DNA of 64,000 nt. It comes from a bacterium (lineage in GTDB: Bacteria; UBA8248). This document shows, one piece after another, positions 1 through 64,000 of the stretch. The stretch is taken from positions 448,001 through 512,000 of the forward strand of contig OZ241326.1 in the NCBI GenBank assembly GCA_965199855.1, in the 5' to 3' direction. The notes under the pieces were generated by a model. The model saw only the letters and a list, made by a program, of their open reading frames with translations. It was not told where the DNA came from and did no database searches. The first letter of the stretch is position 1. Each line of letters opens with the position of its first letter. The position numbers and the translations under genes are program-made.

Positions 1-565
1 GCCAGAGGAACATGATGGAGAACAGGACGAACGCCTCGAGCGAGAGCTCGCCCGCCGCCGCCGCCCACCCGATGACGGGGGGCATGGCGCCCGGCGCCGC
101 GCCCACCACGCTGTTGAGCGAGGTCGTTCGCTTGAGGGGGGTGTAGAGGAACAGGTAGATCGCCCCCGTCGCCGCGATGAGCAGGGCGGTGAGGGGGTTG
201 ACGAAGGCGGCGAGCCAGCCCACGCCCAGCAGCGCGATGGAGGCGCCGAACAGGAGCGCGTCGAATTTCGGGAGCCGTCCGTCGGGCAGGGGGCGCTTTT
301 GCGTGCGCGCCATGCGCGCGTCGACGTCCTCCTCGGCCGCCTGGTTCAGCGCGAGGACGCCGCCCGTCGCCAGCGCCGCGCCGATGAGCGCGTGGATGAG
401 CAGGGCGACCCGGACGCCGCCGGGCGAGGCGAGCCAGAAGCCGGCGGCGGTGACGGCCAGCACCATCGGCAGGATGCGCGGCTTCACGAGTTCGAGGTAG
501 TCGGCCGCCCTTCTGCGCGCGTTCGCGCTCCCGACGCCCACCGCCTCGGCGCGGAAGTTCATCAT
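1..565 (-). CDS. ctaB: Protoheme IX farnesyltransferase (heme o synthase), runs off the window start
   Basis: Manual translation from ATG at 565 (ATGA overlap with the ctaA stop): MMNFRAEAVG...ADYLELVKPRILPMV...ALNQAAEEDVDARMARTQKRPLPDGR...IYLFLYTPLKRTTSLNSVVGAAPGAMPP, typical UbiA/CtaB motifs; cox operon context. Confidence 0.92.
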   Translation of the reverse strand, partial: MMNFRAEAVGVGSANARRRAADYLELVKPRILPMVLAVTAAGFWLASPGGVRVALLIHALIGAALATGGVLALNQAAEEDVDARMARTQKRPLPDGRLPKFDALLFGASIALLGVGWLAAFVNPLTALLIAATGAIYLFLYTPLKRTTSLNSVVGAAPGAMPPVIGWAAAAGELSLEAFVLFSIMFLW

Positions 566-1500
566 GCGCGCGCCCCTCCCGCCGCGGCGCGAGGCTCCGG
601 GGCGAGCGCGAAGGCGCCCCGGTTCAGGCGCAGGGCGAGGACGAGCGCCGCGGCGAAGAGCATCGCGCCCACGGCGACGTGCGCGGAGGTAATGGCGACG
701 GTCAGCCACGCGGGAAGGCCGCCGCCCGCGGCGGCGTATTTCCCGAGCCAGGAGCCGCCGCCGAGCGCGATCTGGATGAGGAGCAGAGCCCAGAGGCGGT
801 TGGCTTCTCCCGCGAGCGCCTCCGCTCCGGGCGCCTTCAGCGTCCGGAAGGCGAGGAGGAGGACGAGCGCGCCGCTCAGCCCGGCGAGGATCAGGTGGGC
901 CTCCAGGCCGCTTCCCGCGTGGCGCAGGAGCGCCCCGAGGATGGTCTGGACGTAAATCAGGAAAACGGCGGCCATGCTCAGCCTGCCGAGCGCCTTGTCC
1001 CCGACGCGGGGCGCGTCCTCCCGCCAGCTTCTGGAGGTGAACAGCGCCGCGCTCACCATGAGACCGAGGAAGAGCTGGGCGGCGCAGGCGTGGACGATGG
1101 CCAGATCGAGGTTGAGCAGAACCACCCGCAGGCCGCCGAGCGTTCCCTGGAGCGCGACCAGGAGGACGGCGAACCCGCCCAGCCGGCGCATCCATCTGCG
1201 CTCGTCCGTCCGCCAGAGGGCGGCGGCCGTCAGGATGGTGAGGACGCCGACCAGCGAGCCCAGCAGGCGGTGGGCGTGTTCGATGAACACCCCGCCCACC
1301 ATCTTCGACCATGGGAACAGGAACATGTTGTAGCCGAACGTGGTGGGCCAGTCGGGAACGGCGAGGCCCGAGCCCGTGCTCGTCACCACGCCGCCGGCGA
1401 GGATGAGGACGACGGTGGCGAAGCAGGTGAGCAGGGCGAGGCGGTGCGGCCAGCCCCCTCCCCTCCCGGCGGGGAGGCCGGCTCGGCGTTCAGGCGCCAT
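562..1500 (-). CDS. ctaA: Heme A synthase (COX15/CtaA family)
   Basis: GGVVTSTGSGLAVPDWP, IEHAHRLLG and VHACAAQ motifs; multiple TM helices; start trimmed to MAPERR. Confidence 0.88.
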   Translation of the reverse strand: MAPERRAGLPAGRGGGWPHRLALLTCFATVVLILAGGVVTSTGSGLAVPDWPTTFGYNMFLFPWSKMVGGVFIEHAHRLLGSLVGVLTILTAAALWRTDERRWMRRLGGFAVLLVALQGTLGGLRVVLLNLDLAIVHACAAQLFLGLMVSAALFTSRSWREDAPRVGDKALGRLSMAAVFLIYVQTILGALLRHAGSGLEAHLILAGLSGALVLLLAFRTLKAPGAEALAGEANRLWALLLIQIALGGGSWLGKYAAAGGGLPAWLTVAITSAHVAVGAMLFAAALVLALRLNRGAFALAPEPRAAAGGARA

Positions 1501-1531
1501 GGCGTTCTCCCGGCGGCGGGGCGCGGCGGCG

Positions 1532-3493
1532 CTAGCGCGCGGCCCCGGCGGCTTCCGGGGCCAGCGGCTCGGTCTGCGGCGCCCAGTCCGCGCTCTCGCC
1601 GGGAACGCTGTATTCGTAAGGGCCGCGGCGCACCACGGGCAGCGCGGGCCCGAAGTTCCCGTGCGGGGCGGGCGTGGGCGCCACCCATTCGAGCGTGCTG
1701 GCGTTCCACGGGTTCTGCGGCGCGTCGGCGCCCAGCTCGCCCATGCTCTTCTGCAGGTAGCGGTAAATCCACGCCGCCAGCAGGACGAAGACGACGCCCG
1801 CCAGAACCCGCCCGCTCGTGGAGGGCTCGGGCTCCATGAGGCCCTCGATGAGGGACGCCGTCCCCCGGTAGCCGATGAAGCCGACGACCAGGGCGGAGAC
1901 CGCCTGGGTGAGGACGCGGAACCACCTCGCGTTCCACCGGAAGATGGTGGCGAAGAAGTTGAGGACGAAGGGAATCTGCGAAAGTCCGAGCGCCAGCGCC
2001 GAGAGGGTGATGAGCACGTTGATGGGCTGCATCCCCTGGAGGAATTCATACTGCATGGGGTTGTAGATGCGCCGCATGTGGCCGCCCACCCCGAGGATGT
2101 GCATCGGGAAGAACGCCAGGTTGAAGAAGACGAACGTGAGCCAGAAGTGCACCTTGCCGAGCGCCTCGTCCATGGATTTTCCGAACATCTTGGGGAACCA
2201 GTGCGTCACGCCGCCGAAGATGGCGAAGACGCTGCCGCCGAAGATGACGTAGTGGAAGTGCGCCACGATGAAGTAGGTGTCGTGAATGTAGATATCGACC
2301 ACGTTCGAGGCCATGAAGATGCCGCTCAGCCCGCCGACGACGAAAAGGATGACGAAGGCGAGCGCGTTCAGCATGGGGACGGTGAAGCGGATGGAGCCGC
2401 CCCACAGGGTGCCCAGCCAGTTGAAGGTCTTGATGGCCGAGGGGATCGCGATGACGAGCGTCGTCATCATGAACGCGGAGCCGAGAGCGGGGTTCATGCC
2501 CGACTGGAACATGTGGTGGCCCCAGACGATCCAGGAGAGAAAGGCGATGGCGAGCATGGAATACACCATCGCGCGGTAGCCGAAAATCGGCTTTCGGCAG
2601 AAGACGCTCAGCAGCTCCGAGGCGATGCCCATGCCCGGAAGGATGAGGATATAGACCTCCGGGTGGCCGAAATACCAGAACAGGTGCTGCCACAGGAGGG
2701 GTTCTCCCCCCTTGGCGGGGTTGAAGAAGTTGGTCTCGAACACGCGGTCGAAGATCATCATCGCGCCCGCGGAGCCGAGAACCGGAAGCGCCAGCAGGCC
2801 GAGGATGGCGGTGATGAACAGCGACCAGACGACGAGCGGCACCCGGAACCAGGACATGCCCTCCGTGCGCATGTTGATGAGCGTGGTGATGTAGTTGATC
2901 GACCCCATGAGGGAGGAGAGGCTCAGGACGAACAGGCTTATCGCCCAGAGCGTCTGCCCCATGAAGACGCCCGTGTATTCCGGCACGGTGGACAGGGGCG
3001 CGTAGCCCGTCCAGCCGGAGGCGGCGTGTCCTCCCTCGACGAAAAACCCCGCCGACATGATGACGGCGCCGAGCGCCGCGGCCCAGAACGAGAGCATGTT
3101 CAGCGCGGGAAACGCCATGTCGCGCGCCCCGATCATCAGGGGGATGAGAAAGTTTCCGAAGCAACCCACGAGGATCGGCATCACCACGAGAAACACCATG
3201 ATGGTCGCGTGCATGGTGACCGCCATGTTGTAGTAGCTCGGCGTCATGATGCCCTCGGGCAGCCCGTCGCTCTCGTCCGATATCCAGCCGAGACCCCAGA
3301 TGGGGGTTTCCGGCCAGGCGAGCTGCCAGCGGAACATCAGGGCGAGGACGCCGCCGACGACCATCATGACGAGGCCGAGCCAGAGGAACTGGCGGGCGAT
3401 CATCTTGTGATCCAGCGAGAAGACGTAGGTGCTCCAGAACCCACCCTCGTGGTGGGCGTGAGCGGCATGCGCGTCTGCTGTGGTTTCGCTCAT
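1532..3493 (-). CDS. coxA: Cytochrome c oxidase subunit I (A1-type)
   Basis: DHKMI, TMHATIM, YFGHPEVY, WGHHMF, HDTYFIVAHFHY heme/CuB ligand motifs. Confidence 0.97.
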   Translation of the reverse strand: MSETTADAHAAHAHHEGGFWSTYVFSLDHKMIARQFLWLGLVMMVVGGVLALMFRWQLAWPETPIWGLGWISDESDGLPEGIMTPSYYNMAVTMHATIMVFLVVMPILVGCFGNFLIPLMIGARDMAFPALNMLSFWAAALGAVIMSAGFFVEGGHAASGWTGYAPLSTVPEYTGVFMGQTLWAISLFVLSLSSLMGSINYITTLINMRTEGMSWFRVPLVVWSLFITAILGLLALPVLGSAGAMMIFDRVFETNFFNPAKGGEPLLWQHLFWYFGHPEVYILILPGMGIASELLSVFCRKPIFGYRAMVYSMLAIAFLSWIVWGHHMFQSGMNPALGSAFMMTTLVIAIPSAIKTFNWLGTLWGGSIRFTVPMLNALAFVILFVVGGLSGIFMASNVVDIYIHDTYFIVAHFHYVIFGGSVFAIFGGVTHWFPKMFGKSMDEALGKVHFWLTFVFFNLAFFPMHILGVGGHMRRIYNPMQYEFLQGMQPINVLITLSALALGLSQIPFVLNFFATIFRWNARWFRVLTQAVSALVVGFIGYRGTASLIEGLMEPEPSTSGRVLAGVVFVLLAAWIYRYLQKSMGELGADAPQNPWNASTLEWVAPTPAPHGNFGPALPVVRRGPYEYSVPGESADWAPQTEPLAPEAAGAAR

Positions 3494-3609
3494 GGCTTCG
3501 CGGGTCCCTCGTGGCTTCCCGGAGGATGAAGCGGCGTCTCCGGGCGATTCAGGATATGGAGAAGGGCGAGGGCGTCCGCGCCCTCATGCCCTCGATGCGC
3601 GTCCGGCGG

Positions 3610-4278
3610 CTACTTGTCCTTCTTCGCCCAGGCCTCCCTGCGCCATTTCGCGTAGTCCTCCGCCGAGTGGACGACGAGCTCCCCGTTCATGCCGGAATGC
3701 CCGAAGCCGCAGAGCTCGGCGCAGGGTATCTCGTATTTGCCCGTCTTGGTCGGCGTGAACCACAGCGGAATCGTCCGGCCGGGGACCACGTCCTGCTTCA
3801 TGCGGGCGTGGGGGATGAAGAAGCTGTGGATGACGTCCGCGCCCTTGAGCGCGATGAACACCTGCCTGTTGACGGGAACGTTCAGCTGGTTGTCGAGGAC
3901 GAGGTCGTCCTTCGTGCCGAATTTTCCGTCGTCGCCCGGGTAGCGGACGATCCAGTTGAACTGCTTGCCCGTCACCTCCACGCGCACGTGCGGGTTCTGG
4001 GGAATCGCCAGCTTGAGCTTCGCCCAGGAGGTCTGCGTCATCAGGATGAAGACGAGCAGGATGAAGGCGGGAATCACCGTCCAGAGAATCTCCAGCGCGT
4101 TGTTGCCGTGGGCGTATTTCGCCTTCACGCCCGGCCTGGCGCGGTATTTGATGAGGAAATAGACCATGACGGCGGCTACGAGAATGAACGCCACCGCCGT
4201 CAGGTAGTAGGAGATATAGAAGAGAAAGTCGATCTCCTCGCCTTCGATGGAGATGTTCTCAGGCAGCCAGCTCATCAT
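3610..4278 (-). CDS. coxB: Cytochrome c oxidase subunit II
   Basis: Two TM helices, DVIHSF and CAELCGFGHSGM CuA motifs. Confidence 0.96.
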   Translation of the reverse strand: MMSWLPENISIEGEEIDFLFYISYYLTAVAFILVAAVMVYFLIKYRARPGVKAKYAHGNNALEILWTVIPAFILLVFILMTQTSWAKLKLAIPQNPHVRVEVTGKQFNWIVRYPGDDGKFGTKDDLVLDNQLNVPVNRQVFIALKGADVIHSFFIPHARMKQDVVPGRTIPLWFTPTKTGKYEIPCAELCGFGHSGMNGELVVHSAEDYAKWRREAWAKKDK

Positions 4279-4536
4279 GGGAAGCGCATCCTCCGGGGGT
4301 TCCGCGTGAATGGCGGCGCGGGATTCCTCTCCCCGCGCCGCGGGTCCAAGACGCCTGGTTCCGATACCCGGCCTGCGAGCGGGAGTCTATAGGAGAAGCG
4401 CCCCCCTTTTCAAGCGTGCGGGGAGAAAATTTTCCGCCGCCCGAGGGGCGCGGACGCTCCCGCGCGCCGGCGGGAGGAAATGCGGACGCGCGCCTCGTCC
4501 CCCGCTTTCCGGATTCGGGGCCGGGCCCGCCCCCGT

Positions 4537-4566
4537 TTGCAAGGCGCGCGCTTTCGGGGCTATAAA
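4537..4566 (+). promoter_or_regulatory. Putative sigma70 promoter of tRNA-Arg
   Basis: TTGCAA-N18-TATAAA ending 9 nt before the tRNA. Confidence 0.5.
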
Positions 4567-4575
4567 GACGGGAGC

Positions 4576-4652
<77 letters not shown>

Positions 4653-4665
4653 CCCGAACCCGATG

Positions 4666-4700
4666 AAGCCGGGGACGCGCTGGGCTCCCCGGCTTTTTTT
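4666..4700 (+). terminator. Rho-independent terminator after tRNA
   Basis: AAGCCGGGGA...TCCCCGGCTT stem followed by a T run. Confidence 0.8.
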
Positions 4701-4836
4701 CGCAAGACCCCCGGCGATAGCGTCCAGGGATTTCCCCTTCGCCCGGGGTGCCGCCTCGCGCGCCCCTCCCGCTCGCTCGCGCAAACGGCCCGGCTCCGGG
4801 CGGCTCGGGCGGCGAAAAAATTTCGTTATTTTTAGT

Positions 4837-4864
4837 TTGCCAAATGTTTCTGAATTGTTACACT
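4837..4864 (+). promoter_or_regulatory. Putative sigma70 promoter for the symporter cluster
   Basis: TTGCCA-N16-TACACT with an extended -10 TG, in an AT-rich patch. Confidence 0.5.
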
Positions 4865-5065
4865 AGGGGCATAGAGAGCGATTCGGCGCGACGAGGAAAA
4901 TCCCGCCCGGGAGATCGCCCGGCGAGGTTCGCCCGACAGGGAGGGAATTCGCAGGGGAGGGCGTAGCAGCGCAAGAGGCGCGCGGCGCGGGGGGAGGGTT
5001 GGCCCCTGTGGCCGGCGCGCTCGGCGTGAGGGAAGCCGGTTTTACTTTTCAGAGGAGGCGCTTGT

Positions 5066-7039
5066 ATGAACGCGAAGATCGCATGGCTGTTCGCCTTCGT
5101 GCTGCTTTACTGGGCCTACTGCATCTACTGGGGGGTCAAGTGCGCGCGGATGGCGAGGACGGCCGGGGATTACTTTATCGCCGGCCGCCAGCTCTCGATG
5201 TGGGTGTTCGTCCTGGCGGCGACGGCGACGTCCTTTTCGGGATGGACGTTCATGGGGCATCCGGGACTCGTCTATCGGGACGGGTTCCAATACGCCTACG
5301 CCTCGTTCTACACGATCACCATTCCCTTCACCGGGGTGATATTCCTGAAGCGCCAGTGGATGCTGGGCAAGCGCTTCGGATACGTCACGCCCGGTGAAAT
5401 GTTCGCCGACTACTTCCAGGGAGACGCGATACGCATCCTCACCGTCATCGTGGCGCTGCTGTTCTCGGTTCCCTACCTCGGGGTGCAGCTCGGCGCCTCG
5501 GGCTTCCTGTTCAACGTGCTGACGGACGGCCTGTTCAGCGTCAACGTCGGGATGTGGCTGCTCTCCATCGTCGTGCTCGTCTACGTGGCGGCGGGAGGGT
5601 TGCGCGCCGTGGCCTACGTGGACACGCTCCAGTGCGTTCTCCTCGCGCTGGGCATCGTCGTCACCGGCTGCATCGCGCTGAACATCGCCGGCGGCTGGGG
5701 CGACCTGAACGCGGGCCTGGCCAAGCTGGCCGCCTCGTCGGTGGGCAAGTGGGGGACGACGAAGGGATACGGCGGGGGCGACTACAACGCCTACTTCGCC
5801 ATCCCCGGCGTCATCCAGTTCACGGCGGGCCTGGGCAAGCAGACCCCGGTGGGCGGCCTGTGGACGGGCGTCATGTGCCTGACCTACATGTTCGCGCTCA
5901 TGGGGATTCAGTCCTCCCCCGCGTTCTCCATGTGGGCGTTCTCGAACAACAACCCGCGCCCCTTCGCCCCCCAGCAGGTCTGGGCGTCCTCGGCGGGCAT
6001 CGGGTTCATCCTGTTCTTCTTCACGGCGTTCCAGGGGATGGGCGCGCACCTGCTCGGCGCCAACCCGGCGGTGACGAAGGCGGGGATCGCCATCTCGGAC
6101 GTGCTGGCAGGGTCCATCGCCCAGAAGCCCGACTCGCTGGTGCCGCACTACTTCAACTGGATCGCGCCCGCGGCGCCCTGGCTGGTCGGTCTTCTCGCGG
6201 TGTGCGCGCTGGCGGCCATGCAGTCCACGGGCGCGGCGTACATGTCCACGGCGGGCGGAATGCTCACCCGCGACCTCTACAAGAGGTATCTGAACCCCAC
6301 CGCCTCGCACGAGACCCAGAAGGTGGCGGGCCGGCTGGGCGTGGCCGTCATCGTGATCTCGGCGCTCCTCGTGGCGACGTTCTCGCGCGACGCCCTCGTG
6401 CTGCTCGGAGGGCTGGCGGTCGCCTTCGGCTTCCAGATGTGGCCCTCGCTGGTGGCGGTGTGCTGGTATCCGAAGATCACCAGGGAGGGCGCCACGTGGG
6501 GCCTGGCGGCGGGCCTGCTCGCCGTCATCTTCACGGAGAACTTCGGCCTCACGATTCTCAAGGGAATCGGCATCGACCTGTGGGGCCGCTGGCCGTGGAC
6601 GATTCACTCCGCCGGCTGGGGCATCATCTTCAACGTGGCGGTGTGCTGGATCGTCTCGTCGAACACGCAGGACAGCGCGGCGGCGGCGCACCGGCAGAAG
6701 TATCACGACTTCCTCGCCGAGCACGCCTCGCTCTCGCCGGAGAAGCGGGGCCTCGTTCCCGCGGCGTGGGCCGTGACGCTCGCCTGGATGTTCTTCGGCA
6801 TCGGCCCCGGCGCCGTCATCGGCAACTGGATATTCGGCGCGCCGGATCAGGGCCCCGGCGGCTGGACGTTCGGGATGCCCTCCATCTGGGCGTGGCAGAT
6901 TCTCTTCTGGGCGCTCGGGGTGGGCATGATGTGGATGCTCGCCTACAAGATGGAGATGTCCACGGTGCCCGAGACGGAAATCGAGGCGCTGGTCGAGGAC
7001 ATCGGCGACGTGGCTCCGCAGGGGGCGGGCTCATCCTAG
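5066..7039 (+). CDS. Sodium:solute symporter (SSS family)
   Basis: DYFIAGR, ATSFSGWTFMGHPG, GGLRAVAYVD, AAMQST motifs; many TM helices; GAGG RBS. Confidence 0.92.
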   Translation: MNAKIAWLFAFVLLYWAYCIYWGVKCARMARTAGDYFIAGRQLSMWVFVLAATATSFSGWTFMGHPGLVYRDGFQYAYASFYTITIPFTGVIFLKRQWMLGKRFGYVTPGEMFADYFQGDAIRILTVIVALLFSVPYLGVQLGASGFLFNVLTDGLFSVNVGMWLLSIVVLVYVAAGGLRAVAYVDTLQCVLLALGIVVTGCIALNIAGGWGDLNAGLAKLAASSVGKWGTTKGYGGGDYNAYFAIPGVIQFTAGLGKQTPVGGLWTGVMCLTYMFALMGIQSSPAFSMWAFSNNNPRPFAPQQVWASSAGIGFILFFFTAFQGMGAHLLGANPAVTKAGIAISDVLAGSIAQKPDSLVPHYFNWIAPAAPWLVGLLAVCALAAMQSTGAAYMSTAGGMLTRDLYKRYLNPTASHETQKVAGRLGVAVIVISALLVATFSRDALVLLGGLAVAFGFQMWPSLVAVCWYPKITREGATWGLAAGLLAVIFTENFGLTILKGIGIDLWGRWPWTIHSAGWGIIFNVAVCWIVSSNTQDSAAAAHRQKYHDFLAEHASLSPEKRGLVPAAWAVTLAWMFFGIGPGAVIGNWIFGAPDQGPGGWTFGMPSIWAWQILFWALGVGMMWMLAYKMEMSTVPETEIEALVEDIGDVAPQGAGSS

Positions 7040-7069
7040 CCCCCGCGGAGGGCTGAAAGCGCGCTTCCC

Positions 7070-7102
7070 GCGCGGGGGAGGGGCCGAGGCTCCTCCCCCG
7101 CG
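7070..7102 (+). terminator. GC-rich intergenic stem-loop (terminator or mRNA-stabilising)
   Basis: GCGCGGGGGAGG...CCTCCCCCGCGC inverted repeat just after the symporter stop. Confidence 0.5.
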
Positions 7103-7138
7103 CCGCTTTCCCGCCGCCCGGAAGCCGAAGCGACCCCC

Positions 7139-7381
7139 ATGGCCGAGCTGTTCTCCGCGAAATACATGCTGCTCTGGGCGCTCGCGCTGGCCGCCGCGCT
7201 GTTCGCTCCCGTGCGCCGGCTGATATGGGTGCTCTACGTCCGGCGCGCGGAGCGCGAGGGCGAGACGGCCCCGGAGGAGGAGCGCCTGGCGCTCAGGCGG
7301 CGCGCGGGCGTGACGGCGCTTCTCCTCTGCTTCGTGTTCTCCTACTTCTACATGGCCTACCTCTTCAGGACGCCTCGATGA
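7139..7381 (+). CDS. Small two-TM membrane protein
   Basis: Two hydrophobic helices; ATGA-coupled to the downstream TPR gene. Confidence 0.75.
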   Translation: MAELFSAKYMLLWALALAAALFAPVRRLIWVLYVRRAEREGETAPEEERLALRRRAGVTALLLCFVFSYFYMAYLFRTPR

Positions 7382-7989
7382 ACCCGCGCGTCCTCAGGCG
7401 CTTCGTCAGGAACATGGCTATTCTCATCTTCGCCACGTTCTCCCTGTGGGCGCTCTGGGAGATGTGGGAGCGCGAGGAGCCGGGCGACTACGCCACCCGC
7501 CAGGGCGACATCCGCCTGAGCGAGGGCAGCCTCGAGGAGGCGCTGGCGAGCTTCGACCGCGCCCTGCGCGAGCGGCCGAACCACCGGGGCGCGCTCATGG
7601 GCCGCGCCCTCGTCTTCATCCGGATGAAGAGATACGACGAGGCCACGGCCGCGCTCGACCGCCTCATCGACCATCTCGGGAAGAGCTTGGACCCGACGGA
7701 CGCGACGGGCGTCGCGCTCCTGGCGGCGGCCCACGCCAACCGGGGCATCGTCCGCGACAGGCGCGGCCGCCACCGGGAGGCGCTCGCCGACTACGTCGAG
7801 GCGCTCCGAATCGACCGGGGCGCGGTGAAGGGCCCCGGCCTCATCGACAGGGTAATCTACGGGACGCCCAGCCCCGCCACGGTGCGCGGCCGCGCGGTCT
7901 ATCTCGAGAAGCAGCTGGCGCTTCCGCCGGAGGAGCGTCTGCTTCGGGTGCCGGAGCTCGACGCGGCCCAGCGCATGCACAAGCCCTGA
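7378..7989 (+). CDS. Membrane-anchored tetratricopeptide repeat protein
   Basis: N-terminal TM; TPR-like EEALASFDRAL...ALMGRALV and AHANRGIV...ALADYVEAL. Confidence 0.8.
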   Translation: MNPRVLRRFVRNMAILIFATFSLWALWEMWEREEPGDYATRQGDIRLSEGSLEEALASFDRALRERPNHRGALMGRALVFIRMKRYDEATAALDRLIDHLGKSLDPTDATGVALLAAAHANRGIVRDRRGRHREALADYVEALRIDRGAVKGPGLIDRVIYGTPSPATVRGRAVYLEKQLALPPEERLLRVPELDAAQRMHKP

Positions 7990-8004
7990 GCCTCCGCGCG
8001 GGCG

Positions 8005-8208
8005 TCAGAAGAACCGGATGAGGCCCAGCACGTCCTGGAACAGCACGAGGAAGAAGAACACGGCGGCGATGCAGCCGAAGAGCAGATGCACGTAGTCGGA
8101 CTCTCCGTCCGGATTCTTCGTTCGGATGGCCTTGACGGCGATGAAGCCCGTCGTGAACAGGAAGAGGAAGTTCACGGCCTGCTGGTTTTCGCCCGCGAAC
8201 TCGAACAT
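8005..8208 (-). CDS. Small two-TM membrane protein
   Basis: MFEFAGENQQAVNFLFLF...HLLFGCIAAVFFFLVLFQDVLG; host-like codon usage. Confidence 0.65.
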   Translation of the reverse strand: MFEFAGENQQAVNFLFLFTTGFIAVKAIRTKNPDGESDYVHLLFGCIAAVFFFLVLFQDVLGLIRFF

Positions 8209-8330
8209 GACGGCCCCCGCTTCACAGGTTCCCGCCGCCCCGCCGGGCGGGCGTCCCGCGGATGCTTTCACGGAGGCGAGACGCGCGTCAAGCGGGGGGC
8301 CTTCATGCTTCCCGGTGCGTGATGGAGGGG

Positions 8331-8621
8331 TTATGCGAGTTCGAGAGTCGTGTTGGTGTATGATTCTTCGGGCCACCCCGAATACGTAGTGGAGAGATCG
8401 GCGGAGCCAATGACGCGCCCATGATTCGCGATCATGGATTCACACACGCCGCCGATGGCGTCCCTGATGTTCGCAATGGCGCTTTCTTTGGTGTCGCCCT
8501 CGGATACGCAACCTTCCAGATCCAGACACTCGACGACGTATCCGCCGTCCATCTCGTCCGGCTCCAGAGCAACCTGGAACGGGCCATGGCCCGGTATGCT
8601 GACAATATACCGCTCCATCAT
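8331..8621 (-). CDS. hicB: HicB-family antitoxin with C-terminal tail, no DNA-binding domain
   Basis: DGGYVVECLDLEGCVSEGDTKESAIANIRDAI HicB signature; GGAGG RBS. Confidence 0.85.
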   Translation of the reverse strand: MMERYIVSIPGHGPFQVALEPDEMDGGYVVECLDLEGCVSEGDTKESAIANIRDAIGGVCESMIANHGRVIGSADLSTTYSGWPEESYTNTTLELA

Positions 8622-8639
8622 TTGAAACCTCCCTTTTTG

Positions 8640-8954
8640 CTACTCCGCCCCATTGGTCTTATCTTCGGTTTTCGGCTGAGCGATGGGGCCGAATGAGCTT
8701 TCATACTTTTTGATGTTTTCTCCGAGCGCGTCATGTATGCGCTTCGCATGTGCTACGGATGTGACATATCGCCCAACGAGAGAGGCGCTTCCGGGTTCCG
8801 GCAATGCCTGAAACAAATCAAAAAGGAACTCTTCTCCTCTGGCATGAGTAATTCTAAGCAGGTTGAAATACTGCGCAGGCACGGAAATGTTCAATTCAAC
8901 CGAACCCGCTCCCCCCTGTTTGTTTCCATTCTCTTTTTTATCAGGGTTCACCAT
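8640..8954 (-). CDS. DUF3467-family protein
   Basis: YFNLLRITH..EEFLFD..Q.LP...GRYVTSVAHAKRIHDALGENIKKYESSFGPI matches the DUF3467 pattern as I recall it; GGAGG RBS before ATG 8954. Confidence 0.8.
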   Translation of the reverse strand: MVNPDKKENGNKQGGAGSVELNISVPAQYFNLLRITHARGEEFLFDLFQALPEPGSASLVGRYVTSVAHAKRIHDALGENIKKYESSFGPIAQPKTEDKTNGAE

Positions 8955-8979
8955 GCTTCCTCCATAAATATAGCATATT

Positions 8980-9201
8980 TCATCTATAATCTTCAAATTC
9001 CTGAGCTGTCAATCCAGCGGCTTTTATCAGTTTGCTCAGCGTTCCACGCCTCAGCGCATTGTGCTTGGGGATCGAAAGGTGTTTTTGTTCGCCGAATTTT
9101 TTGTAGATCATATGGCTTCCCGTCTGCCTGTCAAAAACCCATCCGTCTTTTTCAAATGCTTTGGCCGCGTCATTCCCGGAGATTATCGGTGTTCTGGCCA
9201 T
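8980..9201 (-). CDS. hicA: HicA-family mRNA interferase toxin
   Basis: AFEKDGWVFDRQTGSHMIY...SIPKH..LRRGTLSKLIKAAGL, with the catalytic GSH His. Confidence 0.9.
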   Translation of the reverse strand: MARTPIISGNDAAKAFEKDGWVFDRQTGSHMIYKKFGEQKHLSIPKHNALRRGTLSKLIKAAGLTAQEFEDYR

Positions 9202-9289
9202 GTGATGCCCATAACTTTTGCTATCTCCTCCACCATGCCCGGCGACGCTTGGTTGGAAGGGATGATGGTTCACGCTCCCGCACACGCCC

Positions 9290-12200
9290 TCACCCCGCCA
9301 CCTCCTCGTCGGGTCTGCCGGCGGCGAGGGCGCTCATCCAGGCGAGGCACAGGTCGCGCGAGCGGTAGGCGCCGTGGGCCCGCGTCTCCTGCTCCTCGAC
9401 GATGGGGAAGGTGGAATAGACGTAGCGGACGTCCTCTCGGTCGGTCACGCCGTAGAGGCGGAAGAAGACGGCGTCCAGCTTCGCGCGAAGGCGCAGGCGG
9501 CGCTCCTCGTCCCAGGGGAAGGGCGGCTTCGCCTCGCCGGCCTCGTCCGCGTAGCCCATGTCGCGGGCGAAGGGCGCCATGTCGTGGGCGGTGTAGGTGA
9601 GCTCCAGGACGGCGTCCCGGACGATCTCCCCCGCCGTCTTCGGCCCGAAGCGGGCGGCCTCGAAGGCTTCGGGCGGGACGACGGGGAGCTGCTCGACGAT
9701 ATACCAGGTCAAATGCGTCGCCGGCACCTTCTGGCGAGCGACGAAATCGAACGGCGCGGCGTTCAGGTTCGCGACCATCAGGCTCGCCAACGCGGCTCTG
9801 TCTGTCACGGCTTCATCTATCGGGAGGAGCGGGAGCGTATGCCCCGCGCCGCACTTCGGGATGATGGCCGCGATCATGGTTCGCATGTTGGTCGCCGCCG
9901 TAACGTCCTTGAAGGCGACGACCCAGGAATCTTTCCAGTTCCATCTTTGCGAATTTTCCCGCACGTAGTAGCGCGGCTTTGGGAGGCGGTTGAAGTCCCG
10001 CTTGCTCTCGGCCATGAGCGATTCCTGCTGCCCGGTCCGGAAGATGTTGTCGTCCACGACTGTTACGTCGGCGGCGCGGTGATCGAACGCCTGAACCATC
10101 TTGCCCTCGTAGAGCGCGACCCAGTCCGCATCTCCGTTGCGGTAGCGGTTGCCGCCTACGCGCCAGGCGCCCTCCCCGCCGTTCTCCTTGTCCGCTTCCA
10201 GCTCCTCGCGCGCGCGGAACAGGCCGGAATCGTTGGCCATGTGAAACATGGTCGAGTACTTCACCGGCCACGCCTTCGCCTCCTCGCCCGCTGAGCGATC
10301 CACCAGGATCGGCAGGCGCTCGTAAATGGCGGTGGTCAGCTTCATGTCGCGGTAGGTGCGGAAGACGGGCGCGGTGCCCGTGTTGGGATTGACGCGGGCG
10401 AAGTTCTCCGTCCGCAGCATGAAGCGGCGATTGCCGTCGCTGATCTCGGCGAGGTCGTGAAGCCAGACCGCGTATTCGGGCGGCTTCATGACCGGAGACG
10501 GGCCGGCGACGAACGCGCAGAATTTGAACGACGCATGAACGTCGGGGAAGAAGGCTTTTCTGTTCTCGAAATCATAAAACGCCCGCAGCCTGCCTTCCGT
10601 CGCCACGCCCTTGAAGAATTCGGCCGCCGTCATGTCCGAGGCGATGCCCGAGGGCGTGAGCAGACCGGCCACGCCGTCAGGATTGACCAGGGACATGGCG
10701 CGCTCGACGAAGAGCGAATAAAGGTTCACGTCGCCTCCCGATAGCAGGGGGTAGTCGCCGCAGGCTCGCGCCACGCGCGCGGCGCTTGCCGCTCGCTCAC
10801 TCGCCTGGGCGAACTCCCGGGCGAGCGGGTCCTTCGCCTTTTCGAGGTCGGCGATCATCCGCTCGCGATCCGCCTTGTGTCGGGCGCGGGCGATTTCGGG
10901 CCTCCGCGCGGCGAACCATTCCACCTGCTGCAGCTTCATCCTGTCCCAGGGCGGATTGCCGACCACGGCGTCGAAGCCGCCCTCGCGCTCCTCGCCCTCC
11001 CAATCCGACCATACGCCCGGAAACGCCGCCTGCCAGCCGAAGAAGCGCTCTTCTTCCATGAGCTTTCGGGACTTCTCCAGAAGAGCGCGCAGGCGCTTCA
11101 CTCCCCGCCTCGACTTCGGGTCTTCGCCCAAAACGATCCCGACGGGATCGCCGAACGCGCCATGGAAGAAATCCCGAAGCGCGTCCTTGTCCTCCCTTTC
11201 CTTTATGTTCAGCCAGTCGAGGGCGTGGACGAAGGAGAGGAAGGCCGCCAGGGGCTTCGTTCCCTCCTCCACCTCGGCGAAGCGTTCCGCGGACTGGCGC
11301 GCCTCGGTGATTTCGGCGTCCGTGAGCCGCTCGATCTCCCGCATGGGAGCGGCCGCTTCCTTGGCCCGCTCCAGGCGCTCGCGCAGAAAGAGCGCCCCGC
11401 CCCGCTCCTCCGCCCTGTCGATTCCCGCTCTCACCCAAGAGCCGAAGAGGCTGTCCCCGCAGCGCATGTGATGATCCAGAAAGCCCAGCGGCGCGCCCAC
11501 AGTGAAGGTGTGCAGCCAGAGCGAGACCTTGGCGAGCTCCACCGCCATGGGGTTCTTGTCCACTCCATAGACGCAGCGCTTCAGCACCATGCGGCGGACG
11601 ATGCGGCGATCGTCCAGCTGCGCGTCATCGACGCGCCAGCCGCTTTCGGCGGCGTTGGCGCGAATCGTCTTGCGGATTTCCTCGATCCGATCGTTGAGCG
11701 GCGAGGCGTAGCCATCGATGGCGGCTTCCGCCTCGGCCATCGCCTGAATGACCCGGTCGGCGAGATAATCCGAGAGGTTGACGAGAAAATGCCCCGACCC
11801 CATGGCGGGGTCGCAGATTTTCAGCTCCAGGACGCGCTCCGCCGGGTCGAGCGTCTTGAGTTCGGCCATTTGCTCGTCGTCCAGCGGGCGGCGCGCTCCG
11901 AAGCCGGGAATCCGCTCATAAAAGGCGTCCGAGCGCGCCTCGATGAGCGGCCCGACCGTCTCCTGGATGACGAGGCCGACCAGATCGTCCGGCGTGTAGT
12001 AGCTGCCCGATCCCTTCCGGGCGAAGACGTTGGGGCGGATTGCGACGTCATTCCCGACGCGGACGAGCTCCTGCTCGATCAGACGCTCGTAAATCGAGCC
12101 GAGCTGCTGGACGCCGAGGTCCCGGTAGTTGATGTAGCGTCGCCCTTCGGGCGTCTTCTCGAACGAGAGAACGTCGATGACGTTCGCCATGATCTGATCA

Positions 12201-13468
12201 TTGAGCTCAATGCGATCAAGAAGCGGCGTGCGCGCCCTGTCGAAAAGTCCGCCGTTGTAGGGGGGCAGGCCGATGGAGGGGTCGCCCTCATCAATCAGCC
12301 GGCAGAGCTCCCTGAACGATGACCAGTGGCTGGTCGCGCTCGTAGAGAACGAAGCCCTGAAATCCTTGCGTCGTCCGGTCTCGTCTCGCTTGCTCCGCAG
12401 GCTGTAGTCGTCATAGCGGTCGTCCCGGACGGGCAGAAGGTTGCGATCCTCCGCGTAGAGAATGAACAGAAGGCGGTAGAGGACGACGAGGGCGGCCTCG
12501 CGCGCCTCCGCCAGCGGCGCGTCCGGCGCGGCGGCGGCGACGGACGCGGCGAGCTCCGGGAAAACCGGCTTGAATATCTGCTCGAAAATATCGCCGGCGA
12601 CGCGCTCCTCGTAGCGGCGTCCCTCGTCCATGGCGAGCTGATGAAACGAGCGCGCCTCCGATGAAAGCGGCAGGAAGGCTTCGCGCCGGAACATGAGCGC
12701 GAACGCCTTGAGGCAGTGGCGGCGATCGTCTTCGGTGAGGGCGGTCGGCTCCTCGCGGCGGCCGGGGAGGTTCAGGATTCGCGCGAGATCGGCCTCGAAG
12801 AACTGCTCGGAGACCGAGCGCGCCCCGGACCAGTAGAGCCGCCAGCGCGCCCCGTTGGTGAGAATCCCCCAGCGGAGCTTGCCGAGCGTCGTATCGTCCA
12901 GGCGCCTCAGGTAGCGAAGTATCTGCGTGGAGGGGGCGGTCTCCTCCACCGGGCGCCTGTTGATTTTGCTCAGCTCCTCGGAGAAGCCGAGGGACATCTG
13001 GGGGGAGGCCGCGCTCTTCTCGCTTTCCGAGCGGCGATCCAGCGGGCGCTCCCACCGCTTGGATTCCACCAGGGCGAGCCCCAGCCGGTAGCGCGCTGAT
13101 CCTTCGAGAAATTCGTTGGCTTGGGCCTTCTTCTCCTCGTCCTCGAACAGGAGGCCATCGGGCGCGCCCTCTCGGCCGCGGATGGAGAATTTCTGCTGGC
13201 GGAGCCAGGCCGTCCACCCGAGGCGCCCGAGAACGGGCCAGATGAGGTCGTCTTCCGTCTGGCTCTCGTTGGGCGAGAGCTCCCGCGGGAAGCGCTCGAA
13301 GATTCTCCTGAGATCGCGCTCCAGCTCGTGAAGCCAGGAATCATCCAGGGTTTTGTATTCGTCCAGATCGGCGATGCCGGAGGCGAGGAAGTCCCCCGTG
13401 AACAAGGCGCCCTGAAAAACGGCTTCAAGCCTCTCGCGCCGATCTCCCCCGCTCACGCCCCCGCTCAT
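9290..13468 (-). CDS. Fused type IIG/Eco57I-like restriction endonuclease-N6-adenine methyltransferase
   Basis: N-terminal PD..ExK (APDGLLF...VESKRW) and ILTNGARWRLY; YNGGLF, LGSIYE, GSYYTP, DPAMGSGHFL (motif I), VVGNPPW (motif IV); C-terminal TRD-like region; start uncertain (ORF open to 13612). Confidence 0.9.
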   Translation of the reverse strand: MSGGVSGGDRRERLEAVFQGALFTGDFLASGIADLDEYKTLDDSWLHELERDLRRIFERFPRELSPNESQTEDDLIWPVLGRLGWTAWLRQQKFSIRGREGAPDGLLFEDEEKKAQANEFLEGSARYRLGLALVESKRWERPLDRRSESEKSAASPQMSLGFSEELSKINRRPVEETAPSTQILRYLRRLDDTTLGKLRWGILTNGARWRLYWSGARSVSEQFFEADLARILNLPGRREEPTALTEDDRRHCLKAFALMFRREAFLPLSSEARSFHQLAMDEGRRYEERVAGDIFEQIFKPVFPELAASVAAAAPDAPLAEAREAALVVLYRLLFILYAEDRNLLPVRDDRYDDYSLRSKRDETGRRKDFRASFSTSATSHWSSFRELCRLIDEGDPSIGLPPYNGGLFDRARTPLLDRIELNDQIMANVIDVLSFEKTPEGRRYINYRDLGVQQLGSIYERLIEQELVRVGNDVAIRPNVFARKGSGSYYTPDDLVGLVIQETVGPLIEARSDAFYERIPGFGARRPLDDEQMAELKTLDPAERVLELKICDPAMGSGHFLVNLSDYLADRVIQAMAEAEAAIDGYASPLNDRIEEIRKTIRANAAESGWRVDDAQLDDRRIVRRMVLKRCVYGVDKNPMAVELAKVSLWLHTFTVGAPLGFLDHHMRCGDSLFGSWVRAGIDRAEERGGALFLRERLERAKEAAAPMREIERLTDAEITEARQSAERFAEVEEGTKPLAAFLSFVHALDWLNIKEREDKDALRDFFHGAFGDPVGIVLGEDPKSRRGVKRLRALLEKSRKLMEEERFFGWQAAFPGVWSDWEGEEREGGFDAVVGNPPWDRMKLQQVEWFAARRPEIARARHKADRERMIADLEKAKDPLAREFAQASERAASAARVARACGDYPLLSGGDVNLYSLFVERAMSLVNPDGVAGLLTPSGIASDMTAAEFFKGVATEGRLRAFYDFENRKAFFPDVHASFKFCAFVAGPSPVMKPPEYAVWLHDLAEISDGNRRFMLRTENFARVNPNTGTAPVFRTYRDMKLTTAIYERLPILVDRSAGEEAKAWPVKYSTMFHMANDSGLFRAREELEADKENGGEGAWRVGGNRYRNGDADWVALYEGKMVQAFDHRAADVTVVDDNIFRTGQQESLMAESKRDFNRLPKPRYYVRENSQRWNWKDSWVVAFKDVTAATNMRTMIAAIIPKCGAGHTLPLLPIDEAVTDRAALASLMVANLNAAPFDFVARQKVPATHLTWYIVEQLPVVPPEAFEAARFGPKTAGEIVRDAVLELTYTAHDMAPFARDMGYADEAGEAKPPFPWDEERRLRLRAKLDAVFFRLYGVTDREDVRYVYSTFPIVEEQETRAHGAYRSRDLCLAWMSALAAGRPDEEVAG

Positions 13469-13693
13469 GTCGCCCGGCTCCTCCGCCCCGTCCGAAAAAC
13501 TCTCTTTCTCCACGCCCAGCATACCCCGGAAACGCTTCTGGAAACCGTCGTTTTTGCGCTTGCGCCCGGGCTTTTTACGCGATTTCTTCAAAGAAGGCGC
13601 ATTTGCCCGCACTTGCGGGCCGCTCGGCGTCCCCGCCTCCTCGTATGCTTCACAGGCTCCGCGGGCGGGGCGGGCGCGAGCCAGGCGATTCCG

Positions 13694-13825
13694 ATTCCTG
13701 CGAATTCACGGCCTTTTCCGACAAATTCACGGCTTTATCCCGCAAATTGACGGCCGATTCCTGCAAATTTCCGAACGAAAGACGCAGGGGTTTTGTCCGT
13801 CAACTTATTGAAAACTATATGTTTG
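13694..13825 (+). repeat. Four 21-bp tandem repeats plus IHF-like site (element copy 1)
   Basis: attcctgcgaattcacggcct / tttccgacaaattcacggctt / tatcccgcaaattgacggccg / attcctgcaaatttccgaacg, then gtcaacttattgaaaa. Confidence 0.75.
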
Positions 13826-13879
13826 CGGCGAAAGCGGCGTCTCCCGGGGGGCGGATCGAGGCGTTTTCGCCGCGCCCCC

Positions 13880-14352
13880 GGCTTCGCGCTCTCCCGCCAT
13901 CTCCCGGAGTTCCTTCCTGGTGAAGTAGGGCGGAAGGAAGGAAGGAAGCGCTCTCGCCGGCGACCAGGTGGCCGATACACAGCGTCCCGCCCAGGAGAGA
14001 CGCCGGGAGGAGGGCGACCGCGATGAAGCGCCGCGCGTCCTTGGAAGGCGCCTGACCGTAGTTCCTGTCGTATCTGCGCCAGGCGGGGTCTTCCTCGTTC
14101 AGGTCGCCCCGGCCGTCCAGCGCAAGGACGCGGCGGGCGCAGCGCCCACCAGGGCGTCTGATCGTGGAGCATGTAGGCCGTGAACAGGCGGTTGATGAGA
14201 GCTTCGGGCATCTCCCGCCCGCGCCATTCGTCGTAGGCGAGCTGGAGAAACTGGAGCTCCCCCACCTGGAGGAGGTTCACCGCCCTGGCGACTTCCGCGC
14301 GCCGGGCGTTCTCCTCCCGGTCGGGGCGGATGAATGCTTGAAGGAGGGTCAT
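13880..14352 (-). pseudogene. Frameshifted small membrane protein gene
   Basis: Protein-like reading MTLLQAF...HDQTPWWA shifts near 14140 to ARRVLALDGRGDLNEEDPAWRRYD...TM...ESASFL, then shifts again at a TTCC run near 13932-13949 to PPYFTRKEL; 3' end approximate. Confidence 0.6.
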
Positions 14353-14448
14353 GGCGTCCCCGGCGGCGTTCGCGTCAAGGCCCGAAGAATGCGCCCCACC
14401 CTATGGGTTTTCGCCGCCCCGCGTCAATTTCGCTCGGGCGGGATGGGG

Positions 14449-16080
14449 CTATTCCGCTCCGGCGGAAAGGGGGCGCTGCCTGACGGCCGCTTCGGCCTCA
14501 TCGGGAAAGAGTGCCGCGCGGGTCTGCTCGAAGAGATGCTTTCCCACGGCCAGCTGCATGGTGGCCGGCATGGCCTTTTTCGCCAGCCGAATCATCTGCG
14601 TCGCCTTGTCCCGGATGTCCCACTGGGCGTGGGGGTCTTCCCTGAGCCTCGATACGTGGTAGAGCTCGCGGGCGTTCGAGGCGAACAGCGCGCGCCGCTT
14701 GTGCGCGTTCGTGAGGACGTAGGGCGCGGCCGCCGGCGTCTGCGCGGCGATTTTCTCATACGCGGCGTTGGTTTCCTCTACGGCGGCCTCGAATTCGGGC
14801 GCCGCGCCCGCCTCGGCGATCGCCTGCGGCATGGCGACGCCCAGGGAGACGTCGTAGGGCTGGGCGTTCAGGGTGGACATGCGGTGACGCTTCAGCTGGC
14901 CGAAGCAGGCGGCGGAGAGCGTCACCTCGAACACGCAGCGCACGTTCTCGAATTCGCGCAGGACGGCGTCGTGCCCGCGCATGAGCCGGAAGGTGGAGGC
15001 GATGAAGCGCGCGCGCTCCTCCTCGTTCATGCCGCGGGCCGCGGCCTGGCATCGGGACATCGCCTCGCCGGAGGAGGAGTGCAGAAGCGCCGCGGCGACG
15101 AGGGCGTCCGCGTCCGGCGTGGCGTCCACGAGGGAAACGTCTTTTTCGGCGAAAAGGGGCGGCGCGGGCTTCGCGTCCTCGCCGGTTTCGCCGAATACCC
15201 CGGCCGCCGTCTCCTTGAGCCGCGCCCGGGTGTGAATGTTGTATTCGGTGGGGTCGGTGTATTTCACCAGAGAGGGCGCGACGCCCTCGACCGATTCATG
15301 CAGGCGGCGGCCGTATTCCCGGATTTCCGCGAGGGGGTGGGAGGCGCAGCGGCTGATGACGTGCTCGAGGCTCCTCGCGCTGAGCGTCATGCCGATCTGC
15401 GATTCCGTGGCGAAGGAGACGATGTAGCGCGCGTCCTCCTTGGCCCAGCCCTCCAGGGTCTTGTGGTTCTTTCTTCCGGCGGCGAGCTCGGGGTTCTGCT
15501 CGAAAACCCAGGGCCTCAGCTTTTCATAAAGCGCGTGATAGCAGGCGTTCTGCGCCTTTATAGTCCGGATGAAAAGCCCCTTGAGTCCCGCCTTTTCGAT
15601 TTCCTCGGGGATGACGAAGTCGTCCTCGAGCAGGATGTAGCGCTGGCTTTTCTCGGTGTAGGCCAGAAGCCTGAACTTCTGGATTTCCTCGACCGCGTAG
15701 CGGCTCACGCCGATGACGTCGATGTTGAAGCTCGCGTGCTCGGCCACGGAGCTGTGCCCGTAGCCGAAGATGATGGTCTGGTTGCTCTTGCGCGCTTTTT
15801 CCACCTCGAGGCGCGCGATGGCGCGAAGCTCGTCGATGGGCCGGGGGTCCCGGCTGATGTGCGCGTAGGAGGCGCTGATGGGCTCGGGCGTCAGGTTGTC
15901 GCGCTCGATGAAGTCGGCGGCCCTTCGCTGGAGCTCCGCCGCCTGCGCGCGCAGCTCGGCCTCGCTCATGGCGTCAAGGCGGCACTCCTCCCAGCCGTGG
16001 GCGGCGGGCTCGAGAATCTCTTTTTTCATTTGGCGAAGCAGGTCCGCGTCGACGTTGTGGCCGGCAAGAACGATGCGCAT
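14449..16080 (-). CDS. thyX: FAD-dependent thymidylate synthase, tandem two-domain form
   Basis: GYGHSSVAEH, TEKSQRY, EDARY in the first half; QLKRHR and NARELYH..RLR...AQWDIR in the second half. Confidence 0.85.
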   Translation of the reverse strand: MRIVLAGHNVDADLLRQMKKEILEPAAHGWEECRLDAMSEAELRAQAAELQRRAADFIERDNLTPEPISASYAHISRDPRPIDELRAIARLEVEKARKSNQTIIFGYGHSSVAEHASFNIDVIGVSRYAVEEIQKFRLLAYTEKSQRYILLEDDFVIPEEIEKAGLKGLFIRTIKAQNACYHALYEKLRPWVFEQNPELAAGRKNHKTLEGWAKEDARYIVSFATESQIGMTLSARSLEHVISRCASHPLAEIREYGRRLHESVEGVAPSLVKYTDPTEYNIHTRARLKETAAGVFGETGEDAKPAPPLFAEKDVSLVDATPDADALVAAALLHSSSGEAMSRCQAAARGMNEEERARFIASTFRLMRGHDAVLREFENVRCVFEVTLSAACFGQLKRHRMSTLNAQPYDVSLGVAMPQAIAEAGAAPEFEAAVEETNAAYEKIAAQTPAAAPYVLTNAHKRRALFASNARELYHVSRLREDPHAQWDIRDKATQMIRLAKKAMPATMQLAVGKHLFEQTRAALFPDEAEAAVRQRPLSAGAE

Positions 16081-16359
16081 TCGAGAGAGCCGCTTCCGGT
16101 TCGGCGGGCGTCCGTGTTCGCTTCATCGGGTGAAGGCGTCATTATGAACCCTGAGCCGCCGGAGGACAAGCGGAAAGTCGGGGAATTGCGCCTCTTGCGC
16201 CGCGTATTTTCAGGAGCGCGCGAATTCGGAGGGGATGGAGCGGCCCTCGTTCGCTTGCCGGTTGCGATTTTTTAGGGATTTTGGGATGTTGCGCGGGAGC
16301 GTAGCCGCCGAGGGCTTGGCCGCGCCCCGCGCGCGCCCCTCACGGAAAAGAGGAGATAC

Positions 16360-17682
16360 GTGAACCGTCTCGTCGCCCGAGCCATCTCCCTCCTCCTTGT
16401 CCTCGCCTCCGTCGGCCTGGGTTTCGCCGCCTCCGAGGCCGGGCGTCCCCGAAGGCGCCCGCCGCCGCTGGTCTCCCTCGGGAAAGTGATCGAGCGTCAG
16501 GTGAGAAGCCGCCTCACCGTCGTGGGCAGCGTGGCGCCCTACCGCCGCTCCATCGTGAGCAGCGAGCGCGAGGGACGGGTGCAGGCGGCCCCGCTCAAGG
16601 TGGGGGACTTCGTCCGCGCGAACAAAACCGTGCTCGCCACGATTCAGCGGTCGGGCCTGGAGATCGAACTGCGCGTCCTGCGGGCCGAGCTGGAGAAGGC
16701 GCGCCAGGATCTGCTGCGCCTCGAACGCGGCAGTCGGCCCGAGGAAATAGCGGTGCTCCGGGCGAAGGCGAAGGAGCGCGAAGCGCGGATGCGAAACGAC
16801 GAGCTCGAGCTGAACCGCGCCCGCGATTTGTATGAGAGAAAGGTGCTGGACCGCGCCAGCCACGACCGCGCCGAGGCCCGCTTCGAGGCGAGCCGGCAGT
16901 TGCACGAGGAGGCCGCCAGCAATCTGAAGATCGCCAGGCTCGGCCCCAGGGAAGAGGAGAAGGCCCGCGCGCGGGCGGAGGTGAGCCGGGCGCAGGCGCG
17001 GATCGCCCGGGCGCGCGACGATTTGGCCAAGACGGAGATTCGCTCGCCGCTCACGGGCTTCGTCACCCGGAAGTGGGCGGAAGTCGGGCAGTGGCTGGCC
17101 AAGGGCGGCCGGGTGGCCGAGGTCATCGAGCTCGACAGGGTGCTGGTGCAGGCCCCGATTGCGGAGCGGAGCGTCTCCCTGGTGCGCGTCGGGGACGAGG
17201 CGCGCGTCGTCATCGACGCCCTGGGGGGACGGACGTTCAAGGGGCGGGTGCGCGGCGTCATTCCCAAAGCCGACCCCAAGAGCCGCGCGTTTCCCGTGGA
17301 AGTGGAGATACGAAACACCGATTCCTACGATCTCAAGGCGGGAATGTTCGCTCGCCTGAGCCTGGAATACGGAGAAGCGTCCAGGACGCTCCTGGTGCCC
17401 AAGGACGCCCTGATTCTCAGAGCGCGCGGAGCCTCCGTCTTCGTGTTCGAGAAGGGGCGCGTGCGCGAGGTCGCGTTTCAGCAGGGCCGGAGCGTGGACT
17501 CTTTCGTGGAGGCGCCCAGCGGCGCGCTCCAGGCCGGAATGCGCGTGGTGGTGAAGGGAAACGAGAACCTCAGGGCGGGCGTCCCCGTTCGGGTTCAGGG
17601 CGCCCGGCGAGTGCGCGGCGGCCCCCGTGGGCGGAAAAAGCCCTCCGCCGGCTCGGCGCCGGGACGCAAGGCCGGCGGATGA
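16360..17682 (+). CDS. RND efflux periplasmic adaptor (membrane fusion protein)
   Basis: Signal anchor, long coiled-coil hairpin, IRSPLTG, LKAGMFA, LLVPKDAL. Confidence 0.9.
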   Translation: MNRLVARAISLLLVLASVGLGFAASEAGRPRRRPPPLVSLGKVIERQVRSRLTVVGSVAPYRRSIVSSEREGRVQAAPLKVGDFVRANKTVLATIQRSGLEIELRVLRAELEKARQDLLRLERGSRPEEIAVLRAKAKEREARMRNDELELNRARDLYERKVLDRASHDRAEARFEASRQLHEEAASNLKIARLGPREEEKARARAEVSRAQARIARARDDLAKTEIRSPLTGFVTRKWAEVGQWLAKGGRVAEVIELDRVLVQAPIAERSVSLVRVGDEARVVIDALGGRTFKGRVRGVIPKADPKSRAFPVEVEIRNTDSYDLKAGMFARLSLEYGEASRTLLVPKDALILRARGASVFVFEKGRVREVAFQQGRSVDSFVEAPSGALQAGMRVVVKGNENLRAGVPVRVQGARRVRGGPRGRKKPSAGSAPGRKAGG

Positions 17683-17755
17683 AGCGGCGCGGAGAAGGCC
17701 GGCTCGACCTCGCGCCTGAGCGTCCGGGAAGGGAGCCGCCGGGCAAGGAGAAGCG

Positions 17756-20700
17756 ATGAATCTGCCTCGCGCGTGCGTCAAATACCCCGTCACCACCACG
17801 GTGGGCGTCATTCTGGCGGCGCTCTTCGGCGTCATCGGCCTCTACCGGATTCCGGTGCAGATGACGCCCACGGTGGATCGGCCCGTCATCACGGTGGAGA
17901 CCGGATACGAGGGCGCGGCGCCTCTGGAGGTGGAGGAGGAGGTGACGAAGCCCATCGAGGAGAAGCTCACCTCGGTGGAGGGACTCTCGCGGATGATCTC
18001 CCGTAGCCAGGAGGGGAGGTCGCGCGTCGTCCTGGAGTTCGACTGGGGAACGAACAAGGACGTGGCCCGCCTCGACGTCTCGGAAAAGCTCGGGCTGGTC
18101 CGCAGCCTGCCGGATGACTCGGACAGATCCACCATCAGCGCTCTGAACTCGGATTCGGAAAATCCCATCGCATGGGTCGTCGTCGAGACGAAGCGCCCCA
18201 TCAACGAGGTGCGGGTGGAGGGAGACGACGTGATACGCCCCAAGCTCGAGCGCGTGCCGGGCGTGGGCCGGGTCTGGATGTTCGGCGGCCAGGATCGGGA
18301 GGTTCGCGTCACGCTCGACTACGCGGCCATGAGCGCGCGCGGAATCACGGTCGCCATGCTGAGGGAGGCCCTGCGGCGCGAAAACAAGAACACCAAGGCG
18401 GGGCGAATCGACGAGGGCAAGCGCCGCTACGCCGTGCGCACGGTGGGCAATTTCACGCGGCTCGATCAGCTGCGGAACACCATCGTCGCGCAGAACGCGG
18501 GCGGCGCGGTCTATCTGCGCGACGTCGCCAAAGTCGCCTTCGACTACGGGGACGCCGAGCGGCGGATTCGCATCAAGCGGGTGCCCACCATGGGCTTCGG
18601 GGTTTTGAGAAAGACCGGCGCCAACACCATCGAGGTGATGGCGGGGGTGAAGAAGGCCATCGCCGAGATCAACGACATCTACGAGGGGCGCGGCATCAGG
18701 CTCCGGCAGGTCTATGACGAGACCGACTACATCAACCAGTCCCGCTCCCTGGTGGTGAACAACATCTTTCTGGGCGGCGCGCTGGCGATAGGCGTTCTGC
18801 TTCTTTTCCTGGGAAGCCTTTCGAGCGTGCTGGTCATCGGCGTCGCCATACCGGTCACCGTGATCTCCACCTTCATCGTCATCTTCGCGCTGGATCGCTC
18901 CATCAACATCATTTCCCTGGCGGGCATGGCGTTCGCCGTCGGCATGGTGGTGGACAACTCCGTCGTGGTGCTGGAGAACATCTATCGCCATCGGGAGCTG
19001 GGAAAGAGCAGGCGGGACGCCGCCGTGGACGGGGCGCAGGAGGTCTGGGGGGCGGTTCTGGCCTCGACGCTGACCACGCTCGCCGTCTTCATCCCCGTCG
19101 TGTTCGTGCAGGATGAGTCGGGTCAGCTGTTCCGCGACATCGCCATCGCCGTCAGCGCGGCGGTGGCCCTCTCGCTCGTGGTGTCGATTTCCGTGGTGCC
19201 GATGCTGAGTTCGCGCATTCTGCGCGACGCGCGCAAGGCCTCCCCGCTCGCCCGCTTTTTTCAGATTCTGGGAATTTACCTGCTGGGCAGGCTTTGCCGG
19301 CGAATCTACGCGGCCGTCCTGGGCTGGCTGCTGCGCGGGGCGCTCAGGCGCGTCCTCGCGGCCGCGGCCATCACGGCGGGCGCCGTCCTCCTGGCGGTTC
19401 AGTTCTTCCCGCCCATCGACTATCTGCCCAAGGGCAACCGCAACCTCATGTTCGTGTTTCTGCGGACGCCGCCGGGCCTGAATCTCGACGAGGTGGACAG
19501 GATCGTCAAGGGGCTGGAGGCGAAGTTCGCGCGCGTCGAGGAGCTGGATCGGTTCTTCGCCGTGGCGCGCGCGCAAAACCCCATCATCGGCCTCATCGCC
19601 AAAAAGGAGCATTCCGACCTCCCCTCGATGCGGCGTCTGGTGGGCCGGCTGTTCGGGGCGGTGCAGGGCGTCCCCGGGGTGCGCGCGTTCGTCACCCAGG
19701 CGTCCCTGTTCCGGCGGCGGGGCTCGGGCTTCATCGGCGGAATCAACCTCCAGGTGGACATCACCGGAAGCAGCCTGAGCGAGATTCAGCGCGTCGCCGC
19801 CGACGTGGGCGCCAGGGCGCGCGGGCTCGAGGGCGTGCGCTTCGTGAATTCGAGCTTCGACCTGGGAAACCCCGAGCTTCAGGTGCGCGTGGATCGCCAG
19901 AAGGCGGCGGAGTTCGGCCTCTCGGTCTCCGAGATCGGCGGCGTCGTGGAGACGCTCGTGAACGGAACGAAGGCCGGCCTCTTCCGGGACCGCGGAAAGG
20001 AGCTCGACATCGTCCTGCGGGGGCCGCTTTCCGACTTCACCCGGACGCAGGGGATCTCCGAGATCAAGGTGCACACGCCCGAGGGGCGGGTCGCCGCGCT
20101 CGGCGACATGGCCGAGGTGCGCGCGGCGCTGGGGCCGACGAAGGTCGAGCACATCGACCGCGACCGCTCCGTGTCCCTGACGGTCAACATCGGAGAGAAG
20201 CTGCCGCTTCAGGTGGCCGTCGAAAAAATGAAGAAGGAGGTCATCGACCCGATGCGAAAGACGCTTCCGCTCGGCTATTCGGTGGACGTGAGCGGGCGGG
20301 CGAGGGACCTGGAGAGAACCTGGGGTTCGCTCAAGTGGTCGCTTCTGCTCGCGCTTTTGATCACCTATCTGCTGATGGCGGCTCTGTTCGAGGCGTGGAG
20401 CTACCCGCTCATCATCATGTTCAGCGTGCCCTTCGCCGCCACGGGCGGCGTGCTGATGGTGAGCTTCATGAACTCGGTGGAGCCCTCGGTGAAGATGGAC
20501 ACGCTCACCATGCTGGGCTTCATCATCCTGACGGGCATCGTGGTGAACAACGCGATTCTGCTCGTCCACCAGACGCTCAACCATTTCCGTTCGGGCCTGC
20601 CCATGCGCGAGGCCATCCTCGAGAGCGCGCGCGACAGGATGCGCCCCATCTTCATGACCACCATGACGACCGTGCTCGGGATGTTGCCCTTGGTGATCTC

Positions 20701-20947
20701 GGCTGGCGCCGGAAGCGAGCTGTATCGGGGGCTGGGCGCGGCCGTCCTGGGCGGCCTGGCGACCTCCACGCTGTTCACCCTGCTCCTGGTGCCGGTGGCG
20801 TTCTCCCTGTGGGTGGATTTTCTGGGCTTCCTGCGGCCCGCCGCCTTCGTTCCGCCGAAGCCGGTCGAGGCGGCGGCGCTTGCGGAGCCCGACGGCGGAA
20901 ACGGCGCGCCGCCGGCGCCCGCCCCGGAGGCGGCCGTCAGGAGCTAG
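17756..20947 (+). CDS. RND efflux permease (AcrB/AcrD/AcrF family)
   Basis: VGMVVDNSVVVLENI, GIVVNNAILL, RMRPIFMT motifs; 1063 aa. Confidence 0.95.
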   Translation: MNLPRACVKYPVTTTVGVILAALFGVIGLYRIPVQMTPTVDRPVITVETGYEGAAPLEVEEEVTKPIEEKLTSVEGLSRMISRSQEGRSRVVLEFDWGTNKDVARLDVSEKLGLVRSLPDDSDRSTISALNSDSENPIAWVVVETKRPINEVRVEGDDVIRPKLERVPGVGRVWMFGGQDREVRVTLDYAAMSARGITVAMLREALRRENKNTKAGRIDEGKRRYAVRTVGNFTRLDQLRNTIVAQNAGGAVYLRDVAKVAFDYGDAERRIRIKRVPTMGFGVLRKTGANTIEVMAGVKKAIAEINDIYEGRGIRLRQVYDETDYINQSRSLVVNNIFLGGALAIGVLLLFLGSLSSVLVIGVAIPVTVISTFIVIFALDRSINIISLAGMAFAVGMVVDNSVVVLENIYRHRELGKSRRDAAVDGAQEVWGAVLASTLTTLAVFIPVVFVQDESGQLFRDIAIAVSAAVALSLVVSISVVPMLSSRILRDARKASPLARFFQILGIYLLGRLCRRIYAAVLGWLLRGALRRVLAAAAITAGAVLLAVQFFPPIDYLPKGNRNLMFVFLRTPPGLNLDEVDRIVKGLEAKFARVEELDRFFAVARAQNPIIGLIAKKEHSDLPSMRRLVGRLFGAVQGVPGVRAFVTQASLFRRRGSGFIGGINLQVDITGSSLSEIQRVAADVGARARGLEGVRFVNSSFDLGNPELQVRVDRQKAAEFGLSVSEIGGVVETLVNGTKAGLFRDRGKELDIVLRGPLSDFTRTQGISEIKVHTPEGRVAALGDMAEVRAALGPTKVEHIDRDRSVSLTVNIGEKLPLQVAVEKMKKEVIDPMRKTLPLGYSVDVSGRARDLERTWGSLKWSLLLALLITYLLMAALFEAWSYPLIIMFSVPFAATGGVLMVSFMNSVEPSVKMDTLTMLGFIILTGIVVNNAILLVHQTLNHFRSGLPMREAILESARDRMRPIFMTTMTTVLGMLPLVISAGAGSELYRGLGAAVLGGLATSTLFTLLLVPVAFSLWVDFLGFLRPAAFVPPKPVEAAALAEPDGGNGAPPAPAPEAAVRS

Positions 20948-21737
20948 CCGATTCCGCCAGGAACGCATCCACCGCCGCGTTCCATTCAACGTGGGAGCGG
21001 CGGTAGCTGTAGTGCCCCCCTTCTTCGAGCACCACGAGCCTCGCGCCCGCTATCGCCTTCTGCAGATCCTCGGCGAAGTAGGGCGGGGTGAGGGCGTCGT
21101 CCTTCGCGGCGATGATGAGCGAGGGCTTCTCGATCCTGTGAATTTCCGCGGTTCGGTCGTGTTCGAGCGTCATGTCGAGCCGCGCGGTGATGACCTCCAC
21201 CGGCGCGATGGTGTCCTTCTGGCGCGCCTCGAGCTCGAGGAGGTTCTCGTACATGTTTCGGAACTGCGTCCACCCGCACGTCCACAGCGAGCTGAACCTG
21301 ATGTATTCCTCCGTCCCGTAAGCTTCGGCGATCTGCCTGCGCGAGGTCTGGAGGCGTGTCATGTAGGGGTCCGCCTTCGTCCAGGTGTTGGTGAAGACGC
21401 AGCGGCCGATTCGATCGGGATGGTCGAGCGCCAGGTTCTGCAGCACGCAGCCGCCCGTGGAGGTGCCCGCCGCGTGCGCCTTTTCGATTCCCAGCGCGTC
21501 GAGCAGGGCGACGGCGTCCTGGGCGATGAGGCGGGTGGAGTAGGCGCCTTCGGGCTTGTCGCTCTCGCCCGTGCCCCGGTGGTCGAAGGTGACGCAGCGG
21601 TAGCGATCCGAGAAATGGGGCATCTGGAAGTCCCAGGCGTCCAGAAGGCCCATGAGGCCGGGGATGAACAGGAACGCCTCCCCCTCTCCGCGTTCCGCGT
21701 AGTTCAGGCGCACCTCACCGGCTTGAATGCGGGGCAT
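20937..21737 (-). CDS. Alpha/beta hydrolase (RutD/PcaD-like)
   Basis: FDHRGTGES, GTSTGG nucleophile elbow, DALTP, GGH. Confidence 0.85.
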   Translation of the reverse strand: MPRIQAGEVRLNYAERGEGEAFLFIPGLMGLLDAWDFQMPHFSDRYRCVTFDHRGTGESDKPEGAYSTRLIAQDAVALLDALGIEKAHAAGTSTGGCVLQNLALDHPDRIGRCVFTNTWTKADPYMTRLQTSRRQIAEAYGTEEYIRFSSLWTCGWTQFRNMYENLLELEARQKDTIAPVEVITARLDMTLEHDRTAEIHRIEKPSLIIAAKDDALTPPYFAEDLQKAIAGARLVVLEEGGHYSYRRSHVEWNAAVDAFLAESASS

Positions 21738-21754
21738 GGCTTCTCCTTTGGAGG

Positions 21755-22768
21755 CTATTCGCTCTCATCGTTCAGGATTTCGGCCACCTCGACGCGCCGG
21801 CCCTCGCGCGCCGCGCGCGCGCCCGCGCGGATGACGGCGAGAGAGGCGACGGCCTCCTCCCCGCCCATCTCGGGGGGCGCGCCTCCCCGGACGGCGTCCG
21901 CGAACTCCTCCAGCTCCTCGAGGATGGCGTCGTTCTTCTCGCAGGCCACCGGCCGGGGCGCCTTCTCCCCCCGGTAGAGAACGCGCAGGCCGTCGAACAG
22001 CGCGTAGTAGGCGGTGGCCTCTTTTCCGTAGACGTTCATCAGGTAGTACTCCGAGGCCGAGGCGTAGCTCGCCGCGAGGTTCGAGATGGCGCCGCATTCG
22101 TGCTCGAGGATCAGGTTCGCCACGTCGGGGTTCTCTCCGGGCAGGACGAGCTGCGCGGCGCGCCCCGATACGGCCGCGACGGGCCCCAGGAGGTAGGTCA
22201 GAACGTCCGCGTAGTGAATCCCTATCTGGAGCATGACGCCGCCCGGCATGGCCTCGGACTGATAGCGCCAGTGGCCGGGCTCGAACCTGCCCTCGCGGTC
22301 CCTGCTGATGTTGCACTCCGCCTGCACCAGCCTGCCGAATCCGCCCGCCTCGATCTCGCCCTTGATCCAGCGAAAGTGGCTCTCCCGCCGCCTCTGATAG
22401 CCGATGGCGAGCACGACGCCCGCCTCCGCGCAGGCCCGGGCGATCGCGCGGCCGTGGGCGACCGTGTGGGCGATGGGCTTGTCCAGAAAGACGTGCTTGC
22501 CCGCCCGCGCCGCCGCCCGGGTGGTTTCGAGGTGAACGTGGTTGGGCGTGGTGTTGATGACGGCCTCGATGGAGTCGTCCGCCAGAATCTCCTCGTAGCT
22601 CGCCGCCGCCGCGCAGCCGTATTTTTCGGCGAAGGCGGCGCGCTTCTCCTCCGAGCGCGTGAAGCAGGCGGCGATCTCGATTTTGTCGGTCTTTTGAACC
22701 GCGTCGGCCAGAACGTCCGACCACCAGCCCATGCCGAGCGACGCCGCGCGGAGGGGTTTTCCGCTCAT
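21755..22768 (-). CDS. Gfo/Idh/MocA family oxidoreductase
   Basis: GMGWW, TPNHVH, GKHVFLDKP, GGVMLQIGIH. Confidence 0.9.
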   Translation of the reverse strand: MSGKPLRAASLGMGWWSDVLADAVQKTDKIEIAACFTRSEEKRAAFAEKYGCAAAASYEEILADDSIEAVINTTPNHVHLETTRAAARAGKHVFLDKPIAHTVAHGRAIARACAEAGVVLAIGYQRRRESHFRWIKGEIEAGGFGRLVQAECNISRDREGRFEPGHWRYQSEAMPGGVMLQIGIHYADVLTYLLGPVAAVSGRAAQLVLPGENPDVANLILEHECGAISNLAASYASASEYYLMNVYGKEATAYYALFDGLRVLYRGEKAPRPVACEKNDAILEELEEFADAVRGGAPPEMGGEEAVASLAVIRAGARAAREGRRVEVAEILNDESE

Positions 22769-22805
22769 TGTCGGGACTCCTTCGCGCGCCGCCGGAGGAG
22801 GCGCC

Positions 22806-23246
22806 TCATTCAAAGGCGGCGCCCACCGCCTCGACGGCCGCGCGCGCGATGGCCTCGTCCTGCTCCCAGTCGCCCCCGCTCACGCCGATGCCGCCCATGC
22901 ACTCGCCCTCGTGGAGAATCGGGAAGCCGCCCTCCATCGCCGTCCAGCGCCCGGGCCCGGCGGCGAGGGCGAGGCCGAGGGCGTGCGCCGTGTCGAGATG
23001 CTGCGCCTGCGCGCCCCGCGTGGTGGTGGGGCGCCTGTTCGAGGCGGCGCAGACCGCCTTCGTGGTGGAGGAGTGCGCCGTGTGGAAGCGCCCGCCGTCC
23101 ATGCGCTCGAGCAGGAGGAGGCGCCCGCCCGCGTCGGCGATGGCCACGGTGACGGCGATTCCGAACGCCTCCGCCCTGGCGATGGCGGCGGCCATCATCA
23201 TTTTCGCGCCCTTGTTGGTGAGGCGGTGCGTCCGGGCGAACGGCAT
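22806..23246 (-). CDS. GlcG/HbpS family heme-binding protein
   Basis: VTVAIADAGG.LL.LERMDG, KAVCA, GGFPI...GGIGVSGG. Confidence 0.88.
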   Translation of the reverse strand: MPFARTHRLTNKGAKMMMAAAIARAEAFGIAVTVAIADAGGRLLLLERMDGGRFHTAHSSTTKAVCAASNRRPTTTRGAQAQHLDTAHALGLALAAGPGRWTAMEGGFPILHEGECMGGIGVSGGDWEQDEAIARAAVEAVGAAFE

Positions 23247-23484
23247 GGCCTGGCCTCCTCGCGTCGGCGGGCTTCGGGCGAGCCGCCGTTCGCTTCGATG
23301 CGGCGGGTTTTCGGGCGGCTTGGGGAATCTAGGGGAGGGCGAGGGAAATGTCAACGATTCCGGCGGAAAGCGCGCCGGGAGACGCCCGGGTCTCCGGCGG
23401 GGCGGGCGGGGGCGCAAATGCGGGCGGATGCGCGCAAACGCCGCGGCCTTGCGAAATACCCCCTCCCGGCGCCCCCTGATTCCC

Positions 23485-23605
23485 ATAATCTTTTTATTTT
23501 CAATGAGTTGATATTTTTTTCGCGCTCCGAAGGGTCTTGAATTTGTCGAAAAAAGGCGTGAATTTGCGGGATAAAGGCGTGAATTTGTCGGATTTTGTCG
23601 AAAAC
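23485..23605 (-). repeat. Three 21-bp tandem repeats plus IHF-consensus site (element copy 2, inverted relative to copy 1)
   Basis: Minus strand aatccgacaaattcacgcctt / tatcccgcaaattcacgcctt / ttttcgacaaattcaag, then TATCAACTCATTG (WATCAANNNNTTR). Confidence 0.75.
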
Positions 23606-23794
23606 GGGATCGTTTTCATTATGGCGCGGACGGAGCGCGCGCCACGCCCTCGCCTTCGTCCTCATCCGCTTCCCGAAATCCATGCGTTCGCCTCCTCCCT
23701 TTCGCGGCGGATTCTCGCGCATTCAGGGGAAAGCCCGACAGGCGCAAATGCGGGCAAATGCGCGCGGCGACCGGGCGGGGGCGGCAACGGTTTC

Positions 23795-26146
23795 GTAGGG
23801 GCGGCCCCCTGTGGCCGCCCGTCGTCAATGGCGAGGATGGGGTGGGGATATTGTAGGGGCGGTTCGAGAACCGCCCGTTTTCAGGAAGACAATCAAAACC
23901 CTGGATTCCGGCCTTCGCCGGAATGACGGCGGAATGAGGACGCGGTGCGGACAACCACAGGGGGTTGTCCCTACGATTCCGATTCGCGCGTCATCGCCGG
24001 GGCGACAACGGGGCGCATATATGCGCCCCCTACGGGCGGGTGTGACGGTTTCGTAGGGGCGGTTCGTGAACCGCCCGTTGCGATAATCGATCGCCGCGCG
24101 AATTCGTGTCCATTACGGGTGGCGGCGATTTTGATTTGCGTAGGGGACGCATTCATGCGTCCCGCCCGGCGTTTCGCGGGGATGCGGGTTTCATGTTTTC
24201 GTAGGGGCGGCCCCGGGGAGGGGCCGCCCCACGATTCGGGAACCGCCCGTTTTGAAGGCAGACGATCAAAACCCTGGATTCCGGCTTTCGCCGGAATCCA
24301 GAGCCGGGGCGCGGGGCGGCAAACGGGCGTTCCCCGCCAATCCATGCGCGGTTTCATGGTTTCGCAGGGGCGGCGCGTGAACCGCCCGTTTTGACGGCAT
24401 GGGCCGACAACCCGGCGATTGCCCGTTCGGTCGGCGGGGCGGGTCGTTCCCGAACGACCCCTACGGGATTTTCACGCCCCGGCGGAATGAGGAACCCGGC
24501 GCGGACAACCACAGGGGGGTGTCCCTACGGGATTGAATCGCCGCCGCGTGAATCGCGCCGACCCGCGAACGGGGCGCAAGAATGCGCCCCCTACGGGCGA
24601 AATGCGCGAAGGACAATCACGGAACGCGGGGGCCATGTTTTCGTAGGGGCGGTTCGAGAACCGCCCGTTTTGAAGGGAAGGCAATCAAAACTCTGGATTC
24701 CGGCCTTCGCCGGAATGACGGGATTCCGGGGCGGCGCGCGGCGGAGGGAAAATCCTCGTTGCCGTCTCGATGTTGCTCCCCGTCGGATCGAAGGGACGCC
24801 GGGATTGGCCTTTCGCCGTCATTCCGGCGAAGGCCGGAATCCAGAACCGGGGCGCGCGGCGGCAAACGGGCGTTCCCGGTCAATCCATGCGCGGGTTCAT
24901 GGTTTCGTAGGGGCGGCGCGCGAGCCGCCCGTTTTGACGGCATGGGCCGACAATCCGGCGATTGTCCGTTTGGTCGGCGGGGCGGGTCGTTCACGAACGA
25001 CCCCTACGGAATGTTCGCGTATCGGCGGGATGGGGACGCGGCGCGGACAACCACAGGGGGTTGTCCCTACGGGATTGAATCGCCGCCGCGTGAATCGCGC
25101 CGACCCGCGAACGGGGCGCAAGAATGCGCCCCCTACGGGCGAAATGCGCGGAGGACAATCACGGAACGCGGGGTTTATGTTTCCGTAGGGGCGGCCCCTC
25201 CCCGGGGCCGCCCCACAATTCGAGAACCGCCCGTTTTGACGGGAAGGCAATCAAACCCCTGGATTCCGGCCTTCGCCGGAATGACGGCCGGGGATGCCCC
25301 TACGGGGCCGGATGGCGTGATTCATCCGTAGGGGACGCATTCATGCGTCCCGCCCGTCGATCGGCGGGGGACGCGGTTTTTTTGATTTCGTAGGGGCGGT
25401 TCGGGAACCGCCCGTTTTGACGGGAAGACGATCAAAACCCTGGATTCCGGCCTTCGCCGGAATGACGGGATTCCGGGGCGGCGCGCGGCGGAGGGGAAAT
25501 CCTCGCCGCCGTCTCGATGTTGCTCCCCGTCAGATCGAAGGGACGCCGGGGTTGTCCTTTCGCCGTCATTCCGGCGAAGGCCGGAATCCGGAACCGGGGC
25601 GCGGCGGCGAACGGGCGTTCCCGGCCAATCCATGCGGGGGATTCATGGTTTCGCAGGGGCGGCGCGCGAACCGCCCGTTTTGACGGCATGGGCCGACAAC
25701 CCGGCGATTGTCCGTTTGGTCGGCGGGGCGGGTCGTTCACGAACGACCCCTACGGGATGGTTGCGGATTGACGGGGTGAAAATGCGGCGGAGGACAACCA
25801 CAGGGGGTTGTCCCTACGGGATTGAATCGCCGCCGCGTGAATTCGTGTCCATTGCGGGTGGCGGCGATTTTGATTTGCGTAGGGGACGCATTCATGCGTC
25901 CCGCCCGGCGTTTCGCGGGGATGCGGGTTTCATGTTTCCGTAGGGGCGGCCCCTCCCCGGGGCCGCCCCACGATTCGAGAACCGTCCGTTTTGAAGGGAA
26001 GGCGATCAAAACCCTGGATTCCGGCCTTCGCCGGAATGCCGGGATTCCGGGGCGGCGCGCGGCGGAGGGGAAATCCTCGCCGCCGTCTCGATGTTGCTCC
26101 CTGTCGGATCAAAGGGACGCCGGGGTTGGCCTTCGCCGGAATGACG
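23795..26146. repeat. Mosaic array of REP-like palindromes (BIME/REPIN-like), about 24 GTAG-type and 9 CGTC-type hairpins
   Basis: Recurring GTAGGGGCGGTTCGAGAACCGCCC, GTAGGGGACGCATTCATGCGTCCC, GTAGGGACAACCCCCTGTGGTTGTCC, GTAGGGGTCGTTCGTGAACGACCC and CGTCATTCCGGCGAAGGCCGGAATCCAG in both orientations, with recurring linkers; counts by eye. Confidence 0.9.
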
Positions 26147-26254
26147 GCCGGGGCGGAGATCGAACCGGCGGGGGTTTCCATGAAAAAACCGGGCGCAGGG
26201 ACGATTTCGCGCGTCCCCGCGCCCGGCCGTGAATCCGTCGGGCGTTCCGCGCCC

Positions 26255-29200
26255 CTAGAAGCTCACCTTCAGGGACGCCGAGCCGCCGTATTCGCTCGCC
26301 TCGCTCCCGCTCGCCTCGTAGTGGCCGGAGAGGGTGAGCGTCCCGTTTCGGCCCAGGGGGAGGGCGCCGCCCAGACCCAGGCGCACGGCGGAGGGCTGGA
26401 CCGCCGTCTTGAGCTCGACGTCGTCGATGCCCACGCTCGTCTCGTCGGAGAGCTCGCGCACGAGGCCCGCCGAGAAGAACAGCGTCCGCCCCGCTTCCCC
26501 CTTCTCCAGGGTGAAGCCCGCGCGCGCCTTCACGCTCCGCGCCTTCTCCACCGAAACGCGGGCGGCCGAGCCGACCGAATCCGTGAAGGCGTTCAGGTCC
26601 GCGTTCGACCAGACCAGCCCCAGGGTCGGGGTGACGGCCAGGCGGCCGCCCATGAGGGAGGAGCGGCGGCCGACCTCCACCCCGAACGCCAGCCCCTTGC
26701 CGCTGGCGTCCTTCTCCAGCGCGCCGCTGGCGGAGGACTCGAACTCCGCGTCGAACCAGGTGGCCTGCCCCGATACGTCCAGGTGGAAGCCGCCCCAGAG
26801 CCAGGTGGCCGAAGCCCCCGCGCCGATGCCGGTCACGAGCGTCTCGCCCACGCCCGACATCTTCGCCTTGCCCCGGAGGAGGTGCGCCGAGAGGCCGAGG
26901 ATCGCGCCCGCGCCCCGGAAGTCCACGCCCGCGCGTCCGCCGGCGACGTCGTAGTCGTAGCCGAGCTCCCGCGTCGAGATCGCCTTGTCGGCCGTCCATT
27001 CGCCGCTCGCGGCCTCCACGCGCGCCCAGGCGCCGTCCGCCCCGCGCGGGGCGCTCATGCGCTCCGAGAAGGTGGGCGTCCGGGTCATCGCCAGCAGGAA
27101 GGAGGGCAGCGCCTCGTAGAGCTCGCAACGCCCGTCCTGGGCTATCGAGCAGTCGAATCCTCCCACGGGAAGCTCCGAGACGTCGAACAGGGACGAATTT
27201 TCCGCGTCCCCGTCCACCGGCGCTTCCGCGAAGAAGCCGGTGGCGCGGCCCGCCTCGTCCACCTCGACGACCCGCACCCGGCTGACGCCCCGGATTCCGC
27301 CGCTCACCCGCTGAAGAGCGGCGCGCGCCGCCTGCTGCGTGGCGCTCGTCCCGCGCAGCTCGAGCGTGGTCGCCGCGTCGCCCCGAATGGCCGCGTCCGC
27401 CCCGTTCGCCTCCACGCGGCCCGCGAGGCCGATGGTCACCGTCCCGCCGCCGGTGAGACGCACCGCCGCGTCCGCGCCCGAGGCGCCCCGCACCGCGCCG
27501 TGGATGATGATGACGGCGGGCCCCGGGTCGTTCACGAGAATCGCCCGGCCCGAGGAGCCGGCGACGAGGACGCCCGTCCTGTAGACCGTGAGCCTGCCGC
27601 CGCCGCCCAGGTGCACCGCCGCGTCCGAGCCGCCCGTCACCTCGCCATGCACCATGACGTGCTGGTCGAGAATGCCTTCCGAATCCATCCCGGCGCCCGC
27701 TACGTAGACGCCCGCCAGGGCGCCCTTCACGATCGCGCCCTCGGCGATGGTGACGCGGATTCCGCCGTTCGAGTCGTGCTGCGTCCCGTAGAAGGCGCGG
27801 ACGCCGTCGCCGCCCCCGCCGTCGATGGAGCCTCCGTTCACGGCGACGCGGATGTCGCCCGTGTTGAACCTGCTTCGCAGCGCCCGCACCTCGCTCTTCC
27901 AGGCGTCCGAGGCGCCGGTCACGCCCTCGAGGGCGGCGTCCACGTCCCCGCCCGTCGCCAGCGCCCGCAGCACCGCCGCTTCCTGCTCGGAGAGGTGCCG
28001 CCTCAGGACGTCGCGCAGGATGGTCAAGCGGCCCGAGGCGGACTCGCCCAGATACGCGATGATCTCTTGGTCGCTGTAGGCGCCGTCGCCGTCCGCGTCA
28101 ATGTCGTCGCGCCCCGGAATCGCCCCCAGCCTCCTGTCGGTGAGCACCGCCCGGAAGCGCGCCACGATGGCCTCCGCCCGCGCCTTCACCGCCGCGTCGG
28201 TCGAGGCGATGTCGAGCAGGGCGGTCCGTTGCGCCGCGCTCCTGATCTCGCCCGGGTCGTCGCCCGCCCCCGCGACCCTGTTGAGTATCCGCCAGGAGAG
28301 GACCTCGGCGTCGATTCCCGCCAGCCCCTTCGCCGACCGCATGACCTCCCCCGCCTGGAACTCCTGGGCGAACTCGATGGCGTGGGCGACGCCGTTGGCG
28401 GGGGCGCCGCCGGTCCGGCCCTCCGGCAAGGTGAACGAGCCCGTCCAGACGACGTCGATGAGGGGCTCGTCCGCCGCCGCCCCCGTTCGCGCGTTCGCGT
28501 GCGGGACGGTGGCATAGACGCCCTGAAGCGCCGTGATCGCCCCGCCCTGCTCGATCCTGATGCGCCCTTTCGCGTTCCGGCGATCCGACAGATACGCCCA
28601 GAGTCCCGCGTTGTGCATCGCCGTCAGCGTGGCGCCCTTCGAGACGCTCGCCTCGGCGGAGCCGCCCTCGTTGTTGATCACCTCGACGGCGGGCCTGCTG
28701 AGCGACTCCGGGGCCTTGACCGACCCGCCCGCGACCTCGACCCTGGCGGTCGCCTCGTTCTCGGGAGCGGGAGAGTCCGCGCTGTCCTCGTTGCGCCAGC
28801 GTCCTATCTCGGCGTGAATGGCGGCGAGCCTGTTGCCGCGGATTTCGCCCGCCTCCTGCCTGACGAGGACGTCGCCCGCGCCGGCGCCCTCCTTCCGCGC
28901 CCAGACGCCGCCGGGCCCCGTGACGTCGCCCCTGTTCACGATCGTGACGTCGCCCGCGCCGTCGTCCTCGGAGAAAATGCCCACGCCGTTGAGCGCCGTG
29001 ATGGTCCCGGCGTTCTCTATGCGGAAGTCGCCCGCGCCCCCGTTCCAGACGTGGATGCCGTTCGCGGCCCCCACGTCAATGTCGGCGGCGTTGACGATCT
29101 CGGCGCCGCTCATGTTCATGGCGCCCACGCTCACGTGGATGCCGTGCGCCCCCCCCTCCGCCGTGGTGATCTCGCCTTCCGTGGCGGCGATCCGGATGGC

Positions 29201-30358
29201 GCCGCCCCCCTCCGTCGAATCGTGCGCGACGTGGATGCCGCGCGCGCCATGCCCCGACGTGGTGATGTCGCCCGAGCTCTCGACCGAGAGGCTCCCGCGG
29301 CCCATCCCCCCGTAGATTTCGACGCCGTGCGATGCCGTGCCCGACGTGGTGATGTCGCCCGAATGCTCGACCGAGACGGCGCGGGCGTCGGCGGCGCCCG
29401 CGTGATGTCTGGCGTCCACGTGAATGCCCTCCGCGTCCGCCGCGCTCGCCGTCCTGATGGTCCCGCTGTTGACGATTCTGTAGAGCCCCAGGCCGTCGGC
29501 GTCCACCTGGATGCCGCGCGCGCTCCCGGCGCTCGTGGCGATGGAGCCCGAGTTCGTGACCGTGGTCGTGGTGTCGGCGGTTCTGTCGTCGCCGCGGCCG
29601 CCGGACCAGTCCAGGACGCGGATGCCGGACTTGAGCCAGCTGGTTCCGCCCGTCTGCGCGGTCGTGATGGAGCCGGAGTTGGTGACCGAGGTGTCGCCCG
29701 AGCCCCTGGCGTCCATCAGGATGCCGAACTCCGTGGAGTGGATCGTCGCCGCGCTCGAGATGCTGTGGTCGCCCGTGTTGTCGCTCTCGATCGTGAGCAC
29801 GAAGACGCCGTATCGCTTCATCGGATTGGAGGCCGTGCCGATGTTCACCCCACTGCCCAGGGTCACCGTCGTCGAGTCGGCGGCCTTGCCGAACTGATGG
29901 ACCTGGACGCCGTGGTTCATCTGGGTGGCGTGCTCGGTGATCGTCACGTCGTTGCTGCCGTCGCCGACCCTGAGCGTGACGGCGCGCGACGCGCTGTCGC
30001 CCGACCCCTGCGCGGCGGTCCGTATGACGATGGCGGCGTTCGTCCAGGAGTTGGGGGGCGCCGGGGCGGAGATCGCCGTCGCCGACCCGCCCGTGACGGT
30101 GAGCGTGACGGGGCCGGCGACGCCGTCGCCCCAGCCGTCGGCCACGTCGTAGCGGATGCCGCTGGCGTATGCCTGGTTCGAGCAGGCGGCCGCGCCCGAG
30201 GCGAGCGCCCCGCACTGGTTCCGGGGGTCGGACGGCGTCTGCGCCCGCGCCGTCCCCGGCGCGAGGAGGAGCGCCGCCGCCAGAAGAGCGGCGGAGAGCG
30301 CGGCGCGCCCGAAACGGCGGAAAAATCCGGTTCTGCCGGGTCGTTCTGGAATGCTCAT
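26255..30358 (-). CDS. Autotransporter (type Va) with beta-helix-like passenger
   Basis: Signal peptide ending ARA-Q; GDITTSG..SHGV/ARGI-type repeats; YEALP linker, GAWAR, C-terminal barrel ending LKVSF. Confidence 0.9.
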   Translation of the reverse strand: MSIPERPGRTGFFRRFGRAALSAALLAAALLLAPGTARAQTPSDPRNQCGALASGAAACSNQAYASGIRYDVADGWGDGVAGPVTLTVTGGSATAISAPAPPNSWTNAAIVIRTAAQGSGDSASRAVTLRVGDGSNDVTITEHATQMNHGVQVHQFGKAADSTTVTLGSGVNIGTASNPMKRYGVFVLTIESDNTGDHSISSAATIHSTEFGILMDARGSGDTSVTNSGSITTAQTGGTSWLKSGIRVLDWSGGRGDDRTADTTTTVTNSGSIATSAGSARGIQVDADGLGLYRIVNSGTIRTASAADAEGIHVDARHHAGAADARAVSVEHSGDITTSGTASHGVEIYGGMGRGSLSVESSGDITTSGHGARGIHVAHDSTEGGGAIRIAATEGEITTAEGGAHGIHVSVGAMNMSGAEIVNAADIDVGAANGIHVWNGGAGDFRIENAGTITALNGVGIFSEDDGAGDVTIVNRGDVTGPGGVWARKEGAGAGDVLVRQEAGEIRGNRLAAIHAEIGRWRNEDSADSPAPENEATARVEVAGGSVKAPESLSRPAVEVINNEGGSAEASVSKGATLTAMHNAGLWAYLSDRRNAKGRIRIEQGGAITALQGVYATVPHANARTGAAADEPLIDVVWTGSFTLPEGRTGGAPANGVAHAIEFAQEFQAGEVMRSAKGLAGIDAEVLSWRILNRVAGAGDDPGEIRSAAQRTALLDIASTDAAVKARAEAIVARFRAVLTDRRLGAIPGRDDIDADGDGAYSDQEIIAYLGESASGRLTILRDVLRRHLSEQEAAVLRALATGGDVDAALEGVTGASDAWKSEVRALRSRFNTGDIRVAVNGGSIDGGGGDGVRAFYGTQHDSNGGIRVTIAEGAIVKGALAGVYVAGAGMDSEGILDQHVMVHGEVTGGSDAAVHLGGGGRLTVYRTGVLVAGSSGRAILVNDPGPAVIIIHGAVRGASGADAAVRLTGGGTVTIGLAGRVEANGADAAIRGDAATTLELRGTSATQQAARAALQRVSGGIRGVSRVRVVEVDEAGRATGFFAEAPVDGDAENSSLFDVSELPVGGFDCSIAQDGRCELYEALPSFLLAMTRTPTFSERMSAPRGADGAWARVEAASGEWTADKAISTRELGYDYDVAGGRAGVDFRGAGAILGLSAHLLRGKAKMSGVGETLVTGIGAGASATWLWGGFHLDVSGQATWFDAEFESSASGALEKDASGKGLAFGVEVGRRSSLMGGRLAVTPTLGLVWSNADLNAFTDSVGSAARVSVEKARSVKARAGFTLEKGEAGRTLFFSAGLVRELSDETSVGIDDVELKTAVQPSAVRLGLGGALPLGRNGTLTLSGHYEASGSEASEYGGSASLKVSF

Positions 30359-30465
30359 GTCATCTCCCAAAGCTTTCGTTGACGGTTGCGTTCATCCGTA
30401 TGCCGTATGCGCGGGAAGGGCGAAGGGCAGGATGATTCGCTCGCAAGCCGGCGTAACGCGAAAAG

Positions 30466-30490
30466 CCCCCCCCCCCCGATGGGGAGGGGG
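30466..30490. repeat. C12 homopolymer within a C-rich/G-rich hairpin upstream of the autotransporter
   Basis: CCCCCCCCCCCC-GAT-GGGGAGGGGG. Confidence 0.7.
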
Positions 30491-30572
30491 AACCGGACGC
30501 GAAATCGACGCCCATTTGCTACCACGACCCGCGCCGCGCGTCAACCGGCGGGGGAGGCGGGGGCTTCGCCTT

Positions 30573-30600
30573 CGCAGGGGCGGGGGCCCCGTGGCCGCCC
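30573..30600 (+). repeat. Degenerate GTAG-type REP unit
   Basis: GCAGGGGCGGGGGCCCCGTGGCCGCCC resembles the unit at 23795. Confidence 0.5.
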
Positions 30601-30667
30601 GAGGCGATGATCGTCCGCCGATCGGGCTCCATCCCGGGGTGACGTGGACGCCCGAGGCGCGTCCCGC

Positions 30668-31135
30668 TCAGGGGTTCTCCCCGCTCCCCGTCCGCCTGAT
30701 GAGCTCCGTGAGGGCGGTCATCGACTCGTCGTGCTGGTGCTTCAGCGCCGCCATCGCCTCCTCGTGCCGCTTCTGGGATTCTTCCCGTTCACCGGCGAGG
30801 GCGGTCATCGACTCGTCGTGCTGACGCTTCAGCGCGGTCATCACCTCCTCGTGCCGCTTCTGGGAAGCCGCCCGCTCCTCGGCGAGAGCGGCCATCGTCT
30901 CTTCGTGTCGTTTTTCCGAGGCCGCCTGCTCCGCGGCGAGCGCCGCCATCACCTCCTCGTGCTGACGCTCGGAGAGCGCCGCGCGCCGCGCGCCGCCGCG
31001 CTCCATGAGGCGAAGGCCGTAGGCGATCAGGGCGACCTGCAAAAGACCGATCGCGTATTGTCCGATGACCCCCCACTTCTGAAACTGGATTGTCGCGTTC
31101 TGAAACTCGATCGTCGCCAGTTCAAATTCCGTCAT
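30668..31135 (-). CDS. Membrane-anchored coiled-coil protein with six HxxxM repeats
   Basis: One TM (WGVIGQYAIGLLQVALIAYGL), then HEEVM/HEETM/HEEVM/HDESM/HEEAM/HDESM repeats; 87-bp internal duplication. Confidence 0.75.
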   Translation of the reverse strand: MTEFELATIEFQNATIQFQKWGVIGQYAIGLLQVALIAYGLRLMERGGARRAALSERQHEEVMAALAAEQAASEKRHEETMAALAEERAASQKRHEEVMTALKRQHDESMTALAGEREESQKRHEEAMAALKHQHDESMTALTELIRRTGSGENP

Positions 31136-31228
31136 CGTCCGTCTCCCCGCTCCCGGTTCGCGCATTCACGCCGGAGGATCCCGCATATCATACGAGATCG
31201 GGAGCGGCGCGGCAACGCCAATCCCCGA

Positions 31229-31388
31229 TGGGGCGCATATATGCGTCCCGCGCTTTTTGGCGTTGAATGCGCGGCGGGTCGTTCCCGAACGCCCCCTACG
31301 GGCGAAATGCGCGAAGGAGGGCCGCGGGGGCGGGATTTCGCAGGGGCGGCCCCTCCTCGGGGACGCCCCGCAACCCGCGAACCGCCCG
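31229..31388. repeat. Small cluster of REP-like units related to the main array
   Basis: GGGCGCATATATGCGTCCC, GGGTCGTTCCCGAACGCCCCCTACGGGCGAAATGCGCGAAGGA (linker shared with 24590-24613), and a composite unit at 31340. Confidence 0.75.
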
Positions 31389-31395
31389 CTCCGCG

Positions 31396-32118
31396 TCAGT
31401 CTTCTCTCGACCTGAATTTTTTGTAGGCGACCGGGATGAGGGAGAGGACGGCGAGTCCCCCCAGGGCGAGGAGCACCCGGGGCGTCAGGACGCTCTCGAC
31501 GGAGAACGCGCCGCCCGCCTCGAAGATGTCGCCCAGGCCCGCCCCCACCGAGGCGAAGACGAAGGAGCCGGGGATGATGCCGATGAGGGTGCCGACGAAA
31601 TAGACGCCGGGGGAGACCCCCAGAAAGGCGGGTGCCAGGTTCACCACGAAGAAGGGGAACAGGGGCACGAGCCGGAGGACGAGCAGGTAGCTCAGCGCGT
31701 TCTTCCGAAAGCCGCGCTCCATCTTCCGAAGCCAGGGCCCGGCCCGCGCGCGCAGGGGGTCGCCCAGCGCCGTCTTCGCCGCCATGAAGAGCAGAAGCGC
31801 GCCGCTCGTCGCGCCGACGACGATGTAGAGCGCCCCCCAGAGGGTTCCGAACAGGAAGCCGCCGGTGATGCTCATCACCGCGCCCCCGGGCAGGGAGAAG
31901 GCCGTGACGGCGGTGTAGGCCAGCACGTAGGCGAGGACGGCGAGCGCCCCGTTCGCGCGCACCCACCCCTGGAGCGCCTCGCGGTTCTCGCGCAGCGCCT
32001 CGAAGGTGAGGTAGCGGTCGAGCCCCGACCAGAAGAACAGGACGAGGACGGCGAGGAGCGCCGCCGGGAGGAGGACGCTCCTGGGCGAGAGTTTTCGCCG
32101 GGCTTTGGTGTCGCTCAT
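31396..32118 (-). CDS. TVP38/TMEM64 (VTT/DedA superfamily) membrane protein
   Basis: SLPGG...GGFLFG, LRLVPLFPFFVVN, GIIPG. Confidence 0.92.
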   Translation of the reverse strand: MSDTKARRKLSPRSVLLPAALLAVLVLFFWSGLDRYLTFEALRENREALQGWVRANGALAVLAYVLAYTAVTAFSLPGGAVMSITGGFLFGTLWGALYIVVGATSGALLLFMAAKTALGDPLRARAGPWLRKMERGFRKNALSYLLVLRLVPLFPFFVVNLAPAFLGVSPGVYFVGTLIGIIPGSFVFASVGAGLGDIFEAGGAFSVESVLTPRVLLALGGLAVLSLIPVAYKKFRSRED

Positions 32119-32267
32119 GCCTGGGCGGCCGCCTTCACGGGGAATCCGGGAGCGCTGGACGGCCGAAATATACGCGGGCGCCGCGCCGCGCGTCAAGCCG
32201 CCGGATTGCCCGCCGCCGCCCGCCTCGGCTATCATCGCGCCTCGGCTGTCCGGGGAGGGCGCGGGCC

Positions 32268-33047
32268 TTGGGTCTCAGAAGGTGGAAGGACAGGATGGTG
32301 GCGCGGCTTTTGACGCGCCGGCCGGGGCTGGTGCGGCGCTGGGCGGGGAGCCGCGACTTCTCCGGCCCGGCCGGCGAGACGCCCTGGACGCCGCTTGCGA
32401 GGCCGCTCGCCGAATGCCGGGTCGCGCTCGTGACGACGGGCGGGGTTCACCTCGAGGCGCAGGCGCCCTTCGACATGGAAAACCCCGACGGCGACCCGAC
32501 GTTCCGCGAGATACCCGCGGACGCCGCGCGCGGGGATTTGACGATCACGCACGATTACTACGATCACCGCAGCGCGGACGCGGACCTGAACGTCGTCCTC
32601 CCCCTGGATCGGCTCGGGGAGCTGGCGGAGGAGGGCGTCATCGGCGGGGTCTCGCCCCTGCACCTGAGCTTCATGGGTCACATCGACGGCGACCTCGCGC
32701 CCCGGCTCATCGAGGAGACGGCGCCCGAGGCGGCGCGGTTGCTCGGGGAGGCGGGGGCGGACGCCGCGCTGCTCGCTCCCGCCTGAGGGCTGTGCCATCG
32801 CTCGGTCGGGCTGATACAGAACGCGGTGGAGAGGGCGGGGACGCCCAGCGTCTCGCTCACCCTGGTGAAGGAGATCACCCTTCAGTTGCGCCCGCCGCGG
32901 GCGGTTTTCCTCCCCTGGCCGCTCGGCCACCCCTTCGGGAAGCCCGGACGCGCCGAGCAGCAGCGCGCCGCGCTCCGCGCCATGCTCGGCCTGCTGGAGA
33001 CGGCGGACGCCCCCGGCGCGCTCATCGAGCCGGATATTCCCTGGTAG
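32268..33047 (+). CDS. PrdB/GrdB-like selenoprotein (in-frame UGA at 32784-32786 read as Sec)
   Basis: TPWTPLARPL..CRVALVTTGG, GDPTFREI, HDYYD...DLNVVLPL, then LLAPA-U-GLCHRSVGLIQ...RPPRAVFLPWPLGHPFG continuing in frame; UxxC motif. Confidence 0.88.
32797..32815 (+). promoter_or_regulatory. Putative bacterial SECIS hairpin
   Basis: ATC-GCTC-GGTC-GGGC-T-GAT stem-loop with a G-led apical loop about 17 nt after the UGA. Confidence 0.6.
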
Positions 33048-33144
33048 GGATTCGCGGGCGCGCCGCCCGGATTTTCCTCGACACGCGCCCCCTTTCGTGG
33101 TTCAATTCCGGAAAACCATTCAAGGCTTGGAGAGGAGATTGCCC

Positions 33145-33738
33145 ATGGACGCGGCCCTCGCCCCCGGCCCGCCCCTCGCCGCGCTCGCGGCGGATTTGGC
33201 GGAGGCTCACGACAGGGGGCTCCGGGGGCGCGACTTCGTTCGCGCGGCGGAGCCGGGCCTCAGGCGCCTGCTGGCCTCGGGCGACTTCCTCCCGCCCGAG
33301 GCGCTGCGGCCCTCGGATTCGGGCTACGCGCGCCATCCGCTCCATCGGGACCCGGAGGGGCGCTTCGTCCTGGCGGCCATGGTCTGGAAGCCCGGCCAGG
33401 GCACCCCGATTCACGACCACGACGGCGCCTGGGGGGCGCTCGGCATGGCGCGCGGCGGGCTGGAGGTGGTGAACTATTTCGCGGACGCCGAGGTAGCCGA
33501 GGGGGAGGTCGCGCTGAGGAGCGACCCGCCCCACGCGCCGACGGCGGGCGGGCCGAACGCGGTTTGCGGCTGCGCGGACATCCATTCGGTGCGCAACCGG
33601 CGCGGCGACCTGGCGGTCTCCATCCACGTCTATCCGCGCGATCTGGAGGCGTGCCACTTCTTCGAGCCGGTGGCGGGGAAGGAGAACCGCTTCCGCGCGC
33701 GCCGGGTCGCCCTCTCCTATTCGGACGACTCCTCCTGA
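33145..33738 (+). CDS. Cysteine/thiol dioxygenase family protein
   Basis: YARH, W.PGQGTPIHDH, IHSVRN, SIHVY three-His cupin motifs; GAGGAG RBS. Confidence 0.88.
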   Translation: MDAALAPGPPLAALAADLAEAHDRGLRGRDFVRAAEPGLRRLLASGDFLPPEALRPSDSGYARHPLHRDPEGRFVLAAMVWKPGQGTPIHDHDGAWGALGMARGGLEVVNYFADAEVAEGEVALRSDPPHAPTAGGPNAVCGCADIHSVRNRRGDLAVSIHVYPRDLEACHFFEPVAGKENRFRARRVALSYSDDSS

Positions 33739-33868
33739 GAGAGTTACGGGAGCGTCGGCGCGCCTTCTCCCGCTCGCGGTGGCGAATTCTCTCCCGTTTG
33801 GCGTATCTTTCGCCGAAAGAGGGGGCGGAATCCCCCGGCGCCGCCTCCCGTTCTCCAAAGAGGTCGAT

Positions 33869-34732
33869 ATGCGCGGCAAGGGCGGCTGGTACGCCGGCTT
33901 CGAGAAGGTCTCGAACTTCCGGATGGCGTTCCGCGAGTGGCGGCCGGCGCGGCGAAATTCGCTTTTGCCCGTGGTCGCGCTGCACGGCTCGCTGAGCCGG
34001 GGCGGCATGTGGAGCGCGACGGCGGAGGGGGCGGGCGCGATTCGCATGATATGCCCGGATCAGAGGGGATACGGCGGGACGGAGGACCCGGGCGGGGGCG
34101 ACGCCGCCGCGGACTTCGCAAGGGACGTCATCGGCCTGGCCGACGCGCTCCTGCTGGATCGCTTCGTCGTGATGGGGCATTCCTTCGCCGGCGCCATCGC
34201 CCTGGCGGCCGCCGCCGCGCGTCCGGAGCGCGTCGCGGCGGCCGTGCTGGTGGACCCGACGACGCCGGGCGGGGCGGACGCCCGCGCGGGCCTGGAGGCG
34301 GCGCGGGCGCGGCCGACGGAGTTCGCCGGCCTGGAGGAGGCGCGCGAGTTCGTCGCCTCCCACGAGGAGGGATACTGGCCGCCCGCGCGGACGAGGCGCT
34401 TCCTCTCGGACGCGCTGATCCTTGAGGGGGCGAACGGCGCCTGCCGGGTTCCCTGCGCGAGGAGCAGGCTTCTCCGGCTGCGCGAGTTCCAGGCCGGCCC
34501 CGCCGCCGACTACGACCCCGTCTTCTGGGCGAAGCGGGCGAAGCGCCCCGCCCTCGTCTTTCGCGGGGAGAAGAGCGCGCGCTTCTCCGCCGAGGCGGAA
34601 GCGTCGCTGATGCGCGCCCTGCCCGAAGGCTCGCGCGCGGTTGCGTGCGCGCGCGCCGGCCATTTTCCCACCGTCTCCCAGCCCTCCCTCGTGGAGCGCG
34701 AACTCAGGAAATTTCTGGCAGCGCTGCGATGA
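33869..34732 (+). CDS. Alpha/beta hydrolase
   Basis: LHG, PDQRGYG, GHSFAG, AGH. Confidence 0.85.
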   Translation: MRGKGGWYAGFEKVSNFRMAFREWRPARRNSLLPVVALHGSLSRGGMWSATAEGAGAIRMICPDQRGYGGTEDPGGGDAAADFARDVIGLADALLLDRFVVMGHSFAGAIALAAAAARPERVAAAVLVDPTTPGGADARAGLEAARARPTEFAGLEEAREFVASHEEGYWPPARTRRFLSDALILEGANGACRVPCARSRLLRLREFQAGPAADYDPVFWAKRAKRPALVFRGEKSARFSAEAEASLMRALPEGSRAVACARAGHFPTVSQPSLVERELRKFLAALR

Positions 34733-36939
34733 ACAGGACGGGCGGCGGCAGGCTTCACATCGAAACCGAACTCAGCCGCGACCTGGGGCTGACCTCCGCG
34801 CTTTCCATCGGCGTCGGGACGATGATAGCGGCGGGCATCTTCACGCTCTCGGGCCTCGCCGTCCGCGATGTGGGCTCCTCCGCCGTCATCGCCTTTTTGC
34901 TGGCCGCGCTCGTCGCCGCGTTCACCGCGCTGACCTACTGCGAGTTCTCCGCCCTCTATCCGGAGTCCGGCGAGGGCTATCTCTACGCGAGGAGAACGTT
35001 TCCACCGCCGCTCGCCTATCTGGTGGGGTGGACGCTGGTGCTGGGCTACGCCTCCTCGTGCGCCTTCTACGTCAGCAGCCTCTCCTCCTACTTCAACGAA
35101 TTCGTATGGCGCTCCCCCTATGAGCAGATATCCGGAACCCTGGGACTCGTCTGCCTCGTCCTGCTCAACATCAAGGGAACGAAGGAGTCGGCCCGCTTTC
35201 AGATCCTCATCACGGCCGGCAAGGTCGTCCTCCTCGTCTGGTTCGTCTTCGGCGGGCTGGGCAGCCTGGACCTGGACGCGCTGGCGGAGAGGATGAGCGC
35301 GGACGTTCCCCGGATCGGCGCGACGGCCGGCCTGGTCTTCATCACCTTTTTCGGCTTCTCGGCCATCGCGGCCTCGGCCGGGGAGGTCGTCAACCCCGTC
35401 AGGACGATCCCCCGCGCCATCTTCCTCTCCATGGCCATCGTGACGGTTCTCTACACCCTGGTGGTATTCGTCATCATCGCCGCGAACCTCACGGAATACA
35501 CGGAGGCGGCCATGGGCCGCGCCGCGCGTCTTTTCCTGGGCCCCGTCGGCGGCATGGTGATCGTCGTGGGCGCGCTTTTCTCGATGATCTCCGCCTCGAA
35601 CGCGTCCATTCTGGCGGGCTCGCGCGTCGTGCTGTCCATGGCGCAGCTGGGGCATCTGCCCTCCGGCATCGCCGCCATCAACCCGAAGACGCGCACGCCC
35701 ATCATCGCCCTCATGCTGGTGGGAGGCGCCATCATCCTCTTCGCGCAGAGCTTCCGCCTGGAGAAGCTGGCGCACTTCGCGGACGCCATTCTCCTGCTGG
35801 CGCTCATCTTCGTGAACGCCGCGCTCATCCTGCACCGCAGGAAGTTCCCGGATCTGCCGAGGCCCTTCCGCGCCCCCCTCGTGCCGCTGCTGCCGCTTCT
35901 GGGAATCGGCGCGAACCTCTATCTGCTCTCGCTGACGCTCCGCCACCCCGAGCCGGCCGTCATGGCCGCCCTGTGGCTGATCGTCGGGATGCTCGGCTTC
36001 CTGGCCTGGAAGGGCGCGCAGGCGGAGGAGGAGCTGCTGCCGGGCGAGCCCGCCCGCGTCGCGCAGGTCAGCATGGAGGGCGGGGAGAGCGACTTCCGCG
36101 TGCTGGTTCCCATCGCCAATCCGACGAACGCGGCGCCCCTGATCGATCTGGCGTCGGCCATCGCCGGGGACAGGGGCGGCGAAATCCTCGCCCTGCGGGT
36201 CGTCTCCCTGCCCGAGCAGTCCCCGCCGAGCCGCGAGGCGTCCTACGTCGAGCGCGAAAGGAGAATTCTGGAGCAGGCCCACGACCGCGCCCGGGCGAAC
36301 GGCGTCAGGCTCCATTCGCTGGTGAGCATCGGCCGTAGCCCGGCGCGCGTCATCCTGGAGACGGCCAGAGAGCGCCATTGCGATCTGATCGTCCTCGGCT
36401 GGAAGGGCTATACCTCCACCGCCAACCGCATCCTGGGCGAGATCGTGGACGACGTGGTCCGCCTCGCGCGGGCGGACATCCTGCTGGTGAAGCTCGTGGG
36501 CGAGATGAGGCTGAAGAACATCCTCCTGCCCACGACCGGGGGCGTCCACGCGCGCCTGGCGGAGCGGTGCGCGGCGCCGATAGCGAGCGCGCATGACGCC
36601 AGGCTCGTCGTATCGACGGTCGTCTCTCCCGAGGACGGGAGCGCGCGCAGGCATTTCGTCGAACAGAGGCTGAGCGAGGCGGTGGGCCGGATCAACGACG
36701 AGAGCGGCGTTCACGTGGAGAGCCGGGTCATCGCGCACAAGTCCGTTTCCGTCGGAATCATCCGGGCGGCGGAAGAATACGACGCCATCGCCATGGGCGC
36801 CGCCGGCGAGAGCTTCTACAGGCAGGTTCTCTTCGGCTCCATCCCCGAGAGCGTGGCGAAGCATACGGACAAGACGGTGATGGTGTATAAGCATTATTCG
36901 CCGGTGAAGGCGCTGGTGGGGCGCGTGATGGAGAGCTAG
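34729..36939 (+). CDS. APC-family amino acid permease fused to two universal stress protein domains
   Basis: GTMIAAGIF, GEGYLY, FFGFSAI..GEV; then VLVPIANP...DLIVLGW and ILLPTTGG...LFGSIPESVA. Confidence 0.92.
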   Translation: MNRTGGGRLHIETELSRDLGLTSALSIGVGTMIAAGIFTLSGLAVRDVGSSAVIAFLLAALVAAFTALTYCEFSALYPESGEGYLYARRTFPPPLAYLVGWTLVLGYASSCAFYVSSLSSYFNEFVWRSPYEQISGTLGLVCLVLLNIKGTKESARFQILITAGKVVLLVWFVFGGLGSLDLDALAERMSADVPRIGATAGLVFITFFGFSAIAASAGEVVNPVRTIPRAIFLSMAIVTVLYTLVVFVIIAANLTEYTEAAMGRAARLFLGPVGGMVIVVGALFSMISASNASILAGSRVVLSMAQLGHLPSGIAAINPKTRTPIIALMLVGGAIILFAQSFRLEKLAHFADAILLLALIFVNAALILHRRKFPDLPRPFRAPLVPLLPLLGIGANLYLLSLTLRHPEPAVMAALWLIVGMLGFLAWKGAQAEEELLPGEPARVAQVSMEGGESDFRVLVPIANPTNAAPLIDLASAIAGDRGGEILALRVVSLPEQSPPSREASYVERERRILEQAHDRARANGVRLHSLVSIGRSPARVILETARERHCDLIVLGWKGYTSTANRILGEIVDDVVRLARADILLVKLVGEMRLKNILLPTTGGVHARLAERCAAPIASAHDARLVVSTVVSPEDGSARRHFVEQRLSEAVGRINDESGVHVESRVIAHKSVSVGIIRAAEEYDAIAMGAAGESFYRQVLFGSIPESVAKHTDKTVMVYKHYSPVKALVGRVMES

Positions 36940-36993
36940 CCGGCGCGCGGAGGCGGCGGGAGCCGCGGGTTTTCAGCATCGGGGAGGCTTCGC

Positions 36994-37713
36994 TTGTCCA
37001 AGATCGCGTCGAGCTCGGCGGAGGCCGTTTCCGACGTTCCCGCCGGCGCGTCGATTCTCATCGGCGGGTTCGGGATATGCGGGATGGCGCACAACCTGTG
37101 CAGGGCGCTCAGCGCGCGCGCGGACGCGGGGAATTTTCATCTGGTCTCGAACGCGGGCGGGGTGGACGGCTGGGGGGTGGGGCTGATGTTCGAGAAGCGG
37201 CAGGTGCGCTCCATCGTCGCCAGCCGCGTGGGCCCCGCCTGCAGGGCGTATGAGGAGCAGGCGCTGAACGGGGAGATCGAGGTGGAGCTCTCGCCCCAGG
37301 GGACGTTCGCGGAGCGGATTCGCGCGGGCGGGGCGGGCCTCGGCGGCTTCTTCACGCCCACGGGGGCGGGCACGGTCGTGGCCGAGGGGAAGGAGACGCG
37401 GATGATCGACGGGCGCGAGCACGTTTTCGAGGCGCCCATCCGGGCGGACTACGCCTTCGTCAAGGCCTGGAAGGGAGACGCGCGCGGAAACCTCGTCTAC
37501 CGGATGAGCGCGCGCAACTTCAACCCCGTCATGGCGACCGCCGCCGGGGTGACCATCGCCGAGGTGGAGGAGATAGCGCCCGTGGGCGACATCGCGCCGG
37601 AGAGCGTGCATACGCCGGGAATTTTCGTGCAGCGGGTCGTCCTGGGCGAGGACCCGGAGAAGCCCGTCGAAATCAGGACGAGCCGGCCCCGAAGCGGGCG
37701 CGGGAGGAGCTGA
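36994..37713 (+). CDS. 3-oxoacid CoA-transferase subunit A
   Basis: GGFGICG, SNAG, PQGTFAERIRAGGAG, ARNFNP, VHTPGIFV; TTG start. Confidence 0.93.
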   Translation: MSKIASSSAEAVSDVPAGASILIGGFGICGMAHNLCRALSARADAGNFHLVSNAGGVDGWGVGLMFEKRQVRSIVASRVGPACRAYEEQALNGEIEVELSPQGTFAERIRAGGAGLGGFFTPTGAGTVVAEGKETRMIDGREHVFEAPIRADYAFVKAWKGDARGNLVYRMSARNFNPVMATAAGVTIAEVEEIAPVGDIAPESVHTPGIFVQRVVLGEDPEKPVEIRTSRPRSGRGRS

Positions 37714-37714
37714 G

Positions 37715-38377
37715 TTGGCCCTCGACAGGGGCGACATCGCCCGGCGCGCGGCCATGGAGGTGCCGCGGGGGGGATACGTGAACCTGGGGCTGGGCATCCC
37801 CACCCTGGTGAGCAACTACATCCCCGAGGAATGGGGCGTCACCATCCATTCGGAGAACGGCGTGCTGGGCGTGGGCCCGTTTCCCTACGAGGGCGAGGAG
37901 GACCCCGACCTGCTGAACGCCAGCAAGGAGACCGTGACGCTTCTGCCGGGCGGCTCGTATTTCGACAGCGCCGAGTCGTTCGCCATGATCCGGGGCGGGC
38001 ACGTCGACGTCACCATCCTGGGGGCGATGGAGGCGGCCGCGAACGGCGACCTGGCGAACTGGGCGATTCCCGGCCGGATGATCTCCGGCATGGGAGGGGC
38101 GATGGATCTCGTCGTGGGCGCGCGGAAGGTCATCCTCGCCATGGAGCACGTCTCGAGGCGGGGCGACCCGAAAATCGTGGAGGCCTGCTCCCTGCCCCTG
38201 ACCGGCAGGGGCGTGGTGGACGTCATCATCACCGATCTGGCGCTCATCACCGTGGAGAGCGGGGGGCTGCTGCTTCGGGAGCTCGCCCCCGGCGTGAGCG
38301 AGCGCGAGGTGCGGGAGAAGACCGCGGCGCCCCTGCGGACGGCGCCGGACGCGCGCGAGATGTTCGCGGCCGCCTGA
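37715..38377 (+). CDS. 3-oxoacid CoA-transferase subunit B
   Basis: VNLGLGIP, SENG (catalytic Glu), MIRGGH, GMGGAMDL; TTG start. Confidence 0.93.
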   Translation: MALDRGDIARRAAMEVPRGGYVNLGLGIPTLVSNYIPEEWGVTIHSENGVLGVGPFPYEGEEDPDLLNASKETVTLLPGGSYFDSAESFAMIRGGHVDVTILGAMEAAANGDLANWAIPGRMISGMGGAMDLVVGARKVILAMEHVSRRGDPKIVEACSLPLTGRGVVDVIITDLALITVESGGLLLRELAPGVSEREVREKTAAPLRTAPDAREMFAAA

Positions 38378-38386
38378 GCCTCCCCG

Positions 38387-39304
38387 ATGGTCGACCTCGA
38401 AGAATTCACCCGGGCGCATTGGGGCCTCATGCGGCGGCACGCCTACCGGCTCACGGGCAACGCGCTGGACGCGGACGACGTGGCCCAGGACGCCATGCTG
38501 CGCGCCGTCGAAATGGGCCCGGCCCTCGAGCGCGTCGCGGATCATCCCGAGTGGCTCTGCCGGGCGTGCGCCGAGGCGGCGCTCTCCCGGCTGCGGGAGA
38601 GGGAGCCCCTGCGGCCCGATGAATTCGACCTGCCCGACCCGGCGCAGACCGCGGCCCCCGGCGCGAACGGCGAGGCCGCTCCTCTCGACGCGGAGGCCGG
38701 CTGGCCGGGCGTCGCGCTCGACTTCCTGTTTCCCCTGCAATACATGACGCCCGAGCAGCGCGCCGTCGCCGCGCTCAGGGACGGAATCGAGGACGGGGAC
38801 AGGGTGGCGGCCGCCGCGCTGGGGGTGAAGATGCAGGAGGTGTTCAAAATCGCCGAGGGCGCGGAGGCGAAGCGGACGCGGATCGAGAAGCGCTGGGGCG
38901 GAAAGGCCGCCCTCGCGCCCGCGGGAGATCGGGAGAGGGCGGAGCGGGTGTTCGGGCGCTTCGTCGAGGCGCTCGGAATGCGCGACAAGGCGCTGCTCCA
39001 GGGGCTGCTGGCGCCGGAGGCGGAGCTCGTCGTGCGCGGCGAGCGCAGAACGGGCGATGACTTCGTGGCGCTCGCCTGCGCGGAGCTGCTCGGCCAGATG
39101 GGCGAGAGGCTGACGTTCTCCCCCGTCTGGCTGAACGGCCGCCGCGGCGCGCTCATCTGGACGTGGCGCGCGAGGCGGGCCGAGTGGATGCGGTGCGGAG
39201 CCGTCGCCGTCCTCAACGACGAATCGGGCGTCAAGGCGATGAAGTGGCATCTGGACGGCCACCTTCTGCGCGCCATCCGCGCCGAGGCGCCCCGCCCCGC
39301 CTGA
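38387..39304 (+). CDS. ECF sigma factor with SnoaL-like C-terminal extension, divergent
   Basis: AYRLTG...DADDVAQD, WL.R region 2; LQYMTPEQRAV region 4; C-terminal ...LLAPEA...LNGRRG. Confidence 0.7.
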   Translation: MVDLEEFTRAHWGLMRRHAYRLTGNALDADDVAQDAMLRAVEMGPALERVADHPEWLCRACAEAALSRLREREPLRPDEFDLPDPAQTAAPGANGEAAPLDAEAGWPGVALDFLFPLQYMTPEQRAVAALRDGIEDGDRVAAAALGVKMQEVFKIAEGAEAKRTRIEKRWGGKAALAPAGDRERAERVFGRFVEALGMRDKALLQGLLAPEAELVVRGERRTGDDFVALACAELLGQMGERLTFSPVWLNGRRGALIWTWRARRAEWMRCGAVAVLNDESGVKAMKWHLDGHLLRAIRAEAPRPA

Positions 39305-39377
39305 AATTCCTCCCGGGAAGCGCGCGCGGGGCGCCGCTTTCGTCTTCTCCCCTCGCGCCCGTCCGGAAGGGGAGGCG

Positions 39378-41687
39378 TCACCCCCCGCTTTTCGCGGTCT
39401 TTCCCAGCGCTTCGAGAACGTGGTGCGGCCCCACCGGAATCTCGAAGAACCGCGCGCCCACCGCGTCGGCGATGGCGTTCATAATGGCCGCCGGCGCGGC
39501 GAGGATGGGGGGCTCGCCCACGCCCCTCATGCCGTAGGGCGTGTCGGCCGCCCCGTTCTCGATCATGACGGTCTTGAGTTCGGGCAGGTCCATGCTGGTG
39601 GGCAGCAGGTAGTCGTGGAGCGTCTCTCCGCGGACGCGGCCGTCCGCGCCGCGCGGCTGCTCCTCCATGAGCGCGAGACCCAGGCCCTGGAGCATCCCGC
39701 CTTCCATCTGGCCGACGATCGAGGCGGGGTTCATGGCGAAGCCCACGTCCTGGGCGCAGACCAGCCTCAGCACCCGCACCTCGCCCGAATCCGGGTTGAC
39801 GGCCACCTCCGCCGCCTGCGCCGTGTAGATGGGGCAAAGCGCGGGGGCGGGCGTCTCCCCCTGCCCCATCACGTAGCCGGAAACCCCCGGAGCCGCCCGC
39901 GCCGCCTCGCTCAGCGGCATGGAGCGCTCCGGCGCGGATTCGGCGAAGACGCGCCCCTCCTCGATTCGCAGATCGCGCGGGTCGGCTTCGAGCTTCTCGG
40001 CGGCGACGGCGCGGATTTTCTCCTTCAGGTCCTCCACCGCGGCGAGGACGGCCGCGCCCATCGAGCGGGTCGCCATGCTGCCCGCCGCGCGGACGGATTC
40101 GGGGGCGGTGTCGGTGTCGCCGCTCCCGAAGGAGACGCGCCCGACGTCGAGGCCCATCTCCTCGGCGGCGATCTGGCGCATGGAGGTGGCCGAGCCGGTG
40201 AGGTTCACGGAGCCGCTCTGGAGGTGGACGCTCCCGTCCGCGTTCAGCCGCGCCGTGCAGGAGGACGCTCCGCCGCTTCCGCGCCAGAAGGCGGCGGCGA
40301 GGCCGCGCCCGAGCCTCCAGCCCGCGCCCTCGAGGTTCTCGTCCGTCCTGACGGCCTCGCCCCAGCCGGCCTCTGCGGCGGCGCTTTCGAGAACCTCGCG
40401 CATCCCGTCGTCCTTCTGCACGCCGAACAGTCCCGCGCCGCCTTCGCGGATGGCGTTTTTCCGCCTGATTTCGAGGGGGTCGATGCCCAGTTCGCGGGCG
40501 ATGACATCGAGGTGGACCTCCGTCGCGAAATAGCACTGGGGCCCGCTCGGCCCCCGCACCGAGCCGCAGACGGGGCCGTTGGTATAGACGCTCGTCATCT
40601 TCACCGAGGCGGCGGGAATGGCGTAGCAGCTGGCGAACATCGGAATGCGCGAGCTCGCGTCGGTCGGCGCGTTGGGCGCGTATGCGCCGTGGTCCATGAC
40701 GACGTCCGCCTCGCGCGCGAGGATGAGGCCGTCCGCGCTCACGCCCGTCTTCAGGCGAATCCGCAGGGCCTGGCGGGGTCCGACGAAAAGATGATCGTCC
40801 TCGCGCGTCATTTCGTGGCGAACGGCGCGCCCGCTCCTGAGAGCGAGCAGCGCGACGACGTGCTCGATGAACGAGTGGAGCTTCCCTCCGAAGCCTCCGC
40901 CGACCTCCATGGGAACGACCCTGACTTTCGCGAGCGGGACTCCGAGCGCCGCCGCGACCTGCTCGCGTATGACGAAGGGTGCCTGGGTCGTCGTCCAGAT
41001 GGTGACTTTCCCGTCGGCGCCCGGCTCCGCCGCGCAGGCGTGCGGCTCGATGTAGCCCGAGTGCGCGTAGGGCGTGCGGAACACGTGCTCGAACACGCGA
41101 TCCGCCTTCCGCATGGCCGCCCGGGCGTCGCCGATGGAAGCCTCATAGCGGCCGATCACGTTGCCCTCTCCGCCGGGGCCCAGGCCGGCTTTCTCCCAGT
41201 CCTCGTGAACGAGCGGGCCCTCGCCCCCGCTCGCGGCCGCCAGGTCCGTCACCGGCTCGAGCGGCTCGTAGTCCACGCGGACGGCCTCCAGCGCGTCCCG
41301 GGCGGCGTCCATGGACTCGGCCGCGACGGCCGCCACGGGGTCTCCCACGCATCGGACGAAGCCGTCGCGGGCCAGCCAGCGCAGATCGCGTATCTCGTCG
41401 CCGAAGCGATGGGCCGGGCAGTCGCCGCCCAGCAGGACGACGCGCGTCCCCGGCGTCCTGCGCGCCGCGCTCGCGTCGATGGAGAGGACGCGGGCGCGCG
41501 GGTGGGGGCTTCGGAGAATGAGGCCGACCAGGGGCCGGACGAGGGGCGCGTCGGCGGCGAACCTGGCCGCGCCCGCCGCCTTGTCCGGCAGATCTTCTCT
41601 CGGGACGCTTTTTCCGACCACCCGGAACGCGCGCGGGGGACGCTCCGGGGCGGGCGGCGTCTCCGGCTGATGCGGCTCGTCTGGCAT
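39378..41687 (-). CDS. Xanthine dehydrogenase family molybdopterin-binding subunit
   Basis: VVGKSVPR, LRSPHP, HSGYIEPH, VGGGFGGK, GQMEGG..QGLG, GVGEPP; start trimmed to MPDEP. Confidence 0.93.
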   Translation of the reverse strand: MPDEPHQPETPPAPERPPRAFRVVGKSVPREDLPDKAAGAARFAADAPLVRPLVGLILRSPHPRARVLSIDASAARRTPGTRVVLLGGDCPAHRFGDEIRDLRWLARDGFVRCVGDPVAAVAAESMDAARDALEAVRVDYEPLEPVTDLAAASGGEGPLVHEDWEKAGLGPGGEGNVIGRYEASIGDARAAMRKADRVFEHVFRTPYAHSGYIEPHACAAEPGADGKVTIWTTTQAPFVIREQVAAALGVPLAKVRVVPMEVGGGFGGKLHSFIEHVVALLALRSGRAVRHEMTREDDHLFVGPRQALRIRLKTGVSADGLILAREADVVMDHGAYAPNAPTDASSRIPMFASCYAIPAASVKMTSVYTNGPVCGSVRGPSGPQCYFATEVHLDVIARELGIDPLEIRRKNAIREGGAGLFGVQKDDGMREVLESAAAEAGWGEAVRTDENLEGAGWRLGRGLAAAFWRGSGGASSCTARLNADGSVHLQSGSVNLTGSATSMRQIAAEEMGLDVGRVSFGSGDTDTAPESVRAAGSMATRSMGAAVLAAVEDLKEKIRAVAAEKLEADPRDLRIEEGRVFAESAPERSMPLSEAARAAPGVSGYVMGQGETPAPALCPIYTAQAAEVAVNPDSGEVRVLRLVCAQDVGFAMNPASIVGQMEGGMLQGLGLALMEEQPRGADGRVRGETLHDYLLPTSMDLPELKTVMIENGAADTPYGMRGVGEPPILAAPAAIMNAIADAVGARFFEIPVGPHHVLEALGKTAKSGG

Positions 41688-41900
41688 TGCGGCCTCTCCT
41701 CGCGCGGAATCGGAATGCTCGCAGGGAGGTCTCCAATATGCGCGTTCGCTTCGGCTTTCGCAATCGCCTCCGCCGGACGGGCGAGCGGGGCGCCGATTGC
41801 GCGGAGGGGCGGAAAATTCTAGTCTGCCGCGTCCCCCTCGCGCGGCGGCCGGCGCGCGGGGCCTCGTCCGCCGCGCGAAGCGGGAGAAAGGAGGGCGCTC

Positions 41901-42779
41901 ATGCCGAATCCCACGCCGCTCGGCGTTTTCGGCTTCCCGGCGGGACATATTCTCTCGCCCGTTCTTCACAACGCGGCGGCGGACGCCCTGGGACTGGACT
42001 ACCGCTACCTCGCCTGCGAGGTGCGCCCGGACGATCTGGAGCAGGCCGTGCGGGGCGCGCGAGCGATGGGGTTTCGCGGACTCACGATAACCATCCCGCA
42101 CAAGGTGGCCGTCTCCGCGCTGATGGACGAGCTCGGCGAGGACGCCCGGCTCATGGGCGCCGTGAACACGATAATTTTCGAGGCGGACGGCCGCCTCGTC
42201 GGTCACAACACGGACGGCGCAGGCTGGCTTCGCGCCTTCGAGGAGGCGGCGGGGAGCCGTCCCGAGGGGAAAAGATGCCTCGTTCTGGGCGCGGGGGGCG
42301 CGGCGCGCGCCGTCGCGGTCAAGATCGCCCAGTGCGGGGCGGCGCATCTGGAAATCAGGAACCGGACGCCCGGCAAGGCGCTCACGCTGGCGCGCTTCGT
42401 GGAGGAGAGCGTCCCGTCGGCCCGCGCGGGCGGCGGCGGCCTCGACGACCTCCCCGCGGCGGCTTCGGGCTGCGACGTCATCGTCAACGCGACGAGCCTG
42501 GGCATGTGGGGAGACCCCGCGCGGGCGGCGGCCAGCCCCATTCCGGAGGAGGCCATCCCCCGGGGATGCGTCTGCTCGGACGCGGTCTATACGCCCCTCG
42601 ACACGGAGTTTCTGAAGGCCGCCCGGCGGCGCGGCGCCCGAATCGTTCCCGGAACGGGCTGGCTGGTCCATCAGGCCGCTGACGCCTGGAGGATGTGGAC
42701 GGGCGTCGAGATGCCCGTGGACGCCGTGATGGGCGCCCTGCTCGACGCGCTGGAGGCCCGCCGCGCCGGCGAGGGCTAG
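41901..42779 (+). CDS. aroE: Shikimate dehydrogenase
   Basis: LSPVLHN, TIPHK, GAVNT, GHNTD, GAGGAARA, NRT, NATSLGM. Confidence 0.93.
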   Translation: MPNPTPLGVFGFPAGHILSPVLHNAAADALGLDYRYLACEVRPDDLEQAVRGARAMGFRGLTITIPHKVAVSALMDELGEDARLMGAVNTIIFEADGRLVGHNTDGAGWLRAFEEAAGSRPEGKRCLVLGAGGAARAVAVKIAQCGAAHLEIRNRTPGKALTLARFVEESVPSARAGGGGLDDLPAAASGCDVIVNATSLGMWGDPARAAASPIPEEAIPRGCVCSDAVYTPLDTEFLKAARRRGARIVPGTGWLVHQAADAWRMWTGVEMPVDAVMGALLDALEARRAGEG

Positions 42780-43048
42780 TCGCCCAGAATCTCCCGCCTT
42801 TTCACGCGCTCCTCGCACGGCGTCGCCGCGTCGTTGCCCAGCCAGAGATCCCACGCGCCGTGGTGGCCGACGTCCACGCCCTCTTCCTGCGCCTGCCGCT
42901 GGAGGGCGGTCTGCAGCTCGTCCATGAAGCCCGCGTCCATGAGCTCGAGATGATCCCCGATGTGGCGGTGCAGCACCCGATAGACCAGCTTCATGTCCTC
43001 CGCGGACGCCTCGAACGAGTAGGAATCCCCTTGCCGCGTGAAAGCCAT
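42776..43048 (-). CDS. Hypothetical protein
   Basis: 90-aa ORF with host-like codon usage, convergent with aroE. Confidence 0.7.
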   Translation of the reverse strand: MAFTRQGDSYSFEASAEDMKLVYRVLHRHIGDHLELMDAGFMDELQTALQRQAQEEGVDVGHHGAWDLWLGNDAATPCEERVKRREILGD

Positions 43049-43151
43049 CTTCTTTTCCCGTTCGGGTGAGGAATGCGGAAGCGCGAACTTCAGGCGGCCG
43101 CCATTCTAGCGGATTTCCGTCCGGGGCGGAACCGCCGCGGGGAAGGAGGGA

Positions 43152-43191
43152 GCCGGGGGGCCGGTGATGCGCATGGGGCCGGCCCCCCGGC
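43152..43191. terminator. GC-rich stem-loop downstream of mreB
   Basis: GCCGGGGGGCCGG...CCGGCCCCCCGGC inverted repeat. Confidence 0.45.
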
Positions 43192-43215
43192 CGGGGGGAT
43201 GGTGCTCGGGGAAAA

Positions 43216-44253
43216 TCAGTTGAGGCAGACCTGCTTGAAGTCCTTGAAGTGATCCAGCACGTGCCCGGTTCCGCGAACCACGGCGGTGAGCGGATCCTTC
43301 ACCCTGTAGATGGGAAGCCCCGTCTCCTCGTGGAGCCTCGCGCCGAGTCCCTTCAGGAGCGAGCCGCCGCCCGCCAGCACGATTCCGCGCCGGTGGATGT
43401 CCGAGGCGAGCTCGGGGCTCGTCCTGGAGAGCGCCTTGCCGATGGACTCGACGATGGCCTTCACGGGGCTGTCGAGCGCCTCGCGCGCGTGCCGGTCGCT
43501 CAGCGTGATGGTGCGGGGGATGCCGGTGGAGACGTCCGCGCCGGCCACCTCCGTTTCGAGGGGCTCCGCGAGCGCCGTCGCCGCGCCGACGGCGATTTTC
43601 ACGCGCTCGGCCTCGAAGGCGCCGATGGAGAGGGCGTGGCGCCTCTTGACGTAGCGCTGGATGCACTCGTCCATCGCGTCTCCCGCGATGCGGAGGGACT
43701 CCGCGTAGGAGACGGCGTATCGGGAGATGACGGCCACCTCGGTCGTTCCGCCCCCGATGTCCACGATCATGGAGCCGGAGATTTCATGGACGGGCAGCTT
43801 GCTGCCGATGGCCGCGGCCATGGGCTCCTCTATCAGGTGGACGCGGGCGGCGCCGCACTGGGTGGCGGAGTCGATCACCGCCTTCATCTCGACGCTGGTG
43901 ATCCCGGCGGGGACGCAGATCATCATCGTGGGCCGGCCGAAGGAGCCCTTGGGGACGATGGCGCGGACGAAGTGGCGTATCATGGCCTTCGTCACGTCGA
44001 AGTCGGCGATGACGCCGTCCTTCATGGGCCGAACCGTCTGAATCGACTCCGGCGTGCGGCCGTACATCTCCTTGGCCTGCCTGCCCACCGCGAGCACGGC
44101 GCCCCCGTTTCCGGAGTTCAGGGCGACGACGGAGGGCTCGTCGAGGACGATTCCGCCGCTTTTCGTATAGACGAGCGTGTTCGCGGTTCCCAGGTCCATC
44201 GCTATGTTGGTTCCCGTCATCGCCCTGATCTTCTGCAGGACATGCAGCTTCAT
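43216..44253 (-). CDS. mreB: Rod shape-determining protein MreB-like actin
   Basis: DLGTANTLVY, EPSVVA, PMKDGVIADF, EEPMAAAIG, VDIGGGTTEVA, LAGGGSLL. Confidence 0.95.
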   Translation of the reverse strand: MKLHVLQKIRAMTGTNIAMDLGTANTLVYTKSGGIVLDEPSVVALNSGNGGAVLAVGRQAKEMYGRTPESIQTVRPMKDGVIADFDVTKAMIRHFVRAIVPKGSFGRPTMMICVPAGITSVEMKAVIDSATQCGAARVHLIEEPMAAAIGSKLPVHEISGSMIVDIGGGTTEVAVISRYAVSYAESLRIAGDAMDECIQRYVKRRHALSIGAFEAERVKIAVGAATALAEPLETEVAGADVSTGIPRTITLSDRHAREALDSPVKAIVESIGKALSRTSPELASDIHRRGIVLAGGGSLLKGLGARLHEETGLPIYRVKDPLTAVVRGTGHVLDHFKDFKQVCLN

Positions 44254-45710
44254 TCCTCGCGCCCCCCCATGAGACAGAGTTGATTCGCCGCGCCCCCCTT
44301 CTGGGCGAAGGCCAGCGCCTCGAGAGACGCCCGGACGAGGCTTTTCGGGTTTTGCGCGTTCTCCGGAAAGCACGCGGCGCCTATGGAAATGGTGATCCCG
44401 ACTTCTTTTCCCCCGGGGCGGAAGGGCGCGCGGCCGATGATGTGGATGATGCGCTCGGCCGCCGCCTCGGCGTATTCCTGCGAGGAGTCCCTGAGCAGCA
44501 GGAAGAAGCGCGGCCCCTCGCGCCGCGCCAGAATGTCGCTTCCCTTGACGAACTGCCGGAGGGCGTCGAAGAGGTGGAGGATCACCTCCTCCTCCGGCGC
44601 GTCCTCGAGCCCGGGCGCCGCGCCCGCGTCGGGGGCGATGCTCAGGAGCGCGAGCTGGCGCCCCCTGTCCCCGGCGTCGCGGAGCATTTCGGGAAGGCGG
44701 GAATGGAGGTATTCGGCGTTTCGTCCGCCGGTGAGGGGGTCGATCTCCAGGCGCGCCCGCCAGCGGGCCTCGTTCCTGCGGTGGGCGAGGGCGTCGGCGG
44801 CGGCCGCCGCCACGATTTCCCCCGGCTTCACGGAGGAGGCGTCGAAGCGGGCGCGCTCCCGGCTCGTGAACCCCAGACAGCCGAGCAGCTCGCCTCCCGC
44901 GATCAGGGGCAGGCACAGGGCGGAGCGGGCGTCGAAGCGCGGCTCCTCCGCGTGGAAGAGGGGCCGGGCGCCCTTCCGCCCCCGGAGGGAGGGCAGCCGC
45001 AGGCTCTCCCTTTTGGAGAGCGCGTAGCCCGCCACGCTGCCCCGCTCGCTGATTTCGACCTCGCCCAGGAACAGCTCGCCGAAGCCCGAGGTTCTCGCGA
45101 GGCGGGGGGTGCCTGCTTCCTCGTCGGCGAGGACGAGGAAGCAGGCGTCGAAGGGAAGCAACTCGCGCGGCGCCTGGCAGATCGCGTTCAGCAGCTGCTC
45201 CTCGCTCTCGCTCGCGCGGAGCGCGGAGAGGTAGCCGCCGAAGGCGGAGACGCTCATGGAGCGGCGCTCCGCCCGCGCGGCCGCCAGGGCGCCGTCTGTG
45301 AGATACGCGAATTGCTGGGCGAACCCCGCGAGTATCTTCTGGTCCCTCGACGTGAAGCACCAGCTTTTCTTGCTGTCGATGGCGAGCGCCCCCTTGCTGC
45401 GCGAGGAGGGCAGGGGCGCCGCCATGAAGGATTTGATGTCCTCGCTCCTGCCGTAGTAGCCGAGGACGATGGTGTCCTTGTCGAACTGGTTGACGCTCAG
45501 GGGCTCGTTGTTCTCCAGCACCCAGCCCATGAAGCCCTGGCCGGCCTCGACCGAGGCGTCCGCCACGACGTGGGGGCTCAGGCTGTGGTAGGCGGTGAGC
45601 TGGAACCTCCCGAGCCGCTTGTTTTCAAGGAACAGGCAGGCGGAATACGCCTCGGTCACGTTGCTGACGAGCGTGATGAGGGAGAAGAGGTCCCTTTCCA
45701 GATTCGTCAT
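44250..45710 (-). CDS. Tandem GAF domains plus degenerate GGDEF-like domain
   Basis: Two GAF-like repeats; IDPLTG..N and ITISIGAACFP, but ARREGPRF replaces RxGGDEF; ATGA-coupled to mreB. Confidence 0.8.
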   Translation of the reverse strand: MTNLERDLFSLITLVSNVTEAYSACLFLENKRLGRFQLTAYHSLSPHVVADASVEAGQGFMGWVLENNEPLSVNQFDKDTIVLGYYGRSEDIKSFMAAPLPSSRSKGALAIDSKKSWCFTSRDQKILAGFAQQFAYLTDGALAAARAERRSMSVSAFGGYLSALRASESEEQLLNAICQAPRELLPFDACFLVLADEEAGTPRLARTSGFGELFLGEVEISERGSVAGYALSKRESLRLPSLRGRKGARPLFHAEEPRFDARSALCLPLIAGGELLGCLGFTSRERARFDASSVKPGEIVAAAAADALAHRRNEARWRARLEIDPLTGGRNAEYLHSRLPEMLRDAGDRGRQLALLSIAPDAGAAPGLEDAPEEEVILHLFDALRQFVKGSDILARREGPRFFLLLRDSSQEYAEAAAERIIHIIGRAPFRPGGKEVGITISIGAACFPENAQNPKSLVRASLEALAFAQKGGAANQLCLMGGREE

Positions 45711-45746
45711 TTCCACCACCCGACGGGACGGATTCGGAATGGAGCG

Positions 45747-45920
45747 AATATAGCAGGGCGCATTCGGCTGTTTCAAGTAATTTTTTCACTAATCCTCATA
45801 TCCTTTTGTATTTATTTGTTTTATTCATGTAAAAATTTTACGATTGACGCCGAAACCTCAAGCGCTTCGTGCGGTGATTATCGTAAAACATTGATATTAA
45901 ATGATTTATTTTATTTCGAA
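45747..45920 (-). promoter_or_regulatory. AT-rich promoter region with sigma70 boxes and IHF-consensus site
   Basis: Minus strand TTGAAA-N18-TATATT (45776-45747) with extended TG; TATCAATGTTTTA IHF consensus near 45884-45896. Confidence 0.55.
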
Positions 45921-46028
45921 TGAGGCTTCCGGCCGCGCGCGCCGCCGGAGGGAGGAGGGAACGCCATATCTTGGGTCGCGCTCGTCCGCGGACGCCAGAT
46001 GTTGCGCCCGTCGGAGGGGGACGCGCCG

Positions 46029-46382
46029 CTAGTGGTCGTAAGCCCTGGTCGCGCTCGCGGGAATCATGCAGACGAACTCCATCGCCTCGCCCGAGTCGTT
46101 GTGGAAGGCGTGGCGCTCGCCGGGGGCGACGAAGACGGCCGAGCCCGGCGCGATGGGGCGCGCCTCGCCCTCGACGACCACCCGCCCCTCGCCCCGGAGC
46201 ATGAACACCTGATGCTCCCAGGGGTGGGCGTGGTCGGGCGTCTGGCCGCCCGCCTCTATCTCGATGACGCGCATCGCCATGCCCGTCTCGCCGTCGCGCT
46301 CGCTCAGCAGCCAGCGGACGCCCGCGCCCCGCGCCGCCTTCTCGGTCTTGAGCTCCGCCTCCTTGTAGTTCATCACCTTCAT
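46029..46382 (-). CDS. Cupin domain protein
   Basis: TPDHAHPWEH and PGERHAF cupin_2 motifs. Confidence 0.88.
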   Translation of the reverse strand: MKVMNYKEAELKTEKAARGAGVRWLLSERDGETGMAMRVIEIEAGGQTPDHAHPWEHQVFMLRGEGRVVVEGEARPIAPGSAVFVAPGERHAFHNDSGEAMEFVCMIPASATRAYDH

Positions 46383-46467
46383 CGCTCCGCCTCCCTTGTC
46401 GTTCTCCCGGCCGCCCATCCTGAGCGCGGAAGCATACCACGCCGCCGGGGAGGGGGGGAAAGTGGAG

Positions 46468-47502
46468 TCAAGCCATACCCTCCGCATTCATCAGGATATG
46501 TTTTCCTATCTGCTCGGCAAGCCTGACGGGAACCGCGTTTCCTATCTGCATGGCGATGTGCGTGTTGGACCCGAAAAACTGGTATCCATCGGGAAAGGAC
46601 TGCAGAGCAGCGGCTTCGCGCAACGATATCGCCCTGTCCTGTGTCGGATGTCCGTATCGGCCGTTGGATATGCTGTGGCAACGACCCGTGAGGGCAGGTG
46701 CGGGACTGTCCCAGCGCATTCGTCCGTAAACGTCGGTGTGCCCTTCGTAGTTTCCCTTGTGACACGCCAATCTCAGGTGTTCCGGCCACGCCCTGCGGTC
46801 CCCACCATTATGCGGCGTCATCCTCAGTCGCTCCAGGTTCAATTCCGAGATGGACGCGGCGACATGGTTCGGCACCTCCAGATCGCGCTTCCCGGCCGCA
46901 ATCGCGGGAAAATGGGAAATGGCCTGTTTCACCGTCCTGAACGGAAGAAGTTGTTCGCCATATTTCGGCTCGGGCAACGAGGGTTGTCGGCGTCTCGTCG
47001 CCAGCAATATGAGGCGTCGTCTGTTCTGGGGCACCCCGTAGCATTTGGCGTCAAGAACGGCGAAAATATATCCGTAGTCGTTTTCGGTCAGCATCCTCCG
47101 AAACCGGCGAAAGGTACTGAAGCCGGGGACTCTCGCAAGGCCGGGAACATTTTCAATCAGCACGCATTCCGGCAAAACGGCTTCGACCAGACGTCCGAAT
47201 TGCCCCAGCAATGTCGCGTCATGCCGTCGCGCATTTTTTTTGCGTTGCGGACTGAACGGCTGACATGGGGCGCATCCGGCGAAGAGAATCTCATCAGATC
47301 GTTTGGTTCGACATTCAAGGCCCAGGTCCTTCGGTTCGAGCTCCCTTATGTCCGCTTTGACGAACCGAACACGAGGATTGTTGCGCTCGTATGTGGAACG
47401 GCAACGTCCGTCGCGGTCAACTCCGGCAATGACTTCAATGCCGGCGTCAAGCAAGCCGCGGGTCAGACCTCCGGCTCCGCAGAAGAAATCCCAGGCTTTC
47501 AT
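46468..47502 (-). CDS. C5 DNA cytosine methyltransferase
   Basis: FCGAGG, CAPCQPFS, IENVPG, GVPQNRRR, REAAALQSFP, QIGNAVP. Confidence 0.96.
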   Translation of the reverse strand: MKAWDFFCGAGGLTRGLLDAGIEVIAGVDRDGRCRSTYERNNPRVRFVKADIRELEPKDLGLECRTKRSDEILFAGCAPCQPFSPQRKKNARRHDATLLGQFGRLVEAVLPECVLIENVPGLARVPGFSTFRRFRRMLTENDYGYIFAVLDAKCYGVPQNRRRLILLATRRRQPSLPEPKYGEQLLPFRTVKQAISHFPAIAAGKRDLEVPNHVAASISELNLERLRMTPHNGGDRRAWPEHLRLACHKGNYEGHTDVYGRMRWDSPAPALTGRCHSISNGRYGHPTQDRAISLREAAALQSFPDGYQFFGSNTHIAMQIGNAVPVRLAEQIGKHILMNAEGMA

Positions 47503-48620
47503 GCTTCTTCGGCGCCGGCGCCGCTCCTCAACTTATCAATGATCTCGTCGCGCCACGAATCTAAATCCCGATCCGGCAGACCCGGGCGGCCGGCGGTTTG
47601 CATGTACGCCCACGCGATCAACTCCCGAAACGGACTGTCAAGGGAAGCGATTCGGAGAAATGGTTTGTCTGACATGCCGATGTCTTCAACGGGAATGAGT
47701 GCCAGATCGCGCAGGTTGGCCGCCATTATAGGGATTTGATCCTTCAGGCTTGGGAAAGGGATGACAGCTCCCAGGTATCCTTGGGTAAGCATTGAACTGC
47801 GCAACTGATCTTTCAGCTTCCGAATTTTCATGCCTTTCAGGCTTGTAGTTTCAAGACCGTTTTTCATGGAACAGCATTTTGAAACCAGGACATCGCGCAC
47901 TTTCGGTTCGCGGTTTCCCGAGGCTGCAAGGTCACATGATGGCGTCAGAACTACCCGGAATGAAGCGGGATCATCAGGTGATGCGCTCCCGTCTCTCAGG
48001 ATATCGCCCAGTCGGATGTCTTCGGATACCGGAGGGAGCAGATATTGTTCCCAATCGGCGAGCGTTGTTTCGTTTGCTGGCGGCTCGTCCATCAGGGCGG
48101 CAAGACGACGCCTGCCCGATCGTTTAATGGTGTCAACGATACGTTGCGTATCGTCACGGAAGGCTTCAAAGGCATAGCGCGCGACATCCCGCATGGCCTT
48201 GGAAAAGGAGCGCCTGATATCCCGTTCGGCTTCTTTCAGTGTATCGACATGGGGGAGGAATTCACGAATTGCGTCCAATACCTTTTGTTCACTCCCACTC
48301 CCCTTTTTGATGCTTTTTACGAATGGGTGCCGCTCATACTTTTCAGGAATGTCAGGTAGTCCTGAATACACAACTATAGGGCAGAAATGTTTCTTCCAGA
48401 TGATGTCGAGAGTATTCCAACCCTCTCGCTCTCCTTCGCTGAAAACGTTACCGACAAAGAGATCGAGGATCACGATGTCAGGGCGGAACGACAAGAGTTT
48501 CTTCTTTGCATCATCAAAATCCGATACTTTTTGGCGCACGTTCTCTATCTTATCTTTTGTCAGCTTCCGGGCGGGTTCTATGACTTTTCGATCATCCTCG
48601 ATAAATAGCAGTTTCAGCAT
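47499..48620 (-). CDS. Response-regulator receiver fused to an uncharacterised C-terminal domain
   Basis: LLFIEDD, DIVILDL, PIVVYSG and conserved K; C-terminal RLGDIL...VVLTPSCDL. Confidence 0.85.
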   Translation of the reverse strand: MLKLLFIEDDRKVIEPARKLTKDKIENVRQKVSDFDDAKKKLLSFRPDIVILDLFVGNVFSEGEREGWNTLDIIWKKHFCPIVVYSGLPDIPEKYERHPFVKSIKKGSGSEQKVLDAIREFLPHVDTLKEAERDIRRSFSKAMRDVARYAFEAFRDDTQRIVDTIKRSGRRRLAALMDEPPANETTLADWEQYLLPPVSEDIRLGDILRDGSASPDDPASFRVVLTPSCDLAASGNREPKVRDVLVSKCCSMKNGLETTSLKGMKIRKLKDQLRSSMLTQGYLGAVIPFPSLKDQIPIMAANLRDLALIPVEDIGMSDKPFLRIASLDSPFRELIAWAYMQTAGRPGLPDRDLDSWRDEIIDKLRSGAGAEEA

Positions 48621-48631
48621 ATATCCCTCTT

Positions 48632-50794
48632 TTATGCTCGGCGTTGTTTCCGCAGAGGCAAGTCGAAAGCGAACGACGCGCCGCCTTTTGGTCCGTTGTA
48701 TTCTGTCCGCATGCGGCCTTCGTATGCGGCAACCAGTTCCGAAGCTACCGTAAGTCCCATTCCTATTCCGCCCGGTTTTCTTGTCACGCCGGGCCAGAAC
48801 ACCTTTTCCGCATAGTCTTTATCCAGGCCGGGGCCCGTATCCTGCACATCTACCAAGACACGCTCTCTGCCATTGATGGGCGTAAGGCTGAATTTCAGTT
48901 CTCTGCGTTCTTTCGGGACTTCCCGCATCCAATAGACCGCGTTTGTTACCAGATTGAGAATAATCGCGTCGAGTTCTCCTGGATCGACCGCCACCTTGGT
49001 TTCGGAGTCCGGGACAAGGCATCGCACATGGCTTCTTTTTATCTCGCTTCGATGGAGATACAGGCAATCCCTGATTCGCTCCTCCAAAATCGATTGGCGC
49101 TTTCGTCTCCTGAAATTACGGCTTGCGAGAGGGGCGAAGGTATCGGCGAGACGCTCCAGCGCATCTATCGCCCCGTCGGCGGAACGGAATTCTTCTTCCA
49201 GCTCTTTTTCCTTGAATGGACTGAATCTGTCCCGGATGAATTTCAGAAAGCTCCCGAGGGCTATCGTGCGATTGCGGATTTCATGCACCAGCATGTGGGC
49301 GAGGGTTCCGACGGTCGCCAGCCTGCTGTAATATATGAACCGCTCCTGAATCGCTTTGCGCGTCGAGTCCAGCGAACTGCTGAAAGTGCGAAGAAGAGGG
49401 ACCGCTTCGGATGCTTCAGCTCCTTCTTCTGCAAGCGCGGCAACTTCCTCGGTCAACTCTTCCGCGGACAGCTTCTCGAACAGATCATCCATCGGTTTTT
49501 CACGGTCGGGTTTAACGCGATCTTCATCCCGCTCATTTTCGAGAAGGGCAACGACCGCTTTCAGAATTTCCTCGAACTCCGCTACTTCGATACATGAGGC
49601 GAGGCGCTCGCGGTCGCTGGTGTCCTCTATTTTCGGATTACATTCAGCCGATACCGAGACGTAGCCGACAATCTGGCTCGTGCTCAGCCGCGTTCCGATC
49701 TTGCTGACGCGCCGCAGATCGAGTCCCAGCCAGTCGCGGGCGTTGTCGGATTTGGGCAGCACAAGAACGCCGTCCCGATATATGGAGATGCCTTTGTGCG
49801 CGCGAATGGATTTTCTGACCTGACTTTTCTGGAAGTCAAATTTTTCGGCGATTTCCTGCGTATCTTCACCGGCGATGTCCCATGCTCGAATCTCAAAAGA
49901 AAATGGCCCGCAATTCGCTCCCTTTTCGGAATATGGAAACTTCTCTTTATCTTGAATGGCGTCATGAATTTGTCGCCACGCAAGTTTCAGCTTCCTTCCC
50001 CTGGCGACATCGTCTTTCACAAGAGGGGCGAATCGATATGAACCCTCCACGTTTCCGTCCCTGTCGACACGCCCCCGAATGCTGTATTTCGGTTTCGACA
50101 AAAATTCGGGAGATTCGATCTTGACTGCCTCGGTTTGCTCATCTCCGAAACCGGAAAGGGAGATGTTGAAGTCGCCGAGGTCTGAAAATGGGGAGAGCAA
50201 ACGACCGAGATTCTCTTCGAGGTCCGATATGCGGCTTTCATTCCATTTTTCTTTCAGACCATAGATGCGCAGACGAGTTCCGGATTCACTGAAAGGCGAA
50301 CTGCCGGGATATTTTCTGCATCCCGCGAAGCTTTTCGATAGATCGTCTCCCTCGGAAATGTCGGACCAGTTGACGCTGACCTCCCAACAGGGCTTCCCAC
50401 GCGCCTTTGTCAGCATGCGAAGGCGTTTTCCGAGCCGCGCGACGGAAAGACGCCCGAGGCCTTTTTCACCGGAGACGCGACGCTCTTTCTTCCCGAGCTT
50501 CACAACGGGATTTATTTGCTTGTTTGGGGTCGCAACGAGGCACCAGACGTTCTCGATGATCTCTCTGGTCATGCCGCTGCCGTCGTCTTCGATTTCCAGA
50601 TACGCGCCCGGCCCAACATCTTCTCGAAATCGAAGCCAGACGTTTTGAGCAAAAGCATCGTATGAGTTTTTCACGAGTTCGATGACGGCCACGACGTCAT
50701 TGGTCACCAGGTCCGCTCCCAGAGCGGCGAATACCCTGGGGTGCATGCGGAAAGGTATCTGCTCGAAACTGCCTTCAGGCATTCTTTTCGCCAT
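48632..50794 (-). CDS. MORC-like GHKL ATPase fused to a histidine kinase
   Basis: N-terminal ELVKNSYDA, EDDGSGM, GEKGLGR; C-terminal H-box LVHEIRN, NLVTNA, DTGPG, GIGMGL; start uncertain (alternative GTG at 50833). Confidence 0.9.
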   Translation of the reverse strand: MAKRMPEGSFEQIPFRMHPRVFAALGADLVTNDVVAVIELVKNSYDAFAQNVWLRFREDVGPGAYLEIEDDGSGMTREIIENVWCLVATPNKQINPVVKLGKKERRVSGEKGLGRLSVARLGKRLRMLTKARGKPCWEVSVNWSDISEGDDLSKSFAGCRKYPGSSPFSESGTRLRIYGLKEKWNESRISDLEENLGRLLSPFSDLGDFNISLSGFGDEQTEAVKIESPEFLSKPKYSIRGRVDRDGNVEGSYRFAPLVKDDVARGRKLKLAWRQIHDAIQDKEKFPYSEKGANCGPFSFEIRAWDIAGEDTQEIAEKFDFQKSQVRKSIRAHKGISIYRDGVLVLPKSDNARDWLGLDLRRVSKIGTRLSTSQIVGYVSVSAECNPKIEDTSDRERLASCIEVAEFEEILKAVVALLENERDEDRVKPDREKPMDDLFEKLSAEELTEEVAALAEEGAEASEAVPLLRTFSSSLDSTRKAIQERFIYYSRLATVGTLAHMLVHEIRNRTIALGSFLKFIRDRFSPFKEKELEEEFRSADGAIDALERLADTFAPLASRNFRRRKRQSILEERIRDCLYLHRSEIKRSHVRCLVPDSETKVAVDPGELDAIILNLVTNAVYWMREVPKERRELKFSLTPINGRERVLVDVQDTGPGLDKDYAEKVFWPGVTRKPGGIGMGLTVASELVAAYEGRMRTEYNGPKGGASFAFDLPLRKQRRA

Positions 50795-51296
50795 GTGATT
50801 TACGTTTCCCTGCCTGTCGTGCTTTTTGACCACGACGCAATGGAGGAATCTCCATCAGCCTTCGCTTTGAATTCAGAAAATCCGCCGCTTTCTTCGCTAT
50901 GGCATCCAATGCTTCCATGCGGTTTGTCCCCGGCTTTCGGAATCCGCATTCCCAGATTGTCAGGACTCGCCACCCAAGGCTTTGCAACTCCGCCAGGGCC
51001 GCCGAATCGCGCCTCGCGTTTTCTTCGAGTTTTGTTTTCCACCACGCAGAGCGCGTTCCCGGTATCGAAGAAAGATGGCAACCATGATAATGCCAGAAAC
51101 ATCCGTGGATGAATACTACGGAGAGATGCTTCGGAAAAACCATATCAGGCGTTCCCGGCAGGTCTTTCCGATGCAGGCGATAGCGGAACCCCATCGCAAA
51201 GAGTCGCCGCCGTATCTCCAGTTCCACCTTGGTGTTCTTGGCGCGAACCGAAGCCATCATTCGGCTTCTGGTTTTTTTATCAACGGTATCTATCAT
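50775..51296 (-). CDS. vsr: Very short patch repair endonuclease
   Basis: RSRMMASVRAKNTKVE, LPGTPD, FIHGCFWH, GWRVLTIWEC. Confidence 0.95.
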   Translation of the reverse strand: MIDTVDKKTRSRMMASVRAKNTKVELEIRRRLFAMGFRYRLHRKDLPGTPDMVFPKHLSVVFIHGCFWHYHGCHLSSIPGTRSAWWKTKLEENARRDSAALAELQSLGWRVLTIWECGFRKPGTNRMEALDAIAKKAADFLNSKRRLMEIPPLRRGQKARQAGKRKSHGEKNA

Positions 51297-51387
51297 GGCT
51301 GCGGACTCGACAGGCATTGACGCTCAAGGCTTCATGCCTGAAAGAATGCTCCATCACCTCTCAAAATACCGCTTCGCCCCCGCGTTG

Positions 51388-51936
51388 TCACCCCAACGCC
51401 CCCTCCCGCCAGTCCTTCATCGCCGCGCGGGTGGCGTCGAAGGCGAGCTCGGCGAAGTCGATCTCATGGGGGGCGACGAGCTTGACCTCGGTCGTCTCGG
51501 CGAGGGGGCGGGGGACGCCGGAGGTTACCCGCCCCGCGTAGGCGATGAGGACGGTGGGGTTTCCCTCGAAGGAATACGCCCCCAGAAGCGCGTCCACCGC
51601 CACCTCCACGCCCGCCTCCTCGCGCGCCTCGCGGGCGGCGGCGGCGGAGAGGACCTCGCCCCGGTTCACGAAGCCGCCCGGAAACGTCCACAGCCCCCTG
51701 CCGGGATTGTGGGCGCGCCGCACGAGCACCGCGCGGCCTTCCATCGTGGCGACCACGCCCGCCGCCACCTTGGGGTCGAGAAAATGCACGTGGCCGCAGG
51801 CGGCGTCCGCGCAGCAGAGCTGGCGCGAGCCGTCTCCCTCCGTCCAGGGACGATGGACGAGCGGACTCCCGCATGCCGCGCAGAAGCGAACGCGCCCGCC
51901 CAGGTGGGGATGGGCCTCGGGCGCCTCCGCGCTCAA
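51388..51936 (-). CDS. NUDIX hydrolase with N-terminal zinc ribbon
   Basis: FCAACG...C..ACG, PGGFVNRGE....AAAREAREEAG. Confidence 0.9.
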   Translation of the reverse strand: MSAEAPEAHPHLGGRVRFCAACGSPLVHRPWTEGDGSRQLCCADAACGHVHFLDPKVAAGVVATMEGRAVLVRRAHNPGRGLWTFPGGFVNRGEVLSAAAAREAREEAGVEVAVDALLGAYSFEGNPTVLIAYAGRVTSGVPRPLAETTEVKLVAPHEIDFAELAFDATRAAMKDWREGALG

Positions 51937-52595
51937 CGGAGGAGGCTTTCCGCCCCGGGGCGGCAGAAGGGGTTGGTCGCCCTCTCGCGGCCGATGGTGG
52001 TCTCGGGGCCGTGGCCGGGGTGGACGATGGTCTCGTCCGGCAGGGTGAGGAGCCGCTCTCGGACGCTTCGCAGGAGCGTTTCGGCGTCGCCCATGTGGAG
52101 GTCGGTTCGCCCGACGCTTCCCGCGAAGAGCGCGTCGCCGACGACGGCGTGGCCCGGCTCTCCCCCCTCGCCCGCGCGGTAGAGCGTGACGTTGCCGGGG
52201 GCGTGTCCGTCCGTGAGCCTGATCTCGAAGGCGAGGCTTCCCACCCGGAGCGTCTCGCCGGGGACGAGCCGGCCGTCCACCTCGGGAATCTCCGGTTCGG
52301 GGAACCCGTAGGCGCGCGCGGCGTTCGGCATGTTGCGCAGGTTGAAGAGCTCCGCCTCATGGAGCAGGTAGGGGACGCCGAGCGCCTCCTTCGCCTCGGC
52401 GACGCCCTCGGCGTGATCGAGATGGGCGTGGGTGCCGACGAGCATGACGATGCGCAGCCCGCGCTCGCGCGCGGCGGCGAGGACGCGCCCGACCTCCGCG
52501 CCGGGGTCGACGTAGGCCGCCTCCTTCGTCTCCTCGCAGCCCACGAGGTAGCTGTTCATCTGGAAGGGGCCGACGGGCAGCCGCTCGATGATCAA
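51933..52595 (-). CDS. MBL-fold metallo-hydrolase (glyoxalase II-like)
   Basis: THAHLDH, GHAPG, GDALF..SVGRTD, PGHG. Confidence 0.92.
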   Translation of the reverse strand: MIIERLPVGPFQMNSYLVGCEETKEAAYVDPGAEVGRVLAAARERGLRIVMLVGTHAHLDHAEGVAEAKEALGVPYLLHEAELFNLRNMPNAARAYGFPEPEIPEVDGRLVPGETLRVGSLAFEIRLTDGHAPGNVTLYRAGEGGEPGHAVVGDALFAGSVGRTDLHMGDAETLLRSVRERLLTLPDETIVHPGHGPETTIGRERATNPFCRPGAESLLR

Positions 52596-52622
52596 GAAAG
52601 CGCCCTTTCCGGGAGGATCGCT

Positions 52623-53522
52623 TCAGGAATCGGGCGGGAAGATGAGGATTTCGATGCGGCGGTTCATCCGGCGGCCCTCGCGCGTGTGGTTGTCGCCGAC
52701 GGGGCGGAACTCGCCCATGCCGGCCGCCGACGCCCGGCGCGGGTCGAGGCTGCCCACCTCGACGAGGTAGCGCAGCACGCGGGTGGCGCGCGCGGCGGAG
52801 AGCTCCCAGTTCGTCTCCCAGCGCTCGGCGAGGCGATCCGATATCTGCACGTTGTCGGTGTGCCCCTGCACCTGCACCTCGCGGTTGGCGTAGCGGCGCA
52901 GGAGGCCCGATATCTTGAGGAGCAGGGGCTTGCCCTCCGTGCGGACTCGAGCGCTGCCGGACTTGAAGAGGATGGCGCTCTCGATGCCGATGACCACCCT
53001 GTCCCCCGCGCGGCGCACCCGCGCGGCGCCGCGGCGCCGCTCCCTCGCCAGCTGCGCCTTCATGTCCTTTTCGAGCTGGGTCTGGAAGCGAACCCTGTCC
53101 TCGAAGCGCAGGAGCCTCTTCTGGGCGGCGACGAGGCTCTTCTGAATCCCGCGCGCCCGCGCGCGGGCGGCCTCCAGCGCGCCCCGGAGGCGTCCGGCGC
53201 GGACGGCGCTCTCCTTGCTCTCGGCTTCCCGGGAGGAGGCGCGCGCGCGAAGGTCGGCCAGGTCCGTCTCCTTCTCCTGGCTGTAGCGCCGCGCCATGGT
53301 GAGCGACTCGCCGAGCTCGCGGTTTTCCTGCTCCTTGCCGGCGATGACCTGCCGGAGCTCCTCCTTCTCGCGCTGAAGCGCCTCCGCCTTTCCGAGCGCC
53401 GCGTCGAGTTCGCGCCTGAGGCCCGCGGCCTCGTCCGTTTTCCGCTCGTAGTCCTCGATGCCCACGCAGCCGGCCAGCAGGGAGGCGGCGAGGAGCGCGA
53501 GAGCGCGGCGATGGATGCTCAT
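52623..53522 (-). CDS. OmpA/MotB-domain coiled-coil lipoprotein
   Basis: Lipobox LLAGC, coiled coil, ILFKSGSA, GHTDN, NWELSAARA, NRRIEI. Confidence 0.9.
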   Translation of the reverse strand: MSIHRRALALLAASLLAGCVGIEDYERKTDEAAGLRRELDAALGKAEALQREKEELRQVIAGKEQENRELGESLTMARRYSQEKETDLADLRARASSREAESKESAVRAGRLRGALEAARARARGIQKSLVAAQKRLLRFEDRVRFQTQLEKDMKAQLARERRRGAARVRRAGDRVVIGIESAILFKSGSARVRTEGKPLLLKISGLLRRYANREVQVQGHTDNVQISDRLAERWETNWELSAARATRVLRYLVEVGSLDPRRASAAGMGEFRPVGDNHTREGRRMNRRIEILIFPPDS

Positions 53523-54568
53523 TCGATTTCCCCTCTGGAGAGGAAGCGGACGGCGTCGGCCACGTCCAGCCTGCTGCCCACGATGAAAGGGATGCGCTGG
53601 TGAAGCTTCTCGGGCTGAATCTCCATCACCCGGCGGCGGCCGTCGCTCGCCGCCCCGCCCGCCTGCTCGGCGATGAAGGACATGGGGCTGCACTCGTAGA
53701 GGAGGCGCAGCTTGCCCTCGGGGCTTTTCCTGTCGCCCGGGTAGAGGAAGACGCCGCCCTTGAGGAGGTTCCTGTGGAAGTCCGCCACCAGCGAGCCGAT
53801 GTAGCGCCCCGAGTAGGGGCGGCCCGCGTCCGCGTCCTCCTCCTTGAGGCGCGCGACGTAGCGGGCGGTGGCCGCGTCCCACCTCGAAGCGTTGCCCTCG
53901 TTGATGCTGTAGATCCTCCCCCGCTCGGGAATGCGGATGTCGGGATGGGAGAGGAAGAACTCGCCCACCGAGGGGTCGAGGGTGAAGCCGTCCACCCCGT
54001 TGCCGGTGGTATAGACCAGCATGGTGGAGGAGCCGTAGATGACGTAGCCCGCGCAGACCTGGGAGACGCCGGGCTGGAGGAAGTCCTCGAGCCGCGCGGC
54101 GCCGCCCCGGCTCCTGCGGCGCAGGATGGAGAAGATCGAGCCGATGCTCACGTTCACGTCGATGTTCGAGGAGCCGTCCAGGGGGTCGTAGAGCACCACG
54201 TATTCGCCCCCCTCCACGTATTTGTCGGGGATGGCGTAGACCTCCTCCATCTCCTCGCTCGCCAGGGCGGCCACGGAGCCCGTGTGGTCGAGCGCCTTGC
54301 GCATCACCTCGTTGGCGTATTCGTCGAGCTTCTGAACCTCCTCGCCCTGGACGTTCACCTCGCCCGTCAGCCCCAGGATGTCCGCGAGGCCCGCCTTGTT
54401 CACCTCGGCGTTGATGATCTTGGCGGCGAGGGTGATCTGCGTGACGAGGCGGGTGAAGAGCCCGCGCGCGCCGGGGTGGTTGCGCTCCTCCTCGCGGATG
54501 CGGCGCTCGAGGGTCATCCCCCGGAAGCTGGCCTCGACGGCGGCGTCCTTCGGCATCCTCTCTCGCAT
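53519..54568 (-). CDS. fbp: Class 1 fructose-1,6-bisphosphatase
   Basis: NVQGEEVQKLD, SEE, DPLDGSSN, RYIGSLVADFHR, GKLRLLYE. Confidence 0.96.
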   Translation of the reverse strand: MRERMPKDAAVEASFRGMTLERRIREEERNHPGARGLFTRLVTQITLAAKIINAEVNKAGLADILGLTGEVNVQGEEVQKLDEYANEVMRKALDHTGSVAALASEEMEEVYAIPDKYVEGGEYVVLYDPLDGSSNIDVNVSIGSIFSILRRRSRGGAARLEDFLQPGVSQVCAGYVIYGSSTMLVYTTGNGVDGFTLDPSVGEFFLSHPDIRIPERGRIYSINEGNASRWDAATARYVARLKEEDADAGRPYSGRYIGSLVADFHRNLLKGGVFLYPGDRKSPEGKLRLLYECSPMSFIAEQAGGAASDGRRRVMEIQPEKLHQRIPFIVGSRLDVADAVRFLSRGEIE

Positions 54569-54581
54569 CCCTCTCTCGCGG

Positions 54582-55604
54582 CTAGGCGGCCTCCGCCTCC
54601 ATCGCCTCGCTGTAGTCCCCGGTTCGCGCGGCGCCGTTGCATCGGCAGCGGTGGAGGAACAGCCTCTGGGCGAGGGGGACGTTCGCCGCCTCGCCGCCCC
54701 AGCCCCGGAGCGCGGGCGCCTGAAGCGCGCGCCCGTAGGAGAAGCTGAGCTCCCAGGGGTGGGGGCCCGTCGCGTTCATCGCGTTCAGGTGCGCGGTGGC
54801 GAGGGCGTCGCTCTGGCCGCCGGAGAGGAAGCAGATTCCGGGCACGGCGGCGGGCACGCTTCGGGAAAGGGCGCGCACGGTCGCCTCGGCCACCTCTCGG
54901 ACGCCCGCCTGGGCGGGGCACCCCTTTCCGGATATCACCATGTTCGGCTTGAGGATCATGCCCTCGAGCGAGACGCGCTGCCTGTGGAGGGCGTCGAACA
55001 CGCTTTCGAGCGTCTCGCTCGTGGCCTCCTCGCAGACCTCGATGGCGTTGTCCGCGTCCATCAGGACCTCGGGCTCCACGATGGGGACGAGGCCCGCCTC
55101 CTGGGAGAGGGCGGCGTAGCGCGCCAGGGCGTGCGCGTTGGCCTCGATGCAGCGGGCGGAGGGGATGCCCTCGCCGATGGTGATGACGGCGCGCCATTTC
55201 GTGAAGGCCGCGCCCAGCGCGGCGTATTCCGCCAGCCGCTCGCGCAGGCCGTCCAGCCCTTCTGTGACCTTCTCCCCGGGGGCGAAGGCCAGGTCCTTCG
55301 CGCCCTTGTCCACCTTGATTCCGGGGAGGATGCCCCGCCCGGCGAGCAGGGCGGCGAAGTTCGTCCCGTCCGAGGCGCTCTGGCGCAGCGTCTCGTCGAA
55401 GAGGATGACGCCGCTGATGTATTCCTCGATTCCCTCCGTCGTGAGGAGAAGCTCGCGGTAGGCGCGGCGGTTCTCCTCGGTGGATTCGACGCCGATGCCG
55501 TCGAGGCGCTTCTTGATCGTGCCCGAGCTCTCGTCCGCGGCGAGGACGCCTTTGCCCGGCGCAACCATCCGCCGGGCGATTTTCGCCAGATCGTTCGCGC
55601 TCAT
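54582..55604 (-). CDS. Class I fructose-bisphosphate aldolase
   Basis: GKGVLAADES, GIKVDKG, KWRAV, VPIVEPEV, ILKPNMV, FLSGGQS, FSYGRALQ. Confidence 0.96.
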   Translation of the reverse strand: MSANDLAKIARRMVAPGKGVLAADESSGTIKKRLDGIGVESTEENRRAYRELLLTTEGIEEYISGVILFDETLRQSASDGTNFAALLAGRGILPGIKVDKGAKDLAFAPGEKVTEGLDGLRERLAEYAALGAAFTKWRAVITIGEGIPSARCIEANAHALARYAALSQEAGLVPIVEPEVLMDADNAIEVCEEATSETLESVFDALHRQRVSLEGMILKPNMVISGKGCPAQAGVREVAEATVRALSRSVPAAVPGICFLSGGQSDALATAHLNAMNATGPHPWELSFSYGRALQAPALRGWGGEAANVPLAQRLFLHRCRCNGAARTGDYSEAMEAEAA

Positions 55605-55890
55605 GGTTTCGCTCCCGCAAGGACTGCAGATTGAGGTCAAGATTCACGGGGCGGGCCCCGCTCCGGGGCGTCCCGCTTCGCGCCGCTTCCGGCCGCGGCT
55701 CTCTCCCCGCTCGAGGGGCCCGCCCGCCGCCGCATGGGCGCAAGGAATTTCGGTCGGCAAGAATAGCAGAACCGCGCGCGGGAAGGAAGCCGCCGCGCGG
55801 GTGGAAAACGGATTCCTTTCATGCTCGAATGGGAAATCCCCGCCCGGGCGAGAAGAGGTCTCCGATGCCGCGCTTTTCCGGCGCGCGCCC

Positions 55891-57042
55891 ATGAGCGCGC
55901 CGCAGCCCTCCGCGCCCGCCTGGCGGATGCCCGCCTTCTACTTCCTGCATTTTTTCAGCGTGGGCGTCCTGCTTCCGTTCCTGAACATCTTTTACCATTC
56001 CGTCGGCGTGAGCGGGCTTCAGCTCGGCCTGCTGAACGCGGCCCCGCGCCTCTCGAGCGCGCTCGCGCCCCCTCTGGCGGGCGCGCTGGCGGACAAGTTT
56101 CGCCTGGGGCGGAGCGTGGCCCTCGCGTGCGCGCTCCTGAGCTCGGCCGCCGCGCTGCTGCTGTGGGGGGCGAGCGGCTTCGCCGCGCTGTTCGCGCTCA
56201 TCACGATATTCGCCGCCCTCAAGGCGCCCCTCGTGCCGATAGCCGAGAACCTGTGCCTGCGCGAGATCGAGGAGACGGGGGCGCAATACGGCCGGGTGCG
56301 CCTGTGGGGCTCCCTGGGCTTCATCGCGGCGGCCACCTGCGCGGGGCGCCTGGTCGGGTTCGCCGGCGTCGCCGCCATCTTTCCCCTGGTGGCGGGCGTG
56401 GGGCTTCTGCTCGTTTTCGTCATTTTCCGACTGCCGGAGGAGTCGGGCGGGACGCGCCCCAGGTTCCGGGCGGACCTCGGGCTTCTGCTTCGCAGCAGGG
56501 GACTCGCCGTGTTCCTCGCCGCCGCGACCCTCGCCGCGGTGTCCGCCGGGCCCTTCGGGGTGTATTTCAGCATCCGGCTCAAGCAGCTCGGCATGTCGGC
56601 GGACCTCATCGCCCTGGCCTGGACCGTGGGCGTGGCGAGCGAGATAGGGGTGTTCCTCCTCGCGGGGAGGATGCGCGAGCGCTTCGGCCTCAAGCCGATG
56701 ATCACCGCCGGCCTCCTCGCCGGCGCGCTGAGGTGGGAGCTCGTCGCGCTCACGGCGGAGCCCGCGCTGCTCATCCTCACCCAGCTCCTGCACGGCCTGG
56801 CCTTCGGCGCCTTTCACGCGGGCGCGATTCAATACGTGGACGGCCTGAGCGGCGAGGCGACGAAGAACACGGCGCAGTCCCTCTACAGCGCGGCCATCTG
56901 GGGGGTCGGCTCCACCCTGGGCGCGCTCCTGGCGGGCTGGCTCCTTCCGCACTGGGGCTTCGTGAACCTGCTCCACGCGGGCGCGCTCCTCGCGCTTGCC
57001 GCCGGGCTCGGCTTCGCCGCCTTCGGCGAGCGCGTGGCGTGA
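55891..57042 (+). CDS. MFS transporter (HcaT/MFS_1-like)
   Basis: About 12 TM helices; YGRVRLWGSLGF, GVASEI, QLLHGLAFG. Confidence 0.9.
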   Translation: MSAPQPSAPAWRMPAFYFLHFFSVGVLLPFLNIFYHSVGVSGLQLGLLNAAPRLSSALAPPLAGALADKFRLGRSVALACALLSSAAALLLWGASGFAALFALITIFAALKAPLVPIAENLCLREIEETGAQYGRVRLWGSLGFIAAATCAGRLVGFAGVAAIFPLVAGVGLLLVFVIFRLPEESGGTRPRFRADLGLLLRSRGLAVFLAAATLAAVSAGPFGVYFSIRLKQLGMSADLIALAWTVGVASEIGVFLLAGRMRERFGLKPMITAGLLAGALRWELVALTAEPALLILTQLLHGLAFGAFHAGAIQYVDGLSGEATKNTAQSLYSAAIWGVGSTLGALLAGWLLPHWGFVNLLHAGALLALAAGLGFAAFGERVA

Positions 57043-57237
57043 GGCGGAGCCTCTCCGCTTTGCGGGGCGATTCGGGAAAGGCTAGAATGAGGCGCGGATC
57101 TGCACGGCCCCCGCTCCCGCCCGCTCCGGGAGAGGAGCGGACGTTTTCTCGTTGAATCGACACCGGCGGGGAGAGGCGGCTCGCGCGCCGCGCGCGGCCC
57201 TCTCCATCCGCTCGCGTCCGAGAAAGGCGCGCTGACC

Positions 57238-57720
57238 ATGGCTTCGGGCAGGACGCTCTATCTGGCGAGTCCCTACGGGTTTTCCGCACAGCAGCGCGCG
57301 GGGCCCCTGAAGGCGCTCGTGGAGGCGCTCGAGGCGGCCGGCGCCGAGGTGTGGGAGCCGTTCTCCCGCAACAACCAGCCCGAGCGGCTGGCGCGCCCCG
57401 GCTGGGCCTGGCGCGTCGGGCAGGACGACAAGCGCGACGTGCGCGCGGCCGCCGGCTTCTTCGGGGTGGTGAACGGCTGCCCGCCGGACGAGGGGGTGAT
57501 GGTGGAGCTCGGCATGGCCATCGCCTGGGAGAAGCCCGTCTTCCTGTTTCGGGATGATTTTCGCCGCTGCACCGACTGCGAGGGCTATCCCCTGAACCTC
57601 ATGCTGTTCACCGGCCTGCCGGAGCGCGGCTGGGAAGCCTACTTCTACGCCTCTGTCGAGCAGATCGCCGACCCCGACAAGGCGCTCGCGCGCTGGCTGC
57701 GGGGCGAGCCCCTGCCGTGA
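57238..57720 (+). CDS. Nucleoside 2-deoxyribosyltransferase family protein
   Basis: YLASP, DEGVMVELGMA, NLML. Confidence 0.85.
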   Translation: MASGRTLYLASPYGFSAQQRAGPLKALVEALEAAGAEVWEPFSRNNQPERLARPGWAWRVGQDDKRDVRAAAGFFGVVNGCPPDEGVMVELGMAIAWEKPVFLFRDDFRRCTDCEGYPLNLMLFTGLPERGWEAYFYASVEQIADPDKALARWLRGEPLP

Positions 57721-57735
57721 GGGGAGCGCGCCGGG

Positions 57736-58929
57736 CTAGTATTTTCCGATGGCCTCGAAGTCCGGCTCGATGGCCCATTCGCCGGCTGCCGCTTTTGAAA
57801 GTTTGATAAAACCAAATTCTCTCAAGCGGAACAATTCCCTGACGGAAGTTCTTCCGGATACGTTTTTATAGATTTCCCGAATATAGGGAGATACGAGGAA
57901 GGTTCTCACGTCAAGCGCTTTCGAGGGATGATCTGAAAACGGGTCGTCCGGCTCCGTCTCCGAGATGAGAGAATCGAGAAGATTGTATTCCCTCTCGTTA
58001 ATCAGGCGTCTTCGTTCGGATATCTTTTTCCGGCGCGCCTGGGCGAGCATGTTTCGATAGACCACCCGGTTCAGCTTCGCCTTGATGAAGTTGTTGATTC
58101 CCCGGAGCTCCTCCGCGAAGCCTCGCAGACCGAAACCGACGAACGGCGTCAGGTCGAACGGCTGTCTTTCCCTGCATTTTTGGAGCAGCGTCTTGTATTC
58201 GCTCTCGTTTCGATAGAAATAATTCGACAGCCCGTAGAATCCGTGAACGTTGTATCCTCCCTGGAACAGTATGCCCGCCTCCGCGAGACGGGAGGTTCTG
58301 CCGTTGCCGTCCCCGAAGGGATGGAGCGTCACCAGGAAAAAATGCGCCAGCAGCGCCCGGATGGCGGGATGCTCCGCCGCCATCCGATCTGACCTCAGAA
58401 GCCCGATGTATTCGTCCATCAGAGCCGGCAGACGCTCATGCGGCGCGCCCCTGTGGACGCCTCCAAGCAAGGGGCTTCCGACTGTGACGGAAAAGTTTCT
58501 CAGGCTTCCGGGCGCGTTGTTGGTCGTGTCCTCGTTCTCGGTGATCATCTCGTGCATTCGCAGGATATCGGAGAGCGCGAAAGGGGCGCTGTCGGGCTGG
58601 AACCTCTCCTGAACCCATTTTTGCGCGGCCCCGGCGTTTCGTATCTGGATTTGCTCCCGGCTGGGCTTTGCGCCGGGAGGATCCGCGGCCGACTCCTCCT
58701 GAATCTCGATTTGTCTTGAGACCTCGGCTTCCGAGAGGGGGTTTCCCTCTATGGCCGTGGTGCCGTGAACCGCGCGAACGCGGTTCAGCCTGTTCAGCGC
58801 GTCTCGCCAGTCGGGAGGAAGAATGAGGCGGCTCATCGCCGCTTCCCGGGACGCTTCTATGGCGACGATGAGGTTTATGAGTCCCGAATGGTCGTAGCGG
58901 TATTCAAAACGGAATTTCTCCCAATCCAT
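57736..58929 (-). CDS. Fic family protein (class II, N-terminal inhibitory motif)
   Basis: HPFGDGNGRTSR catalytic motif, TTAIEGN inhibitory helix, possible C-terminal wHTH; lower GC. Confidence 0.92.
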   Translation of the reverse strand: MDWEKFRFEYRYDHSGLINLIVAIEASREAAMSRLILPPDWRDALNRLNRVRAVHGTTAIEGNPLSEAEVSRQIEIQEESAADPPGAKPSREQIQIRNAGAAQKWVQERFQPDSAPFALSDILRMHEMITENEDTTNNAPGSLRNFSVTVGSPLLGGVHRGAPHERLPALMDEYIGLLRSDRMAAEHPAIRALLAHFFLVTLHPFGDGNGRTSRLAEAGILFQGGYNVHGFYGLSNYFYRNESEYKTLLQKCRERQPFDLTPFVGFGLRGFAEELRGINNFIKAKLNRVVYRNMLAQARRKKISERRRLINEREYNLLDSLISETEPDDPFSDHPSKALDVRTFLVSPYIREIYKNVSGRTSVRELFRLREFGFIKLSKAAAGEWAIEPDFEAIGKY

Positions 58930-59221
58930 TTTTCACCCTCTTTTTGACACGTTATTTGACATATAATTACGCATTTCCTTTGTCTATCTAACTATATGAA
59001 TATAATTGTTTTGTCAATTTATATCTGAAAAATTCACCCTTTATTTGTCGTTATTTGTCGTATTATTTGGCGCGCTGTTTGACGAATATCGCCACCGCTC
59101 ACGCGGCGGTTCGGGCGGGCGGTGGCGGCTCCGCCCGCATCGATCCATACTCCGGGCAGGGCGCTTGACCATCCGCTTTCCCGAGGCCGACCTGGCTTGC
59201 GATTGATGCGAGTGATGAAAA

Positions 59222-59956
59222 ATGCCTGATCCCGCCGTTTTTGTGACCGGAACGGGAACCGGCGTCGGCAAGACGGTGGCGGGTTGCGTCATCGCGGCGC
59301 GCTGGGCGGCGCGGGGACGAACCCCCCGTGTGATGAAGCCCGCCGAGTCGGGCTGCGCGGCGGAGGCGGGGCGCCTCATCCCCCGGGACGCCCTGGCGCT
59401 GAGGAGTGCCTCGGGCGACGCGCGGCCGTTGGAGGAGATTTGTCCCTGCAGATACCGCGCGCCTCTCGCGCCCGCCCACGCCGCCGAGCGCGAAGGCGCG
59501 CCGCCGGACATCGCGCGGCTCGCCGCCTCGATTGCGACGCTGAGAAAAGAGGACGGCCCCCTCCTCGTCGAGGGCGCGGGCGGCCTGCTCGCGCCTTTGG
59601 CTCCGGGCGTCTTCATGCTCGATTTGGCGAAGCGCAGCGGTCTTCCCCTGCTCATCGTCGCCCCGCTGGGGCTGGGCGCCATCAACCACACCCTGCTGAC
59701 CGCGCGGGAGGCCAGGAGAGGGGGGCTTGAAATCGCGGGCGTCATCCTCTCCGACGTGGATGGGGAGGCGACGCCCGCCGCCGCGCGAAACCCGGCGGCC
59801 ATCGAGGAGCTTTGCGGGGAGGACGCGCCGCTTCTGGGCGTGATTCCCCACCTGGCGGGAGCGGATGAGACTCTCCCTCGCGCCGCGCCGGGCTCCGCCG
59901 CCGCGGGGCGGCTCCTCGCTCTCGCGCGGAATTTGAGGCTCGACGCGCTCGGGTAG
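59222..59956 (+). CDS. bioD: Dethiobiotin synthase
   Basis: VTGTGTGVGKT, KPAESG, VEGAGG, LGAINHTLLT. Confidence 0.93.
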   Translation: MPDPAVFVTGTGTGVGKTVAGCVIAARWAARGRTPRVMKPAESGCAAEAGRLIPRDALALRSASGDARPLEEICPCRYRAPLAPAHAAEREGAPPDIARLAASIATLRKEDGPLLVEGAGGLLAPLAPGVFMLDLAKRSGLPLLIVAPLGLGAINHTLLTAREARRGGLEIAGVILSDVDGEATPAAARNPAAIEELCGEDAPLLGVIPHLAGADETLPRAAPGSAAAGRLLALARNLRLDALG

Positions 59957-60074
59957 GGCGTCCGGGATTCGGTTTTTTCGGGCTGATCGCGCCGGCTTTT
60001 CCCGTCTCGCGTGAAGATGCGGCCCCGGAGCTCCTTACAGCGGGCGCGCCGGATGAGTTCGACGCGGCGGCTCC

Positions 60075-61064
60075 CTACCTCGCCAGGACGCGCTCGCGCA
60101 GGGCGCTCACCTGCTCGGGCTCGCCGAGGGCGTAGAGGCGATCTCCCGCCTGGATGACGAAGTCGGCCCCCGGGTTGAACTTCATCTTCCCGCTCCGGTT
60201 GCGGATGGAGAGGAGATGGACGCCGGTGTCCTGGCTTATTCTCGATTCGCGGAGCGCTATGCCGACGAGGTCCGACCCCGCGGGCACGCTCACCTCCTCG
60301 AAGTCGAGATCCGCCGTCGCGTGGCCGGTCACCTCGTCGAGGAAGCCCGCGAGCTTGGGCCGCAGAACCGCCTGCGCCATGCGCATCCCGCCCATGATGT
60401 AGGGCGAGATCACCCGATCCGCTCCCGCCGCCTCCATCTTGGCGATGGAGCTCTCCCGCGCGGCGCGGCTCAGGATGAAGAGGCCGGGGTGCAGCGCCCG
60501 CGCCGTGAGGGTGACGAACACGTTCTCGGCGTCCGTGGGCAGGGCGCAGACGAGGCTTTTCGCCTTCTTCACGTTCGCCTTGATGAGCGTCTCGTCGTCC
60601 GTGGCGTCGCCGAGAATGACGAGGCGTCCCTCCTGGTCGAGGCGCGCGGCGGCCGCATCGTCGTTCTCGATGATGACGAAGGGCAGGGATTCCCTCGCGT
60701 ATTCTCTCGCCACGATGAAGCCGATGCGCCCGTAGCCGCAGATGATGTGATGATCCTCGAGTCTTCCGAGCTCTTTCACCAGTTTTCGCCTCCCGAAAAT
60801 TTGACGGATCCGGCCCTCGACCCTCGTCTCGGCGATGCTCGCGGTGGCGTAGAACGCGGCGCCCACGCTTGAGATCAGAACCGCCACGGTGAACATGCGG
60901 CCCGTCGCGCTCAGCTCGCGCACCTCGCCGTAGCCCACCGTCGTGAAGCTGATTATCGTCATGTAGAAGGCCTCGGAGAGCGGCCACCCCTCGATGAGGA
61001 CGTAGCCGATCGTCCCGAGGATGATGACGCCGACGATAAGCGCGAGGAGGCTGAGGATTTGCAA
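60075..61064 (-). CDS. Potassium channel with RCK (TrkA-N/TrkA-C) domains
   Basis: TTVGYG selectivity filter, ICGYGRIG, GDAT; TTG start. Confidence 0.93.
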   Translation of the reverse strand: MQILSLLALIVGVIILGTIGYVLIEGWPLSEAFYMTIISFTTVGYGEVRELSATGRMFTVAVLISSVGAAFYATASIAETRVEGRIRQIFGRRKLVKELGRLEDHHIICGYGRIGFIVAREYARESLPFVIIENDDAAAARLDQEGRLVILGDATDDETLIKANVKKAKSLVCALPTDAENVFVTLTARALHPGLFILSRAARESSIAKMEAAGADRVISPYIMGGMRMAQAVLRPKLAGFLDEVTGHATADLDFEEVSVPAGSDLVGIALRESRISQDTGVHLLSIRNRSGKMKFNPGADFVIQAGDRLYALGEPEQVSALRERVLAR

Positions 61065-61178
61065 GGGCTTGCGCGCCTTCCCTGAATGCCTGCGGAGAGC
61101 CGCTCCGAATTCCCTGAATCGGCCGATTCTAACCGCGTCCGCCGGACGATTTCCAGAGGGGGCGGCTCCGGGGAAGCC

Positions 61179-62132
61179 TCAGCGGCCGCGGGGCGGGCCG
61201 GCCTTCCGGTCTCTCCTCGTCAAGTCGAACAGCGCGCGTCCGAGCCTCTCCTTGGCCTCGGCGCGGACGGGCTCCGTCGCCTCCGAGAACGCCGCGCGCT
61301 CCTCCTCCGTCAGGTCCTCGAAGGAGACGCCCTCCCCCTCCATGCTTCGGCGAATCGCCTCCTCCTCCGCCCGTGCGGCCTCTCTCTGGAAGGCGACGGC
61401 CTCGCGGAGGCAGGCGCGCGCCGCGGCTTGGACGGGCCCGGGCCAGGCGTCGAAGCTTTCCCGATGGACGAGCAGGGCGCGCGCGCCGTAGAAGTGCCCG
61501 CTCATCGTGACGTGCCCGTGATGCTTCGAGACGCCGTAGGTCGCGGTGTTGGAGAGCGGGTTTTCCTGCGCGTTCACCTGGCCGGACTCGATCATGGCGA
61601 TTCCCTCGCTGAGCTCCACGGGAACGGGCTCGGAGCCCAGGAGCTCGAACGTCCGCGCGTGCGCCTCGTTGGGCTGGAGGCGGACGCGCAGCCCCCGGCA
61701 GTCCCCGGGCGTTCGCACGGGGCGGACGCTGTTCGAGAGGTGGCGGAATCCGTTGTCCCAGAAGCCCGGGCACCGGTAGCCTGTTCGCGCCTCGATTCCC
61801 CGGGCGAGGCGCGCGCCGAGCGCGCCGTCCAGCGCCTCCCGGGCATGGGCGGAGTCCTCGAAGACGAAGGGCAGGTCGATGACTTCGAGCTCGGGCGCCC
61901 TCTCCGCGAGATAGCTCGTCGAGAAGTAGCACATCGTGAGCAGTCCGCACTCCACGAGGGAGAGCAGGTCGGCCGCGCGGTAGCCGAAGTCCATCACGTT
62001 CCAGAAGAGGTCGATTCTCGCGTCCGCGCCCAGCCGCGCGAGCATCTTCTCCCTGAAGAGCGCCATCGCGCGGCTGTGGGTGGTCCCGGGCGGGGAATAG
62101 CCCCCGATGCGGATGCGAACCGGCTCCGTCAT
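61179..62132 (-). CDS. TRAP transporter substrate-binding protein (DctP family)
   Basis: DLPFVF, DNGFRH, GLRVR, AQENP; no obvious signal peptide. Confidence 0.85.
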   Translation of the reverse strand: MTEPVRIRIGGYSPPGTTHSRAMALFREKMLARLGADARIDLFWNVMDFGYRAADLLSLVECGLLTMCYFSTSYLAERAPELEVIDLPFVFEDSAHAREALDGALGARLARGIEARTGYRCPGFWDNGFRHLSNSVRPVRTPGDCRGLRVRLQPNEAHARTFELLGSEPVPVELSEGIAMIESGQVNAQENPLSNTATYGVSKHHGHVTMSGHFYGARALLVHRESFDAWPGPVQAAARACLREAVAFQREAARAEEEAIRRSMEGEGVSFEDLTEEERAAFSEATEPVRAEAKERLGRALFDLTRRDRKAGPPRGR

Positions 62133-62339
62133 GGCTGGATGCGCTCCCTCGCTGTCGGAGGCGCGGGAGAACGCGCGCCCCTGGAGGCGCGACCATACCA
62201 CATCCCCACCGCGCCGATGAAGAATCTCGGGCGCTTCTCCCCCGGCGCGGCGCCGAAGCGCCCTCGCCCCTTGACGCGCTCGCGGCGGTCGTGCATGTTC
62301 CGCTTTCGGGTGAATCCTTTGAGCCGGGGAGAGGGAAAC

Positions 62340-62945
62340 ATGTCTTCACTTCAGTCCCAGATTTTCGTGCAAACCGCTTCCGCCTCGCTGAGCCGCCTGA
62401 CGAGAGACCTCCAGCGGAAATACGAGCCCAAGAAGGGGGATCGGTTCAACGTCGGGGGCATCACCTACGAGATAGGCCCCCCGAAGTTCGTGGACGCGGA
62501 CAGGGCGATTCGCTTCGAGATCAGCTCGAAGATACCGGGCGAGGAGCTGCCGGACTCCTGCGACCACGCCAGATACTTCAAGCGGATCGAGAAGCGCAAC
62601 GCGTCGCCGAAGAAGCCCGTCTCCGCCGACATGGAGAACATCGTCCGCGAGACGCGCGACCAGGAGCGGAAGGAGAGGGACTACGTGAAGCTCACCTACC
62701 AGTACGGGGAGGAGGAGCTCTACGACGACGGGGAGGCGCTCAGGGAGATTGAGGAGATGGCGAAGGGCGCGGACGGCAAGGAGGTGCCCCCCAGGGTGCC
62801 CGGCGTCACCACCCTGGCCGGCCGCCTCATCGTCCAGCAGATGCAGTCCTCCCTCTACGAGGCGGCGCGGGAGAACGTCGAATCCCTCATCGCCGCGAAC
62901 GAGAAGGTGCGCTCCGAACTCAAGAAGAGCAAGAGGAAGAAGTAG
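62340..62945 (+). CDS. Hypothetical protein
   Basis: MSSLQSQIFVQ... 201 aa, GAGGG RBS, host-like codon usage. Confidence 0.75.
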   Translation: MSSLQSQIFVQTASASLSRLTRDLQRKYEPKKGDRFNVGGITYEIGPPKFVDADRAIRFEISSKIPGEELPDSCDHARYFKRIEKRNASPKKPVSADMENIVRETRDQERKERDYVKLTYQYGEEELYDDGEALREIEEMAKGADGKEVPPRVPGVTTLAGRLIVQQMQSSLYEAARENVESLIAANEKVRSELKKSKRKK

Positions 62946-62954
62946 CCCCGCGCC

Positions 62955-64000
62955 ATGGCCCTGCGCCTTGCGGGCTTGACGGTTTGCGCCCCGCTCGAGA
63001 GAATCACGGACGCCCTCCTCGTCGTCGAGGGGGGCGTTTTCGCTTACGCGGGGCCGCGCGGGGCGCGTCCCGCGCCGCCGGACGCCCCGACGCTGGACAT
63101 GGGCGGCGCGCTGGCGTGCCCGGGCTTCGTGGATCTCCAGGTCAACGGCCTGGGGGCGGACGCGGCGCTCTCGGCGGACGCAGCCGGTCTCGGGCGCATC
63201 GCCCGCGCGCTGGCGCGGCGCGGGACGGCCGCCTTTCTGCCCACCCTCACGACGGCTTCCCGGGAGGAGCTGGTTCGCGCGGCCGGCGCGGCGCGGGAAG
63301 CGTGGGCGCTTCAGGGGGACGGGGGCGCGCCCGAGGCGCGCATCCTGGGCGTTCACCTGGAGGGGCCCTATCTCTCGCCCCGCATGAGGGGGGCGCATCC
63401 GGCCGAGCGCCTCCGCGCGCCCTGCCGGGAGGAGGTGGAGGAGATCGCCCGCGCCGCCGGCGGGATGGGGGCGGGCGGCGCGCCCGGCCTGGCCATGGTG
63501 ACGCTCTCCCCGGAGGCGGGCGGCGCGGCCGGCTTCGCCCGCTGGCTCTCGGAGCGCGGCGTCGTTCCCGCCATGGGGCACACGGCGGCCGACGCCGCCT
63601 CGGTGGAGGCGTTCCTCGAGGCGGGCGGCGCGTTCGCCGTTCACGCCTTCAACCGCTACGGGAGTCCGCCCGCGCGCAGAAGCACCTCGCCCATGGATTT
63701 CGTGCAGGGCGATCCGAGGCTCTTCGCCGGCCTCATCGCCGACGGGACGCACGTGGCGCCCCGCGCAGTCGCCTCCTTCGCGCGCGCGAGGGGCTGGGAG
63801 CGGACGGTTCTGACCTCCGACCTGACGGCCGACGCGGGGCTGCGCCCCCGCGCGGGCGAGGCGCCCGCCGAGGCGCGCGGCGACGCCGTGACGCGCGGAG
63901 GCGTTTTGAGCGGCAGCCGCCTGACGCTCTCGGAGACGCTGCCCCGCTTTCGGGAATGGAGCGGCCTCGACGCGGCCCGCGCCCTGGCGGCGGCGACGCG
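62955..64000 (+). CDS. nagA: N-acetylglucosamine-6-phosphate deacetylase, runs off the window end
   Basis: Manual translation: PGFVDLQVNG, GTAAFLPT, GVHLEGPYL...GAH, MVTLSPE, MGHT, HAFN, IADGTHV. Confidence 0.88.
   Translation, partial: MALRLAGLTVCAPLERITDALLVVEGGVFAYAGPRGARPAPPDAPTLDMGGALACPGFVDLQVNGLGADAALSADAAGLGRIARALARRGTAAFLPTLTTASREELVRAAGAAREAWALQGDGGAPEARILGVHLEGPYLSPRMRGAHPAERLRAPCREEVEEIARAAGGMGAGGAPGLAMVTLSPEAGGAAGFARWLSERGVVPAMGHTAADAASVEAFLEAGGAFAVHAFNRYGSPPARRSTSPMDFVQGDPRLFAGLIADGTHVAPRAVASFARARGWERTVLTSDLTADAGLRPRAGEAPAEARGDAVTRGGVLSGSRLTLSETLPRFREWSGLDAARALAAAT

Follow-up and report, generated by a model that had tools for sequence, protein, structure and literature searches.

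Gene layout and component proteins

Three genes lie in the same orientation on the minus strand of the window, that is, of the whole 64,000-nucleotide stretch of DNA that was analyzed: hicA (positions 8980–9201, encoding 73 aa), a DUF3467 gene (8640–8954, 104 aa), and hicB (8331–8621, 96 aa). Their products match the Pfam families HicA_toxin (PF07927), a family of small RNases of the toxin type, DUF3467 (PF11950), and HicB_lk_antitox (PF15919), the last as a one-domain antitoxin. The intergenic gaps measure 25 nt between hicA and the DUF3467 gene and 18 nt between the DUF3467 gene and hicB, and the GC contents of the three genes (0.47, 0.49, and 0.57 in the order of transcription) are low compared with 0.67 for the window. 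Two ribosome-binding sites can be read from the sequence of the minus strand, a GGAGG at 8959–8963, 4 nt 5' of the DUF3467 start codon (ATG at 8954), and a GGGAGG at 8628–8633, 6 nt 5' of that of hicB (ATG at 8621). Thus, open reading frames, coordinates, Pfam matches, and GC contents confirm what an earlier note on this DNA had described, namely three co-oriented, closely spaced, low-GC genes with DUF3467 between hicA and hicB, and the GGAGG that it had assigned to DUF3467 is present at 8963 to 8959. All three genes belong to a single, tightly packed operon in which translation is probably coupled. A promoter-like site on the same strand lies inside hicA (9107–9134; TTGACA, a 16-nt spacer, and TATGAT, with 11 of 12 consensus matches); judged by consensus match only, three such sites were found as against 0.7 ± 0.9 in shuffled sequences. 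If real, this candidate promoter would transcribe DUF3467 and hicB without full-length hicA.

Upstream of the trio, at a distance of 88 nt from hicA, is the end of a Type IIG restriction-modification (R-M) or DrmMI-like methyltransferase-nuclease gene (9290–13612, minus strand; 1440 aa; GC 0.66), which matches Pfam Eco57I at E 2.8e-21 and the PADLOC models DrmMI and Type IIG REase-MTase at 3.5e-86 and 9.4e-65. The position of the trio downstream of an R-M gene, to which the earlier note had drawn attention, therefore holds in the window, but it does not hold as an association, given that an R-M gene stands beside only two of six trios. It is kept beside the trio in one other genome (G033) and was not seen beside the trio in L008–L010. 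Because it is limited to the two genus-g1 copies, we rejected the R-M gene as a part of the module, and it is probably a neighbor outside the functional unit. The farther flanks are housekeeping in character and include genes for a TPR protein, ThyX, and an AcrB-type pump. The genome to which the window belongs is a single contig of 3.04 Mb with one DUF3467 gene and three HicA matches, and no SecB gene was found in the whole of it. No NCBIfam or PADLOC model matches any of the three proteins of the trio.

HicA matches PF07927 at E 2.1e-16 (60.2 bits, cut-off 27) and, by sequence, the structure 1whz at E 0.005; its pI is 9.8. The Gly-Ser-His motif, which has a catalytic role in HicA, is intact, and G28 and H30 are invariant in the HicA alignment. 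We infer from sequence that HicA is an RNase toxin.

The product of the middle gene matches PF11950 at E 4.5e-11 (43.1 bits, cut-off 25) and contains the near-invariant residues of the family (N31, H37, E42, R62, K71, N80, Y84, E85, and G89). In its AF2 model (pLDDT 87), strands at residues 32–38, 42–50, and 57–66 and a helix at 67–88 follow a disordered N-terminus rich in Lys, Glu, Asn, and Gly; the pI is 6.3. Foldseek returned nothing from the PDB at E ≤ 0.001 for this model, and no solved relative was found either by sequence or with a 108-sequence profile. A wide structural search gave weak matches to COMM domains (Z 5.4–5.8), Pur-alpha (Z 5.0), and PC4 (Z 4.2), the best with an rmsd of 3.1 Å over 58 residues at Z 5.8, and in such a search a Z under 8 may reflect just a common arrangement. 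SecB chains are absent among the 50 matches listed in that search, although the protein may still have a SecB-like fold. In addition, the Pfam scan of the trio gave no match to SecB (PF02556) at E ≤ 0.1, and hhalign of DUF3467 against an alignment of 11 genomic SecB genes returned a probability of 0.08%. DUF3467 is thus unrelated to SecB by any sequence test that we applied, in agreement with the earlier description of the third component as non-SecB, and no likeness to any known chaperone was detected.

A Pfam scan of 24 proteins, namely the longer and the trio-clade homologs found among representative sequences with P0007 (5298 aa) left out, revealed no fusions of DUF3467, and a homolog search for longer forms found none. 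One candidate fusion, P0006, was rejected as a SPOR-repeat protein that is probably a compositional false match. Close relatives of DUF3467 were not found in viral contigs; phage records contain one weak, unannotated match, and two plasmid records, from Bacteroidales, carry the gene upstream of rpsL. Scanning metagenomes with the alignment of DUF3467 gave no matches, and the ESM Atlas returned just unnamed clusters, with a best score of 0.82.

The HicB C-terminus

HicB matches PF15919 at E 1.3e-7 (32.2 bits, cut-off 27), with residues 15–76 covering positions 1–61 of the 123 in the profile, that is, the first half only. Its AF2 model (pLDDT 77.5) has strands at residues 3–9, 13–22, 27–32, and 39–42 and a helix at 45–67, and the pI is 4.1. 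In Foldseek, the top matches of this model are without exception HicB structures (6g26, 6g1c, 6hpb, 6u0i, and 4p78), with a probability of 1.00, TM-scores of 0.46–0.54 (query-normalized), and rmsd values of 1.1–4.9 Å over 56–73 columns; the best E value is 8e-3 and none reaches 0.001. Pfam finds no second domain in HicB, ribbon-helix-helix (RHH) and helix-turn-helix (HTH) domains included, and 52 residues remain past the Thr with which the helix begins, so that the earlier statement that this HicB has no HTH or RHH domain is borne out.

The C-terminal segment of HicB (residues 69–96; 8334–8417, minus strand) carries a conserved Thr-Tyr-Ser-Gly-Trp-Pro-Glu-Glu-x-Tyr stretch, and residues 77–96 have a pLDDT below 50. 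To compare this segment with other HicB ends, we took as tail length the number of residues past the conserved Thr at the helix start and used as a comparison set 19 metagenome loci (L017–L035), in none of which DUF3467 is present (0/19) and in nine of which a HicA gene is adjacent. The tail is 47–65 residues long in the six trio HicBs (52 in the window), 37–42 residues in nine short HicBs of two-gene loci, and 107–111 residues in six long two-gene HicBs, where it amounts to an extra C-terminal domain of about 70 residues. The trio HicBs thus exceed the short two-gene HicBs by 5–23 residues after the helix, the window protein by about 10, and the short two-gene HicBs end in a small-hydrophobic C-terminus much like that of the window HicB. 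What the window HicB has in addition is an insertion, the Thr-Tyr-Ser-Gly-Trp-Pro-Glu-Glu-x-Tyr stretch, which is kept in six of seven close homologs; in pairwise comparisons among these seven (21 pairs), the tails are on average 58% identical and the cores 76%. An extra N-terminal stretch is common to all trio HicBs and is predicted to form a strand in the AF2 model of the window HicB only.

Given that the short two-gene HicBs end alike, the tail is best read as a normal end of a one-domain HicB with an insertion of 5–23 residues. The special tail of about 25 aa that had been proposed is therefore retained in part: it is predicted to be poorly structured, contains aromatic residues, and is longer than the tails of short HicBs, but only about 10 residues are truly extra. 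On the question, raised in the earlier note, of whether antitoxins next to DUF3467 are enriched for C-terminal tails, the trio HicBs are 5–23 residues longer, with ends that resemble the usual HicB end. Judged by these comparisons, there is nothing unusual about a HicB that has no DNA-binding domain, and because short one-domain HicBs occur in two-gene loci, such a HicB has no evident need of a helper.

Distribution of the trio and of DUF3467

Among 51 genomes of the phylum of the window, eight contain a PF11950 match, and six of these eight (G000, G033, G037, G013, G011, and G010), from three genera, have the trio order. The recurrence of the three-gene order in other genomes, which the earlier note had left to be looked for, is thereby established. 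Three of the trios (G000, G033, and G037) are supported by Pfam. In G033 (public MAG record L005) the order is R-M, hicA, DUF3467, and hicB, as in the window, and in G037, from another genus, Pfam recognizes HicA, DUF3467, and HicB in the same order. In the third genus (g2; G013, G011, and G010) the Pfam matches are weak (HicA E 0.051, HicB E 0.0036), and the flanking genes were found by locally built HMMs together with hhalign of the HicA types, which aligned the window type with the genus-g2 type at a probability of 92.7% (E 4e-7). The HicA-like proteins of these three trios (L008–L010) are missing the histidine of the Gly-Ser-His motif, for which reason this branch is perhaps not a toxin system. 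Trio genes overlap in L006, L008, and L010. In the genus of the window there are two intact copies and one remnant in 23 genomes; in the remnant (G021), hicA is absent, DUF3467 is reduced to its last 33 codons, and the hicB that follows them is intact.

Identities between trio genomes are 40–68% for DUF3467, 31–62% for HicB, and 19–65% for HicA, and in comparisons between genera it is DUF3467 that has changed least. Because identities fall to 19% with the order HicA-DUF3467-HicB unchanged, this order has outlasted deep divergence. In a FastTree phylogeny of 197 DUF3467 sequences (midpoint root; duplicate loci L002 and L007, proteins of >180 aa, and three sequences with <50 aligned residues left out), the six trio proteins group with ten metagenomic proteins in a clade of 16 leaves (support 0.69) that contains no DUF3467 from another phylum.

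A profile search detected DUF3467 in 135 of 401 genomes; 350 of the genomes searched belong to other phyla. It is usually present in a single copy, with two to four copies in a few genomes. Outside the phylum, local HMMs identified a HicA or HicB neighbor in none of 136 DUF3467 loci from about 127 genomes. We also scanned 117 small neighboring open reading frames with Pfam, 116 of them outside the phylum, where the sole match of toxin–antitoxin (TA) type was one HEPN domain, and the 71 larger neighbors at the 30 best loci are housekeeping genes of various kinds. A general link of DUF3467 to TA genes is thus not seen outside the phylum. Based on the 136 loci without a HicA or HicB neighbor, the link between HicA/HicB and DUF3467 is lineage-specific as far as gene neighborhoods tell, and these loci and the one HEPN match together indicate that the general role of DUF3467 is not TA-related.

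DUF3467 is found beside smpB (L108 and L110), RNase PH, truA, or metG in some loci, and in Bacteroides it lies just 5' of rpsL. At L150 it is directly upstream of a gene for a protein with a TNT toxin domain, after which a small open reading frame follows, and at L169 it is directly upstream of a gene for a TPS-domain exoprotein. The last two contexts, in which the neighboring gene encodes a protein that has to be handled ahead of its export, are compatible with an adaptor or holdase role and fall short of proof. We considered a complementary distribution of SecB and DUF3467 and did not see one, with DUF3467 present in 5 of 14 SecB-positive and 130 of 387 SecB-negative genomes.

The proposed tripartite TA module with DUF3467 is so far limited to a single lineage and to metagenomic relatives of that lineage. 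Since the gene order is conserved, the genes are tightly coupled, the proteins have diverged together, and the trio DUF3467s fall into a single clade, we consider it likely that DUF3467 is a functional third component of a HicAB-type module. It is very unlikely that the gene is a passenger that landed once inside a hicAB pair and has been co-inherited with no functional tie. A single insertion would indeed give an association limited to one lineage and one DUF3467 clade, as observed. However, order and tight spacing survive divergence to 19–47% identity across three genera, the conserved residues of the DUF3467 family are retained, and one would expect a neutral insert between toxin and antitoxin either to disappear or to interfere with coupling.

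Possible roles of DUF3467

As to the mechanism by which DUF3467 would act as a third component, our leading guess, a tentative one drawn by analogy with TAC systems, is that it serves as a chaperone of HicB. The acidic one-domain HicB would neutralize HicA via its N-terminal domain, and DUF3467 would be a dedicated holdase or adaptor of HicB, which is the weakest step of the proposal. DUF3467 would dock on the features specific to trio HicBs, namely their additional N-terminal strand and the 5–23-residue insertion with aromatic residues, and HicB would depend on the presence of DUF3467 for both its stability and its activity. Whenever DUF3467 was lost or titrated away, as a phage protein might do, HicA would be set free, and the net effect would be a TAC-like system with a non-SecB third protein. 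It is a bolder and rather doubtful idea that DUF3467 proteins represent an unrecognized class of client-holding adaptors, one of which was convergently recruited as a SecB-independent chaperone of HicAB, possibly with a phage-sensing function; this would explain the presence of DUF3467 in about one-third of genomes and beside exported toxins.

Several observations weaken the chaperone reading. DUF3467 bears no detectable likeness to SecB or another known chaperone, none of the 136 loci outside the phylum has a HicA or HicB neighbor, and short HicBs occur free of any helper. Furthermore, the tail is partly normal, neither SecB nor DUF3467 takes the place of the other among genomes, and the genus-g2 HicA-like proteins are without the motif histidine. 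Gene order weakens it as well, since the M. tuberculosis system is arranged toxin-antitoxin-chaperone and the trio is arranged toxin-third component-antitoxin. A co-fold of two DUF3467 chains with full-length HicB scored 0.02 (mark 0.32), which counts neither way.

It is unlikely that DUF3467 acts on the toxin side, binding HicA or its RNA substrate as an inhibitor, specificity factor, or activator, with a HicB that needs no help. The DUF3467 gene does directly follow hicA, the protein is better conserved between genera than either HicA or HicB, and housekeeping members of the family are encoded beside smpB, RNase PH, truA, or metG, or 5' of rpsL; yet neighborhoods vary among the 136 loci, and no RNA-related partner recurs consistently. 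Similarly, the weak fold matches include the single-strand nucleic-acid binders Pur-alpha and PC4, but at Z-scores within the range of common arrangements, and the slightly acidic pI of DUF3467 would be unusual in an RNA binder. The slow evolution of DUF3467 relative to its partners would also suit a quite improbable alternative in which the trio is an RNA-handling or regulatory complex with DUF3467 at its core, and has ceased to be, or never was, a poison-antidote pair. The genus-g2 loci, which have kept the trio although the HicA-like protein has lost the motif histidine and although the flanking genes are barely recognized by Pfam, are what one would expect of such a complex. Nevertheless, the window HicA retains its Gly-Ser-His motif, and the patchy distribution in the genus of the window, the low GC content, and a remnant in which just the antitoxin gene is intact are all typical of TA systems.

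That HicB lacks an HTH or RHH domain could also mean that DUF3467 is a transcriptional autoregulator standing in for the absent DNA-binding domain. The long two-gene HicBs, with their roughly 70 extra C-terminal residues, and the weak fold similarity to DNA-binding PC4 and Pur-alpha point in this direction. We regard this possibility as slim, however, in that nine short two-gene HicBs have no such domain either and are accompanied by no third gene, DUF3467 has no known DNA-binding motif and a near-neutral pI, and 135 of 401 genomes carry it as a single-copy gene in housekeeping contexts of various kinds.

Comparison with known systems

Full-text literature searches for DUF3467 and PF11950 returned no description of a HicA-DUF3467-HicB arrangement; the mention of DUF3467 that they returned was unrelated, and PF11950 was unmentioned. 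The arrangement was not found in the literature on three-component HicA/HicB systems either, the main text of Makarova et al. 2009 does not mention it, and the main text of Kamneva et al. 2015 has no occurrence of DUF3467. These searches accord with the view that the arrangement had not previously been characterized. Tripartite TAC systems have so far been defined by their SecB-like chaperones, and if an unrelated third protein does work with HicAB, the three-part logic would have evolved more than once. DUF3467 itself is widespread in the sampled genomes and essentially without a literature, and the TA setting offers a simple growth-based genetic assay for its binding and function.

The trio resembles the TAC systems, such as Mmet-TAC and the HigBAC and CmdTAC systems of Escherichia coli, in being an operon of three genes whose core is a type II pair from a family that forms TACs, in having an antitoxin with a C-terminal segment that is predicted to be poorly structured and contains aromatic residues, and in the small size and cytoplasmic nature of the third gene's product. 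The TAC background on which the earlier note had relied is sound in the parts of the two sources that treat it: TACs of type II pairs belong to the HigBA, MqsRA, and HicAB families, the HicAB-type TACs described by Bordes et al. (2016; PMC5105189) include Mmet-TAC of Methylomonas methanica, and chaperone-addiction (ChAD) segments, which differ from one another in sequence and in length, depend on aromatic residues (PMC5105189; Mets et al., bioRxiv 10.1101/2024.02.24.581848). Unlike in these systems, the third protein of the trio is DUF3467 and not SecB-like, its gene is placed between those of toxin and antitoxin, and the antitoxin is extended by 5–23 residues as against the 30–41 residues of the ChAD segments that were swapped in the experiments reported in PMC5105189. 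The trio antitoxin also differs in having no DNA-binding domain, and its reliance on DUF3467 is at the level of a proposal.

With the two-gene hicAB loci, namely L017–L035 and the second pair of the window genome (L003), the trio shares the families of HicA and of the HicB N-terminal domain, and nine of the two-gene HicBs resemble the trio HicB in having no DNA-binding domain and a small-hydrophobic C-terminus. The two-gene loci differ in that there is no gene between or beside the pair, no extra N-terminal strand, and no aromatic insertion. Three-gene TA systems with a separate regulator, such as omega-epsilon-zeta and paaR-paaA-parE, likewise add a small gene to the pair of a type II operon, but the products of these added genes are recognizable DNA-binding repressors, whereas DUF3467 contains no such domain. 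Finally, the trio protein has the same domain (PF11950) and the same conserved residues as the housekeeping DUF3467 proteins, whose genes have varied neighbors and no TA genes among them, whereas the trio proteins are encoded between hicA and hicB and form a separate clade.

Neighbourhood of the module and a site inside hicA

The module (hicA, 8980-9201; the DUF3467 gene, 8640-8954; hicB, 8331-8621; all on the minus strand) is preceded by a Type IIG R-M/DrmMI-like gene encoding 1440 aa (9290-13612, minus strand), near which no further DISARM genes were found. A close homolog of this gene also stands before the trio in another genome of the phylum (G033). At the other end, an ORF on the minus strand (8005-8376) overlaps the 3' end of hicB and has no match in Pfam. 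The C-terminal part of this ORF (8005-8211) resembles a small membrane protein with two helices; its probable start is an internal methionine near 8211. The sole tRNA gene in the window, tRNA-Arg (ACG), lies at 4576-4652, approximately 3.7 kb from the module. Within hicA itself there is a near-consensus promoter-like site (9107-9134, minus strand; 11/12 matches), a candidate promoter that could give rise to a toxin-free DUF3467-hicB transcript.

Copies in relatives and word matches in metagenomic runs

In three other genomes of the phylum (G013, G011, and G010; loci L008, L009, and L010), the HicA-like first gene of the trio is barely detected by Pfam, and its product lacks the histidine of the Gly-Ser-His motif, which is replaced by Arg-Gly-Lys or Arg-Gly-Arg. 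The 3' part of the G011 gene looks frameshifted. A decayed copy of the module is present in a congener (G021:C1:417072-421176; 1698-2111 of this locus, minus strand), where hicB is intact (96 aa), the upstream DUF3467 gene is reduced to its last 33 codons, and hicA is absent. Sequencing runs (X4-X11, studies P3-P5) whose labels read sponge metagenome or marine metagenome contain at least half of the words sampled from 8250-9400 of the window.

DUF3467 in other settings

Two-domain and tandem forms of DUF3467 were found (locus L157 of G357, 1968-3241; proteins P0014, P0015, and P0080), and a 295-aa protein with two DUF3467 domains adjoins a 126-aa single-domain protein. The existence of these forms hints at a dimeric function of the domain. 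In Bacteroides finegoldii (NZ_OY725917.1), an annotated DUF3467 gene (4935-5243 of locus L016) has rpsL-rpsG-fusA immediately downstream; this record is labelled a plasmid, yet ribosomal-protein operons are present on it. Outside the phylum, a DUF3467 gene in G077 (locus L150, 1968-3644) lies directly 5' of a gene whose 343-aa product carries a TNT toxin domain at its C-terminus and which is followed by a 101-aa ORF, and in G201 (locus L169, 1959-4244) a gene for a TPS-domain exoprotein lies downstream of the DUF3467 gene. The pairings of DUF3467 with the TNT-domain protein and with the exoprotein are possible adaptor-client pairs.

Follow-up and report, generated by a model that had tools for sequence, protein, structure and literature searches.

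How could a cassette that carries a cytosine DNA methylase, a histidine kinase and a receiver protein respond to unmarked DNA if no restriction endonuclease gene accompanies the methylase? This question is raised by a low-GC island of four genes (positions 46468-51317, minus strand) in a window of 64,000 nucleotides of bacterial DNA, i.e., the whole stretch that was analyzed. As argued below, the probable response of the cassette to unmethylated DNA is arrest of the cell and not cleavage of the DNA.

A mobile four-gene island resembling a restriction-modification system

The island encodes a Vsr protein, a fusion of a GHKL ATPase with a histidine kinase, a receiver protein (hereafter the regulator) and a C5 cytosine methyltransferase (Table 1). 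Its GC content of 0.51-0.58 contrasts with 0.70-0.74 in the flanks, where host genes for cupin, GAF-GGDEF, NUDIX and MBL-fold proteins are located. The vsr and kinase ORFs overlap, kinase and regulator are separated by 11 nt, and the regulator and methylase ORFs share a 4-nt ATGA overlap. The ORF and GC data thus bear out an earlier note on this DNA, which had described four closely spaced or overlapping genes of lower GC content. The right end given there, 51296, is the second ATG of vsr and an alternative start; the first ATG lies at 51317. Promoter-like sites were not significant alone (4 found against 2.5 expected from shuffles). Neither tRNA genes flanking the island, looked for as a mobile-element boundary, nor convincing direct repeats on its flanks were found.

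Table 1. Coordinates of the features in the window.
Feature	Position	Strand	Evidence or remark
Promoter-like site GTGACA-17-TATTTT	51363..51391	-	just upstream of vsr; weak
Vsr very-short-patch-repair T:G mismatch endonuclease, 180 aa from first ATG	50775..51317	-	PF03852 3.3e-29
Sensor kinase, 733 aa from GTG	48632..50833	-	HATPase_c_3 and HATPase_c matches
Putative GHKL (paraMORC-like, MORC/MutL-type) ATPase module, kinase residues ~33-228	50150..50737	-	BbrUII/HgiDII N-terminus match, Bergerat motifs
Kinase middle region, residues 165-490, strongly conserved, wHTH-like signature	49364..50341	-	36 invariant alignment columns
Histidine kinase core: DHp with H517-E518-I-R-N, then N, G1 and G2 boxes	48635..49366	-	motifs, FixL alignment
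Regulator, 373 aa	47499..48620	-	receiver, linker and effector domain
Receiver (REC), regulator residues 1-125; E8/D9 pocket, phospho-acceptor D53, S86, K106	48246..48620	-	AF2 fold
Two long linker helices, regulator residues ~110-177, between receiver and effector	48066..48245	-	predicted-model secondary structure
Effector domain, regulator residues 186-373, predicted MazF/CcdB/Kid-like barrel	47502..48065	-	AF2 model
C5 cytosine DNA methyltransferase, 344 aa	46468..47502	-	PF00145 3.3e-54

The two outer genes were assigned by profile matches. Vsr scored 137.6 bits with TIGR00632 (cut-off 97.85) and 1.3e-32 with the PADLOC Vsr model, and its residues D58 and H76 were at least 97% conserved among 35 homologues. 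The methylase scored 143 bits with TIGR00675, and P79-C80-Q81, E117-N118-V119, Q159xRxR and G321-N322 were at least 97% conserved in 65 sequences; among solved structures, it is nearer to eukaryotic DNMT1 than to M.HhaI. Domain and motif conservation indicate that the DNA methyltransferase of a type II R-M system is present. Its cognate restriction endonuclease gene is lacking: as the earlier note had said, none was found among the four island genes by Pfam, NCBIfam and PADLOC matches, with the caveat that Vsr is itself a nicking endonuclease.

Comparison of the neighborhoods of homologous loci upheld the four-gene linkage that had been proposed, and with it a conserved, self-contained cassette. 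The kinase adjoins the regulator in all 64 evaluable loci and lies directly upstream of it in 63; the 64th (L004) is reverse-oriented. The methylase follows the regulator directly in 63 of 74 evaluable loci, and among the remaining 11 it is adjacent in L004 (an orientation artefact) and located elsewhere in the cassette in 7. In the 23 well-flanked loci, defined as those with 3.2 kb or more of upstream and 2 kb or more of downstream sequence, the methylase was always present and Vsr was found in 19. Vsr usually lies directly upstream of the kinase and overlaps it, but its position varies between upstream, downstream and the opposite strand (L058, L060, L062). The catalytic motifs of all four proteins are intact and kept across 35-67 homologous loci. 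No fifth gene recurred: the largest cluster among 204 flanking ORFs, a Bro-N protein, came from 5 loci, and no standalone receiver gene or antitoxin-like gene recurred among these ORFs. Because recurrence of any additional gene is limited to 5 loci, the cassette is not regarded as a decayed R-M system; an endonuclease carried by homologous loci and missing here, which the earlier note had named as a counter-indication, does not recur either.

Of 51 genomes of the phylum, 2 contained a full-length copy of the cassette, as did 2 of the 23 genomes of the genus. Within the genus, the site between cupin and NUDIX is occupied by the cassette in two genomes and, in a third, by an R-M system with HSDR_N_2, N6-methylase and S subunit; a fourth genome has about 0.9 kb of DNA there. 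In addition, the cassette lies 0.8 kb downstream of a large-terminase gene on one IMG/VR viral contig. Judged from these genome comparisons, the cassette is horizontally mobile, patchy in its distribution and located in an exchange hotspot.

Sensor kinase and regulator

The kinase, of about 716-720 aa if started at internal Met codons, contains two ATP-binding modules. At its N-terminus, HATPase_c_3 (PF13589) matched residues 48-162 (1.7e-16). The BbrUII/HgiDII restriction enzyme model NF050001 matched the GHKL part only, with model positions 8-200 of 659, 3.7e-19 and 68.7 bits against a cut-off of 550, and thus short of a full-length match above cut-off; likewise, PADLOC REase_II matched residues 36-159, i.e., the GHKL part only. 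At the C-terminus, HATPase_c (PF02518) matched residues 617-728 (1.8e-20), NCBIfam histidine kinase models covered residues ~490-731, and residues 493-728 aligned with the FixL kinase core (2.5e-18), the DHp aligning with HisKA-type kinases (AtoS, FixL). The GHKL motifs E52/N56/D59, D83xGxG and G122xKGxG and the kinase motifs H517-E518, N627/N631, D665xGxG and G689xGxG were at least 97% conserved in homologues, so that the two ATP modules and the H, N, G1 and G2 boxes claimed earlier are indeed present.

The middle region between the modules includes D367, R374-R375 and D404-T-S-D-R-E409 among its invariant acidic and basic residues. The wHTH-like signature falls at residues ~326-361, with sub-threshold matches to Rv2175c_wHTH in 23 of 35 kinases (best 1.2e-5) and HTH_23 matches in 6 of 35. 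These sub-threshold HTH matches, the sole pointer to DNA sensing by the kinase, give a hint of it. For the middle region, no match came from a profile search of PDB sequences, and neither this search nor an HMM scan of 35 members gave a nuclease family match; the ESM Atlas returned unnamed clusters only. With regard to the features of paraMORCs, the GHKL ATP motifs are intact and the operon context is of the R-M type, and no sequence match to an S5 domain was obtained in the middle region.

The receiver stays below the Pfam threshold by sequence (PF00072, E 0.023; a precomputed PF00072 match in 7 of the 120 homologues listed). Its AlphaFold2 model showed a clear receiver fold (3cu5_B in VIA, Z 15.4, rmsd 2.2 over 123 residues), and D9, D53 and K106 were at least 97% conserved in 67 sequences, in agreement with the intact receiver read from the sequence before. 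Judged from motifs and model, kinase and regulator have what a classical two-component pair needs, i.e., the H-box His, the N, G1 and G2 boxes, the Asp pocket and the Lys. In the linker, R170, R171, A175 and D178 are conserved.

A predicted toxin fold for the effector domain

The regulator's C-terminal domain had been left without identity, and the fold now predicted for it is a new point. The domain gave no Pfam match at E up to 10, be it to a HTH family or to PNP; of 60 members, 0 gave a Pfam match. Neither phmmer and profile searches of PDB sequences (no toxin or other match) nor a PHROGs search (no identity) named it, and against 21 PemK/MazF sequences from related genomes, hhalign returned a probability of 0.4%. 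A PD-(D/E)xK reading of 'CD...EPK' in the regulator was dropped after the fold result.

Since fold searches with the whole regulator were swamped by the receiver, the C-terminus was folded alone (AF2 model, pLDDT 83.4, pTM 0.76). In a VIA search of 48,161 chains, the best match was 8zws_A (Z 10.3, rmsd 2.8, 103 of 105 residues). Twelve chains reached Z of at least 5, and all were MazF, CcdB, Kid or CptN-type toxins (Z 10.3-6.6; MazF-mt3 10.3, CcdB 9.1, Kid 8.2), followed by two ToxN chains (Z 4.3 and 3.8) and unrelated chains at 3.6 or less. The top Foldseek matches listed were nearly all MazF, with CptIN and CcdB among them; the best E was 1.1e-3, with none at 1e-3 or better. Prediction of a homodimer (2 copies) gave a median score of 0.38 against a mark of 0.42, with controls at 0.00, and counts neither for nor against a dimer. 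By the fold searches, the effector domain has a predicted MazF/CcdB/Kid toxin fold in the model, and such a non-DNA-binding output domain fits the proposal of the earlier note that a signalling output replaces direct cleavage.

Twelve columns of the effector alignment, mostly polar, are invariant in 60 sequences despite a mean column identity of 35%; the invariants include D206, S228-C229-D230, D328-S329-P330, R332-E333, W337 and R345. These polar columns suggest an active site. R222 lines up by eye with the catalytic arginine of MazF. Since R222 is replaced in part of the wider family, a MazF-type mechanism is not to be assumed. The predicted fold and, by eye, a GD[IL] ... VVL[ST]P pattern are shared with MazF/PemK/Kid and CcdB, but by sequence the effector does not belong to MazF/PemK (PF02452) or CcdB, and additional helices as well as invariant SCD and DSPFRE motifs of its own set it apart from these toxins. 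Type II toxins have an antitoxin gene, whereas in the cassette the fused receiver and linker helices take that regulatory place.

Relatives of the cassette, proposed mechanism and alternatives

The kind of cassette has already been described computationally. Bellieny-Rabelo, Pretorius and Moleleki (2021, PMC8011034) reported 644 regions with the same gene architecture; these belong to a sister family, the HEF_HK/Response_reg_2 system (664 proteins). According to the accessible text of that article, it has the same soluble kinase plan (HATPase_c_3, DHp and HATPase_c), likewise an adjacent receiver-like protein without known output domain, C5 methylase and Vsr as partners, and paraMORC ancestry; the C-terminus of its regulator is given no fold or function there, and no experiments are reported in that text. 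The earlier remark that kinase fusions had been noted by comparative genomics understated the prior art, the gene architecture having been published in PMC8011034, albeit for a sister family. By sequence, the kinase-regulator pair studied here is outside the Pfam models of that family: the kinase did not match PF19191 (HEF_HK) and the regulator did not match PF19192 (Response_reg_2) at E up to 10, a six-frame search of the whole genome gave 0 matches to PF19192 at E up to 1, and a cassette-bearing genome (G052) had no PF19192 match. The regulator has 373 aa here and about 600 aa in the published family. The effector motif reads GDIL..FRVVLTPSCDLV here and GHVL..yWLCLSPACDLVPGQK in the Response_reg_2 family; a local match around PxCDLV (hhalign probability 85%, E 6.2e-6, 36 columns) is all that stands, since global hhalign failed. 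Literature searches found no experimental work on the cassette or the sister family. PADLOC 2.0.0 holds no model for the kinase-regulator pair, and the cassette is therefore missed by current defence-island annotation.

A precedent for the relay is Detocs (Rousset et al., bioRxiv 10.1101/2023.01.24.525353), for which the accessible part of the preprint describes a His-Asp relay that gates a cell-killing effector in phage defence, with abortive infection as the outcome and loss of defence in His and Asp mutants. In both systems, the usual place of the DNA-binding domain in the regulator is taken by an effector (cell-killing in Detocs, predicted here). As far as that source goes, the sensor of Detocs is of the TPR type, a third gene encodes a 'buffer' receiver, and the effector is in most cases a PNP ATP-nucleosidase; the cassette lacks all of these, its effector fold differs, and it possesses the methylase, Vsr and GHKL sensor that Detocs lacks. 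On the sensor side, paraMORC/GHKL-nuclease proteins share the N-terminal MORC/MutL-like GHKL domain and are encoded in operons of the R-M type together with cytosine methylases and Vsr. Their C-terminal module is a nuclease, whereas that of the cassette is a histidine kinase with the effector as a separate protein. In the accessible text of Iyer et al. (2008, PMC2292703), nuclease fusions of paraMORCs are described as frequent, paraMORCs are compared with MutL in very-short-patch repair, and the reference list includes a title on E. coli MutL-Vsr functional interactions. In the GHKL-nuclease protein VcSduA, the paraMORC-type GHKL domain and the nuclease are both required for anti-phage activity according to the available part of PMC12137116, in which control of the nuclease by GHKL is the authors' hypothesis. 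The methylation-associated defence system MADS was rejected as a counterpart (8 genes and an N6 methylase).

The reading favored here, with a probability of about 0.5, is that the cassette is an abortive-infection or addiction module marked by methylation, with a toxin gated by a His-Asp relay. It would be a self-contained, mobile R-M-like system with a phosphorelay instead of a nuclease as restriction arm. From the functions of their families, the methyltransferase would mark host DNA at one motif and Vsr would repair T:G mismatches arising from 5mC deamination. The soluble kinase may read unmarked DNA, be it invading phage or plasmid DNA or the host chromosome after methylase loss, via its GHKL clamp and the wHTH-like middle region. 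Consistent with the motifs observed, ATP-driven dimerization would lead to autophosphorylation at H517 and phosphate transfer to D53, and phosphorylation of the receiver might release or dimerize the domain of predicted MazF/CcdB fold. This domain would then bring the cell to arrest; metal-independent endoribonuclease activity is the most likely means and gyrase poisoning an alternative, and abortive infection or post-segregational killing would be the outcome.

Four other explanations were weighed against this reading. The cassette may be a selfish addiction module that kills cells losing the methylase or the island, phage protection being incidental; this is unlikely, albeit in keeping with a mobile and patchy island at an exchange hotspot and on a phage-like contig, with the toxin-type fold predicted for the output, and with the selfish behavior of R-M systems noted in the Discussion of PMC8011034. 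Its mechanism is the same as that of the favored reading, the two are not exclusive and sequence analysis cannot separate them; the classical R-M system at the hotspot in a relative fits defence cargo equally well. A cryptic nuclease, by which the middle region of the kinase or the C-terminus of the regulator would cut DNA as a relay-regulated, unconventional restriction enzyme, is considered improbable: the resemblance of the N-terminus to BbrUII/HgiDII is limited to the GHKL part and far below cut-off, the middle region, rich in invariant acidic and basic residues as it is, matched no nuclease family, and the fold class predicted for the effector is that of an RNase or gyrase poison, not a DNase. 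The frequent nuclease fusions of paraMORCs (PMC2292703, in part) speak in favor of it.

That the pair senses nucleotide or DNA status and tunes the activity or expression of methylase and Vsr, i.e., R-M or methylation homeostasis, was speculated for the sister family in the Discussion of PMC8011034, where the pair is suggested to control R-M directly or indirectly. Such a role is very improbable here, since the regulator has no HTH match and a predicted MazF/CcdB-type barrel in place of a DNA-binding output, no restriction enzyme is present to be regulated, and the invariant polar residues of the effector point to catalysis. The H-box, which reads HEIRN as is typical of bifunctional kinase/phosphatases, would suit homeostasis. 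Finally, a Vsr-centered DNA-damage or mismatch checkpoint, in which the MutL-like GHKL joins Vsr at T:G mismatches and the relay pauses growth during repair, appears the most improbable of the four. The presence of Vsr in most well-flanked loci, usually overlapping the kinase from upstream, would agree with it; however, Vsr is missing in 4 of 23 complete loci and variable in position while the methylase is constant, and Vsr generally accompanies C5 methylases. The MutL-Vsr link and the comparison of paraMORCs with MutL in PMC2292703, as available, are further points for the checkpoint.

If the favored reading of a toxin-gating relay is true, an R-M system would have a signalling pathway as its restriction arm, ending in abortive infection, and a generic relay would serve exchangeable toxic outputs; R-M systems, two-component signalling and toxin-antitoxin toxins would become linked fields. 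The effector family is large, its profile matching 1,023 clusters (50% identity, E up to 1e-3) among 1.84 billion representatives, and the fold assignment opens 'receiver plus unknown domain' to concrete prediction. Tentatively, and with the odds somewhat against it, this may be a widespread immunity class in which 5mC self-marking is read by a MORC-like ATPase and a His-Asp relay activates a toxin of MazF/CcdB fold. Because its methylase is nearer to DNMT1 and its sensor resembles MORC, the cassette could then also be an antecedent, in prokaryotes, of the coupling of MORC proteins to DNA methylation in eukaryotes, and it would represent a tractable bacterial model for MORC-type GHKL ATPases reading the DNA methylation state.

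Layout and conservation of the cassette

The cassette lies between a cupin and a NUDIX gene on a 4.9-kb stretch that is encoded on the minus strand throughout and has a GC content of 0.51–0.58, compared with 0.70–0.74 for the genome. The packing of the four genes is operon-like, with overlapping vsr and kinase ORFs, a kinase-regulator spacing of 11 bases and an ATGA overlap of the regulator stop with the methylase start. Directly upstream of vsr is a promoter-like pair of hexamers, which taken alone is not significant. Vsr (PF03852, 3.3e-29) and the C5 methyltransferase (PF00145, 3.3e-54) were identified unambiguously. The earlier note had described four low-GC genes forming a nuclease-less cassette similar to restriction-modification (R-M) systems; this observation was confirmed, since every motif it listed is present and at least 97% conserved in homologous loci (38 kinases, 67 regulators, 65 methylases and 35 Vsr proteins).

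Features of the cassette and its surroundings (window positions)
Feature	Position	Strand	Remark
GAF-GGDEF protein gene	44250..45776	-	
AT-rich stretch	45777..46028		GC down to about 0.61
cupin gene	46029..46487	-	island flank
methylase	46468..47502	-	344-aa ORF
regulator	47499..48620	-	373-aa ORF
kinase	48632..50833	-	733-aa ORF
vsr	50775..51317	-	ORF
NUDIX gene	51388..51936	-	island flank
another low-GC islet	57238..58929		GC 0.57–0.60
Fic/DOC-family protein, 397 aa	in islet 57238..58929		PF02661, 1.1e-13
nucleoside 2-deoxyribosyltransferase-like protein	in islet 57238..58929		PF05014, 1.3e-24; adjoins Fic/DOC protein

Gene order was compared by placing the four window proteins by tblastn on 84 loci, i.e., 80 metagenome loci (the best of 164 relatives that were confirmed from 208 pattern matches), two genome loci, one viral contig and one congener locus. 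The regulator was found in all 84. Of the 64 loci with sufficient upstream DNA, 63 have the kinase directly upstream of the regulator; the sole exception, L004, is not oriented, and there, too, the two genes are adjacent. The methylase directly follows the regulator in 63 of 74 evaluable loci. Among the 11 others, the methylase is upstream of the kinase in six and adjacent in L004 (the same orientation artefact); in one locus, Vsr comes between the regulator and a downstream methylase, in another the contig breaks off after a downstream Vsr, and two short contigs (L064 and L089) show no methylase in the available sequence. The neighbourhood search for the four-gene order, as proposed by the earlier note, recovered Vsr-kinase-regulator-methylase in 15 of the 23 well-flanked loci (upstream at least 3.2 kb, downstream at least 2 kb). 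The remaining orders were kinase-regulator-methylase (four loci), methylase-Vsr-kinase-regulator (two), kinase-regulator-methylase-Vsr (one) and methylase-kinase-regulator-Vsr (one).

The 204 ORFs within 3 kb of the cassettes were clustered; the largest cluster, a Bro-N protein, covered only five loci, and the next, a PEP-utilising enzyme, three. No separate endonuclease recurred among these ORFs, and therefore the idea of a decayed remnant, whose homologues carry an endonuclease missing here, fails. The regulator family is large: of 8,000 candidates scored in a word-seeded search, 686 proteins had an E-value of 1e-3 or lower. The profile of the effector, the C-terminal regulator domain (residues 186–373), matched 1,023 clusters at E up to 1e-3, 556 at 1e-10 and 278 at 1e-30 among 1.84 billion representatives. 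Most of the 150 best clusters are proteins of 355–400 aa with the effector domain at the C-terminus. The cassette is real and widespread.

The best sequence matches of the methylase among solved structures were eukaryotic DNMT1 chains (5gut_A, 1.9e-27, including the region past motif VIII), and bacterial M.HhaI matched more poorly (5.2e-16). The variable region of the methylase is highly conserved over 65 cassettes, which suggests that these enzymes may share one target motif.

Mobility and genomic setting

Full-length copies of the cassette were found in two of 51 genomes of the phylum and two of 23 of the genus; one further match comprised the receiver only. Within the genus, the site between cupin and NUDIX serves as a hotspot for cargo. 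In the congener G026, it holds the same four genes (amino acid identity of 76% for the methylase, 60% for the regulator, 73% for the kinase and 74% for Vsr) together with an RraA-like gene and an IS (DDE) transposase, while identity to the window in the flanks (NUDIX, MBL and cupin) is about 78–83%. G034, the relative with the most similar flanks of all loci compared (about 88%), carries an R-M system of an HSDR_N_2 protein, an N6 methylase (N6_Mtase) and a specificity subunit (Methylase_S) in place of the cassette, and in G033 just about 0.9 kb separates cupin and NUDIX. A complete Vsr-kinase-regulator-methylase cassette is also present on an IMG/VR viral contig (L091, 1692–9204), on the downstream side of a large-terminase gene (phrog_15, 2.9e-110) and at a distance of about 0.8 kb; thus, phage-like elements carry the module as well. 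Neither a tRNA nor convincing flanking repeats were found.

The GAF-GGDEF gene is downstream of and co-directional with the cupin gene, and this synteny is conserved in relatives. At least half of the sampled 31-mers of the cassette occurred in five public runs from four studies. Two of these were sponge metagenome runs (31-mer shares of 0.76 and 0.70), and no RNA run was among the listed holders.

Predicted domains of the kinase and the regulator

The kinase combines an N-terminal MORC/MutL-type GHKL domain (HATPase_c_3, 1.7e-16) with a complete C-terminal class-I kinase core, the DHp and CA domains of which align to FixL (2.5e-18). The 325 residues in between contain 36 invariant columns in an alignment of 35 sequences and matched no family in PDB or Pfam searches. 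Around residues 326–361, a match to the Rv2175c winged-helix model was observed below threshold in 23 of the 35 members (best 1.2e-5), and six of the 35 matched HTH_23. These matches are a weak hint that the middle region may bind DNA.

With an E-value limit of 0.01, the regulator had no Pfam match; the E-value for PF00072 was 0.023. An AlphaFold2 model of the full protein, based on 35 aligned sequences (pLDDT 81.6), showed a receiver domain that is followed by a pair of long helices and a distinct C-terminal domain. The predicted receiver superimposes on 3cu5_B with a Z score of 15.4 (rmsd 2.2 over 123 residues). The effector was folded separately (pLDDT 83.4, pTM 0.76) and its model compared exhaustively by structure with 48,161 representative PDB chains. 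A Z score of at least 5 was reached by only 12 chains, every one of them from the MazF/CcdB/Kid-type toxin superfamily: MazF-mt3 (8zws_A; Z 10.3, rmsd 2.8, 103 of 105 residues), S. aureus MazF (9.7), CcdB (9.1), Kid (8.2), seven other MazF-type chains (8.7–7.7) and CptN (6.6). Two ToxN chains ranked next (4.3 and 3.8), and unrelated chains scored 3.6 or less. Foldseek placed the same toxins at the top, yet only with an E-value of 1.1e-3.

In sequence searches, none of 60 effector members matched Pfam, the effector profile found no match among PDB sequences, and hhalign against 21 PemK sequences gave a probability of only 0.4%. By eye, GDIL...FRVVLTP of the effector resembles GD[IL]...RPxVVLSP of MazF; the arginine of this pattern, R222, varies in the wider family. 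Invariant in 60 sequences (mean column identity 35%) are D206, S228-C229-D230, P297, D328-S329-P330, R332-E333, W337 and R345. This pattern is more suggestive of an active site than of a surface that only binds, and therefore an RNase-like activity is favoured, with low certainty, over a CcdB-like gyrase poison.

Relation to described systems and proposed function

Full-text literature searches found no experimental study of a kinase-regulator-methylase cassette. The same architecture was described in PMC8011034 (Genome Biol Evol 2021) for 644 regions of 628 strains, in which HATPase_c_3 + HEF_HK + HATPase_c kinases adjoin Response_reg_2 proteins in the vicinity of C5 methylases and Vsr. However, neither the HEF_HK nor the Response_reg_2 model recognises the present pair, PF19192 (Response_reg_2) has no match in a genome carrying the cassette, and the published regulators comprise about 600 aa instead of 373. 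Profile-profile comparison of the effector with 53 Response_reg_2 proteins gave a single match, which was local (36 columns, probability 85%, E 6.2e-6) and paired GDIL..FRVVLTPSCDLV with GHVL..yWLCLSPACDLVPGQK, and global alignment failed. We read the two as probable sister families with a common effector core. Iyer et al. 2008 (PMC2292703) assigned paraMORC GHKL ATPases to R-M operons that also encode cytosine methylases and Vsr; its main text contains neither "receiver" nor "two-component", and the two occurrences of "histidine kinase" shown concern the GHKL acronym only. MADS was considered as a relative and is unrelated. The cassette was anticipated in print only in part, its kind being known from earlier description yet uncharacterised.

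Anatomy, conservation, synteny, absence of a nuclease partner, mobility and predicted folds were obtained by computation. They are best explained, with a probability of about 0.5, by a methylation-linked relay to a predicted toxin-fold effector. The methylase would mark self DNA, and the GHKL/wHTH part of the kinase would read DNA without the mark. The kinase would then phosphorylate D53, and the phosphorylated receiver would free the toxin-fold domain. MazF and CcdB function as dimers, which suggests dimerisation as a possible release route. Vsr would keep the mutational cost of 5mC low. For Detocs (bioRxiv 10.1101/2023.01.24.525353), experiments have proven that phage defence can use a killing effector gated by a His-Asp relay. 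The anti-phage VcSduA (PMC12137116), a paraMORC3-type GHKL-nuclease protein, requires both ATPase and nuclease activity; GHKL control of the nuclease is its authors' hypothesis.

The same predicted toxin-like fold could belong to an addiction module, which is possible but considerably less probable than the favoured explanation. A cryptic DNase within the cassette is unlikely; the GHKL domain matches the NCBIfam BbrUII/HgiDII restriction-enzyme model, but only at the model's N-terminus and with 68.7 bits where the cut-off is 550. Slightly less weight is given to a regulator of R-M, as put forward in PMC8011034 for a two-component-like system; that study contains no experiments and leaves the regulator C-terminus without assignment. 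A damage checkpoint centred on Vsr appears the least probable; Vsr is present in 19 of the 23 well-flanked loci and the methylase in all 23. For the favoured relay to a toxin-fold effector, the fold prediction is a concrete, testable addition to the published picture.
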